From contig CAVNZM010000009.1 in NCBI GenBank assembly GCA_963693365.1, positions 700,963 through 764,962 on the forward strand: a DNA stretch of 64,000 nucleotides, in the 5' to 3' direction. The notes beneath the pieces are model-generated. The model ran no database searches. It worked only from the letters and a program-made list of their open reading frames with translations, and was not told the origin of the DNA. The position numbers and the translations under genes are program-made. How positions within the stretch are numbered: position 1 is the first letter of the stretch; every line of letters begins with the position of its first letter. The stretch comes from Amoebidium appalachense. Lineage: Eukaryota > Protista > Ichthyosporea. Below, one piece after another: positions 1 to 64,000 of the stretch.

Positions 1-1394
1 CCTCAAGCCCTCATCGGCAATAAAGGGGCTCAAAACGCGGTCTACACGTCCCTGGATAGAAAACATGCGCCGGATAAACCCCGGACGTTTGGGCGGCGGT
101 GGTGGGAGGGTTTGTTCTGCCTCGGAGGGTGGTGGGTTGGGTGTGGCGGTTGAGAGTCGTCGAAGTGCAATGGGTGTGATGGCTGTGTGTGTGTGTTTGG
201 GGAGGGGGGGGGGGGGGGGGGGATTCAGTGTGTGCTTGTTGTGCTTTCCCCCCTCCCCCCCTTACCCACCCACATACCCCCCCCCCCTGCCCTTCCTCCC
301 CCGCCTTCCCCCCACCCCCTCCTACCTACCCATCCACCCAACCAGTTCCCTTCTCCACTTACTACAAGAAAGAAAGAAAGAAAGAAGAAAGAATGAAAAG
401 AGAGCGATGACGTCATACAGCCACAGCCAGGGCAAGGTGGCTTGACGTGCCAAACCGACCGGCAAGGGGGGAGGGGAAGGGGAGGGGGAGGGGGGATGGA
501 GTGTACAATCAGAGGTACATGGTCTCAAGAAATAAGTAGGAGTCATTCTTGGGCCTAGGAGAGCCCAAGTCACGCACGGGAGGGGAGGCGGGGGAAAGGG
601 GGGGAGGGGGGGAGGGGGCTGGATGGAAACGTCCATGAACGCTCCACATGCCATAAGCTTGCAACCAAAAAAACAACAACAGCGGGTGAGAAGGGGAGGG
701 TGGAAGGGGGGAGGGGGGGAGAGGGGGAGGGGGATGATCGTGTGCACAGGCAGCCGGGGGAGGGAGGGAGGGAGAACGGGGGGTGGAAGAGTTTTCGCCC
801 ACCCCCCACTGTGTGCCAGGTTGACTCCTGGGGCATGCCATGCAAATTCTCACTGACAACCGAAAAGTGGCATAAACGACAAGCATGGATAGCCACAAAG
901 TGCAACAGAGTGGCTGAAAATAGGGACAAAACAGGGGCTTCAACATCCAGGTTTGGAATGTGTATGTGAGTTTTCATGCATGGTTGTGAAAGTGTCTATG
1001 TGCATTTCCCCGGGCGTGTGCGCGTGTGTACTTAGGTTGCTTGCAACGGCAAGAACGACGAGGGGGTGAGGGCGTGAGGGGGAGAGGGGGGGGGGGGGAG
1101 GGGTCATCGTGCTACTCGGACAATTCAAGAGATGAAGCTAGAGAGGTTGCAAGACCACTGCCATACCACCACAGCAACTACATCCAACAGGCGACAACAG
1201 CCCGTATGCGCGTCTTTGTCGCCATTTGAACAGTATAGCTAGAAGAGCAAACAGAAATTGGAATTAGAGAAACTGTCAACTCTCAGGATAAACATCACCA
1301 AACAAAACAAGAGAAGACAGCATGTGAACATACCTAGTAGTCGACGGCTGTCAGGCACCAAAGCCTGTGAAATATTGGAAGTGTACCGGAGCAT
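1..1394 (-). CDS. possible 5' part of a multi-exon gene running off the left edge, product unknown
   Basis: On the minus strand: AAAAA-ATG at 1394, an open exon ending at a GTATGT donor (1333), and near the edge an acceptor TTTCTATCCAG followed by a protein-like frame GRVDRVLSPFIADEGLR. It lies head-to-head with the SDR gene across a CCAAT/CRE-containing region. Internal exons could not be resolved. Confidence 0.3.
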
Positions 1395-1679
1395 TTTTTC
1401 GGGTAGAATGTATAACAAAAAGGGTATACGATGAGAGAAAAACTGTCACTGGGAATGAACCTAAACTAAAATCTAAGTCAACTTTTGCTCCTCCTAGCTC
1501 GGAATCATCAAAGCATGAGACGAATGCAGTTTCAAACAACAGCAAAGGGCCTCCTTCGCACTGTCAAAACACACCTACACACTCCCTATGTAACATCCCT
1601 TTCTTCTCAAGTTTCTCCCCTTTCCTTTCTACGCCTCTTCTACAAATTCACTCTCTCCACTTTACGTATCGGCTGACTC

Positions 1680-1870
1680 CAAAACTTTTCACTTGGCCGA
1701 ACTTTCGCCCACGCTGGGCCGGCAATTTTTTGCAATTTTTTGAGCCAATCCGTGACGTCATTATTATCAAGTCCCATATAAGGCTATTATCTTCCATAAA
1801 CGCATTATGATTGGCTGTTGGAATTTTTGGCGCGCGGTCCATCCATCTGATTGGACCACGTGGCACCCTA
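1680..1870. promoter_or_regulatory. probable (bidirectional) promoter with CCAAT boxes, CRE and E-box
   Basis: GCCAATC at 1744, TGACGTCA at 1753-1760, ATTGG at ~1810 and ~1850, CACGTG at ~1857. The stretch is free of simple repeats and lies just upstream of the SDR gene. Confidence 0.5.
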
Positions 1871-2028
1871 GATCTATCTTTGTGTCATGTGTGTCGGACT
1901 GTGTGCATGCGTGCACGTGTGTTGTATAGGTGCGTGCATAAGCGAGTACAGGGAAGCATGTTATGTTCCATACTCCGGTAGTTCATTCCTTGTTGTTTTA
2001 GTATAATTCTTGTTTTTAGCCGTGCAAG

Positions 2029-3173
2029 ATGAGCAGTGGGTTGAGAAATAGGGGCGAGGCTGCCAGCGGCGAGCCTGCGCTGCGCACGGCGATTGTGACC
2101 GGTGCCAACACGGGCATAGGCAAGGAGACGGCATGGGGGGTGCGTGTGCCTGCGTGCCTGCGTGCCTGCGTGCGTGTGTGCAATTGTGCTTGTGTGCCTA
2201 TGTGTCTTTGTGCCTGCGTGCCTGTGTGCCTGTGCACCTGTGTGCCTGTGTGCCTGTGTGCCTGTTTATTGTGTGTGTATTCTTCCCCGGATCCCATGTT
2301 TGCACGCCGTTGTGGCACTGCCCATGTGCGTGCACGGCGCATTCACCCGTAAGTGTCTTCAGTGTGCCTCTTTGTGAGTCTGTGCGCGCGCCATAGCACG
2401 TGAGTGTGCACCAGATCTTGCGCTTTGTTGCTTGCTTAGAAATAAAGGGCCGCTGTGTGTGCTTGTTTCTTGTGGCAGATCTTAGTGTTATTTGTGCACG
2501 CAGAAGTCTGTTGATGTTCGAAATTGCCTTCACTCTCGGTGAGTCAACCAGGAGCACGCGTACCAGGAGCACGCGTACTCTTTCTTGAACTCCGTTGCCC
2601 TGCGTTTTCCTCGCGATGAGTACAGTAAAAGCCTTATCCAAAGTACACTTTATTGTTCAAAAGTTAGATCTGAGAGGACAGCTTCTTATCGCGTTTTTCC
2701 TATCATCCGCCTGTGCAGCTAGCCGCTTCAGGCCAGTATGACCTTGTGATCTTGGCGTGCAGGTCCAAAGACAAAGCAGAGGAGGCCATCAAAGACATTA
2801 AAGCTCAGCGTAAGCTTCCCCCCCCTCCCTCCCCCCCCCGCCTCCTGGCCCAAGGACATGTTTTTCCACCTGTCTTTTTAAACTACTACTGACCGTCCCC
2901 CCCCCCCCCCCCCCCTTTGCGGCCCCAAAACACCACATCACGACCGCGATCCATGCCTGTTTGTTTCTTTGGCTTCTTTCTCCTGGCTGGTGTTCACCTT
3001 GTATACCCCTCCCCCCTCCCTCCCCCCTCTTCCCCCCTTAAAAAAAAAGACCCCCCCCCCTTCCCCTCAATCTTTGCACTTTCTCTACTTCAAGGTCAAC
3101 CCGTTATAGATGAAATCAAAACATCACCACCCCAAGTAGGTGGGAGAAGGGAGTGGAGTAAGGGTGGTGAGAT

Positions 3174-3218
<45 letters not shown>

Positions 3219-3384
3219 GGGTTCGGAGGCTTGCCGAGCATGCAGCTCATAAACACTGTCTCCTCCCTCGTGCCCGCTTCTCCTTCTTCTTTATTTCCAT
3301 CGTCTCGATCTCACTGTACCCCCCCCCCCCCCCCCCCCCCCTCCCTCCCCTCTCCCCTAACCCACTTCACCTTACACCTTCATC

Positions 3385-3462
<78 letters not shown>

Positions 3463-4753
3463 CAGTGCCTTCTGACTGTCCGTGTGCGCTGGAGTACATG
3501 CACGTGGAGCTATCCAATATGTCGTCTGTGCGTCAGTTTGCCGACGCCATTAAAACACACAGCCCACCACTGAAGCTCACAGCACTGGTATGTTTAACCC
3601 TTTAAAGTCGTTTTATTAAGACTTAATGGCGGTACTTTTTTCATAGCATGATGTTCAAGTGCATAACATGAATGTGCGCCCGAATGTTGTCAAGAGTCGA
3701 TGTTTGGCTTTGCCTAAATATGATGTGGGTTTTTTTGATAGAAATCGGGCAGGTTCCATGTAACGGGAACTGGGGCGATTACCGATATAGCCATCCAATG
3801 GGGGGGGGGGGGGGGAGGGGGGAGGGATTTTTGGGTAACGGTTTTGAGGTAAGGGGGTGTGTTAGGGCTGATTTGGGGCGCGTTGGAGCGGAGGATTTGG
3901 GGAGAGAGGGAAGGGGGGGAGAGGGAGAGGAGGCAGGCGTAAAAGCAAGAACATGTGCGATGCAAAGGTTAGAAAGGTTTGGGCGGCAGATGGAAAGAAG
4001 GGGGCCGGGGGAGGGGAGGGGGGGGGGGGGGGGGGAGAGTGCGGTTGAAGTGTTTGGTGGTTTCGACGAACTGTTTAACAAATGGGGGAAGGAGGAGGGG
4101 GAGGGGGAGGGGGGAGGGTGATAGGAGTAATAGTTCGAAGGAAAGGGTTGGCAGAGGATTATGGCAAGGAGAAAACAGTGGAACTTGGGTGTGTGGACGA
4201 GCCGAAACGTGGACCCTTTTGGCTTTCTTCCCGTTTAGCTAGTCCCACCGTATGGCAACACAGACACACACACACACACCCATTCACATGCACCCCCATC
4301 CCACTCCCTCCCCAACCCCCCCCCCCCCCCACCTACACACACACACATGCACCTCTATCCCCCCCCTCCCCCCCCCCCCAGACACACACACACTCAGACA
4401 CTTACACACGTACATCCCCCTCCGCCCTCCCCCCCCCCCCCTCCCTTCCTTCCCCCCGCCCCCCTCCCTCCCTCCCCCCTTTTTCAGGTGAACAATGCAG
4501 GTCTAGCATCCTTTGGCAACAAGGGAGCTAAGGTCATTCCCACTGCTGATGGGTTTGAGCCACTCTTTGCCACCAACTTCCTGTCTCACTTCCTCCTGAC
4601 CATGCTGCTATTGGATATGCTGAAGAGTGCTGGGCAGGCTCGCATCGTCAATCTATCGTCTGTCATGCACAGGTAGAGGGTCCGCTCCCTCCCCCCCTCC
4701 CCCCCCTCGGGCCTACCACCACCACAAACACACGCACACACACACACACACAT

Positions 4754-4810
<57 letters not shown>

Positions 4811-5702
4811 ACCACCACCACCACCACCACAAAAACGCACACACTTAAAATGTTTGGAAGGGTGTGTGTATGTGCCGGGAGGAGTGAGGGGAGAGGAGGG
4901 AGAGAGGGGGGGAGAGGGTGGGAAGGGGGGGAGGGGGGAGGGGGGAAGGGTGTTGTGGTACGGTGTATGGGGGGGGGGGGGAGGGGGGAGGGGGGGGGGG
5001 GAGGGGGGATGAGATTGAATGGCTGTATGAACTATCCTAGCACCACCCCATGCCTCACACTGTCAATGTGCAGGCGGGGTGCCAGCAAGCTTGCGCTCTA
5101 CGAGAAAGGTCTGACTGAGTTTTCGGGCTATTCTTATGCTAACTCGAAGATGGCCATGGTACAACTATTCCCCCCCCCCCCCATATATTTTTCTTGCTTC
5201 TGCTTACTGCTGCAACTTTAACCCCCGGCCTTTCCCACTGCCCTTGCCTGCATAAGCAACCCTGCTCGTCTCTGATCAAGACGGGTGACCTACTCATGTT
5301 CAAGTGAAACAGTATCTGAGTTGGGTTTCGTTAACGAGGGGAATAGGTCGAAACTCGGGTACTGTGGATGACGTGGGCCCCCCCTGAGGATGGGCTCTGC
5401 TTATTATGCATACTCTTTATGTATGGCTTGCATTCTGCATCGTGTTATCCGTTTGTTCTTGTGTACTTCGTACTTTTTGACGCATTCAAAACCCCCCTCC
5501 CCCCCCCCCCCCGCCGCCGCCTCACACACACACACACCCACACGCACACACCCACACGCACACACGCGCGCGCACACACACACATGCACACACACAGGCA
5601 GCTGCACCAGGTGCTTGCATGCATGCACTCACTCGCACATAGGTGTACTCCATTTCTCCTTATTCCGCTCCATTCCATATCAATATCCCAACTCCTCCCC
5701 CC

Positions 5703-5765
<63 letters not shown>

Positions 5766-5919
5766 TCACTCACTCACCCATCCCACCCCCCACATCCATT
5801 CCCCCCTCCCCCTTCGTGCATCTAAACATTCTAGGCACCCACCACAGACCTAACGGTGAGCAAGATGCATAAAGTCGACCTCCCCCCCCCCCCCCCCCCC
5901 CCTTCTCTCTCTCTCTCTC

Positions 5920-5954
<35 letters not shown>

Positions 5955-6508
5955 TCCCTCCCTCTCTCCCTGCCTCCCTCCCTCCCCCTCCCTCTCCTCT
6001 CTCTATCCCCCCCCCCCCCCCCCCCCCCCCCCCCATTCCCACAAAAAGGAAAAGAAAAAAAAAGAAGGGAGAAGAGAAAGAAGGACTCTGGAAAACAGAC
6101 CACCCACTGGTTCGAGGTTTGAGTTTGTGATTAGGGTCAGGGTTAGGTGCCCATGGAGCTGTGAAAGTATGTAAGCATCAAGTAGTGGCTGTGTTTGTGC
6201 GTATGTGTGGTGCCATGTGTGTACACGTGCATGTGCCTGCTCATGTTTTTGCCCACACCCACCCTCAGGTTTTGTTTACAACCCATCTGCATAGCATTCT
6301 GCAGGGCTCAGGAGTAGAGGTACCCCCTCCCCCTTCCCCCCTCCCTTCCCCCGCCCCCTACCATCTCTATTCTTTCTTAAAAAAAGTTGAATTGCCCCCC
6401 CCCCCCCCTTTCCCGCCCCCAGGAATCGACCACCACCACGACCCAACCCACCCAGCAGAGGAAGAGATTGGAGAGCAGAGAAAAAGAATACAGTGCTGGT
6501 CTTGCCTT

Positions 6509-6541
<33 letters not shown>

Positions 6542-7795
6542 CAATCGGTCCCTCTTCTGCTTTACCGCCATATACTATAGTTGGCCACATACTATAGTTG
6601 GCCACATACTATAGTTGGCCACATACTATAGTTGGCCACATACTATAGTTGGCCACATACTATAGTTGGCCACATACTATAGTTGGTCTCCACACAATGC
6701 ACCTACCTCTCTCTCTCTCCTCCCTGACACTCTCCATGTCACCTTTTCTTCCCGATCCCCCCCCCCCCCCCCCCCCCTCATGCTTCCGCACTCTCCCTCC
6801 CTCCTTACCCCCCTCCCCCTCATCCTTTTCTCCCACACCCCAACCACACCCCCCCCCCCCCCCCCCCCCCCCCCCACACACACACCCACACACATTCTGT
6901 ATCCCATATATCGAATCCCATGGCTAACCCCTCCCCCTCCCCCCTCCCCCCCCCAGGTGCATGCCGTGAATCCCGGTGCCGTCAACAGTGACATCTGGCG
7001 GTCCATCCCCATTGCCTGGATGCTTGCTGTGGCCAAGTTCATTTTCTCTCTCATCTTCCTCACTCCAAGACAGGTATCATCCATCTCCAACCCCCCCCCT
7101 CCCCCCGCCGCCTGCCCCAGGACCCTCCTTGCATTCTCCTCTCTCCCCACTCCACCCTCCCACCCACCTCCCCAAGTTTTTTTCCCAATTGGATGGTTCT
7201 CGGTAACCCCCCCTCCCCTTGCCGTTCACTCGTACTTCCTCCCTCCTCCCCCCTCTTTTTCCCATATGTACAACATCACCTTTCAAATATGTCAACTTTG
7301 AGTCAACTTACACACACTCGCACCAGCTACCAACAATGTCCCCATACTTCACGGATTTGCACTACCTAAGCCACGACTGATATTACCACACCGACTCTCG
7401 GTCTCTCTGCGTCTCTCTTTTCTTCTTCTGGCCCTTCCTTCCTCCCCCCCCCCCCACCCTCCCCCCCCCCCCCCCCCCCATTAGTTTGCACACACATCTT
7501 CACCGTTTTGCTCACCTTGCTTGCATAAGCAACCCTGCTCGTCTTTGATCAAGACGGGTTGACCCACCCAAGTTCAGTTGATGCTGCTGTCTGAGTTGGA
7601 GCGTCGTATATACGCGGGCTAAGGGGTCGAAACTCAGACGCAATTGATGACTTGGGCCCTCCCTGAGGATGGGCTCTGCTTATGACGCATACTGTGCGCA
7701 TGGCTGATGCTGCATACTTGAATGTTTGCCTTTGCATGTGTCCTGCATCATGCTTCTCATCGTCTATGCGTACTTCGTACTGTGTTCCGCATTCA

Positions 7796-7832
<37 letters not shown>

Positions 7833-8107
7833 CGCCCCCCTCCTTCAACTTTTGTTACCCAATCTCACCTGTTCCTTTTTTCAAGAACTCCCATTCTGTT
7901 AAACCCCCCCCCCCCCCCCCCCCCCAACACACACACACACACCTTTAACAAGACTGCAGCATCTATTCTTTCCTCCTTTTCATCCGGCTCTACTCTCCAC
8001 ACCCTGAAGCACTCACATTTTATTCGAACACACATGCACCCGCGCGCACACACACACAGACACACACACACGTGCACATGCACACACACACACACACACG
8101 CACACGC

Positions 8108-8157
<50 letters not shown>

Positions 8158-8296
8158 ACAGGGGGCTGCCACCAGCATCCATGCAGCCACAGCCCCAGGC
8201 ATCGGCAGCAACAAATACTGGACACCCTATTGGATCCCCATCAGAGCCTTCACCAGCATGTTTGACCACTTGAGTACGATCCCCCCCCCCCCCCCC

Positions 8297-8329
<33 letters not shown>

Positions 8330-8363
8330 GAAAAGAAAGAAAAAGAAAAAAGAAACACACAGG

Positions 8364-8411
<48 letters not shown>

Positions 8412-8443
8412 GCACACAGTCACACACACACACACGCACACAG

Positions 8444-8509
<66 letters not shown>

Positions 8510-10045
8510 CACACACAGAATGTTCACATTAGCATGTGTCCTGCATCTTTATCTCCTCGTATAGTTGTTCTTTGTACTGTGTTCTGCATCATACCCCCCC
8601 CCCCCCCCTCCAACACAGGCACAGACCCAGGAATATGTGGGGGGAATGTGTCAGTTCTACGTGAAATTCTTTTGTCGGTGGAGCCTGCTTGGTACTGTCT
8701 CCTACCTACATGTGTCTCCTTTTGCATGCATTGTGTTTTTTTGTTGTGCATTTTGGGGCCTTGGTCTGTTGAGTGCACACATTGTTTCCATCTCGTTGCA
8801 GCAATGTTTTGTTGGTTGGATTTTTGCAAAGGCTCTCTATGGGTGTGTACAAACTTTTGCTCGGTGGCGTGAGCTCGAGCGTAAACTGCACCCCTAAGGG
8901 CCTGTTTGGTAGCGCGCTAAATACGGTTTTTTATCGTATTCGTATTTAGGGCCTAAATACGTATACGATCCCGTGGCATGCCAAACACGCCGCGGGCTTT
9001 TATTTTTTGTAAATACGATAGGGATCGCTTTTATATCGTATTTACGAAAATCACCGCCGGAGGTGTTTTTCGTAAATACGATATAGGAAATTAGCCAATC
9101 AGAGCATTTCGCATCATTTATTGGCTATCAGCTAGCCAATGGTACAGCGTAAGCCGCGGCGGGCACATTTTTACTACAGTACGCATGCCGGTGCATGCAC
9201 GTGAACAATTCACTGTTAGAAAGAAGGTCGGTGTCATACACGTCATTTTGTGTACATGCCCAGTTAAAATTGGCACATGAATTTGGGTAGCGCTGCACAG
9301 GTAAGACAGAGGACGAGGAACCCTACACGGTGCATGATCACAAGCTCAGACTGTATATATATGCCATAATAATCATTGAAACAATACTGGACTCCGATAT
9401 ATGCATTACTAAAAACAATCAAATGTACATGTACAAACTCGGTGACATGCAGGCACCACGAGTTGTAGACAAGGACAAATTTTAACACTATGTGTTCAGA
9501 TATGTGGGGAATGCCAGGGACGAACGTTAGTGACGTAAAACGAGGTCTCTAGCAAGGCTAGCCACCGCAATAACTGGCAGTATCCCTTCAACAACAGACT
9601 TTCTAACCTATTGTTAAACAGAGCAAGACTCACTGTCGGTGACTCGTTTTTGCCGTTCGCTGTAATACTGACTACAGCTGCACCAGCATGGAATACCGAA
9701 GGATGATCAATGGGTGCGAATAGGGCCAATCAGATCTCGTGAACCATGTATCGACATTTTATGTGACCAGTCACGCCTGACAGCGTTTGGAAGACACCAA
9801 CCGTATTTAGGCCCTAAATACGCATACCACGATAAATTTTGTAAATACGGTAGATCGTATTTAGGGCCTAAATACGAATACGATTATTGGGGTGCTGCCA
9901 AACAGGCCCTAAGGTTTAAGCTGGCTTGTCATGGTGTGATCTCAATTTATGTTGGTAACACGTCATTACGCCCACCAAATACATCATCTCTAATCCCCTC
10001 CCCTCCCTGCCCACAGCCGCCCCTTACACCTCCCCCCCCTTCCCC

Positions 10046-10078
<33 letters not shown>

Positions 10079-10154
10079 CTTCCCCGCCCCCTCCCCCCTG
10101 ACACCACCAACAACAACAGACCCCCGGCAAAAAAACATGCACAATCCCACTCAC

Positions 10155-10214
<60 letters not shown>

Positions 10215-10377
10215 CGTCTTTGTTGGTGCTGTGGAGGCTGACCCCCGCCCCGACGGGCGCGACCCCGTCCTGGCAAAGGGTCTGTTCGATGCTTGTTGGG
10301 AGGCAGTCAAGCTTGAAGGAAACCCCCCATGTAAATTGGTTACAGAACCCCCTTGTCTAAACATTCAGTCATGTTAA
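2029..10377 (+). CDS. short-chain dehydrogenase/reductase, retinol dehydrogenase (RDH11/12)/WWOX-like, 9 exons
   Basis: GT-AG exons with consistent phase: 2029-2139, 2719-2809, 3466-3587, 4488-4672, 5074-5158, 6269-6319, 6957-7073, 8162-8273, 10214-10377. Motifs: TGANTGIG (TGxxxGxG), LACRS, VNNAG, DGFE..FATN.LSHFLLT, RIVNLSS, YANSK (YxxxK), AVNPGAV, TPRQGAATSIHAA. Confidence 0.93.
5183..5490 (+). mobile_element. structured dispersed repeat (SINE-like), diverged copy A, in SDR intron 5
   Basis: Homologous to 7480-7797 through shared CATAAGCAACCCTGCTCGTC, GATCAAGACGGGT, GGTCGAAACTC, CCCTGAGGATGGGCTCTGCTTA and CGCATTCAAA. Flanked by poly-C on both sides. Confidence 0.75.
6567..6685. repeat. 17-bp tandem repeat, 7 copies (GCCACATACTATAGTTG)
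   Basis: Read directly in SDR intron 6. The first unit has one mismatch and there are no spacers. Confidence 0.95.
7480..7797 (+). mobile_element. structured dispersed repeat (SINE-like), copy B, in SDR intron 7
   Basis: Near-identical to the reverse complement of 52539-52856. Flanked by poly-C on both sides. Confidence 0.8.
8518..8593 (+). mobile_element. 3'-terminal fragment of the same repeat family, copy C
   Basis: GAATGTT..GCATGTGTCCTGCATC...GTACTGTGTTCTGCAT followed by poly-C matches the last ~85 bp of copy B. Confidence 0.6.
8898..9909. mobile_element. non-autonomous PIF/Harbinger (Tourist-like) DNA transposon in SDR intron 8
   Basis: TIRs GGGCCTGTTTGGTAGC / GCTGCCAAACAGGCCC (15/16 match). 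TAA target-site duplication at 8895-8897 and 9910-9912. A subterminal palindrome CGTATTTAGG-N-CCTAAATACG recurs at 8941, 9802 and 9856. No transposase ORF. Confidence 0.9.
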
Positions 10378-13300
10378 ACCTCCTCCATTGTGACAGTGTA
10401 AATTAGTTTTAGTTAAATTATCACCCTCCAGTCTGGTCTCTTTCCCTCGTTTTCATGTCTCTTATTTCTCCCTCCCTGGCCCCACCTTAATGCTGCCAAT
10501 AAGCATTCGTGGACAAGGTTAACGGGAACATTTTGCAGTAAAGGCCTAGAAGTGAATGGATAGATTCGAAGCAACAACATAGTCTTGATTTGAGGTGAGT
10601 CTAGTATACCTATCTGTTGTTCGGGAGGGTGGGGAATATTTAATTATAATAGCACCGTGCTGGCCTTTTCTCTGTGTGAGAGTTATTTTTTTTACTATAA
10701 TATACATGCACTGTACATGCATATGCCAATTATGCTGATATGCATTGTTCAGTAAGCATGCAGGCATGCTACGTTTATTAGTGGCATTTTGCCAGCAATA
10801 TAATTACAAAGCAAATGTTCATATTGGAGCGCTGTGAGGATGGTCGATGTCGACGTCCACTTTAAATGGAGACGGTGTATATATATTGTACATGTGATTG
10901 TGTGCGCGTGTATGTCCGGCACGGTACCTGTGTGTGTGTGCTTCACCGTGCTCGTGTCGTCGCGCGCGCCTGTGTGTATGTGTGGTGTTTGTGTTGTGTA
11001 TGTGTGTGTCAAAGGAGAGAGAGAGAGAGAGAGAGAGAGAGGAAGAGAGCGCGAAATAGAGAGAGAGAGAGAGTGTGTGTGAGTGAGAGAGAGAGAGAGA
11101 TTGTGTGTGTGTGTGCGTCTGTGTGTGTGTGTGTGTGTCACAGTGTGTGCGTGTGTGTGTGTGTGTGTGCGTGTGTGTGTAAACATCATGCTTGTTGGTT
11201 TATGTGTGTGTGCCTGCGTGTCATGTGACGAACGTTGGTCGTTTGTGGGAATGTGTAGGCCACATGTTTCTACGTTTGCTTGGGCCTATGTTGTGTTGTG
11301 TGCGCCGCCTGAAAGCATGCGGTACATCAACGAATATTCCCAACCGACTTCACATGTATGAACGCGAAACAGCGCCTTCGAATATTCGAATACTTTTGAC
11401 CCAAGATCGACATCACGATTGCAGTGGGTGGGTCGATACACATGCTGTCTCAGAGTTATCATGCTATTATAACCTACATAACAACACACTTGTAAGAAGA
11501 AAACACAAGACGTAGACGCCAATGTTTGATCGAATACCAACTATATGCGCCGAGGCTGGGCTGAGGAGGTTGAGAATAGATACAGTGTACGTACATGTTA
11601 CGTACGTACCATCATTCATTCACCCAGGCGGCACGGCCGACCAGCCTATCATTACAATTGCTGAATTCGAAGGAAAACGAGCGCAGGGGTTGAGTATTTT
11701 ATAATCAATTAGATTCTTACTACTGATGTCATTGTGTCATTTTGTTTTATGATAACGTAGCTCTTGGGCCTTGGCCAATGGCCGCCTGTGTCACAGAGAA
11801 AATCTATTCTTGTTATCTTATCTGTTCGACCTGATCATAAATAATTATAGTGAGTGCTCCGAGTGAACACGCTCGACATCAAAAATTTTATAGTAGCAAT
11901 ATACATACGTGATGAGTGAGTCATAGAAAATAAGGAAGTATCCTTCCCTTTTCTTATTAAACACTTTTTTTTTTTTTTTTTTTTTTTTTTTTGCCCGCCC
12001 TTTTCAACATACGCCTGTGATAATTATAGCACATAGTATTGCCGCCAGGCGCAGCTGTATGACGTACGCGTTCTCCACAGACTCAATGACGTCAAAGATT
12101 TTATACCAGGAATGCACATGTGCTAAGTGAGATCCCGGGACAACAAATCAAAACAAGGATTCGCACATTCCAGCCATAAGAGCTCCAGCCTTTTTGGTTG
12201 GCTCAGACGGATGGTTCCAGTCTTCCAGAACACTCGCTCACTATTGAGTCACCAATAAAACACGGAGAGGTCGCGACCCTGGGGTCCGGGCTTTGGTTTT
12301 TTCCCTTCTTCCTGCACCGCTTGTAGGCACGTGTAACCACGCGCCCAGCCAGGTTTCCTACGTCAGCCTGCATGGTTCGCATAGTTTGGCCAGCCCTCAA
12401 TCAAGACGCTGCACAACGACAGCACATGGACACATATGTGGGAACATATCTGCGAAGATTACCAATCACGCAACAACATTACTTCCTGTATATGCATTGA
12501 GCGTCATTGCTTTTGAGGTTGGAGACTGGGCAACTGGAAAAGCTATTTTTTACGTGTGATATGGAAGCTGGGTGATCTGAGCCATCATCAGTGCACACGC
12601 CTAATGCTCTGTTTGTGGCATTGTGAGAGGCCACCACGCCTTGACCATCAGGCAATTGCAAGGAGGTATATGGACATCCATGTGTACAATATATTAGGAG
12701 AAACCATATGTACATATTCAATCATTATAATGATGTCTTGGCCGCGAGTGTCTCGCTAACTAACAATATACATGGCAGCGTAAATACGTAGCCATAATGC
12801 AGCGCATCGATATCGTGGCCCGGGTTTATGAAGATTCCATGCGTGATCAGGCCTGGCACGTGCACGCATGGGGGAATCTGTGTCTAATGTTTATAAGAGA
12901 GTTACCAAAACTGTTGTGCTCTTCCGGAGTGGGGCCTTGCCCATGGCAGAAGCATAAAAACACAATAGGCTGCATAATAATAAGCTCTGATCAAAAACGA
13001 ACCCGGCTACTTGTCAAGGAGAAAAGGTAACGTTAGAAACGTTCATCGATATCACGTACGTGTTCACGCTGAGCCCGACGGCACCATCGGCACCTTATCT
13101 GCACATGGATGTACCTGTCACAGTACCACGTACCCCTTGGCGTGTCTGATGCCCAAAGGATAATTTGTGAGGCGTACACGGTCGCGGACAGCCCGTGCAC
13201 TCGCGCTAATATTGGCGTCCCCTGCGAAGCTTCGTCACTAAGAAGGAGCAGAGAAGCCCGTAGATTCGTCTATTTCGCGGCCGTATCACTATAATACATG

Positions 13301-14254
13301 TACAGACCCCATGGCTCTGCGCTAGGTCTCTAGGTCTATCATATCGCGTGTCGCAACAGTGGTAACCATAAATGGATGAATACAACTCGAAGGCCGCTGT
13401 ACAGTAGCACTATGTGAGACCAAAAAATCTTGCTAAGAGGCTTGCCTCGATTGTATACCTTTCCATGCCCCGAATATACCTACAGGGGCACGCCATGATC
13501 CGATATAGACCACTGCATTCAACGCTTCAATGGTGCAAGGATATTACATGGTCGTGCATTATGTTGATATCGTGAGGTATTTCTTTGCCCTTGTCCCCGG
13601 GCCCAGGGTGAAATTGATTTTTTTGGACTCGCCAAGAAGCTTTTGAAGCAGGCCCTTAGGAGGGCCACGGGTGAGCCAAATGGATCTAGATTCAAAGGAG
13701 TTGATGACGCACGAGGCTAGCTGTGTCCAATCACTGAGCAGGATTTTATATGGACATCAAATTCACAGTCAGATTACAACTTACAAGTCTAAATGGCTTA
13801 TCTTTTAGACTCTACAGTCTATAGAAGGCCAAAGTCTAATTATATGTAACCAATGGTTTGCGTCATTTTAAAACAATTAAAATTAATATTAAAATGCTTG
13901 ACACATACACTTGTAGTAAGTTAGTCAGTTATTTGGCTGTCCTTATAATTCGACCTAGGTTTTTTATAGCTCCTTAGTAATCGATAATCTTATTGGCTGT
14001 CGTCAGCCAAAATGTGCGATTCATAGGTCAAAGGAATCCCGGTAATGATTGAGGGGGAGGCTCATGCTCAGGTCGCCAGTCACTCAATTGCCTATAGTCC
14101 ATGTTCTCTACAAGTGGGACAACATCGAATTTACTGTTTATAATAACATTATTATTCCAAATTTTGATAGAGACATATTCACCAGAAGCTTTACTATGTA
14201 TTCAGCAGATTTGTCGGAAAGCTTGTTCCGGTTGGCGCACGGGAACGAACTCGC

Positions 14255-14325
14255 TGGATTGTGTGACGTCATTTGTCAGATGAACCAAACATCCCATTGA
14301 ATAATCCAAAAAGTATATAAAGCCA
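14255..14325 (+). promoter_or_regulatory. core promoter of the C2H2 gene (CRE + TATA)
   Basis: TGACGTCA at 14264-14271 and TATATAAAG at 14314, followed by an AC-rich leader to ACCATGG at 14478. Confidence 0.6.
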
Positions 14326-14477
14326 CACCACGCGTCTCACTCACCACGTCCGTTCATCAATAAACAAAACTTGAACACACATCCACACAAGACATACACA
14401 CACGCCTACGTGTATGTGTATCACCCCATATACCCACCTTCATTTCATTATTACGAGCATCATATAACAACCGCACC

Positions 14478-15575
14478 ATGGATCATATTTACAGCGACAC
14501 ATTTAGCGCGGGCACATGTCCGTCTAGCCCCGAAAGACCCTCAAAGGTAGCTATTGCACGTACGCGCCGGCCTTCCACCGAACTCAATCGTGAGTTCCGC
14601 TGTGATTACAATGGTTGCAACAGGAGATATGCAAGCCGCCATGCACTGCGCTCACACTACCGCCTCAAGCACGCCGCGGAAGCTGTAAGTGATATGAAAC
14701 GCAGGCCGCGGGCTAACAGCCTCCCCCTTCCTTACCTTGCCCCCTCTGCTACCCCTTCCTCCGGCCCTCTCCCATCTCTCCGGCTGCAGCGTGTCGGCAG
14801 CGGTGAAAGTCTACACACAGGTGTCTGTGCTGAAACGCCTAAATACCGGCGTACGTCCTGCCCTGCAGTTGTTGAATCACCCGCGGAGGCAAGTATGGAT
14901 GAGGAGGGGGATACGTTTGACCTCTGCCCGTCCTTTGCCCCACGCACACTCACACGTACGTCTACGGCCTCCAGCACAGAGAGCCTCGACCTTTTCTTTG
15001 AGAAAACGCATATGGGTGCACGCACATGCACGTCCACCCCGTGCCTTCTAGAAGAACCCAGCACGTGCACACTAAACACGTGGGCGAGCACGGACAGTCT
15101 TCCATTGGCACTAGACACATTGTGTCTCGATGTGGACACAATTATCGGCACGCTCCTCAAGCCATCCTCATTTGAAACAGCAACGCCTGCATGTACCACC
15201 CCCACCAACGATGAACTCGACGCAGAGACCGTGGTTGCAATGTACAAGGCGGGGCTTCTTGCTCCAACCTTCAAGCTTCAACCAACTCAGCCCCAGCAAG
15301 CCCAGGCAGCACAACAAATATTTGATTCTTTTGACTGTCACAACATCCCACTACTTGACAACACGTTTTCATTTTCGGATCTGGCTGTTACTGGAACCGA
15401 CTTTTCCTTCAGCCTGTTGCCAGAGACAACCCCGTCCCCGATTTTCGGAGAAAATATCTTTTCGTTTGACGCAACTCCAAGAGTTAAAACGAATACCGTT
15501 ACATGCTCCGATGTGGAAGCTACGCTCGATTTGTATATTAGCATGCTTGAACTCAAGTCTTTTGTGGGCGCATAA
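14478..15575 (+). CDS. C2H2 zinc-finger transcription factor, intronless
   Basis: 365-aa ORF with FRCDYNGCNRRYASRHALRSHYRLKH (one classical C2H2 finger), an acidic S/T-rich C-terminal region and a strong Kozak context. Confidence 0.85.
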   Translation: MDHIYSDTFSAGTCPSSPERPSKVAIARTRRPSTELNREFRCDYNGCNRRYASRHALRSHYRLKHAAEAVSDMKRRPRANSLPLPYLAPSATPSSGPLPSLRLQRVGSGESLHTGVCAETPKYRRTSCPAVVESPAEASMDEEGDTFDLCPSFAPRTLTRTSTASSTESLDLFFEKTHMGARTCTSTPCLLEEPSTCTLNTWASTDSLPLALDTLCLDVDTIIGTLLKPSSFETATPACTTPTNDELDAETVVAMYKAGLLAPTFKLQPTQPQQAQAAQQIFDSFDCHNIPLLDNTFSFSDLAVTGTDFSFSLLPETTPSPIFGENIFSFDATPRVKTNTVTCSDVEATLDLYISMLELKSFVGA

Positions 15576-16196
15576 AGTCCTCATGTGGTGACCTGTGTGA
15601 ATGTATGCCAGCTATATAAAGCAGTTGATGATCTATATTAGGAATGTAGGTGCCTGGCGCACGTGTACATACAGTGTTTTGAGTTTCGACCCCGGCGGAA
15701 TATGCGTCTCTTTATTCTTGAATGTGCGATTGACCTGTAATAATATTATTAATGCATCAAATAAATAGTCTGTAATCGTACAGAAATCGGCAGTATATTT
15801 TTGCATGGGCTGTTTATTCGTGTCACTGTGAATAATCCAAAATCTGCCTAACAGTGCGATGCTTGTATCTCTCTCTTTTTTCCCTTCCTAAATTTAGGGA
15901 ATGATCCATAAATAAATGACACGCACCATGCAACCGAACAATCTCAGATGATAAGTCTATCCTCTCGCCCCCCCCCCCCCCCCCCCCTCCCCCCCGTATC
16001 CCTTTTCCTTTTCATCACCTATGCACGTGCACATCGTAACTACATACGGCTCCCCTGCCTGCTCTTAAATCCTGAATTTTCCCATTTTGATCTCAGAATC
16101 TGCCACATTGGTTGCTTGATTGCTGAAAACCGGAAGGGATACGTTAACGTTGGAGGTAGACTGCAACAGAATACGTTTATGAGGAGGCGCCCTTTG

Positions 16197-16230
<34 letters not shown>

Positions 16231-16716
16231 GGGACCCACACACACACACATGCACGCTCACACACCTACAACTACCACTGGTTTTGGGCTTATAGGTGTT
16301 GATGCACATGTCCAAATAACAAAGAAGTGTATATAAAAGCATAAGACTCAAAATTTCAGGTTAGGACATGGGGTAATACTTTGAAAACATGTACACGTTA
16401 TTCTGCTTATACAAAACATTCCTCAATAAAGCACACGAATTAACAATCATTAACAAATAAAAACATCCAATTATTTACACTTGCGAGCAGAACCCACATG
16501 CTCTAGAAGCAATATTACTATCTCCCCAAACCGAGCTCCATCTTTGGAAAACCTGCCTTCCCGTAGGCTTTTGTACATAAAACCAAGGGGCCGTTTTCAT
16601 ATGTATGCCAACTCTACGTTGCATTCCCTTCGAGCATATAAGCGCCAAATAATCACATTCCACACCGACCCCTCATACCCTAAATTTGCACATTTTTCAT
16701 TGGTCAGTTTTAGGCC

Positions 16717-22096
<5,380 letters not shown>

Positions 22097-22769
22097 TGTA
22101 TGGGGGAATGATTAAGCATCGTGTGCTATGGCGTGGGAAACACACTAGACTGTCTAAATGTTTAACGTTCGCACGCAACTCGCACGGACGTATGCTCGCG
22201 CACACACAAACTACACATACGTTCACAAGCACAAGCATGCGCACACAAAGAGACACACAGGCACATACACAACCTGCCAATGTGTGTCTCGGAGAAACCC
22301 CTAAAATCTACTGGAAACTTAAGCAAAATCGACAACCGTTACCTGATTATAAGGAGAGCGGGGGGGAGGGGGAGTTCGAGGGGGTGAGGGGGTTGGGGGG
22401 CTGGGGGAGGGGGATCGGAGGGGGGGGGGGGGGGGGGGGGGGGGTCCTCACTTAAATAATATAAAAAATTTGCGTTTTCTATGTAGTATTTACAGTTACC
22501 TATTTCGAGCCAAAGGAAAAAAATGGACAAGACGTACTACGTATCTACGAACCTAGGACTCAGACACTGGAGAAGCCTGTTTGGGGGGTAAGTTACGCAC
22601 TACGCGACCTTTTGATTCCCGCCGAATAACACCGTGAGAAAAATGGTTATGTATGGCTACACCTAAAACTAGAAGCCAATCATCTGTAAGGACCCATTCA
22701 GTGGCTGACACTCAGCTAATCAAAATCGTCCTCCCCAATCTATTCAATCTATTCAAGATCCTGGAGGAA

Positions 22770-23200
22770 GGTCAATTTGATGACGTCACTGGTCGCGAAA
22801 AAACAACATTCCAATGGGTGCAGAGTAGACCAATCAGTGCAGACCATTTTCGAATGTTTGACAGCCAATCACAGCAGGCTAAGAATATGAATTCCCGAAG
22901 GACCAGGAACGGGATGAACGATGTTTTTCCACCTTGCAAAGCGCAGCAAGCATACTATGTAATCCATCATTATTGACGCAAATGTAGTATAAAACAAACT
23001 ATACTATGAAAATACTTATGATTTATGGTGTTTATGAGACGCTGAGAGCCGGTTTTGACGGGTGTACTGTTTCCGCTGACGACAGCAATCTTGGACAGAT
23101 CCGATTTGGCTACTTTCCAGATGCAAAGCAATTTTGATTGGTTTACACGTACACAGTTTTATTGGTTCGTCCAAGACCCAAAAAGTATAAGATCCGATGC
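22770..23200. promoter_or_regulatory. divergent promoter region between the GT64 and p62-like genes
   Basis: TGACGTCA at 22781-22788, multiple CCAAT/ATTGG motifs (22811, 22830, 22865, 23137, 23161) and TATAAGA at ~23186. Confidence 0.5.
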
Positions 23201-23280
23201 GCAACCCATCCTATTATCAGTTCTCTCAAGTTTCAACCTGCAAACATCAAAAACACAAATTTTCATCTCAAAACAGCAAT

Positions 23281-24498
23281 ATGGCGCCCGCTATCAAGAT
23301 TGTCTACAACGGCGACATCTACCGCCTGCGCAGCGGCGAGGCCGACTGGGCCAACATCCTTGCCAAGGCCGGGGAGCTTCGTGGGGAGGAGGGCTACACG
23401 CTCAAGTACACGGACACGGATGGAGACCAAGTGACCCTTACCTCCGAGCCTGATTTCCTGGATGCACTTGCCGCCTCCCCTTCCGGCCTGCGCATCCACG
23501 TTCTCCCTGCACGCAGCAAGCCCACCGCTCGTCTTCTGACCCCTGTCCCTGTTTCCACCCCTGCTCCTGCCGAAGTTTCCGCTCCTCCTGCCCCCCCTGT
23601 CCTCACCACCGAAGAAACGGAGGCCCCGGCTGCTCCCCCAAAGGTGTTCAAGTGCACTCTCTTCCGCATGCAGCCGCCTGCCCCCGTTCCTGAGGAGCCA
23701 AGGACCGAGCCTGAGCCCACCCCCGTAGCCGCCGACATCATTTCGTGCGAGGGTCCTGCCGGTGCCGGCCCTAGCGAAGAAAACACAGCACAGGAGCCAG
23801 CCACCACCACCACGTCGGAGGAGAATGCACCCAAGGCTGAAGACAACAACACGGCTACCAGTGGTGATGAGACACACAGCGTGCACGTGCACATCACATG
23901 TGACGGGTGCGGTGCCAGCCCCATTACAGGGCCACGCTACAAGTGCAGCGAGTGTTTCGACTATGACCTGTGCAGCACGTGCGAGGAGGCAAACACCCAC
24001 GACCCCACCCACGTGCTCATTAAGATCCGCCAGCCTCTGCCCCCTGGCATGCCGGCCTTCATGATGTTCCCTCCCTGGGCCCGCGGTCACCCCGGCTCCA
24101 TGCATCCTCTTCACTTCCTTCTCCGTGGTGCCGGTATGGGTGGGTGCCCTATGAGGGGTGGCCGGCGCCCTTCTCACTGCCCCCGTCGTCGCGGCTGCCC
24201 TGCTAACCCGACCGAAGATAACACCAACACGGACAACAAAACTGAAAACGCCACCACTGATAACGGCAAGGGGAAGGAGAGGGTGAACGAGCAGGGTGCA
24301 TCTTCGAGCACCAGCAACGAGGAGGAGGTTCCCTCCATTCCTCCCTGGGCTCGTCTACCTGCTGATGTTGTGTCCGATATGGACAGTGCGCTGCATGCCA
24401 TGGGGTTTGGTGACAGCCAGGCCAATCGGAGGGCAATCTACCGCCATGGGGGCGATATGGATGCTATCGTGCCTGCACTGCTCGAGATTTATGGATAG
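23281..24498 (+). CDS. p62/SQSTM1-NBR1 family selective-autophagy receptor (PB1-ZZ-UBA), intronless
   Basis: N-terminal PB1 (IKIVYNGDIYR...LKYTDTDGDQVTLTSEPDF), ZZ finger (HITCDGCGASPITGPRYKCSECFDYDLCSTCE..H...H) and C-terminal UBA (LHAMGF...NRRAI..HGGDMDAIV..LL). The ATG at 23281 is preferred over 23197. Confidence 0.92.
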   Translation: MAPAIKIVYNGDIYRLRSGEADWANILAKAGELRGEEGYTLKYTDTDGDQVTLTSEPDFLDALAASPSGLRIHVLPARSKPTARLLTPVPVSTPAPAEVSAPPAPPVLTTEETEAPAAPPKVFKCTLFRMQPPAPVPEEPRTEPEPTPVAADIISCEGPAGAGPSEENTAQEPATTTTSEENAPKAEDNNTATSGDETHSVHVHITCDGCGASPITGPRYKCSECFDYDLCSTCEEANTHDPTHVLIKIRQPLPPGMPAFMMFPPWARGHPGSMHPLHFLLRGAGMGGCPMRGGRRPSHCPRRRGCPANPTEDNTNTDNKTENATTDNGKGKERVNEQGASSSTSNEEEVPSIPPWARLPADVVSDMDSALHAMGFGDSQANRRAIYRHGGDMDAIVPALLEIYG

Positions 24499-25191
24499 CT
24501 GCATGGAGTTTGCTATGCACAGGGTAGTACTGTGTGCATGATATCTTGCAATTGGAAACGAGCAAGTATTTAGTTGCAGGTTTGTGTTTTGGCGCAACGC
24601 CGTGTTTGGAAGTAGAAAAAGGCTAATATCTATCGTGGTCGTAGCTGGTGATAGCTGATGGTTGATTAGTCTAGGGTAGTGGTAGCTTGTCAGAGTGAGG
24701 TACTCTGTGTTTTTGTGTTGATGTCCTTTTGATACTAGTAGTACAATTCTGGTCGCAATCTGTCTGTGTAGGTTGTGTGAGTGGATTGGTTTATCATCAG
24801 TAGTTTCATATAGTGCAGTGTGATGGTGTGCCTCAGTGCAACACCAAAATCTACATTGCTTGTATGGTTATAAATAAATGGCAGAGGGGGAAAAAACAGT
24901 GAACATGTACAGTAAGCTGAATAAAAACAACAACAACAACAAAAAAAAAAAACAAGTCTGTGTCTACGGAAGCGCTTCAGAATGCCGTTCTCCCGGTCAA
25001 CCACTCCCCCCTCCCCCTTCCATCTCCCCCCACCCACCCACACCCACACCTTCACCCCATCCCTGTTTGCCATTGCCTCCGGAAACAACACACACACATA
25101 CATGCGCGCGCGACACACAAACGTGCGCACACACACACGCACACACACACACACGCACACACACACACGCACACGCACACACACACGCGCG

Positions 25192-25245
<54 letters not shown>

Positions 25246-25511
25246 CACAAGTAATAATATACACGCACACGAAGAATAAAAAGACACACATATGCACTAC
25301 TAACTGAATGCCGTTTAGACAGCAATCACGCACACACAAGGAGAAAAGCCCCCCCCCCCCCCTTCCCCCCACCTCCCCACCTCCCCCTTTCCCCCCCTCC
25401 ACACACATACACATGCACGCTTGTGCACATTTATCTTGCACCATGCAACTTGTAGTACAGTGTCAAGATCCAACCCCCCTTCCCCGCCCCCTCCCCCCCC
25501 CCCCCCCCCCC

Positions 25512-25572
<61 letters not shown>

Positions 25573-26686
25573 ACACACTCTACCCATACACCTCATTGCA
25601 CCCCCGATCCATTCCGTTATATCTCTGAACCCCCATCTGCCCCATTCCCAGGCCCTCCTTCTCCCTCCCCCCTCCCCTTCGTCTTCAACACAATGCCTTT
25701 CCTTCCCTTCCCCCTCCCCTCCCCCCCCCCTCCCCCCCTCTCCCCCCCCCCCCCCCCCCTCCCCCCCCTCCCCCTCCCCTCCTCCCCCCCCCCCCCTCTC
25801 CCCCCTCCCGGCGCCAGCCCTGGGAAGAAGTTCCCGTTTTTTTGGTTAACCCGGCATCTTTCGCCTAAACCAAAGGGTCTTTACCTTTTCTTCCCTCCCT
25901 GCAACTTCAACCCTCTTCCCCCCCCCCCCCCCCCCCTCCCCATCCCTATTTTTTTTTTTCTGGGGGGGGGGGGGGGGAGGGGGGAGGGGAAAGGAATGTA
26001 AGAGCCTTCAGGTTCAGGTGCAAGGTGGCGGTGATCACAAATCATCAACACTACACCCATTCTTGGAGGCACCGCCGTTACGGCAACCGGTAATTCTTTT
26101 TCATTGGCGCAGTTGTCTGTTCATGCCCAAAGGCTGCCGTCCTTCCCTCCCCTCGTCTGATTTTACTCCCCCTCCTTCCCTTCCTCCCTTCCCCCCGCCC
26201 CTCCCCCCCCCCCCCTCCCCCCCCAGCCCACTCCGCCCCCGCCCAACCACCTTCGTATCCCTGTCCCTTTCACCACCTACTTCCCACTTTAGAATATCAC
26301 CGTTGCATATTTTAGGTATCCCCACTTAGTCTAGCTACCCAGGGCCACCTTTCAACAACCTGGTCACTCTTTTTAACTTGTAAGTTTTCATTCTTAGTCA
26401 GCTACACAATACCACACTCGCACAGAGACGCGTGGCATATGCACGGTCACACATGGACACATACATGCACATGCAAGCACACACACACACACAAAACAGC
26501 AGCTACACATTAACAGCACAGTTACACACAAAAAGAACAAGCACACATGCACACACACACGAAAGATACAAACACAAACACACACTGTCAGAGATGGCAC
26601 ACCTACACATACAAAATGCATCACTCGATGACACAGCCGCTTTTTTTTGTGGTGCGTGTGCCTATGTGTGTGTGTGTGCCTGTGTG

Positions 26687-26898
<212 letters not shown>

Positions 26899-27585
26899 GG
26901 GAGGGAGGGGGAGGGAGATAGTGGGGGGGGGGGGGGATATGACCCACAAGCAAAGCATCCTCATCCTATTCAGGTGTAGCTCCCTGTCCTCTCCCACCCC
27001 CTTTGCCTTGCCTCTCCCCTCCCCCTCTCCGCCCCCGCCCTCCACACACACACAAACAAAAAAAAGAAAGGGGGGGGGGGGGGGGGAGGAATGGGGGGGT
27101 GAGGGGTGGGAGGGAACCTCCCTGCAAACAAGGGGCAGCGCCCATTAAATACTGTTGCTCGCTTGGTTAGATTTTTTTGATTTGCACCCTTTTCATTTAA
27201 GGTCTTATTCAGTGCCGCTGCCTAGTGGTGGGTACCAACACCATGGGACCTATATACCTACGTTCTAGACTGAGCCCGTCAGACAGGCGCGGCAGCGGCT
27301 TGGTTAGCTGCAATATTCAAATTGAGGGGCTCATCGCATCATCCAAAAGCGAAAACCATGCCCCCAGTACATTCTAGCGCAACTTGTAATGGATCAACAT
27401 TGATGATCTGTCAGAATGCATCCACACAGTTGGTACTCGTTGTAGGACACGTGATCCCGTTGCTCACATCTGATTGGTGCTCGATCATGCATTGGCACCT
27501 CCACTGTGAAGGCCCATGCCATTCATCCACATCAACGAAAACCCAAAGGATTTTGTATGTGGGGCGGCCAGGGGAGGGGCGGGGG

Positions 27586-27619
<34 letters not shown>

Positions 27620-29729
27620 AACTGAGGGAGGTAAAGGGAATAATTGGTTGTTAGGTGGAAATTTAAAGGGGCCGTAGTTCCTGGTGGGGGACGGGAGGGG
27701 GGGGGGGGGGGGGGGGGGGAGGGGTCGGTTGGTGCCTGAGAGGGTTCAAGGTGGGTTCAAGATGGGATGATTGTGTAGCAGTCCACGCGTGAGTGCAGGA
27801 TTGCAGCTTCTTGGAAAGGTACGTTTGGCTGTGCTTTTTGTTTCCATAGACGTCTGAGGGGTGCTTGGTGGAGAGGTGGAGGGGTTGCGATATCCGTCGG
27901 GGAGGGGGACTCCATGGGGAAGGGGAGAGACGGCCGGGGAGAGCGGAAGGGGCGCCCCGGGGGGGGGGGGGGGGGGGGAGGGAGGGGGGGAGGGAAAGAG
28001 GGGGGGGCCGGGGGGAGGGGGGGGGGGGAGGGGTTAAAGTAAGAGAGGTATGCCCAAAAATGCACCGTGGGGACAGGAAAGACGGCTAGATGGGACGGCA
28101 TGAGGCTGAGGTGGGGTCCAACAGTAGTAAGAGGTAGACCCCCCCCCCCCCCTCCCCCCCCCTCAAAAAAATAAAAAGAAAGAAAGAAAGGAAAGAAAGG
28201 AAAAGAAAAGAAAAGAAATAAAACCCTTCCATCAACAAAGCCTTTTTCATTGGCATCTGTTATTTCGCCTCATGTTTGCACCTATCTCTTTCTGGCCCAT
28301 AGTATTTCGTCTTGCCTCTCGAGACTGCACCCGTTCACCCTCTGATACGGCCATGTTTCTTGCCGCCAACGAATTGGCAATCTTCCCCCCCCCCCCTCCT
28401 CCCCCCCTCTTTCCCCATTGCCCTCCCCCCCCTCCCCCAACACACACACACCTCCCGGACTGCTGCAAAATTTAAAAGACATCAAAAAAAAAAAAAAACG
28501 AGAAAAAGTGAAGGTGTTAAAGAAGGTAAATATCGGGGGAATCTGTCTGATACAGCATTGATCCGACTTCGACTGTGCAATGACTTGTGGATGGTCAGAG
28601 TAATTGCGGAACATGCCGATCCAGACTGCACATATGTTGATGCACATGGCCTGCATAAGAGATAGAAACGGTGGTTTTCTTAGCCCTCAAAGCTTTGTAC
28701 CCGCTTGCTTACGTAAGTGGCCGGGCCCTTCTACGCTGTGGAAAGTCTCCGGGGGGGTCCTTCTGGTTGGTATGACCAATGAAATTGCTTCAAATGTCAT
28801 GACTAAACAAACGGTTCCAAATTTTAACGAAAACGTGATTATTGGTAAATTAAAAAATCCTGGCAGGAAGATCGTGTCTTTGTTTTACTGTAAACTGGGT
28901 TTGCGTAACATTGAACCAATTGCCGCCCGTAAAGTCAAATCCCATTAGGCGCGATCCAACTTTGTCTAGTGACCGTCGCCTGCAGCAACATACAAGATAT
29001 TTTACAAAGAGGCCGCAGGGAGACAGGGCAAAAGTTGACTAGGGGTCCTCTAGTCTTCTGAAAAAAAACATGGGTTTCTGGGGAGGGTCTGGCGGAGTGG
29101 TAGCTGAACACAAGGGGAAGGGGGAACGGGGAGGCCGAGGGGGGGGGGAGGAGGGGAGAGGGCCGCGGGGAGGAGGGTTGAGGGAGGGGGGAGGGGCGGG
29201 TGGGGGGATTGGATTAATGCAGTCTGTAAAGACGGGCAGAGCTTTAACGGCTGTTGAAAAGAGTTCAAGTGAACAGGGAAAGGAGGGGGAGGGGGGTATG
29301 GGGGGTAAATAGAGAGAGGGGGGTTGGTGGGGGGAACTGGGGGTGGGGGGGCGGGTGGGGGGGGGGGGGGGGGGGGGGGGGGGGAGGGGGGGGACCGGAG
29401 GAGGAAGGAGGGTGAGGAAGGGCGGGAGGGGAGGGGTCCCTACAAAATACGAACGAAGGCGGGCAGGTGCAGGTGTATGTGTGTGCCGGAAAACGGCGGA
29501 AAACTTTGTTTTGGGAATTGTAAGTGTGGAGCCACTTGTTTGCACGCGGTTTACTGCTTTCTGGAGATGACGGAAAGTTTGTGTGTCTCCTCCCCCCCCC
29601 CCCCCCCTCCCCTTCCTCCCCCTCCCCCCCCCCCCCCCCCCCCCCGCTCTCTTTCTTTCCTTTTTTTTTTTCTTTTTTTTGTGGGGAGGGGCGGTTTTTT
29701 GTGGGGGAGGGGGCGGGGAAGCGGGGAGG

Positions 29730-29768
<39 letters not shown>

Positions 29769-31401
29769 TTTTTTTTTGTGGGGGGGGGGGGGGGGGGGGG
29801 GAAGGGGGGGGAAGGGGGGGGAGGGGGGGGGGGGGGGGGGGGGGGCACAGGCAAAAGCTCTGCTAGCCATCGCCGAGGCGGGCATCAGAGTCACTGGCAG
29901 AGACTCCACCACGGTGACCCCCTTGGTATTAAACTTTGTCGAGATATGCCCACATGTACAGAACCACGGCCGATGGGGTGCATGGCTTGTGCACAACGTG
30001 CATAATAAACTTAATGCAGGCCTGCATTTTTTCTGGCTTCTTATATGAAGCCAATGCACAGCTTATATATCATGCTCCAGCATGGCATACGGCATGCATC
30101 GGTGAACAACACCGTTGAAACAGGCTCATATGATTACAGTATTACAGTATTGATGCGGTCAGCGGGAGCTCAATGACTCATACACCACCACCTATCTAAA
30201 TAATACGTATGTGCACATGCCGTACACGCCCATTGAATATAATAATCTACATGCTAAATGGGTGCCAGGGATGGTCCTCTCGCATATGTATACTCAAGCC
30301 ACGTCAAGAGCCCAAAAGGTGTATTTTTCTGTGGTCAAAAACGTGCACATTGTCGTTGTGGCTGTTGTGTGTACACTTACAGCCGCGTAACGATTGGCCG
30401 TTGGAAGTCAATCGGAATTCTCGAGAGCTGTCCATATATGGTTAGGTAGATCTTAGGCTGTTAAGAGATGTAAGATCGCCCAATTACAGCGAGGCTCAAA
30501 ATTACTGGCTCATAACCCAGATCTCCCTTGATCAGTGCACAAGGTCCGGTCGTTCCGGAGGAAACACAGTAGGATTGTAGTAGGAAATAAATATATTTGC
30601 ATATATTCACTCATGCTGACTGACTGCAGTTATAAATGCTATTGACCCTGTTGTTTTGCTCTTGTGAAGCATTATAATTTGCCTCAGTAGCGCTTCACCA
30701 AGCTCGAGTTTGAGAGCACAGAGCAACGGTACACGTGCATGTCTTGATTTCAGAACTGATCGATGATCAGATGAAACGCAGCATCATTGCGTTCTACCGA
30801 AAAAAACAAACTTCCAGCAAAAGAAAGAAAAAAAACAGAAGCCACCGAATATGCTAGAAACTATGCGTGGGCGAGTGGCTTACTCCTTTCAGGGCAATGT
30901 TTTGGTTGCGGCTACACTGTGACACAAGTCACACAACGTACACCCTTGATTACTTGAACCTGCTAGCCTGAGCCAGAGTCTGCCAGTCTGCTTGCAGGAA
31001 AACTAGCGAACCTGATTGGTGAACTCGTCATGCATAGAATCCCCCAATACTTCATAGGAATTTGAGACCCTGTAGGTTGTGTTTCCACATGTAATCTAAT
31101 AAACTATGAGCTATAAAAATTGGGGCATCAACAATACCAAATCCTTCACAGACTAATTACTGCATGGCTCAAAACTGCATTCATTAAGCTGGAAAAGTGT
31201 ACATGCTTGGTTACGCACGTACGAATCGTCCTCATGAAAGTGTAGGGGGAGCCATACATAGAGCACCGCATTCCTTGCATCAGATTGCATCCAATCATGC
31301 GCCGAGTGGCTCAAAATCCGGATTATAAATTAACCTCACTCGGTTCAGTTTGAAACAACAGCAATCAAGTTGTTTGTTTCCTTCACACACAAACACCAAA
31401 C

Positions 31402-32799
31402 ATGAATTCCTCTTCTTACGACGCAAAGCCGGACGGCAAAGGCTTTAACGATGCCGCCATCGAGTCAGCCTACGGCGAGACGAGCTCCCTACCCGAACGC
31501 GAGCTCCCCATGTGGAAACTGGTGGTTGCGGCACTTCCCTGGGTGGGGATCCAGTCCATCTGGCAGACAGAGTTTGGCCTTATCACCCCAATAATGGAGG
31601 GCCTAGGTCTGTCTTCTTTCTGGGCAACAAACATTTGGATATTCGGCCCCATTACCGGCTTTATCACAGCCCCCATCGTCGGCGCCTTCTCTGATAGCTG
31701 CCGCTCCCGTTTTGGCCGTCGTCGCCCCTTCCTAGTTGGCGGGTTGTTGACTCTCGTCACCATTTCGATGCTGTTTGCTGGTGCACGCCACATCTTCCCC
31801 TCGGGAGCAGTTCTCCCCATCTCCTTCATCCTTGCTGTGCTTATTGACGTCACCATCAACATTATCCAAACACCCCTCCGCGCACTTGTCTCCGACGTTG
31901 CGCCCAAGTCACAGCAAGCAACAGGGCAGCTTTTGTCTTCGTTTTTCCAGGGGTGCGGTGGTCTGCTGGGCTACGGACTAATGAAAGTGATGTACCACAA
32001 CGAGGACGACCTTCTCAAACTGTTTGGAACTGTTATGGCAATCAACGTGTTCTTCATCCTTCTCACCTGCTTCATCGTTAAAGAAGCCATTAACAACTCC
32101 GCGCAAATGTCATCGCTCAGCGAGCCTTTCGTGACCGTCTTTAAAGCCATCCGTCACATGGACATGCGTCTTGGTGTTGTTGCCGCCGTTCAGTTCTTCT
32201 CGTGGGCGGCATTGTTTGCATGGTGGCCTACTGGTTCCACTTGGTTCGGTATCAACGTGTTTGGTGGATGCAACGGGCCGCAGTGCACACCGGAGGGACA
32301 AGCGCTTTTTAACGATGCTATGGGCCACTATTCCATGTCGGGTGTCTATGCAAACGTACTTCAGATTGTCTACTCAATGGCCCTTGCTTCCCTCGTCACC
32401 TTTGGTATTCTTCAGCGCACACGCTTCATCTACGCCGGGTCTCTTGCCGTGGGAGCAGTGATCATGCTTCTGTCCAAGTTTGGCCCACAGACTCTAGGCA
32501 TGGCCTATGCAGTTGCTATTCTTATCAGTGTTCCCATCTCTGCAATTAATGCATTCCCCTTTGCTATTGTGGGTAAATACAGTCAGGAGGACGAGGGTAA
32601 CCTGGCCGTGGGCGTGCAGATGGGAATTCTTAATTTGTTTATCTGCACACCGCAGCTTATTGTGACGTTTATCATTGCAGGAATGCGCGAGGGTTTGGGC
32701 CAGGAGGGTCTGCCGTGGGCTCTGGTTATGGCGGGTGGTTGTTTTGCCGTGGCTGGTGCGATTGCATTGATGATTAGAGAGGTGGTGGCTAAAAATTAA
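31402..32799 (+). CDS. MFS/GPH sucrose:H+ symporter-like transporter (SUC/SUT-SLC45 family), intronless
   Basis: 465 aa with ~12 hydrophobic segments. Motifs WIFGPITGFITAPIVGAFSDSCRSRFGRRRPF, QTPLRALVSD and GILNLFICTPQL. TATAAA at ~31324. Confidence 0.93.
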   Translation: MNSSSYDAKPDGKGFNDAAIESAYGETSSLPERELPMWKLVVAALPWVGIQSIWQTEFGLITPIMEGLGLSSFWATNIWIFGPITGFITAPIVGAFSDSCRSRFGRRRPFLVGGLLTLVTISMLFAGARHIFPSGAVLPISFILAVLIDVTINIIQTPLRALVSDVAPKSQQATGQLLSSFFQGCGGLLGYGLMKVMYHNEDDLLKLFGTVMAINVFFILLTCFIVKEAINNSAQMSSLSEPFVTVFKAIRHMDMRLGVVAAVQFFSWAALFAWWPTGSTWFGINVFGGCNGPQCTPEGQALFNDAMGHYSMSGVYANVLQIVYSMALASLVTFGILQRTRFIYAGSLAVGAVIMLLSKFGPQTLGMAYAVAILISVPISAINAFPFAIVGKYSQEDEGNLAVGVQMGILNLFICTPQLIVTFIIAGMREGLGQEGLPWALVMAGGCFAVAGAIALMIREVVAKN

Positions 32800-33927
32800 A
32801 GTACGGTTTGAATGGGTTAAACTAACTGTGCTACTCAGCATGATGCATGTTTTAAAGGTAACGTGATTTTTTTAATGAATCTGTTCTAACTTGTACGTTC
32901 TATTTTATTAAGTTTTGCGGTTGTGCATGCCCTAGCCATCTGTGATGGCCACTCAGTAGCATAGGTAGGTCCACTTGTTAGAGTCCAAACGATAGACTTC
33001 AATATTCCATATGTGGATAGCTATAGTGTATTAGTATTTATTTTCATAGAGTGGCTGATAAAGCCAGTCTTGATAAGTCACTGTCTAGCACTGAAATAAA
33101 AGAAAGTCACGGACTACAAACACACAAGTGCACCACAAGAAGTTTGACCAGTGTTACCTCAAATTCCTTGCTAAGTATATTGCCGAAGTCAGATTGGATG
33201 GTGTGATGGTGCATAGACTCCAGTAGTGAAACTGAAACACATAATGAGGCGAAAAGGCCAAAAAACAAAAACACATGCACTTATAACCTACCCTCACCCC
33301 TCTCCCCCTCCACCCTGTCTGTCCTCGTCCAGCCCCCTCCCCCTGTCCCCCTCTCCCCCCCCCCCCCTCCCCCCCCCCCCCCCCCGCCCCCACACACAAC
33401 CCACACCAGGAGAAGAAACCCTTTAAGAAAGAAAAAAGGAAGGAAAAGAGACAGAGAGAGGGAGAGAGACTGAGAGAAAGAGGGGGGAGGGGGGAGGAGA
33501 AGAGGGAGAGAGAAGGAGAGAGACACTCAGAAAGAGAGGGAGAGAGAGAGAGATAGAGAGAGAGAGAAGAAAGAGGGGAGAGAGGGGGGGAGGGGGGGGG
33601 GGGAGAGGGAGCCGGGAAAAGGCAAAATGAAAATGTCGAAAGTCAATAAAGAAGAATAGCACAGTGCACACATCAAGGCAAAGACTTGGAATTCTTGGAT
33701 CTGAAACGGGAGGAAGGGGCGGGGCGAAGGAGGGGGGGGGGGGGGGGGGGGGGGGGAGGAAGGAGGGAGATAGTAGAGTTTCGGGCATACATATACCCCC
33801 TCACACCCACGTCATTTCACTCCACAATGTCAATAAAGATTTTTCTCATTGCGAGCGTACACGCAAGAGTTTGTTAATGCATTCCTCTCCAAAGAGTTTA
33901 TGTCCTTGCCGTCTGGCTTCACTGAAG

Positions 33928-34241
<314 letters not shown>

Positions 34242-35522
34242 TCATGACAAAAACACAGGTCGAGCACGGCGTCATAATAGGGTATGAAAAGATTGGGGGA
34301 ACATTGGGGGGGGGGGGGGGGGGGGGGGAGGGGGGGGAAGGGGGGAGGGATGTAGAGCCCGTGCGTGTGCATGTGTGTTGTGTGTGTGTGTTTATATATG
34401 TGTTGGTATGTGAACGGGGAGAGGGCCCCAGGGTGGGGGGACACCGGAAGGGTGTTACACAACGGAAGCCTCTAGGTATAGGGGGATCACTAGTCACATA
34501 GCTGCCCCCCTTAACTTGACGCCCCCTTTATGTCGCTTGGAGATCATCGGTATCGTTTCCCCCTAATTTTATGTAATCGAATCCTGTTTTGTCTAATGCT
34601 TTGTCTAATCAGGTGCAAGGGGACTTCTGTCGTATGGAAGATATTCAATGATTTGATAGAGGGTTGAATTCTTGGCATTTTGATTGGCTGCCAGATGACC
34701 CCAACTCATTCTAATTGGTTGGTGGGCTAGCAGGGCATGGGTGCTAACAATAGTTACTAATATAAGTTTCACTGTGTGCAGGAAACACACAACTGTCTTC
34801 AACGATAGTTGTGTTCGATTCACCCACAGCCCTCTGGGGATGTCAGCCGTCACGGTCCCCACAGAACACCTTCCCCCCCCCTCCCCCCCCCTATCCCCCC
34901 CCCCCCCCCCCCCCTTCCCCCCTCCCCCTATCCAGAACCCCCCTCCCCTCACGGGGAGACTGTTTAATTCTGCTTGTTTGGACATTTGACGTGGCTGTGT
35001 GCACTTAGGGGTGTCCCCATCCCCCCCCCCCCCCCCCCTCCTTCTCCACCCCCCTCCCCCCAAGCCCCAAGCCCCAACCCCACCGTACCCTCACACCCAC
35101 CCACCCACACGGAGGAGTGGGGCACTCCAGATCTATCCTGATCTGTATAATTAAAAGCTGATCTTCTAAATCACTAATGGTTTCGTAAATAAATGCTAAT
35201 GGTCCTGCAATATCTTGTTTCTTGAAATGCCTGTTTATGTCTGGTTTGTTTACTAAGTTTTAAGGGCCCAAAATTCTATTAAAGTCATTATGAAACAGAT
35301 GTTAAAGTCATTATGAAACAGATGTTGCTCGGATGCTAAGTGGTGTTTGTGTGCTTCTGTATGTTCGTATCCGGGACTAAATTGGTTTATTGGACATTTG
35401 CAGGGAGAAAAGGGGGGGGGGGGGGGGGGGGGGGGGGGGAGGGAGGGGGACAGCCACTGAATGGGTGGCTATGTGGGCGGGTGGATGGATGAATAGGCCG
35501 GGGTGGGTGGGTGGGTGGGTTG

Positions 35523-35555
<33 letters not shown>

Positions 35556-35858
35556 GGGGTAGAAGGGTGGGATGGGTTGATGGAGTGGGTTCGCGCACAC
35601 GCGCACGAGCACACACCCACACGCGCGGCGCGCGTGCGCACGCGCACACACACACACACATGCACACATGTACACATGTACACATGCACCGACACACAAT
35701 GTGATACGTGTACGCACACGTTTTATTTTTATTCAGGCACACACGCATACACAAAAGCCTACAACACGTGCCCCCTCCCCGCCCCTCCCCCTCCCCTCCC
35801 CCCCCCCCCCCCTCCCCCCCCAACTTGAAACACACACACACAACAACCTGCACACTCG

Positions 35859-35994
<136 letters not shown>

Positions 35995-36927
35995 TATCAA
36001 AATTTCCCCACATACAGGTGCAGTTACCGCCAACACCAACCAAGGACAACTCAAAATCGACGGTAAACTCTTAGGTGCCCCGCCATGCTTTTAGCTACGG
36101 AATGTGCCCAATTTATCGCCGCAAACCGACCATGCGAAGTACATTTTGCATACAAAGTATCCGAAATCGACGGATCGTTGGTAGCAGATGACCCTACAGA
36201 TGTGGGTGGGGGAACACGTTTGGCGGGAAAGTGAGCAACGCGGGCCAGCCAGTGCCTGCTTCGTTTGTGATGGATAACCAGTGCTCGGTGCACGGGTGGT
36301 TGGTGTTCCCGCGAGAAATGATGCATCAAGGTGATTGGATCTTTTCGGCGACCAGTTAGAAAGGTTAAAACTGGTTGTGTTTGTGCATAGGGCCGGGGGG
36401 AGCGGAGTGGGGGGGGGGGGGGGGGGGGGGGGGGTTACGTTTTTCCTTCTTTTGTGGGTGTGCCGGTGTGACGGTATTCACAGATGCTACGGCACGTGTT
36501 GTTTGTGTATGTGTGTGTGGATGGACAGAGGGGTGGGGGGATGGGGGGTCGCGGGTGGGTTGGAAGGAGGGGGTGGGGAGGGGGGGGGGGGGGGGAGGAG
36601 GGAAGGGAAGGGGAGAGGGGGGGGGGGGGGGGGGGTCGTAAAATAGTGCTCTGTCCCATCTTACTCAAGCCCCAGGCTCAATCGTAATGGTAAAGAATAA
36701 TGTTGCTATAAAACCGTGAACAACTGCACGCTTGAAAATCATTGGGTTAATGCTTACCTGATGCTCTTAAACGTGCACATCTCTAACATTCATGACCGGA
36801 GCAAAGTTTTATTCCTATTGTGCTACACACACCATTGGGTCCAACTTGTATTCCTACGGCAGTGTTTAATCTTGAGTGGGGAGCCGGGGAGAAAGGTAGG
36901 GGGAAGGGGGGAGGGGGGGAGGGGGGG

Positions 36928-36967
<40 letters not shown>

Positions 36968-37241
36968 GCTGCACTGTAAGCCTACGAGTTAGATTAACTG
37001 CCCCGGAAGCAGAACGTTATGTTGCTGCAATAACACCTTAATGGTATGTAATTCTCCTATTGACTTCTTAGTAGAAAATACGTGGTACATCGTAATAATG
37101 TGTTACAGCATACAATTTGATATTGTGCTCAAATATAATGAAAAAGTTATAGACGTAGTGTTCTATGTATCCTGTTAATTCCAGTCAAAATAAAAGGATT
37201 CTATTGGGTCCAAACCCACTTGTTGTCTGTAATGTGCACTA

Positions 37242-37390
37242 GATGCCGGGGCCCTCTGCGAGGATGGGCTCTGCTTATGACGCATACTGTGCGCATTGCT
37301 GATGTTGCATACTTCAATGTTTGCATTTGCATGTGTCCGCACCATGCTTCTCGTCGTGTATGCGTACTTCGCGCCGTCTTCCGCATTCAA
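37242..37390 (+). mobile_element. 5'-truncated copy D of the structured repeat family
   Basis: GGGCCCTCTGCGAGGATGGGCTCTGCTTATGACGCATACTGTGCGCA...CCGCATTCAA followed by a C-tract matches the 3' half of copy B. Confidence 0.8.
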
Positions 37391-37522
37391 CCCCTCCCCC
37401 TCCCTCCCCTCCCCCCCCCCCCCCCCCTCCCCCTTTCCTCTCCCTCCCTCCCCCTCCCCCCCCCGCGCCCCCCCCCCCCCCCCCAAACCCCAACCCCAAC
37501 CCCTCCTAACACCAATACACAC

Positions 37523-37691
<169 letters not shown>

Positions 37692-37717
37692 CCAACCACC
37701 GCGAACCATCCCCATCC

Positions 37718-37756
<39 letters not shown>

Positions 37757-38106
37757 ACACACACACACAAAAAAAAAAAAAAAAAGGAAAAGAAAAAGAA
37801 AACGAAAAAAAAGAAGAAGAAAGAAACCGCCCGCGGGGCCGCATGGCAATCCTTGTTTTCAAAAGCTTATTTTTATCTTTTTTCTTTTGTCTTTTCTTTT
37901 CTTTTCTTTTTTTCCCCCCTTTTTTCTGGGGGGGGCGGGGTTTGTGTGTCACGGGGGTGTGTGTATGTGCTTGGAGGGATTGAAGTTGGGGCTGGGTGGT
38001 TGGGTTTGAAATGGGAGTGGATGGGTGGGTGGGTGGGGGTGGGGAAGGGGGGGGGGGGGGGGGGGGGGGGGGTCATGATGCAGATCCGATGGCACTGGTC
38101 TGGCAT

Positions 38107-38190
38107 GCTTTTAGCAGATTGATTCTGCTTTTAGCAGATTGATTCTGCTTTTGCAAAATAATTCTGCTTTTAGCAGATTGATTCTGCTTT
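38107..38190. repeat. ~20-bp tandem repeat (TGCTTTTAGCAGATTGATTC), about 4 copies
   Basis: Read directly; the units contain a small TCTGCT/AGCAGA inverted repeat. Confidence 0.8.
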
Positions 38191-38640
38191 TGGCATTGGA
38201 CCGTCACATGTACTGCGGGGGTTAACTTTACATGATTAAGGTAGCTGGGGCCATGGATATTAAGCAATCGTCTCTCCTACCCCTCTCTCTCCCATTTCCC
38301 TCCTGCTATCTCTTTTAATCTCTGCCCCTCCCAAAGGGTTCTGTCTCTCTTGCTCTGCTGCCATAGGGCCAAAAGATGACAACACCGGGACCGGGGCAGA
38401 AATCGGACAAAACGAAATCCAATGAACCGATTGGATCTGCAATCTTTGATTTTATCCGCAATTCCACGTGAGCCATTTGATTTTATCCGCAATTCCACTT
38501 TAAAACAGTCCTCCCCCCCCTTTTTTTTGAATTATCACTATTTGGTCAGATGCGCTACCCAACCAGAGTGGCCCCCACGTGCACCACTATCTCTTTCTCC
38601 TGCCTAATTCTGGATATCCAGAATTAGGATTCAATGTTAC

Positions 38641-38686
<46 letters not shown>

Positions 38687-38818
38687 ATGAAAAAAAAAGA
38701 AAGAAAGAAAGAAAAAAAAAAAGAAAAAAGCTTGCTCCCGATCCGCCACAACACCTCTCCATCATAGAGCCGTTTTTTTTTTGTTTTTTTCCCTCTTTTT
38801 TTTGTGGCGGTGGTGGGG

Positions 38819-38853
<35 letters not shown>

Positions 38854-39008
38854 CTTCTCCTATCAAACCAACATCGGCATCAGGTTGCATTTATATTTGT
38901 ACACGAGTGCGCGCACACAGGCAGCACACACGCATGCACACAACAGGACACACACACAGACAGACACACACACACGCGCGCGCGCGCGCGCACACACACA
39001 CACACTTT

Positions 39009-39070
<62 letters not shown>

Positions 39071-40108
39071 GCTGACCAATCGCTTCTAATCACGAGCACG
39101 ATACACACACTAAGTACCCCTCAACTAACCACCACTTGCACCCCACACACCCAATGCCCCCCTCCCCCCCCTCCCCCCCCCCCCCCCCCCCCCGCCCCTA
39201 CCTGCCTTCCATCCCCCCCCATTCCCCCCCCCCCCCCCCCCCCCCTCCACCGCCACCACCAACTCCACCCCACTTGCCCCCCTTCCCATAACTGCCTTCA
39301 CCTTCCCAACCTCCCCCCCCCCCCCCCTCCCCCCCCCCCCCCCCCCCCCCCGCCGCATACCCATAGTCAGATTGCAAGAATTTTATTCTGTTTGACACCC
39401 CTTTGTATCTTTGTGGTGCTTGCTACCTGATTTTAGGAACATCGGTTATCGTTAAATTTGCCGGGTTAGTTTAAGGATCTGGTCCCGCTATGCACAAAAC
39501 GAACCGCAACTTATGATAAATGTATGATATGAATAAAAGAATAACGTCCAACGATCTTGTGACCCATAGTTAGCAAAATAGCTCAAGATAAACGGTGTAG
39601 GGCAAACAGAAAATTAAGGGGGAAAAAGAAAAAGAAAAAGAAAAAAAAACGTGGCAAGACAAGCCGTAACTTTCACTATATTTCTTATGTTAAAACCTAT
39701 AAAGAAACAATTAATCTCAGTTTCCGCGCCTTTCTCAACCTGCAAGAGCCCAAAGGCACACGGTGTTCTCGCCCTATATGTGCCTTACCAACATTATTCC
39801 GTGGAGCCGCAGTACTAGCCTAAAGTTAGATTCGTCTTTAATGTGTTTCCTTTAACTAGAAGCCGTTGCTATTTTTACCGCTTAGCCACCTTTCTAATTA
39901 TGTTATTTCCTAATAAAGCTATTTCTGTAATTTAAGAAAGTCACACTATCTGTCGAAAACGATGGCCCCATCGGTTAATCATCCCGTTTCTTTCTCTATG
40001 CCAATGACAGTGTCTTCCCGTGCTTGAAACCAAGTTTAGCATTATATGCTGATAATCGAAGGTAAGAAAATCCCAACAGAAAACCCGGTGTTTTTGTATT
40101 CCTCAAGT

Positions 40109-40284
40109 TTACACATCGAGACTCTCAATGTGCTGGGACCGTATTTCCTTAGCCTTTATACGGGAATCCATCACGGGCCCAGCCGGCGTATCTGGATTGA
40201 TGGTGGCAGGGGCAAGGAGCCTCTTTGGGATTTGATGGAGGGAGGCCCCCAAAACACCACCAATAATTGGGCCTAGCCAGAAGA

Positions 40285-40366
<82 letters not shown>

Positions 40367-40865
40367 CGCACATGCGGCGGGGCGGGGGGGGGGGGGGGGG
40401 GGGAAGATGAAGGGGGAGGGGAGGGAAGGGGGTGTGTGTGAGTGTGTGAGTGTGTGTGTAGTTGTGTGTGTGTACATGTATGTGTGTGTGTGTGTGTGTG
40501 TGCGTGCGTGTCCGGCGCACTCATGTACTTGTATATGCGACCCTTCTTGCTTTTTTTGCGCGTGTATACAATTATGGGTTGCACGTGTCTGTATGTGCGC
40601 ATCTGCGGGCACGGGTGTTTGTGTTTGTGTGTGTGTATGTGCACGCGTAAGTGTGCATGTGGGTAAGTGTGTTCTCTAATGTGTGTGTATTTGTGCGTGC
40701 GCGTGTTTGTGCACGCAAGTGGCACATCACCATGTGTGTATGAAACCGGACGAGTTTTTATGTATGCACATACATCATGTCGCACACATCATGGGAAAGA
40801 ATGTGTGCCGTGATTCATTGTGTGGGAAATGACTTCGAGTGCAAGTGCGAGGGAGATGCATGCTC

Positions 40866-40903
<38 letters not shown>

Positions 40904-42169
40904 TGTATGATAGTGTGTGTGTGTGTGAGGGGGGGGGGGGGGGGGAGGGGAGGAGGAGGTGGGGGGAGGTGGAAGGGGACAAGTCAAAAAAAACACCGCC
41001 GAGTCACTCTGTGTAATGTATCAGTAGCATCGTGGAGCACCTGAACACATGGATTGTATTGGTCGTCCCAATGCCCGAAACTAGCCAAATTAGGCATGTC
41101 TGGTAGCAGAAGTTTTCATATGATACATGTGCCCCTATGTCTGTGTTTGTGGTTGGAGGAAAAGGGGTGAGCTTAAGGTAAAACGATATTGTTTTATGAT
41201 CATAGGATCGAGGCATTTTGGGAAGAAAATGAGGGGAGTGAAAAAGAAGGGGAGGAGGTGGTGGTGCGGATATGGATTGTGTGTGTGTTTTTTTTGCAGG
41301 GGAGGGAGGGGGGGGGGGGGGGGGATGGGGGGGACTAGGGGAGAAGACAAGAGTGTGTACACTGCTAACCAAAAAGGCTACGACTGCGTGCTGTGTGTTG
41401 GTTGGGAAGTTTTGGGACTGAAAATGGGGCGTTTGACGACCCCAGGAGGGGTTGGGGGGGAGGAAGGTGGGGAGAAGGGGGGGGGGGGGGGGGGGGGGGG
41501 GGGGGGCTGGTATTTTGGGGAGGAGGGGGGGAGAGATGGGGGCGGGTTGAATGGGTGTGTGAGTGGGGGGGGGGGGGGTAGATCGACCTACCCAATGGTT
41601 GGTGAAATCACCATCTACAGCCACCGAGGCAAAGCTCCGTGCAGGGTTAACTCACACCCTGTGAATGGAATGAGAAGAATGTGCGCTAGAAAGACAGATA
41701 GACCAATGGCAAGGCACGCCATCGTGGCCGTCCTCCCCTTGGGGCTGTCTGCTGATTGGTCAACGGTGACAGAAAAAACGGTGAATGTGAGAAGGGCGGT
41801 TCCACATGTTTCTAGAAGGATTCCCTGGACTGTGGTGACGTCATGAGCCAATCTGTTGCGTCCCATTCGCCCGTGGTAGACGGCGGGAACCATGGCTGAG
41901 AGGAGGGCAACCCCGCACGTGGCACCGATCATCTTTTATTCGGGATTTAAAATTTAGTTGTAATGTTAAAACTTAATTAGTTTGTGTTTGTTAGGGACCC
42001 TTCGGGCGAGGTACTTAAAAGGATGTGGCGACAAAAGGCAACGAAAGTGAGAGGCATGGGCAACGGGTATGTCGTAATAGGGGAAGCTTTTACTCACTAA
42101 ATAAACCGGCAAGAAACCGAAATGTATTCAAGAAATGCTGCAATCCTGTGTGCGTTCTGTATAAGTGTG

Positions 42170-42260
<91 letters not shown>

Positions 42261-42261
42261 A

Positions 42262-42293
<32 letters not shown>

Positions 42294-42570
42294 TGTGTGT
42301 GTGTGTGTGTGGGTGTTTGGGGGGGGGGGGAGGAGGGGTTTTGGGGGGGATGGGGGGGTTGGAGGGGAGGGGGCAGGAGGTTGTGTAGGAAGCAGGTGGG
42401 GCCCGGAGAGAAAGGGTCGTATTCATCATGGGGAAGAGGGGCGGGTGGGCGTGGGGGGGGGTGGGGGGAGGGATTGTGCGTAAACAGAGGCTGCATATTT
42501 CACTAGTGGCGAAAAATACCAAAGAACAGAAACTTTTCCAGAATAGTGGTGGACAACTGAACGGAGAAGG

Positions 42571-42619
<49 letters not shown>

Positions 42620-42992
42620 GGCCTGGGGGGCACCGGAGACCCCTGAGCCTGCAGAGGCGACGGGGGGAGCGGGGGAAAAGGGGGGGGGGGGGGGAGCTTC
42701 ACCGTGCCCCCAAAAGAAGACACGAGAAGTCAGTGAGCATGCAAAAGGGTAAGGGAGGAAGGCAGGGGGGAGGGGGGAGGGAGGTGGGGGGGATTGACAC
42801 GAGTGGAGGGGGATATGGACGAGGGGGGGGGGGGGGGGGGGAGGAAGGGGGGGAGGGGGGAGGGTGGGGGGGGGGGCGCATCCACTATGATTCAGGCTTC
42901 TTTCTTCCCCCTCCACCCCACCCCCTTCCCTCCCAGAATCTGTTGCTGACTCTTTCGTCTTCTTCTTCTTCTTTTTTTTTTGTGTGTGCTTA

Positions 42993-43061
<69 letters not shown>

Positions 43062-43469
43062 TTAATTTAGAGTCATTTCATTTTCCCCGGGGGGGGGGAG
43101 GGGGGGGAGGGGGGGGGGGAGGAAAAAGGTTGGGAGGGGAGGGGGGCATACCTGTGCCACGACATAGCACACACCCAACAGGGGGTCCATCTTCTTATAC
43201 ACACACATGGCCACAGTCACAGCGGGATTAAGGTGGCCCCCACTCACTGGCCCAATCGCATGCGCCAAAACAAAGATGCTAATGCCAAAACTTAAAGCAA
43301 TAGTTAAAATATCCGACGAATCGCGTAGTTTTCCCGCAGCACTCACACCAGTGCTCATCACCGTGCCGATGGTGACTAGAAGGAAGAAGAACATTCCAAA
43401 GAATTCTGCAATGACTGAGCGCAGCGCCTTGCGGTGACCAAACATCTCGCGGATATTGAAGTTGGCCAT
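40109..43469 (-). CDS. aquaporin (MIP family), 3 coding exons, with an apparent 1-nt frameshift at ~41652
   Basis: Exons 43469-43152 (AEFFG, SGGHLNPAVT), 41932-41592 (E..GT..L, AIGLSVFLAH..LIPFTGC / VNPARSF..HW) and 40285-40109 (IFWLGPIIGG). The second NPA is in a shifted frame (GGG TGT GA GTT AAC CCT GCA). Confidence 0.9.
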
Positions 43470-43622
43470 TTTGCCACCAACTGCAAATCACAGGTTTGAG
43501 AACTGCATCCGGAATAAGCACTGTAGCATCTATGACACAACCTGTAAGTTATTTTTATATTGGTAGCCTTCCCGATTTGTCATTGCAAACTCCCCCCCTC
43601 CTCCTCCCACTTCACGCCCCCC

Positions 43623-43653
<31 letters not shown>

Positions 43654-43804
43654 AAAAAAAAAACGAAAGAAAAGAAAAGAAAAGAAACACCTGCTTGCAA
43701 ATTCAAGGCAACCTTGAATAAAACAGCCTCATAAAGAAGAAATCGTTGTGTGTGCGTGTGTGCGGGCGGCGGCGGCGGCTGCGGCGGCGGCGGTGGTGGT
43801 GGGT

Positions 43805-43835
<31 letters not shown>

Positions 43836-44249
43836 GGGGGGGGGGGTCGGATCCTTATGAAATTTCAAGTGACTATCTTTTTTATCTACTTGTGTTGCAT
43901 TATGTGCCGGCTAGTATACAGCGCCAGATGCCGTTTTACTTGCATTTGGCTACATGGTGCATGTATGCACCTAAGCGGCATCCCAGGGGAGCAAGGGAGG
44001 ATCTTTCCTAGAGTTGATTTGTTGGTTGGTTTAGTGTTCGTCCGGGACTTCCGCTGGTTCATTTTTATATGTGTGTAATGTTAGGCCGTAATGGCGTGCT
44101 AGCGTAGCTAATGGCACCGTAGCATCCTAGCTAGAGTATAGTCGGTGTTGAATGGATTTGACGGTAGTTCCGCTGAGGGATTCCTAGGGGTCCCTCCGGG
44201 AACAAAACGGGGTAAAAAGATTTACTATGACGGTGTACATATCTGTGTT

Positions 44250-44325
<76 letters not shown>

Positions 44326-44331
44326 ATTCTT

Positions 44332-44373
<42 letters not shown>

Positions 44374-44522
44374 GTAGAGGGGAAATAGAAGGGAAATAGA
44401 TGACAGAGAGTGATAAATAATAATAATCGGGCTGGTTGACCATATATTTATAGATTATACCGTGTACAAGCAGTGTAATAAGAACCAGTGAGCTTACAAG
44501 GGTGCTCTGCCAACGTTAGTTA

Positions 44523-44617
<95 letters not shown>

Positions 44618-44719
44618 GGTGTCACCGTGTGTGTGTGTGTGTCACAGTGTGTGTGCGTGCGTGTGCGTGTGTCCGCGCGTGTTGTGTGTGTGTACATGTG
44701 TGACAGTGCCAGTGTGTGC

Positions 44720-44751
<32 letters not shown>

Positions 44752-44883
44752 CAGTGTGTGTGTGCGTGTGTGTGTGTGCGCGCGCGTGCGTGCGTGTGTG
44801 TGTGTGTCAGGTGCGTGTGTGCTCGCCAGCGTGCGTGCATGTGTGTGTTTGTGCTTGTGTGTGTATGTGGCGTGCTCGTGCCT

Positions 44884-44975
<92 letters not shown>

Positions 44976-46131
44976 CTTGTCACGGGGTGCTTGTGCTTTT
45001 GTATGTCTGCGCCAGCACTATACGCAGTGCGGCTCGGTGATGTGTCTACGGGTGTTAATGTTATTGGTTACTATAGATGTACAACTAAGCTGCTTCCCAG
45101 TCCAGTTTGACCATGATGTGTCTATTATTAAGTTGGCTGCTGAAGAAGCTGATCTCAAACTACATGCAACTCACCTGCTGGAACAGCCTAACGTTAACCG
45201 AAGTTGAAAATTAAGCAATTTTGTAATAGAACAAAACTTATTTAAACCGTTCGAATGGCCGAGGAAAGTGTTTATAAAACTTAAAACCAAAAAAAGGTAG
45301 GAATATTGCACGCTGGTTAATTTACAATAATGAAACAGTCAGTAAATGCTTTAGCCCAAGCACCCGACGCCCTATGTTCCGCTTGAAGCTTCGGTCACCG
45401 AAAGATAATAAGCTGCCCTGGTTTCCAAACAACACTACATAGCAGAAGTTAGGGACATGCCTATTGGTGGTAAGAAAGCAGTAATTAGCCCCGTGCATCA
45501 CTTCGGTCACCCACTGACCAGTGACGTACTGTAGGCCCGGCCACGGATGACATCATGGGATGCGGCAGGATGCAGCCAGGCGGGACTCCAGCCAGTGGTA
45601 GTTCTAACGTTATATCAATTAACTGCGGCCAACATCAAAGACTCTAACTAATGGTATGTCGGTGTATATGTATGTATGTTCAACTTTGCATGTTTCCAGA
45701 AACAAGCATGATTGTTAAGGCTAGGCCGCAGTTACATACATTGTCATAAAAACTTGCAAGTGGCACTGGCCCGACCCGGAGCCGCGGCCGGCCCGCGGCC
45801 GGAACGCGTATGGGGCACCTGTACATGTTGGACAGGCGGTAAACATTTTTGTGCCAGCTGCAGGGATTTGGAAGGCCGGGGGGGCGTGGGTCTGCGTGCA
45901 CGTACTAGTACTGTGTGTGCGTTGGCAGAGGTGAGGGAGAAAAGGGCAGAGATTTGAAGGAGGAATAAAAAAAGAGGTGGATGGAAGAAGGGGTGTGTTT
46001 GAAGGGGTGGGGGCAGGTGGGCCGGGTGGGTGCATGGGTTGGTCGTGGCCGGTGGATGGGTATACGTAGGTTGGTTGTGGGCGGGTGGGTGAGGGAGGGG
46101 GGAGGAAGAGGGGTGTGTGTGTGGGGGGGGG

Positions 46132-46170
<39 letters not shown>

Positions 46171-47176
46171 AAGGATGACCCGGTCCTGTTGGCGGAGAGA
46201 CAACGGTGAGAACTATCGTGCTGCCGTCGTCATATGTCTTTTCCTTTTGCGCCGAGTGACACCACATGTCCATCAAGTTCGTGCATGTGTACATATGGAC
46301 GTGCTTTGTTTACATTCTTGTGGATGCTGAGCTATCCAATCACATTGGCCTGCTCTATCCCAATGCCACCAACGTGGCTTCGAAGCTCTCTAGAGCGACA
46401 GGCAGATAGAGGTCGTCGTTTTGTGTTTAAACATACAAAAAAAAATCAATAAGAGAAAAAAGCTCCTTAAAATATTCACTCTACTACTGCAGGCCTTATT
46501 TCACTATGTTGAAACAATCAGACACATGTCTGAGGACACGCGTACGTAGGTTGACGAAAGCGGCAACTTCAACCAGCAAGCCTGCAAAATGTCACAGCAA
46601 GTAATGACCTTAAGCCAATCAGACTAGGCTAGAGCTGGGGCAACTAATACACCCGGTACTCAGGAGCCTTCATTGCTCTAGCCTCGGAGACTATCCCGGC
46701 ATGTATCAGGTAAAGTATCAGGTGCAATATACTCCTGCCTTTGTCTCTTGTAGAAATCACATTGTGTCAAAGTGTAGTGTATTTAAGATGTACTGCCTGA
46801 CACGTCCATTCTACACAGGAGTAAAATCTTTCAAAAACCTTCAACGAATCAAAATGTACCGCTGAATACCATAATATTACCATTCTTTTGTCACATTCTT
46901 TCCAGCAATACACAGCAATTAGAAGGACATTGATGATTGGTTATTTTCGCACCATAAACGTCATTCCTTAGTTTTCCTGTTCGCTACGATTGGTCAAGAA
47001 ACTCCCCAACGTCGACTACACAACAAACACAAACCTACACCTTGGCCTGTGCCCTAACTTTCCTGTCAGTTTTGTCGTATGCACCCTTCTGTATAGGTTT
47101 TCTTTCGTTTTTCCCCTCTTTTTTGTATAGTCGTTATAGAGACAGGCTGGTGTCCCCATGTGCGTTAGATCTAAAC

Positions 47177-49050
47177 ATGGCCCTGCGAGACAAGAAACGA
47201 GAGGAGATGCTCAGGGCCATAGGCCAGCAGCCAAGCAACCGCAACTGCTTTGAGTGTGGTGGGCGCCCAGTTACCTATGTGAACCTTTTCAACAAGACGT
47301 TTGTGTGTACGACGTGCTGTGGTGCGCTTATTCACATCGGCCATCGAATCAAGTCGATCTCCGCTGCCCGGTTTACCGATGAGGAAGTTTTGGTACGTGC
47401 CAAACCCCTTGTTGAGCCCCATGGTACATACAGGTGTGTCCGTACGACACAAAGAGAACGTCTGATTACTAGCTTTAGCACCAATATGGGTAGTGGACAC
47501 CCAGTTTTTTCTTCATGCACAACCCATCCTTGGCATTTGAATCTGTTTGTCAACTTTAAGAGATGACGGACGAATCTTTAGATCTGGCTGTGTGCACATG
47601 ACTGAGTGTTTGAGCCTAACTCTTTCCAGCCGGCCAGGCTTGCCATCCACAGACATCTTCGCAAGCGGCGACATATTCTAACGTTTTCTCCTTTGTGCAG
47701 GGCTTCGAGGATGGTGGCAATGACGCTGCCAAAAAAATCTGGCTTGCCTACTACGAAGATGCTTACGACATGAAGCCGACCCCGGACAAGATCAAAGATT
47801 TCGTTCGCGAGAAATACGAGAAGAAGAGGTGGTATCGTGCTGCATCAGTTGCACGCAACCCACGCAACGACGGCGAATCTCGGGGGGATGTGAGTGAGAG
47901 CGGTGAGTATTCCGACTTTGAGGTTAGCTCCAGGCGTGCGGAGAGGAGGCTAGAGAAGGAGCAGAGGTCTTCGCTTTCGCACAACAACCTGAACGATTCG
48001 ATTCGGGAAAGATCCCGTTTTTCGCACAACAAGGCATCTGATGACGACAAGAGCTGCAGCCCAGAGAGCGAGGAAACACGCTACGGCACCCGCAATGAAA
48101 AAGGCGGAGAGAGGGACCGTGACGGTAAGAAATATGAGGAAAATTTGGTTACAGAGACAATCTCTATTAATCTCTTGCGCATGAGCATCCGCGATGATGA
48201 GAATCGTGCTGACAACGATGACAAGCCCAGACTGTCCTCAAAAGGAAACTATCGCCGCAGCCCATTTTCCGGCACCAAGCAGGTCCCCGCCGAGTGTCCC
48301 ATCTGCTTTGCCCAAGTTGATGTGACCGACATTGAATCGCACATGGGAGAATGCAAGGGCGACGACAGAAACGATCTTCCCCGCCGTATCAGCAAGCACG
48401 ACTCGCTTGTTCTCCAGCGCAGTTCCACCGACCAACCACCTCGTCGCAATAGCACAACCTCCGCCAAACCCACCCAGCGCCACAGCAGCAAACCGGATAC
48501 GGCGGCAAGCTGGCCCACACATGCCATCCCCCAACAAGAGACACGGAGCACGAGTGCTGTGGACGAACTCTCGTCTGTGTTTACCCCTGCCCCCGCCCCT
48601 GCCCCCATGCTACAGATGTACTACGCAGCCGGGGGTATGGTTGCTGCTGCCCCCGGTATGGGCTATCCTAACGGCTGGCCACAGGCAGCAATGGTGGCAA
48701 ACCCATATGCCCAGACTACACCCCCTCAATCCTACCAACAGCCTCAACAGTGGACACAAGCACCCCCCACCCAACAGCCACAACAGCCAGCTCTTGCTCC
48801 TACGACTGCTACAACCAAGTGTCCACCTTCCTTCAGCTCCGAGCCCCTTGTCCCCTTGGCCCCGGGTCAGAGCCTTCCCCAACCCGATAGATATGCTCCG
48901 TTGGTTAAGGTAGCTGAGGAGGCGTCTGTGTTTGAACACCCCTACGGAAAACCCACATTGCCCATTAACAGCCAGAACAGCATGGGGGGTTCTATGCAAC
49001 AAAACAACGTCACCAGTGGGGTAGCGCAGAACTTCGATCGGCGGTGGTAG
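47177..49050 (+). CDS. ArfGAP-domain protein (AGFG1/Hrb-Gts1-like), 5' part, truncated by a retroelement insertion
   Basis: Exon 47177-47392 has NRNCFECG...FVCTTCCG...HRIKSIS...FTDEEV. Intron 47393-47700 has a CTAAC branch point. Exon 2 has GGNDAAKKIWLA...KDFVREKYEKKRWY, then a CPIC...H...C finger and a P/Q-rich region. The stop at 49048-49050 is supplied by the inserted element. Confidence 0.88.
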
Positions 49051-51362
49051 GAAGGAATATCCCGATGCTCTCTTGTTACCAAACACCACTCCCGCTAGAC
49101 TAGGTGAACCCCTGTCTCAAAAGGAAAGCTTGCGCCGGCTTGCTAGTATGAATCGATTTGGCCCCCCTGCTCGTATTATTGGTGATACCACTGGAGACCC
49201 CCTCATAGACTCTGATAAGTATTTCTCGGAACTGTTTAAAGATAGGACCCCCGCTCAGAAACCTATTGTGTGGCCTGTAGACCCATCTATCCCCATAGAA
49301 TCGATCCTCCCCTTTTTCAGTCCCGATGCCATATGGTCTGTGATATCTAGTTATAGCTCTAGTAAGTCTTGTGGACCTGATGGACTCCCTGCTGGGTTTC
49401 TTAAAATCCTTGTTCCCTCCTACCCACAAAAGGAAAGTGATCGTGCTATTAAACCTGATCTTACTATCATGTTAAGCTCTCTCTTTTCTTGGTGTGTTAA
49501 ATGTGGACATGTCCCGTCATCTTGGTTAGATACCTTAGTGATCCCCATAGTTAAGAAGGACTCTGAGGGCCCCATATCATCCTTTCGCCCCATTACACTA
49601 ACCCAGGTTGTTCGTAGATTCTTTGAAGCTTGCTTACTTAGGTTATTTGCACATCACCCTAGGTTTCAATCTATTCTTCACATACACCCATGCCAATCCG
49701 CTTTTCGTAAAAACAATTCATGTTATGTTCAAATAATGGCACTGCACGATTCTATGCAAGTTGGTGCACAATATGTTGGCTTTATTGATTGGAAAACTGC
49801 TTACGATTCTGTCTCCCCTGGTCTCCTATGGGAAAAGCTTGCTGCACGGGGTGTACCACACTGCATTGGTGTTCTGTTAGAAGCACTCTTGTCTCAAACC
49901 TATGGTAGAGCTGTGGTTAATGGGCATCTTTCATATGGTTTTGCTCGTACTAGAGGTCTCTTGCAGGGTTCATTGCTTAGCCCCTTTTTGTTTAACCTAT
50001 TTATAGATGATTTGGCTGTCAAGATTTACGCCGAAAACGATGACCCTATTAATAACTTTCCGCCTGCACTTCTCTATGCTGATGATCTGTCCCTCCTTGC
50101 CCGTACCCCTAGACGCCTGCAAAGATTGTTCGATGTAGTGTCAGAGTGGTGCAAGGCAAACCTTATGATCCTTAACATAGACAAATGTGGTGTTCTTGTA
50201 CCTGATATAGCTAACAATTTACACACATTTACATTATCATCTAAACCTGTACCTATAGTTCCAGAATACAAATATCTTGGTGTTCCGGTTGATTCTGTTG
50301 GTGTTATGTTTCCCCATATGGTCGAAAAGAGGGTAGAGTTGGCTCGTAAGCGGTTAGCTTTCTTCTCGGCTAATATTTTTAAAGACACACCCCTCCATCC
50401 TTCTATTAGACTTACATTTATTCGCACTTTTGTCTTCCCGGCATGTGAATATGGTTTACCCCTTCTCGCCGCTTGGATCAAGAAAGAGAGAACTAGAGCG
50501 CTTAAACCCTTGGCAAATTTCCTTGAAGCAGAAGTTGCCTCCTTTCTATCTAACAACTGTTGTAAACCTGGGCCTGTAACGCTCTCGATATATGGTCTGG
50601 TCCCAATAGCTGCTAGAGTATCCTATCTCGCGCTGAAATTCAATAAGCACATAAGCCGCTTAAAGAAGTATTTGCCCTCCCACCCTCTCTTCTCTATCCG
50701 ACCTGTCCCCTCCTCACCTCTCCCCTCTTTCCTCCCCTCTCTCTCCCCTTCTCCCCTGGGCACAAATACAAATAAACCCCGCAATAGTGTGTGTGTGACT
50801 TTGGACTGCCACTTACTTATTAAACATGTACACAATCACAAGATAATCACGCAATATAACAAATGGAAAAAGATACCACACGACACTAGACCCGATGAAA
50901 GCATACACCTTGAAAAACTAAGCCTTATGTCTCGTTTTATATATACTGACCGCCTCAACCATATTGCCAAATATGGCACTCGCAAGTGTATAACACCTAA
51001 ATACATATTACCTTCCTGTAGAACTGGTCTTTCTCTAGCTGATGGTATTATTGATCAATTACCACGCTTTTACTGTACACGTGCTATACAGTGGAGATCT
51101 AATAAGTATAAGGTGGCATCATTTGCATGCCCAAACAACACACACACACACCAGTTTAACCGGTCATGTATCGCCAAATGTAGTTTGATAGACCACATAA
51201 TACCGCAACACACACACGTCACATTCACAACAGACACCCAGAAAGATAGCCTACCTGTAAATTACAACATCCTTGATTTTATACTAAACACGCGTAACTA
51301 CGACCTGTTTATTAGATGTATTGATTGGCTTGAGAAACACATCACTACAAAATTATAGCGCA

Positions 51363-51431
<69 letters not shown>

Positions 51432-51463
51432 CCAGCTGATACCGAGTGTCCCGAGGGGAGCCC

Positions 51464-51510
<47 letters not shown>

Positions 51511-51704
51511 GGGGAACCCCAACTAATTGATTTCTCCTTGTAGTCTTTATGGTGTCTCGTAGAGAAAGTAAACCCTGATATATAGTCACCACCCGACATC
51601 TATGTACGTGATCATGATATACCGCTGAGGGGATATTCCGAGCAAACCCCCCCCCCCCATACCTGAGACTGGTTCTCTTTGCCTCGAGTAAACAGCGTAA
51701 ACCC
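49040..51704 (+). mobile_element. non-LTR (LINE-type) retroelement insertion, probably 5'-truncated, with 9-bp TSD
   Basis: ACTTCGATC is duplicated at 49031-49039 and 51705-51713. Removing the insert restores the host frame (..VAQNFD|LQQQQAAQPM..). The insert contains an RT ORF, (CA)n, a 42-A run and ~195 further bases. Confidence 0.9.
49073..51358 (+). CDS. non-LTR retrotransposon reverse transcriptase
   Basis: KSCGPDG, VIPIVKK, SFRPITL, QSAFR, IDWKTAYDSV, GLLQGSLLSPFLFNLFIDDL, LYADDL and YKYLGV motifs, plus a C-terminal Cys/His cluster. The frame is open back to the insertion junction (49040) and the first ATG is at 49148. No endonuclease domain is recognisable. Confidence 0.95.
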   Translation: MLPNTTPARLGEPLSQKESLRRLASMNRFGPPARIIGDTTGDPLIDSDKYFSELFKDRTPAQKPIVWPVDPSIPIESILPFFSPDAIWSVISSYSSSKSCGPDGLPAGFLKILVPSYPQKESDRAIKPDLTIMLSSLFSWCVKCGHVPSSWLDTLVIPIVKKDSEGPISSFRPITLTQVVRRFFEACLLRLFAHHPRFQSILHIHPCQSAFRKNNSCYVQIMALHDSMQVGAQYVGFIDWKTAYDSVSPGLLWEKLAARGVPHCIGVLLEALLSQTYGRAVVNGHLSYGFARTRGLLQGSLLSPFLFNLFIDDLAVKIYAENDDPINNFPPALLYADDLSLLARTPRRLQRLFDVVSEWCKANLMILNIDKCGVLVPDIANNLHTFTLSSKPVPIVPEYKYLGVPVDSVGVMFPHMVEKRVELARKRLAFFSANIFKDTPLHPSIRLTFIRTFVFPACEYGLPLLAAWIKKERTRALKPLANFLEAEVASFLSNNCCKPGPVTLSIYGLVPIAARVSYLALKFNKHISRLKKYLPSHPLFSIRPVPSSPLPSFLPSLSPSPLGTNTNKPRNSVCVTLDCHLLIKHVHNHKIITQYNKWKKIPHDTRPDESIHLEKLSLMSRFIYTDRLNHIAKYGTRKCITPKYILPSCRTGLSLADGIIDQLPRFYCTRAIQWRSNKYKVASFACPNNTHTHQFNRSCIAKCSLIDHIIPQHTHVTFTTDTQKDSLPVNYNILDFILNTRNYDLFIRCIDWLEKHITTKL

Positions 51705-52310
51705 ACTTCGATCTGCAGCAGCAGCAAGCAGCCCAGCCTATGCCACAGCAGATGTACACCCAGCACCAACAAGCAATGCCGCCACAGCAAACTTTAACCC
51801 CATGGGCAGGCATGACCCAGGCCGGCATTGTAAACCCCACCCAGGCAGCGCTACAGGGGCAACAGTACATGCCGGTGCCCCGGGGCATGCCTTCTATGCC
51901 TCTGACTGGGCCACAGCCAAACATCATGACGGCACCCCCCATGGCCCAACCCATGTACATGGCCTACCCTGGGGTTTATATGGCTACTGCAGCCGTTCCC
52001 TCGGCGGCGGCAATGGCGCAGTTGGCTCAGAATACGGCGGGTGCAACCACAGGGGTTAATCCCCCCACCCACGGGTTTGGATGCGGTTAACCCGTTTAAT
52101 CTCGGTGCTAGCAAACCTATGCATAAGGAGATGCAGGTTGCTAGTGTTCACCAAAAGCAACAGCATGTGGGGGCTATGGGGGCGAATCAGATGGCGCATT
52201 TCATGCCGAGGGCCAATCAGCTTGCGGCAAATCATGCGTGGCCAGTGGGAAGTGCTCTGCATGGCCAGGCACAGGCACAGGCACAGGCACAGCCCATTCG
52301 TTACTTCTGA
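51705..52310 (+). pseudogene. displaced 3' part of the ArfGAP gene (Q/M/P-rich tail with NPF motif)
   Basis: In frame with the upstream exon across the TSD. A +1 shift in the C run at ~52061-52070 is needed to reach ..DAVNPFNLG..PIRYF* (stop at 52310). Confidence 0.75.
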
Positions 52311-52489
52311 ACTATTACTCTGATAAATCACGTGATTGGTGGGCGGTTTTGGGATAGTGGAATAGCACATGCATTTTAAATATAACGCAAGGGTGTATAG
52401 AGATCGCGTCCGCGAATAAGAACCCCCCAAAATGTGGCAGGGTGGCGGAATCTTAAATTTTTGGAGGGTCGGGGTCAGCATCTTATTGG

Positions 52490-52538
<49 letters not shown>

Positions 52539-52540
<2 letters not shown>

Positions 52541-52900
52541 GAATGCGGAACACGGTACGAAGTACGCATACACGATGAGAAGCATGGTGCAGGACACATG
52601 CAAAGGCAAACATTCAAGTATGCAACATCATCCATGCGCACAGTATGCGTCATAAGCAGAGCCCATCCTCAGGGAGGGCCCAAGTCATCAATTGCGTCTG
52701 AGTTTCGACCCCTTAGCCCGCGTATATACGACTCTCCAACTCAGACAGCAGCATCAACTGAACTTGGGAGAGTCAACCCGTCTTGATCAAAGACGAGCAG
52801 GGTTGCTTATGCAAACAAGGTGAGCAAAACGGTGAAGATGTGTGTGCAAACTAATGCAGTGCAGCGAAAAATGTGTATGTGCTTACATATGCACGACACA
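52539..52900 (-). mobile_element. structured dispersed repeat (SINE-like), longest copy E, nested in the DNA transposon
   Basis: Reverse complement of copy B plus ~45 extra 5' bases. Bounded by G runs at 52491-52538 and 52901-52960. Confidence 0.8.
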
Positions 52901-52961
<61 letters not shown>

Positions 52962-53090
52962 GGGGGGTGGAGGGCAACACCACAGTACAGTACATATGTA
53001 CCCAGGAATGAGCAGTCGGTAAATGCATATATGGCACTGACACCATGTCATGCGTATGCATATGTATTAACACTTTGAGTTGGGACGTAC

Positions 53091-53781
53091 GGTTTTTGGC
53101 CCTTCCATCCAACACAACCCCCTCACGCAGAGCCTGCTCGTCTCGTGCTATCTGAGCCGCTATGATTTCCTGCCGTGTGCGCTCACGGTCAGTCTCTGCA
53201 GCTGACACTGGTGTGTGGACTATAGACACCTTCCCAAGGCCATCTGTAGTTACCTTTGCCACGGACTTCGTGTACAGAACGCAATGTAGCTCGTGGGAAG
53301 TCCGCCCCCCGTTGTTACCAAAAGTGCGCGGGCAACCAGCACCACGGCAAGGAAGGCGTAGCCTGTCCTGCGCTGGTTTGACCATGGCTTCTCCGATGAT
53401 TGCCGCCTCGTCGTCTGACACAGTGAATTCCAGAAACCCCTTCTCCGTTGTGATGGTCCCTGTTGTTTTCACCGACACGGTTATTTTCTTTCTGAAGCCC
53501 ACGTTGTTGAACTCGAGCATGGACCTTTGCCCCGGTAAAGGTTTGGGCAGCTTACCAGAGTGATCTTCGCTCATGTCTGAGGTGTCCTGGCTGATTATTG
53601 CTGTTGCCTCTACACTTGCTTGTGCAACTTCGCTGGTTATCTCCACGAACCTACTTTGGACCTTAGCTGCCTCACCAAAATTTTTTTGTGACAAGTTGGC
53701 AAGCTCGGTAGTCCGCATGGCTACCTTGTGTTTCAGCCTGACAAGGGCCCTAGTGGCCGCTGAGCCCCCACGTTTAACCAT
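53091..53781 (-). pseudogene. first exon of the transposon-encoded protein (probable transposase N-terminus with a Zn-finger-like motif); downstream exons missing
   Basis: ~230 non-repetitive codons inside the TIRs, including CRGAGCPRTF...SHELHC. The exon ends at ..VLDGRAKN(R) with a GTACGT donor at 53090. No DDE domain remains. Confidence 0.55.
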
Positions 53782-54406
53782 CTTAGTGGCTACTTTTGGC
53801 CCTCTGGCCGCCTACGTAATAATTTGTTAGTTATCAAGGCACCCTTGCAACATCATCCCCCTCTAGCTGGTAAAGATCGAACTACGGCAGGTACAGAACC
53901 TTGTGGAAAAGAGTGGACGGAGTGAAAACTTTGTGTACACATATGGACAGTTTCCCGCCATTTTTGTCGGGCATGATCATGCATGATCCAGCATGATTTA
54001 TTCATCCGTCCGCCAATAAGATCACCACGAAAACTGGCCGGGGGGCAGAATCTTAAAAAAAAAAAGATTTTGCCGGGGGCGAAATCTTATAGGCGGGGGT
54101 TCTCATTCGCGGACGCTATCTGTATTATTGTCCGATGGACGATAACAGGTTTTCATCCGGGTAAGGTTTGGAGTTCTTCAATCTGATTTTCCTCTACTCT
54201 CTAGCGGTTCCTGGTATGGTACTTTTTACGTTCTTTATTTTTAATTGTGTTCGAAGACAGCAATAACGTTTGTATAGCTCTGAATACGTGTGCTATGTGT
54301 GTGTGTGTCTGCTCATGACTTTACAGTGTGTGTTCACGGTTCAGGGTGTGGAGTGGTGGTGGTATTGTTTTTTTTCTGTTATTGGGGGGGGGGGGGGGGG
54401 GGGGAG

Positions 54407-54443
<37 letters not shown>

Positions 54444-54927
54444 TATTAGGGGTTGGAGGTAAATAGCGTGTAGGTCAGACGCGACAACCAAGGATTTACT
54501 TGGTGGTGATTGTACATGGAGATTAGAGGCCCGTGTATCTAGCAAAGCGGCATGCGCACATATATCTAGCCGTTTTTTAGTATTTGGAGGTCTCACAATG
54601 TGGTATGTAGAAGTTACAATAGTAATGGGGTTGTGTTCTGAAGCTGAGCACCTTCTTTATGGTTTTTAAAGTCTAAGCAATCTGTGTGTTTTGTGTGTAA
54701 TATATCCCAACATCACGCAAAATGAAACATTTCAGTGTCATATGCAACATCTCAGTCGTGCCCCATATGCATAGAGGCTTAACATAGCTCATCACCAATA
54801 TGTTTTGCAAAACACAAGATTTTGTTGGACAACGGTGTTTATAAATGGAAAAATCATCTCTTCTTCGGGTCTGTCTTCAACTACAGTCATGATTTAAACA
54901 CGATGCTGGTATCGCTATTTCTCTACG

Positions 54928-54966
<39 letters not shown>

Positions 54967-55139
54967 ACACACACACACCCACATCCACCGCCACTCTCAC
55001 CATGGCTACCACGTTCGTTTCCCCCTCCCCCCGTCGGGTCAGTTACAGAATCTGTCTGAAAAGAAAAATGAACAAACGAAAATGGGTGTAGCATACAGAC
55101 ACACCCGCGCAGACAAGTGCGCGTGTGCATATACCCCCC

Positions 55140-55170
<31 letters not shown>

Positions 55171-55227
55171 ACGCACACACGCACACGCACACACACAAAA
55201 AAAGAACAAAAATAAACACACACACAT

Positions 55228-55299
<72 letters not shown>

Positions 55300-55539
55300 G
55301 CACACACGCCATCACACACACGCGCGCGCGCGTCGTGGCGTGGGCGCACATACAGGCCACACTACGTGACACGGATACACATCAGAACTTCAGCATACAC
55401 ATCTGCATTCTTCCGAATGTTTCCTGCGTGTTGGCCATAAAAAGAAAAACGGACACTTTAAAACTTCCCCTCGATTGTTTGTCCTGACTTGTGCTTGGAC
55501 TCCTCCTCCTCCCTCCCTCCCTCTCCCCTCCCCCCCCCT

Positions 55540-55573
<34 letters not shown>

Positions 55574-55679
55574 TCTCCACCCCCCCAAAAAAGCCTTCCC
55601 CTCGCCATCTCCAACTTGCAGCCCCAGCTGCATTTACCTGATAATTCTTGCATGAAAGGCCTCACATTCTCGTTCTCAG

Positions 55680-55689
55680 TTACTGCTAT

Positions 55690-55726
<37 letters not shown>

Positions 55727-55805
55727 TTCCCCCCGGGCTCCCCCCCCTGCTGTGCTGGCCTCCTTCCCTATTCTCTCTCGCTCTCCCCTCTCGCTCGCTC
55801 ACACC

Positions 55806-55836
<31 letters not shown>

Positions 55837-56004
55837 CCCCCCCCCCTTCCTCCCGCCCCTCCCGCCTTCCCCCCTTCCCCCCCTCTCTCCCTCGCGGAGT
55901 CCCCCCCCGCCCCCTGTCTCTCTCTTCCTCCCTCCCCCTCCCTCTCTTTCTCTCTCTCTCCTTCTGTCTACCCTCCCTATCTTTCTCCCTCTCTCGCTCT
56001 CTCC

Positions 56005-56094
<90 letters not shown>

Positions 56095-56466
56095 CCCCCC
56101 TCTCTCCCTTCCTTGCCCTCTCTGAATCTCTTTAACACACACACACACACACACTCTCCCTCCCTTCCCTCCCTCCCTCCCTCCCTCCCTCACTCACTCC
56201 TCTCTTTCTCTCTCACACTTAAAAGTCTCGTTCCCTGATCTACCTCCCTCTCCTCTTCCTCTATCTTTGCTCTCATTTCCCCCCCCCTCTCCCCTCCCCC
56301 GGGCTATCTCCTCCACCCCTCAATCTCTTCCCACCTTCCACTTCACGGGATCGTCCGTCCACTCATCAAAGGAAACAGCAAAACAAAACACAAATAGTTT
56401 CCCAAGGCTTGAGGGTGGTACGGCCTTGTCTTTGTGTCACGGCGATGGGAAACAAACATTCAATCC

Positions 56467-56498
<32 letters not shown>

Positions 56499-56502
56499 CT
56501 CC

Positions 56503-56561
<59 letters not shown>

Positions 56562-56600
56562 TTCCTCCTCCCCCCAGCTCCTCCCCCTGATATCGATCCC
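55680..56600. repeat. extended polypyrimidine region: poly-C tracts and (CT)n
   Basis: Read directly: (CT)n at ~56005-56095 and long C runs at ~56470-56560. Confidence 0.9.
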
Positions 56601-57220
56601 AGCCCCTTCCGCCCCTCTCCCCACTGAGTCCCCGGGCCTTATTTCTTTCTTTCTTTTTTTATTTTATTTTATTATTATTATTATTATTTTAATCCCGAAC
56701 GGTTCCTCTATGTTGTAAGTCAGTAGTAGCGTACTAGTAAGGCCATATCATTCACTGACAGGCTTTGTAAGCTCGTTAGCGCGCGCGGGAGGAAATTTCC
56801 TCTTGCTTTCCCGGGCGATTTGGCGGGAAAAATGCCCCAATAATACGCTTCATCATCTGATGATGACGTCACTTTGTCCAAAAGCCTTAGAAAACGTTTT
56901 CCGAGCATTGTTTGGGTATGGACGGTGGTGCTCCACTACTATAGCGGAAGCTGCTACTTGTTTGCTCCGACAGGCACACTTTCATTGAATTTTGCATGTT
57001 TCTGGTTTCAGGCAAGGTCCCAACACTTTTGAAGTCGGGTAGATCGAGTATTGTAATAGTGCTGCTGTTCGCGTGACTGGTCTGCTGACGATAGCCTAAA
57101 GGTAAGTAGCAACGCTTCCTCTTTTCTTTGTTTTTTGATCTTGGGGCCCGACCCCATTAAAACATTTGTGCGTGGTGTGTTGTACTCTTGCCCAAGTGTG
57201 TGTGTACGCGTGCGTTCGTG

Positions 57221-57291
<71 letters not shown>

Positions 57292-57337
57292 ATCGTCGTC
57301 TTTTTTTTTTTTTCGCGTGTGTGTGTGCGTGCGTGCA

Positions 57338-57431
<94 letters not shown>

Positions 57432-58144
57432 CGGCGCGTGTGCTTGTGTGTGTGTTTTTGTGCGTGACTCTATCTCTGTGGGCTTGTGTTTGTGTGTGTG
57501 TGTGTGTGTTTGTTTATGTGTGTTTGTGTGTGTGTCTGCATATTTTTGTATATTATATTTTTTTTTTTTAACGCTGTAATATGTGCGTGTGTGTGTTGTG
57601 CGTGTTAGTGGAAGCAGCGCTTGTGTATGCATGGGTGTGCCGGGGTGCATTTGCACTCACGGCCTGTAAGCCCTTGTAGAGAAGGCCTCTGCAGTTGAAG
57701 TTCAGGTTGGTGCTCTTGTAAAAGCTGCTATCTGTTTGCCTAGTGGGAGTAAAACCCTTTTTGGTGTGGTTCATGCCATCACTACGCTGTGTCCCTTATG
57801 TGCCCCAGCTGTGTGCGGCCTTCATGCCTTGATTGGTATCTAAACCCTGCATGGGATCTGGTGAGCTGTTATCTTGCATGCCCACCATGTGTGAGGGGAA
57901 GATTGCTCCTTCCTCTTTTCAAGCGCGAAAGGGTGAAGTGAGGAGCGGAAGGGAGGCGTGGAGAAGGGAGGGGGGGGGGGGGGGGGGGGGAGGGAAAGAG
58001 AGAAGTCGCGCTGGGGGAGGGGGATGGGGGGGGATGGAGGGTTTTGGGGGGGGGGGGGGGGGGGGAGGGGGGGAGGCTCACATATGTTTTGCCAAACTCA
58101 GGGTCTTCAGGAACGTAAAGGAGGGAGGATAGTGTGATGTCGAC

Positions 58145-59273
58145 ATGGACCAAGCTGTAAGTGTTTGAACAGTCGCAGCGCTATTCATGACCCAGTATGA
58201 ACATGCAGGAGTGTTGTGCGTGCACTTTTAGCGATCCGTCATGTTTCTCCGACTTAAAACAGTGGGAGTGGTATAGCAGGATGTACATAGGCAGTGGAGC
58301 CGGAGAGAAGAGCCTCCGGGTTTACCAAAAACTCACTTGCTCACAAGTGTACTCCTATGTACCCCCCCCCCCCCCCTCCCCCCCCACTCCCCCCCCCCCC
58401 CTCCCTCCTCCAACCTCTACCCCTCCCCCATCCCCCCGAGCAGCTGCTGCCACCTTACTCCCTAGGACCAAAAGAATAAAAGATAGAAAGGGAGGATGGG
58501 TGTGTTCGGGCCGGTGGAAGGGGAGTTCAGGGGTGCTGGTGTTGGTTTAGTGACAGCGCCACTCAGCTGGATTGCTTTGCTCTGCTGAACCTACTACCCC
58601 AGCCTTTAATTTGCAATGCATGGAATAGAAAAACGAGAAGGTTGGGCCGTCAGTTTATTGCATCCCTTCCAAATCGGGTAGGGTTATTCCTTTTTTCTCA
58701 TAGGCTACTCTATGTTTGCACCCTTTCACTGACACCCAATCATATTGCAGGATGCAGCACGCGGCCAATCAGACCGTCAGACTGGGCTCAAGGGAAGGGG
58801 CAGGGGGCTGGCCTTTGGAATGACCCCCCTGAAAAAGGCAAAGATCGAGGGGGATCCAGATGATGGTGCGTGATTCACCCTCATAAACCCCCGAAGGTTT
58901 ATTTCCACACTCATTGCCTAGCTACTGCACACCACACAACAATAGATCCCATTACCCCCCCCCCCCCCCCCCCCCCTTCCCGTCTACCCCGCCCTCAAAC
59001 ACCTACGTATGAATGAAATTGAGTTGGGGTCCCCCCCCCCCTCCCCCCCCCCCCCCCCCTTGGTACGAGACATCTCGTGTGCTAGGGGGTTCTGCACCGT
59101 GATTTTCATTATCAAATTCTTCTATACTCAGTGCTGATAAGTCACTCGCTCCCACACTCGCAAGCGTGCTCAACATACATATACACACACACATACACAC
59201 AGAACACACCACATACACACAGAACACACCACATACACACGCGCGCGCACACACACGCACATGCACACGCACG

Positions 59274-59304
<31 letters not shown>

Positions 59305-59317
59305 GCACACACAAACT

Positions 59318-59359
<42 letters not shown>

Positions 59360-59363
59360 ACGC

Positions 59364-59419
<56 letters not shown>

Positions 59420-59857
59420 GGCAGTATCGAGTCACTTCTGCAGCAACGGGCACAGCTGAGAGCAAAAGTGGAGGGGGAGAGGGAGCCCCTGAGAAAACTG
59501 AATCTGCTAAAGACATACCACACCACTGTACGTGCTTATAGCAACCCCCTCCCCCCCTCCTCCCCCCCCCCCCAAACACACACACACCCTCCCCCCCCTC
59601 CCCCCTCCCCACCGCCACACCCTCTCACACACGCTTGCACACAAACTTGCTCTTCCCTCTTTGTCTGTCTGTGTCTGTCTTTCTTCCCCTCCTTCCCCCC
59701 TCGCCGTCCATCATCACTTGCTCTCTCTCTCTTTCCCCTCCGCTTCTTATCTCTTTCGCTCTTCCCCTCCGTCCTCACTCCCCTCGCCTCTCTCTCCCGG
59801 GGGATTCCCCTCGTGCGCGTGCGCGCAAGCACACACACACACACACGCACACACACA

Positions 59858-59919
<62 letters not shown>

Positions 59920-60037
59920 GTCATTTCCTCCCATTCCCCCTCTCTCTCTCGTTCTCCACTCCCTCCCCCCCCTCTGTCTCCTCACTTTCTGTTTTCCCCG
60001 ATCGTCCCCCCCCCCCCCCCCCTTCCCCCCTCCTTCC

Positions 60038-60069
<32 letters not shown>

Positions 60070-60277
60070 AAAAAAAAAATCATTTTATATTGCCTCGCTC
60101 CTGTCGCTCATTCTCCTACCATCCTTAGGCATACCCACGATCCCCACATACATACCAGCAAAAGCCAGTGTGGGAAACTGGAAAACCCACAAACCATTTG
60201 TGTGTGCGACAGTACCTGGTTGAATGGGAGGATGTGGGTGGTTGGCTTTGAATGGGGCGTCGCCCCGGAGGTGGGAT

Positions 60278-60313
<36 letters not shown>

Positions 60314-61757
60314 AATTCCAAGTGGAGGCAGGCTACAGCTGTAGCGGTCGGGAGGGGGCGAGTTGTTGTGGTGTTGTTTTCCCTCTCAACCTGTGTTGTT
60401 CCCCCCCCCCCCTCCCCCCCCCCCCCCCCTCCCCCCCCCCCCCCCCCTTCCCCCTCCCCCACCCTCCTTCCCTGAACACACACACACACCCTCCCTCCCC
60501 CTCTCCCGGCGCCCCTTGGTCTCTCTCCATTTCCCCTTGCTCTCCTCCTACCCCCCCCCCCCCCCCCCCCCCCCCCGCCCTCTTCGCCCATTACACGCAC
60601 ACACATTGAAGTACCCACTCACCGAGATCCACGGTATACCGATTATCCACCTATATACGGGAACACATTCCGATTAACCACCTATATGATTATGCTGATT
60701 ACCCATATATGGACAGGGGGAGATGCAGCGATTGGAGGATCTAATATCAAAATGGCGTACGGCCAGCCAGGAGGCAGTGCTGGCACTGCAGGCCGCCAGC
60801 CAATCAGATTGCTCGGTGACACAACTGCTGACGGTAGGTGCACGTGCATGCACACGTGCATGCACGTGCACACGTTCATACACACACACACATGCATGCA
60901 TATAGACGTGTACACACACATACACATGCATGCATGTAGACACGTGTACACACACATACACATGCATGCATATAGACACGTGTACACACACATACACATG
61001 CATGCATATAGACACGTGTACACACACATACACATGCATGCATATAGACACGTGTACACACATACACATGCATGCATATAGACACGTGTACACACACATA
61101 CACATGCATGCATATAGACAGGTGTACACACATACACATGCATGCATATAGACACGTGTACACATGCATACACATGCATGCATATAGACACGTGTACACA
61201 CACATACACATGCATGCATATAGACACGTGTACACACACATACACATGCATGCACTTGCACAGCGAGTGTGTATAATCATGCATGATAGCAGATGTATGT
61301 GCACGTTTGGCTGTGTACACAGACACCGACATCACCTCAACACACATTGACATTCCACTTCCTGCACACACAACACACTGCATGAAGATGTGCACACATG
61401 CGTTCGAGTCAGTTCAGCTCCACGCCTGCACACACACACGTGTAGCATTTCTAAAGAACGAGCATGCATGTTCACACACACACACACATGCAACACACGT
61501 CTGTATGTGCACATGGTCATGCACAGACACTGTCCAATCCACGTACACACATGCACACCTGTCTCTCAAACTCACATGGGGACAGACACACATGCATATG
61601 CGCACGTGCGAACCCGGCGCGAGCACATGTCCGCCCATGCATGATTTCATGTAGGTGCATATGCAGGACGTGCACATTGTGTGTGGGTGTGTGGGCGAGC
61701 TGAGTTTGTGGGATTAGGGGGCAAAAAAAAATGTTTTTCTTTTTTTCTTTTTTTTTT

Positions 61758-61814
<57 letters not shown>

Positions 61815-62172
61815 GGCAGGGAAGAAGGGGGTCGGTAGAAGACATGTGGACAGCGCTGATGGTGTTTCGTTCTTACGCGTACCTGTGCAGATGGGTGGGC
61901 GTGTGCGTGTACGTCTCTCGCTCGCACGTGTGTCTTTCTGTTACTCTTTCTCTCTCACTCTGTCTGCATCCCTCCCTCCCCCCCTCCCCCCTTCCCCCCC
62001 CTCCCCCCTCCCCCCCCCCCCCCCCCCTCTCTCCCCCCCCCCCCTCTCTCTCCCCCCCCCCCCCCCCCCCCCTCCCCGTCCCCACCTTCCTGTCTGTGTT
62101 GGTGGGTGTATTTCGGTGGTGGTTTTTTTTTTTTCTTTTTTTTTTGCCCCAGGGGGCATGGAAGGTGTGTGT

Positions 62173-62203
<31 letters not shown>

Positions 62204-62370
62204 GGGGGGGGGGGGAGGGGGGGGGAGAGAGAGATGGGGGGAGAGAGGGTGGATGGAGGGGAAGGAATTTCATAGTGATGCGTAAGAACCTAAATTGCAT
62301 GATATTGCAGCTGCTACAGATCGAACCCAGCCTACTGCGATACAACATCGAGGATGAATGCTTCGAATGA
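58145..62370 (+). CDS. SFR1: Swi5-dependent recombination repair protein Sfr1/Mei5 homolog, 5 coding exons, ~137 aa
   Basis: Exons 58145-58156, 58751-58865, 59418-59527, 60717-60833 and 62311-62370 splice in frame, with an in-frame stop upstream of the ATG. Motifs [29 protein letters not shown] and C-terminal [22 protein letters not shown] match the Sfr1/Mei5 C-terminal domain. Confidence 0.85.
60885..61255. repeat. 34-36-bp minisatellite, about 10 copies, in SFR1 intron 4
   Basis: Unit CACATGCATGCATATAGACACGTGTACACACACATA repeated head-to-tail, without unique spacers. Confidence 0.93.
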
Positions 62371-63030
62371 GGTCGAGGGAGACGCCACCCAGTGCCATAG
62401 TGTATAACTGAGTGTCACGTTGGCCAATGACATTGTGTGTTTGTTAGCCTTATATGGTATGTAGTGTGCATTAAACCAAGAAAAGACCACACGGAATTTA
62501 TAACTTTGGAATGGCTCGCTGATTATGAATGTCTGTATTTGAGTTAGCACCAAAAATAGCTATCGGAACTAGAAAAAACTTATAGCAACACCTACAGCTG
62601 TATCCAACTACTAGTAGCATAGACCAATAGAGCGAACTTCTGAACGAATGGAACAACCCTTCCTGCCCCCTTCCCCTCCCTCCTCACCTATCTCGCCCCC
62701 TCTTCCACAAGAGCTTTCATCTTTCCCATACCGTAGTTGTATTATGACATCCGAAAATATCAGATATTGCAGCAATAAAGAAGAAAGCAGAAACGCTTAT
62801 GTTTCATAAGCACCTCGTGTGTGTATCGGTAGCGACACGACACGTTCCAGAGGGATGTCTGAGCAACTTGTTATGTGCACGTCCAGGATTTTAGGAGTCA
62901 TTGTGCCCGTACGTAGTGCATGCGGGAAGGGGGGGGGGGGGGGGGGGGGGGAGGGGGGGGAGGGGGGGGCCGGGGGGGGGGGTTTAGTCAAGTCATGTCT
63001 GCAGGCATCACGAAACGTACGTACCAACCT

Positions 63031-63276
63031 CCGTATCTACCATTTTAGACAAAATCAAGGATGATCCGATCGAGGATTTCGGATGGCCCTGTTGCGGCTC
63101 TTGAAATCTCGAATCAATCAAGCGATCGAGGGCATGACGTCCTTCTGACGTTTTTGTAAACAAATGACGTCACATCCTCGATTACTTATATGTTCGAGAA
63201 TTTCAATAACCGCGCAGGGCCATCAGAAATCCTCGATCGGATCATCCTCGATCGGGGTTTAAAATGGTAGATACGG
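63031..63276. mobile_element. foldback MITE (~246 bp, ~100-bp imperfect inverted arms)
   Basis: Perfect 17-bp termini CCGTATCTACCATTTTA / TAAAATGGTAGATACGG. Internal arms AGGATGATCCGATCGAGGATTTC.GATGGCCCTG pair with their reverse complement. The TSD is ambiguous (CCT near both flanks). Confidence 0.82.
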
Positions 63277-63699
63277 GCCTTGCTTTAAGGTTTGTACAAA
63301 CATAGTTGGTTTTTCTTAATTGTTTATATACACTGTGCATAGGGTACATAAATTTACATCGCCGTGCCCGTGTATGTCCCGTCTTGTGCACGTATTGTCT
63401 GTATTTATATTTACAAGTATTATTGCTTTATCGAGTGTTCATCGAAATATTCACAACAGATAAAATTTATGTTCGTGTGTATATGAGCAACCAATCACAC
63501 CCTATGTGTATATGAGACACCACTGCCAAACCTACACAGAAAACACCGCATCCCATGATATTAAATTTTAAATAACCAATACAGTAGCCTCGCACTAATC
63601 CCCATGGTACCGGTGCGTACACGGGTATACATGCCCATGTGCGCAGGCACTTATCACGTGCAAAATACATGTCCCATTCTGTCCGAACACATATACCAC

Positions 63700-64000
63700 T
63701 CAGGAAAACCAGAAAGAACCCCACCCAGGCGTCATTTTACGCTCCAAAATCCCCAAAAGGCTCCCCCGCGCCCCCAGTCTCCCGTATTCCTCGGCAAACC
63801 GTACCATCTCCCCAACGGTCGGTTGTGTTTTTTTGATCATTTCTGCAATTTTCGTTAATTCACGGCCCAGATTTTCGTTTCCAAAAGTGGAATAGAACAA
63901 ATCACGACCTGTGACCGATGCAACCATCATCTGCTGAACGAATTTCAGGTGGGGATCTCCACCAAAAACCCCACACCCCCAATTTCCCGTGGAAATCAAC
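63700..64000 (-). CDS. PARG: poly(ADP-ribose) glycohydrolase, C-terminal end (gene continues beyond the window)
   Basis: ISTGNWGCGVFGGDPHLKFVQQMMVAS...R...YSTFG...TVG is the PARG catalytic-domain C-terminal signature. Confidence 0.9.
   Translation of the reverse strand, partial: LISTGNWGCGVFGGDPHLKFVQQMMVASVTGRDLFYSTFGNENLGRELTKIAEMIKKTQPTVGEMVRFAEEYGRLGARGSLLGILERKMTPGWGSFWFS

Follow-up and report, generated by a model that had tools for sequence, protein, structure and literature searches.

The locus and its repeats

The stretch of DNA analysed here (the window, 64,000 nucleotides of contig CAVNZM010000009.1 of Amoebidium appalachense) is eukaryotic and rich in microsatellites, and carries five copies of a repeat. 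Three of these (A, B and C) lie on the plus strand in introns of a gene which, judging from motifs in its exon translations, is presumably short-chain-dehydrogenase-like. The copies, in window coordinates, are as follows.

5182–5492, plus strand: copy A, representing a second subfamily; core at 5251–5405, predicted cut 3' of 5322
7480–7797, plus strand: copy B, about 320 nt, with a poly-C tract on each side, in an intron of the short-chain-dehydrogenase-like gene
8517–8594, plus strand: copy C, consisting only of the 3' tail, flanked by (CA)n and (C)n
about 37201–37390, plus strand: copy D, 5'-truncated, with C3, U4 and G12 altered and the cleavage-site block absent
52539–52900, minus strand: copy E, 97% identical to B, inside a poly-C tract; core at 52651–52811, predicted cut 3' of 52738

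An initial annotation of the window had proposed that the core of copy B, from 7524 to 7684, folds into a selected four-way-junction RNA, and had favoured the plus-strand RNA because of G-U-tolerant changes, describing this strand as the sense strand of the host introns. The latter holds for A, B and C, whereas E is on the minus strand. The sequence data do support a selected and structured RNA on the strand of the element itself. Identity between copies A and B reaches 80% in the core, whereas it is 48% in the leader and 56% in the tail, as compared to 46–47% with shuffled sequences, from which it follows that selection acts on the core. The coverage of copy A in sequencing run X14, which bears the label of another organism, is nil upstream of 5237 and below 12 downstream of 5423, which fits conservation of the core only, but absent coverage proves nothing.

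All five copies end at the 3' side in (C)n, the 5' start lies in (C)n in three of them (A, B and E) and in (CA)n in one (C), and copies C and D are truncated at the 5' end. In several contigs the 3' end of the element is followed by poly-C and then again by a truncated copy, giving partial head-to-tail tandems. Copy B is covered by 7,964 and 12,271 contigs in two whole-genome runs and copy A by 8,161 and 9,066; since summed contig depth is not the same as copy number, we term the repeat just very high copy. Element contigs also occur in two runs guessed to be RNA, where their presence indicates neither expression nor cleavage.

The 5' truncation, partial tandems and poly-C flanks are directly visible in the sequence. 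The same combination of 5' truncation, partial head-to-tail tandems and a bias towards insertion in (C)n or (CA)n was described for Naiad and Chlamys Penelope-like elements and their non-autonomous derivatives, such as MRC1 (Craig et al. 2021, PMC8557442). On the basis of these traits, and not of shared sequence, the repeat is likely a non-autonomous Penelope-like element. An autonomous partner was not found, and a GIY-YIG domain was absent from the 120 of 176 window ORFs that were scanned. The LINE-like reverse transcriptase at 49073–51358 was rejected as a partner on account of its poly-A end and its lack of similarity to the repeat in a self-comparison. It belongs to an ORF of 761 amino acids (49073–51510, plus strand; RVT_1, E 3e-28), directly 3' of an ArfGAP-like ORF and followed by (CA)n and poly-A; an endonuclease domain was not detected in it, and its 3' end is unlike that of the poly-C repeat.

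A separate observation concerns chromosome ends, with which some Penelope elements are known to be associated. One contig of run X2 carries telomere-like G-rich repeats between two positions of copy A (window 5351–5361), a possible link of the repeat to chromosome ends that comes from this single contig.

A hammerhead core in the repeat

The hammerhead is a textbook ribozyme. Its 13 core positions are C3, U4, G5, A6, N7, G8 and A9, followed by G12, A13, A14 and A15, and by U16 and H17 (consensus in PMC3088659). Each of copies A, B and E contains all 13 of these nucleotides, together with the G10.1-C11.1 pair and a GUU cleavage site. The parts of this core and of the surrounding fold are given here for copy B; all are on the plus strand.

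7524–7535, plus strand: 5' arm of the closing helix (7524–7531) and of its 3-bp extension (7533–7535)
7537–7559, plus strand: hairpin of the domain inserted between A9 and G10.1, with a predicted stacking on the extension of the closing helix
7560–7566, plus strand: extra U7560, then the 5' strand of stem II starting with G10.1 (7561)
7567–7573, plus strand: 5' strand of the 'I' helix, which pairs with 7650–7656 and joins stems I and II at their distal ends
7589–7597, plus strand: 5' strand of stem III, U16.1 (7596) and H17 (U7597), with the predicted cut 3' of 7597
7598–7601, plus strand: strand of stem I 3' of the predicted cut, pairing with 7659–7662
7605–7614, plus strand: variable apical hairpin in the linker between stems I and II, with different letters in A and in run X14
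7624–7639, plus strand: 3' strand of stem II up to C11.1 (7628), G12-A13-A14-A15.1 (7629–7632) and 3' strand of stem III
7650–7670, plus strand: 3' strand of the 'I' helix (7650–7656), stem I partner (7659–7662), core C3 to A9 (7663–7669) and extra U7670
7671–7684, plus strand: 3' arms of the helix extension (7671–7673) and of the closing helix (7677–7684)

The blocks thus occur in the order cleavage site (7596), GAAA (7629) and CUGAnGA (7663, reading CUGAGGA in copy B), with GAAA 3' of the site and 5' of CUGAnGA. This is not the circular order of hammerhead types I to III but the non-circular order of type SGC. Stems I, II and III close the core in A, B and E without mispairs adjoining it, and the 'I' helix forms all seven pairs in these copies if the 5' strand of stem II is taken upstream.

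Two of the helices are pseudoknots that the initial annotation did not include, namely stem II (7561–7565 with 7624–7628) and stem I (7598–7601 with 7659–7662). In the nested minimum-energy fold 7560–7566 is single-stranded, and its partner 7624–7628 lies in the apical loop of the long rod that the annotation had described. That rod, which is indeed present and in copy A has 14 bp including three G-U pairs, corresponds to stem III, and together with the stem II helix it converges on C-G-A-A-A, facing U7596 and U7597. Stem I is short, with 4 bp in B and E and 3 bp in A, and contributes about −4.3 kcal/mol.

The position of stem II determines how the core is to be drawn. A junction of 0–2 nt between A9 and stem II exists only with a weak contiguous stem II, whereas the better stem II uses the upstream strand: −8.5 versus −5.1 kcal/mol in B, and −6.7 versus −2.2 kcal/mol in A. 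With this better strand (7561–7565) located 5' of the core, the latter would be interrupted between A9 and G10.1, where the closing helix and the first hairpin would clamp it.

The two clamping helices had both been noted earlier. The closing helix (7524–7531/7677–7684) pairs at 8 of 8 positions in B and 7 of 8 in A. The hairpin 7538–7545/7551–7558 exists as well, but it shows no two-sided change and lacks its innermost pair in A, and a second pair is disrupted by the 7556 variant, present at 16% in run X1; its pair probability is 0.84–1.00 in B and at most 0.39 in A. For the closing-helix extension the probability is 0.32 in B and 0.19 in A, and for the 'I' helix of A about 0.1, both in a nested ensemble, which cannot count pseudoknots.

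Different conclusions have to be drawn for the last hairpin of the annotation and for the fold as a whole. The hairpin was presented as a covarying element of which copy D keeps the pairing with a GNRA loop. However, the change in A at 7660 breaks one pair, and the changes in D fall on the catalytic letters C3 and U4, in a core that also has C for G12 and is dead, so that covariation of this hairpin is unsupported. It is paired with a probability of about 0.5 in B and at most 0.22 in A, and is probably a competing fold. The nested four-way junction is an incomplete description, and one of its hairpins is in competition with the predicted active fold.

Just 5' of stem II a conserved G-N-K-A-A is found at 7618–7623 and 5339–5344. 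Its second place is C, G or T depending on the subfamily, and it may make a tertiary contact.

Conservation, covariation and controls

Copies A and B differ at 36 of 161 columns but at none of the 13 core letters (p 0.03, calculated post hoc). When A, B and E are aligned, 119 of 120 cells are paired and 3 of 40 pairs show a two-sided change, a result matched by 21 of 500 shuffles; this covariation among three copies is weak, since two of them, B and E, hardly differ. Stem I has a further change at its third pair, A-U in B versus G-C in A, which was omitted from the 3 of 40 because of gap placement and is counted separately. The other two-sided changes between B and A are C-G versus U-A in stem II, A-U versus U-G in the 'I' helix and G-C versus A-U in stem III, so that such changes occur in all four of these helices, and five helices can be paired in A, B and E.

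Further variation was found in sequencing runs, the variant tables of which were derived from assembled contigs and are unphased. In run X14 the closing helix has a two-sided change, with C>T at 5257 in 95% and the matching change at a loose end covered by 3 contigs. The stem II variants T>C at 5291 and A>G at 5345 reach 2.7 and 4.1%, 3.2 and 2.7%, 99 and 100%, and 12.7 and 6.3% in four runs; this tracking may reflect linkage within subfamilies, since the positions 5294 and 5340, which cannot pair, track equally well in two runs. A9 is altered in 12% of the depth of run X14 (3 contigs).

With regard to folding energy, copy B is more stable than its shuffled versions (z −3.11, 1/200), whereas A differs weakly (z −1.51, 15/200). 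The minus strands fold likewise (z −3.58 and −1.48), and folding energy thus does not indicate a strand. The apical palindromes that had been listed for A and B are both present, and GGTCGAAAC is common to A, B and E as was stated; this word occurs in exact form a fourth time, at 15683 beyond the repeat copies, and if up to one mismatch is allowed it is found 11 times, as compared to 12.97 expected by chance.

Chance occurrence of the layout was evaluated with descriptors that were composed after the sequence had been seen. The relaxed descriptor matched 7, 5 and 1 per 20,000 dinucleotide shuffles of B, A and the core of B, respectively, and the strict one none of 20,000. A descriptor scan of the window gave matches in 6 of 399 tiles, each of them on A, B or E. 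As a control, 120 viral loci were selected for the presence of both motifs, from 25 of the 64 parts of a viral contig collection; three of them had stems I and III and two of these the upstream stem II too, but none had the full layout, and no relative was present among them.

Searches with a first sequence pattern in metagenomes gave no loci, and a second pattern gave 18 metagenome loci, one viral locus and 24 genome loci, none of which (0/43) was homologous (best E 1.8). Rfam yielded no match in the whole window at gathering scores and none in 7300–7950 at E up to 10; a strong match to a known class, which according to the initial annotation would have removed the novelty, was thus not obtained. 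Nested covariance models (Infernal) cannot represent such a strand order, and the absence of an Rfam match is therefore to be expected.

Comparison with known hammerheads

The closest known forms are the non-circularly permuted hammerheads of type SGC, HRIMA-1 and its variants (Eckert et al. 2023, PMC10085705). Like these, the repeat has the order site, GAAA, CUGAnGA with all core letters, and a fourth 'I' helix that links stems I and II and is attached to stem III at its distal end. In type SGC this helix pairs a strand 3' of stem II with a strand 5' of stem I, which corresponds here to 7567–7573 with 7650–7656. The repeat differs in that the 5' strand of stem II and the I-helix strand are located upstream and the SGC ends are joined. 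This splits the C block, which the permutation scheme of PMC10085705 presumes to be uninterruptible. Furthermore, the linker between stems I and II is about 18–22 nt long and carries a hairpin, as compared to about 3 nt in type SGC, and the repeat is a eukaryotic genomic one, whereas according to the available parts of PMC10085705 SGC forms were found in no known organism's genome. The order and the I helix thus agree with type SGC, but in the favoured fold the C block is interrupted, and for that reason we do not file the repeat as HRIMA-1, even though its predicted working is SGC-like.

Hammerheads are also present in Penelope-like elements and in non-LTR retrozymes (PMC4209133; bioRxiv 10.64898/2026.07.22.740005). 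The repeat shares with these an extra nucleotide between 9 and 10.1, which is typical of Penelope hammerheads, the G10.1-C11.1 pair, a longer stem II, a short stem I and a position in partial tandem repeats (PMC4209133). Those hammerheads have the circular order of type I and are often minimal and dimeric, in contrast to the long stem III, non-circular order and two-helix insert found here.

For Naiad and Chlamys elements a canonical hammerhead was not reported in the available parts of PMC8557442, just 'core' or 'half-core' matches. By eye, however, the consensus 3' ends of the octopus elements Naiad_Obim and Naiad_Ovul given there show the same split layout with an inserted domain. They begin with a 4-bp helix arm, 2 nt, a hairpin, a U, a 6-bp stem II strand starting with G10.1 and an I strand, continue with stem III, the site, a 5-bp stem I, 2 nt, stem II, GAAA and stem III, and conclude with an I strand, stem I, the core, a U and a helix arm. 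As the two ends are near-identical, they count as one case. Among the eight half-core Naiads, Ovul fits, Esco fits in part with a doubtful stem II, and Nbra-3, Hpol and Smim have the canonical order, whereas Dst-3 lacks such a motif in the stretch that was viewed; Parc and Dst-4 are excluded from this tally. Several Naiad 3' ends in the supplement of PMC8557442 contain, by eye, a different conserved motif that likely pairs and is not obviously a hammerhead.

Proposed mechanism and alternatives

On the basis of the sequence, we consider it probable that the core of the repeat, which has all hammerhead letters in the SGC order, folds as a self-cleaving ribozyme candidate that is split between A9 and G10.1 and cuts the RNA of a likely non-autonomous Penelope-like element after U7597. 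The initial annotation had left a choice between an RT-recognition structure, an unknown ribozyme and an intron-encoded ncRNA. We favour a ribozyme, the core being that of the hammerhead and not of an unknown class, and discard a host ncRNA encoded by the introns, since the sequence belongs to a high-copy dispersed repeat.

In the predicted active fold, the closing-helix extension would stack on the first hairpin and thereby bring A9-U7670 next to U7560-G10.1. Stem II would thus be assembled from the upstream strand, and the ribozyme from four strands instead of the usual three. Topologically, the fold may be seen as what results if an SGC ribozyme is circularised and then opened between A9 and G10.1; each new end carries one U and continues into the closing-helix extension and the first hairpin. 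Cleavage after U7597 could turn read-through or tandem transcripts into RNA of unit length, which might be circular. An autonomous element of the Naiad/Chlamys type may then supply the reverse transcriptase and the endonuclease that copy this RNA into (C)n tracts. The last hairpin, by masking the core, might hold the ribozyme inactive and so restrict the cutting of host pre-mRNA.

Several observations argue against an active split fold. Stem I is short, and the nested scaffold of the initial annotation is 2.7–4.1 kcal/mol more stable than the split fold before pseudoknots are added; the extension and the I helix of A are minor, A9 varies, and the core of copy D is dead.

A related possibility, which seems unlikely, is that the repeat contains a contiguous type-SGC hammerhead, in which stem II is formed just 3' of the core, with 2 bp if one extra U intervenes or 4–6 bp if two extra letters do, and the upstream helix is an inhibitory alternative. 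The contiguous stem II can be drawn with 6 bp in B and E and 4 bp in A; some natural hammerheads have a stem II of two pairs (PMC3088659), and inserts of 1–2 nt between A9 and stem II are known (PMC10085705). Nevertheless, this helix is weaker by 3.4–4.5 kcal/mol, the change in A at 7624 disrupts it and spares the upstream helix, the loose end after 5394 in run X14 allows only 2 bp of it (3 contigs), and the contiguous fold yields no I helix of the SGC type.

The fold could also be derived from a hammerhead but be non-cutting, or cut only with the aid of a protein, and be maintained as a recognition handle for the reverse transcriptase on the element RNA. The stable competing hairpin, short stem I and GUU site are in agreement with this, as is the fact that the sense-oriented intronic copies A and B are tolerated; moreover, some Penelope hammerheads are poor cleavers in vitro, and Naiads spread without canonical hammerheads (PMC8557442). 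Against it stands the retention of every catalytic letter in subfamilies that have diverged as far as A and B, and we regard such a handle as rather improbable.

That the hammerhead-like words arose by chance in neutral repeat palindromes, a tRNA-derived SINE or another non-catalytic RNA is very unlikely. The weak folding z of copy A, the similar folding of both strands and the empty Rfam result would suit such an origin, but the controls with shuffles and viral loci and the confinement of conservation to the core do not. A tRNA gene was not detected, nor a tRNA-like head or a pair of A and B boxes in the proper order, as a tRNA-derived SINE should have.

HDV ribozymes fold as a nested double pseudoknot, in which the catalytic C is invariant. 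A ribozyme of this kind, with 7561–7565:7624–7628 as P2 and G-C-U-A-A at 7618–7622 as catalytic strand, is highly improbable: C does occupy the catalytic place in B and in 73% of the depth of run X14, and a relaxed descriptor matches A, B and E (a stricter one gives 12 matches in A and 2 in B), but the descriptor also matches 151 and 330 of 500 shuffles, its anchors in A are not homologous to those in B, copies of the A type carry G or T where the catalytic C should be, the partner strand of the would-be P1 is downstream, and such a double pseudoknot with its invariant C was not found.

Other candidates were rejected as well. These were a coding exon (by eye, each of the three frames of B contains stops), a core in the upstream CTGATCA loop (C at G8), and a core in TGATGA at 7645–7650 (no fitting stem II and GAAA).

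Novelty and implications

The candidate that we prefer, a type-SGC-like hammerhead with a split catalytic strand, would extend the range of known hammerheads. No published description of a split form was found, although subscription papers and the supplements of PMC10085705, which were outside the search, may bear on this. A split core is not described in the available parts of PMC10162972, PMC13725137 and bioRxiv 10.64898/2026.09.16.752053; PMC13725137 cites its reference 13 for hammerheads with additional helices.

If the proposal is correct, a split form that occurs naturally and in high copy would extend the published hammerhead permutation scheme and place non-circular hammerhead permutations in eukaryotic chromosomes. 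It would also imply that nested covariance models and standard descriptors overlook a class of retroelement ribozymes. The remark that Naiad and Chlamys elements lack a canonical hammerhead becomes directly testable, and the insert between A9 and G10.1 is a possible place for switchable designs.

More tentatively, and with somewhat less than even confidence, we suggest an active hammerhead permutation additional to the six that are considered possible, in which a domain of two helices closes the gap between A9 and G10.1 in the catalytic strand. It could then be an old and recurring feature of elements of the Naiad/Chlamys type, from microbial eukaryotes to octopus, which would partly explain the reported lack of hammerheads, with a hairpin serving as off-switch in host introns.

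Other features of the window

Copy E lies in a poly-C tract inside a 1.7-kb element with terminal inverted repeats (about 52400–54115), which has a minus-strand ORF with a C2H2-like motif for which a homologue search gave no result. No exact match in the protein collection was obtained for three proteins of the window. An intron of the dehydrogenase-like gene harbours a MITE-like sequence at 8893–9914 with terminal inverted repeats and internal palindromes, and a 17-nt unit, also intronic, is repeated in tandem about 6.5 times at 6573–6687. At 63031–63276 there is an imperfect palindrome of 246 nt with 77% self-complementarity. Finally, an intronless ORF resembling MFS sugar transporters is located at 31402–32799 on the plus strand, and its named matches are mostly from chytrids and blastoclads, with 42–50% identity.
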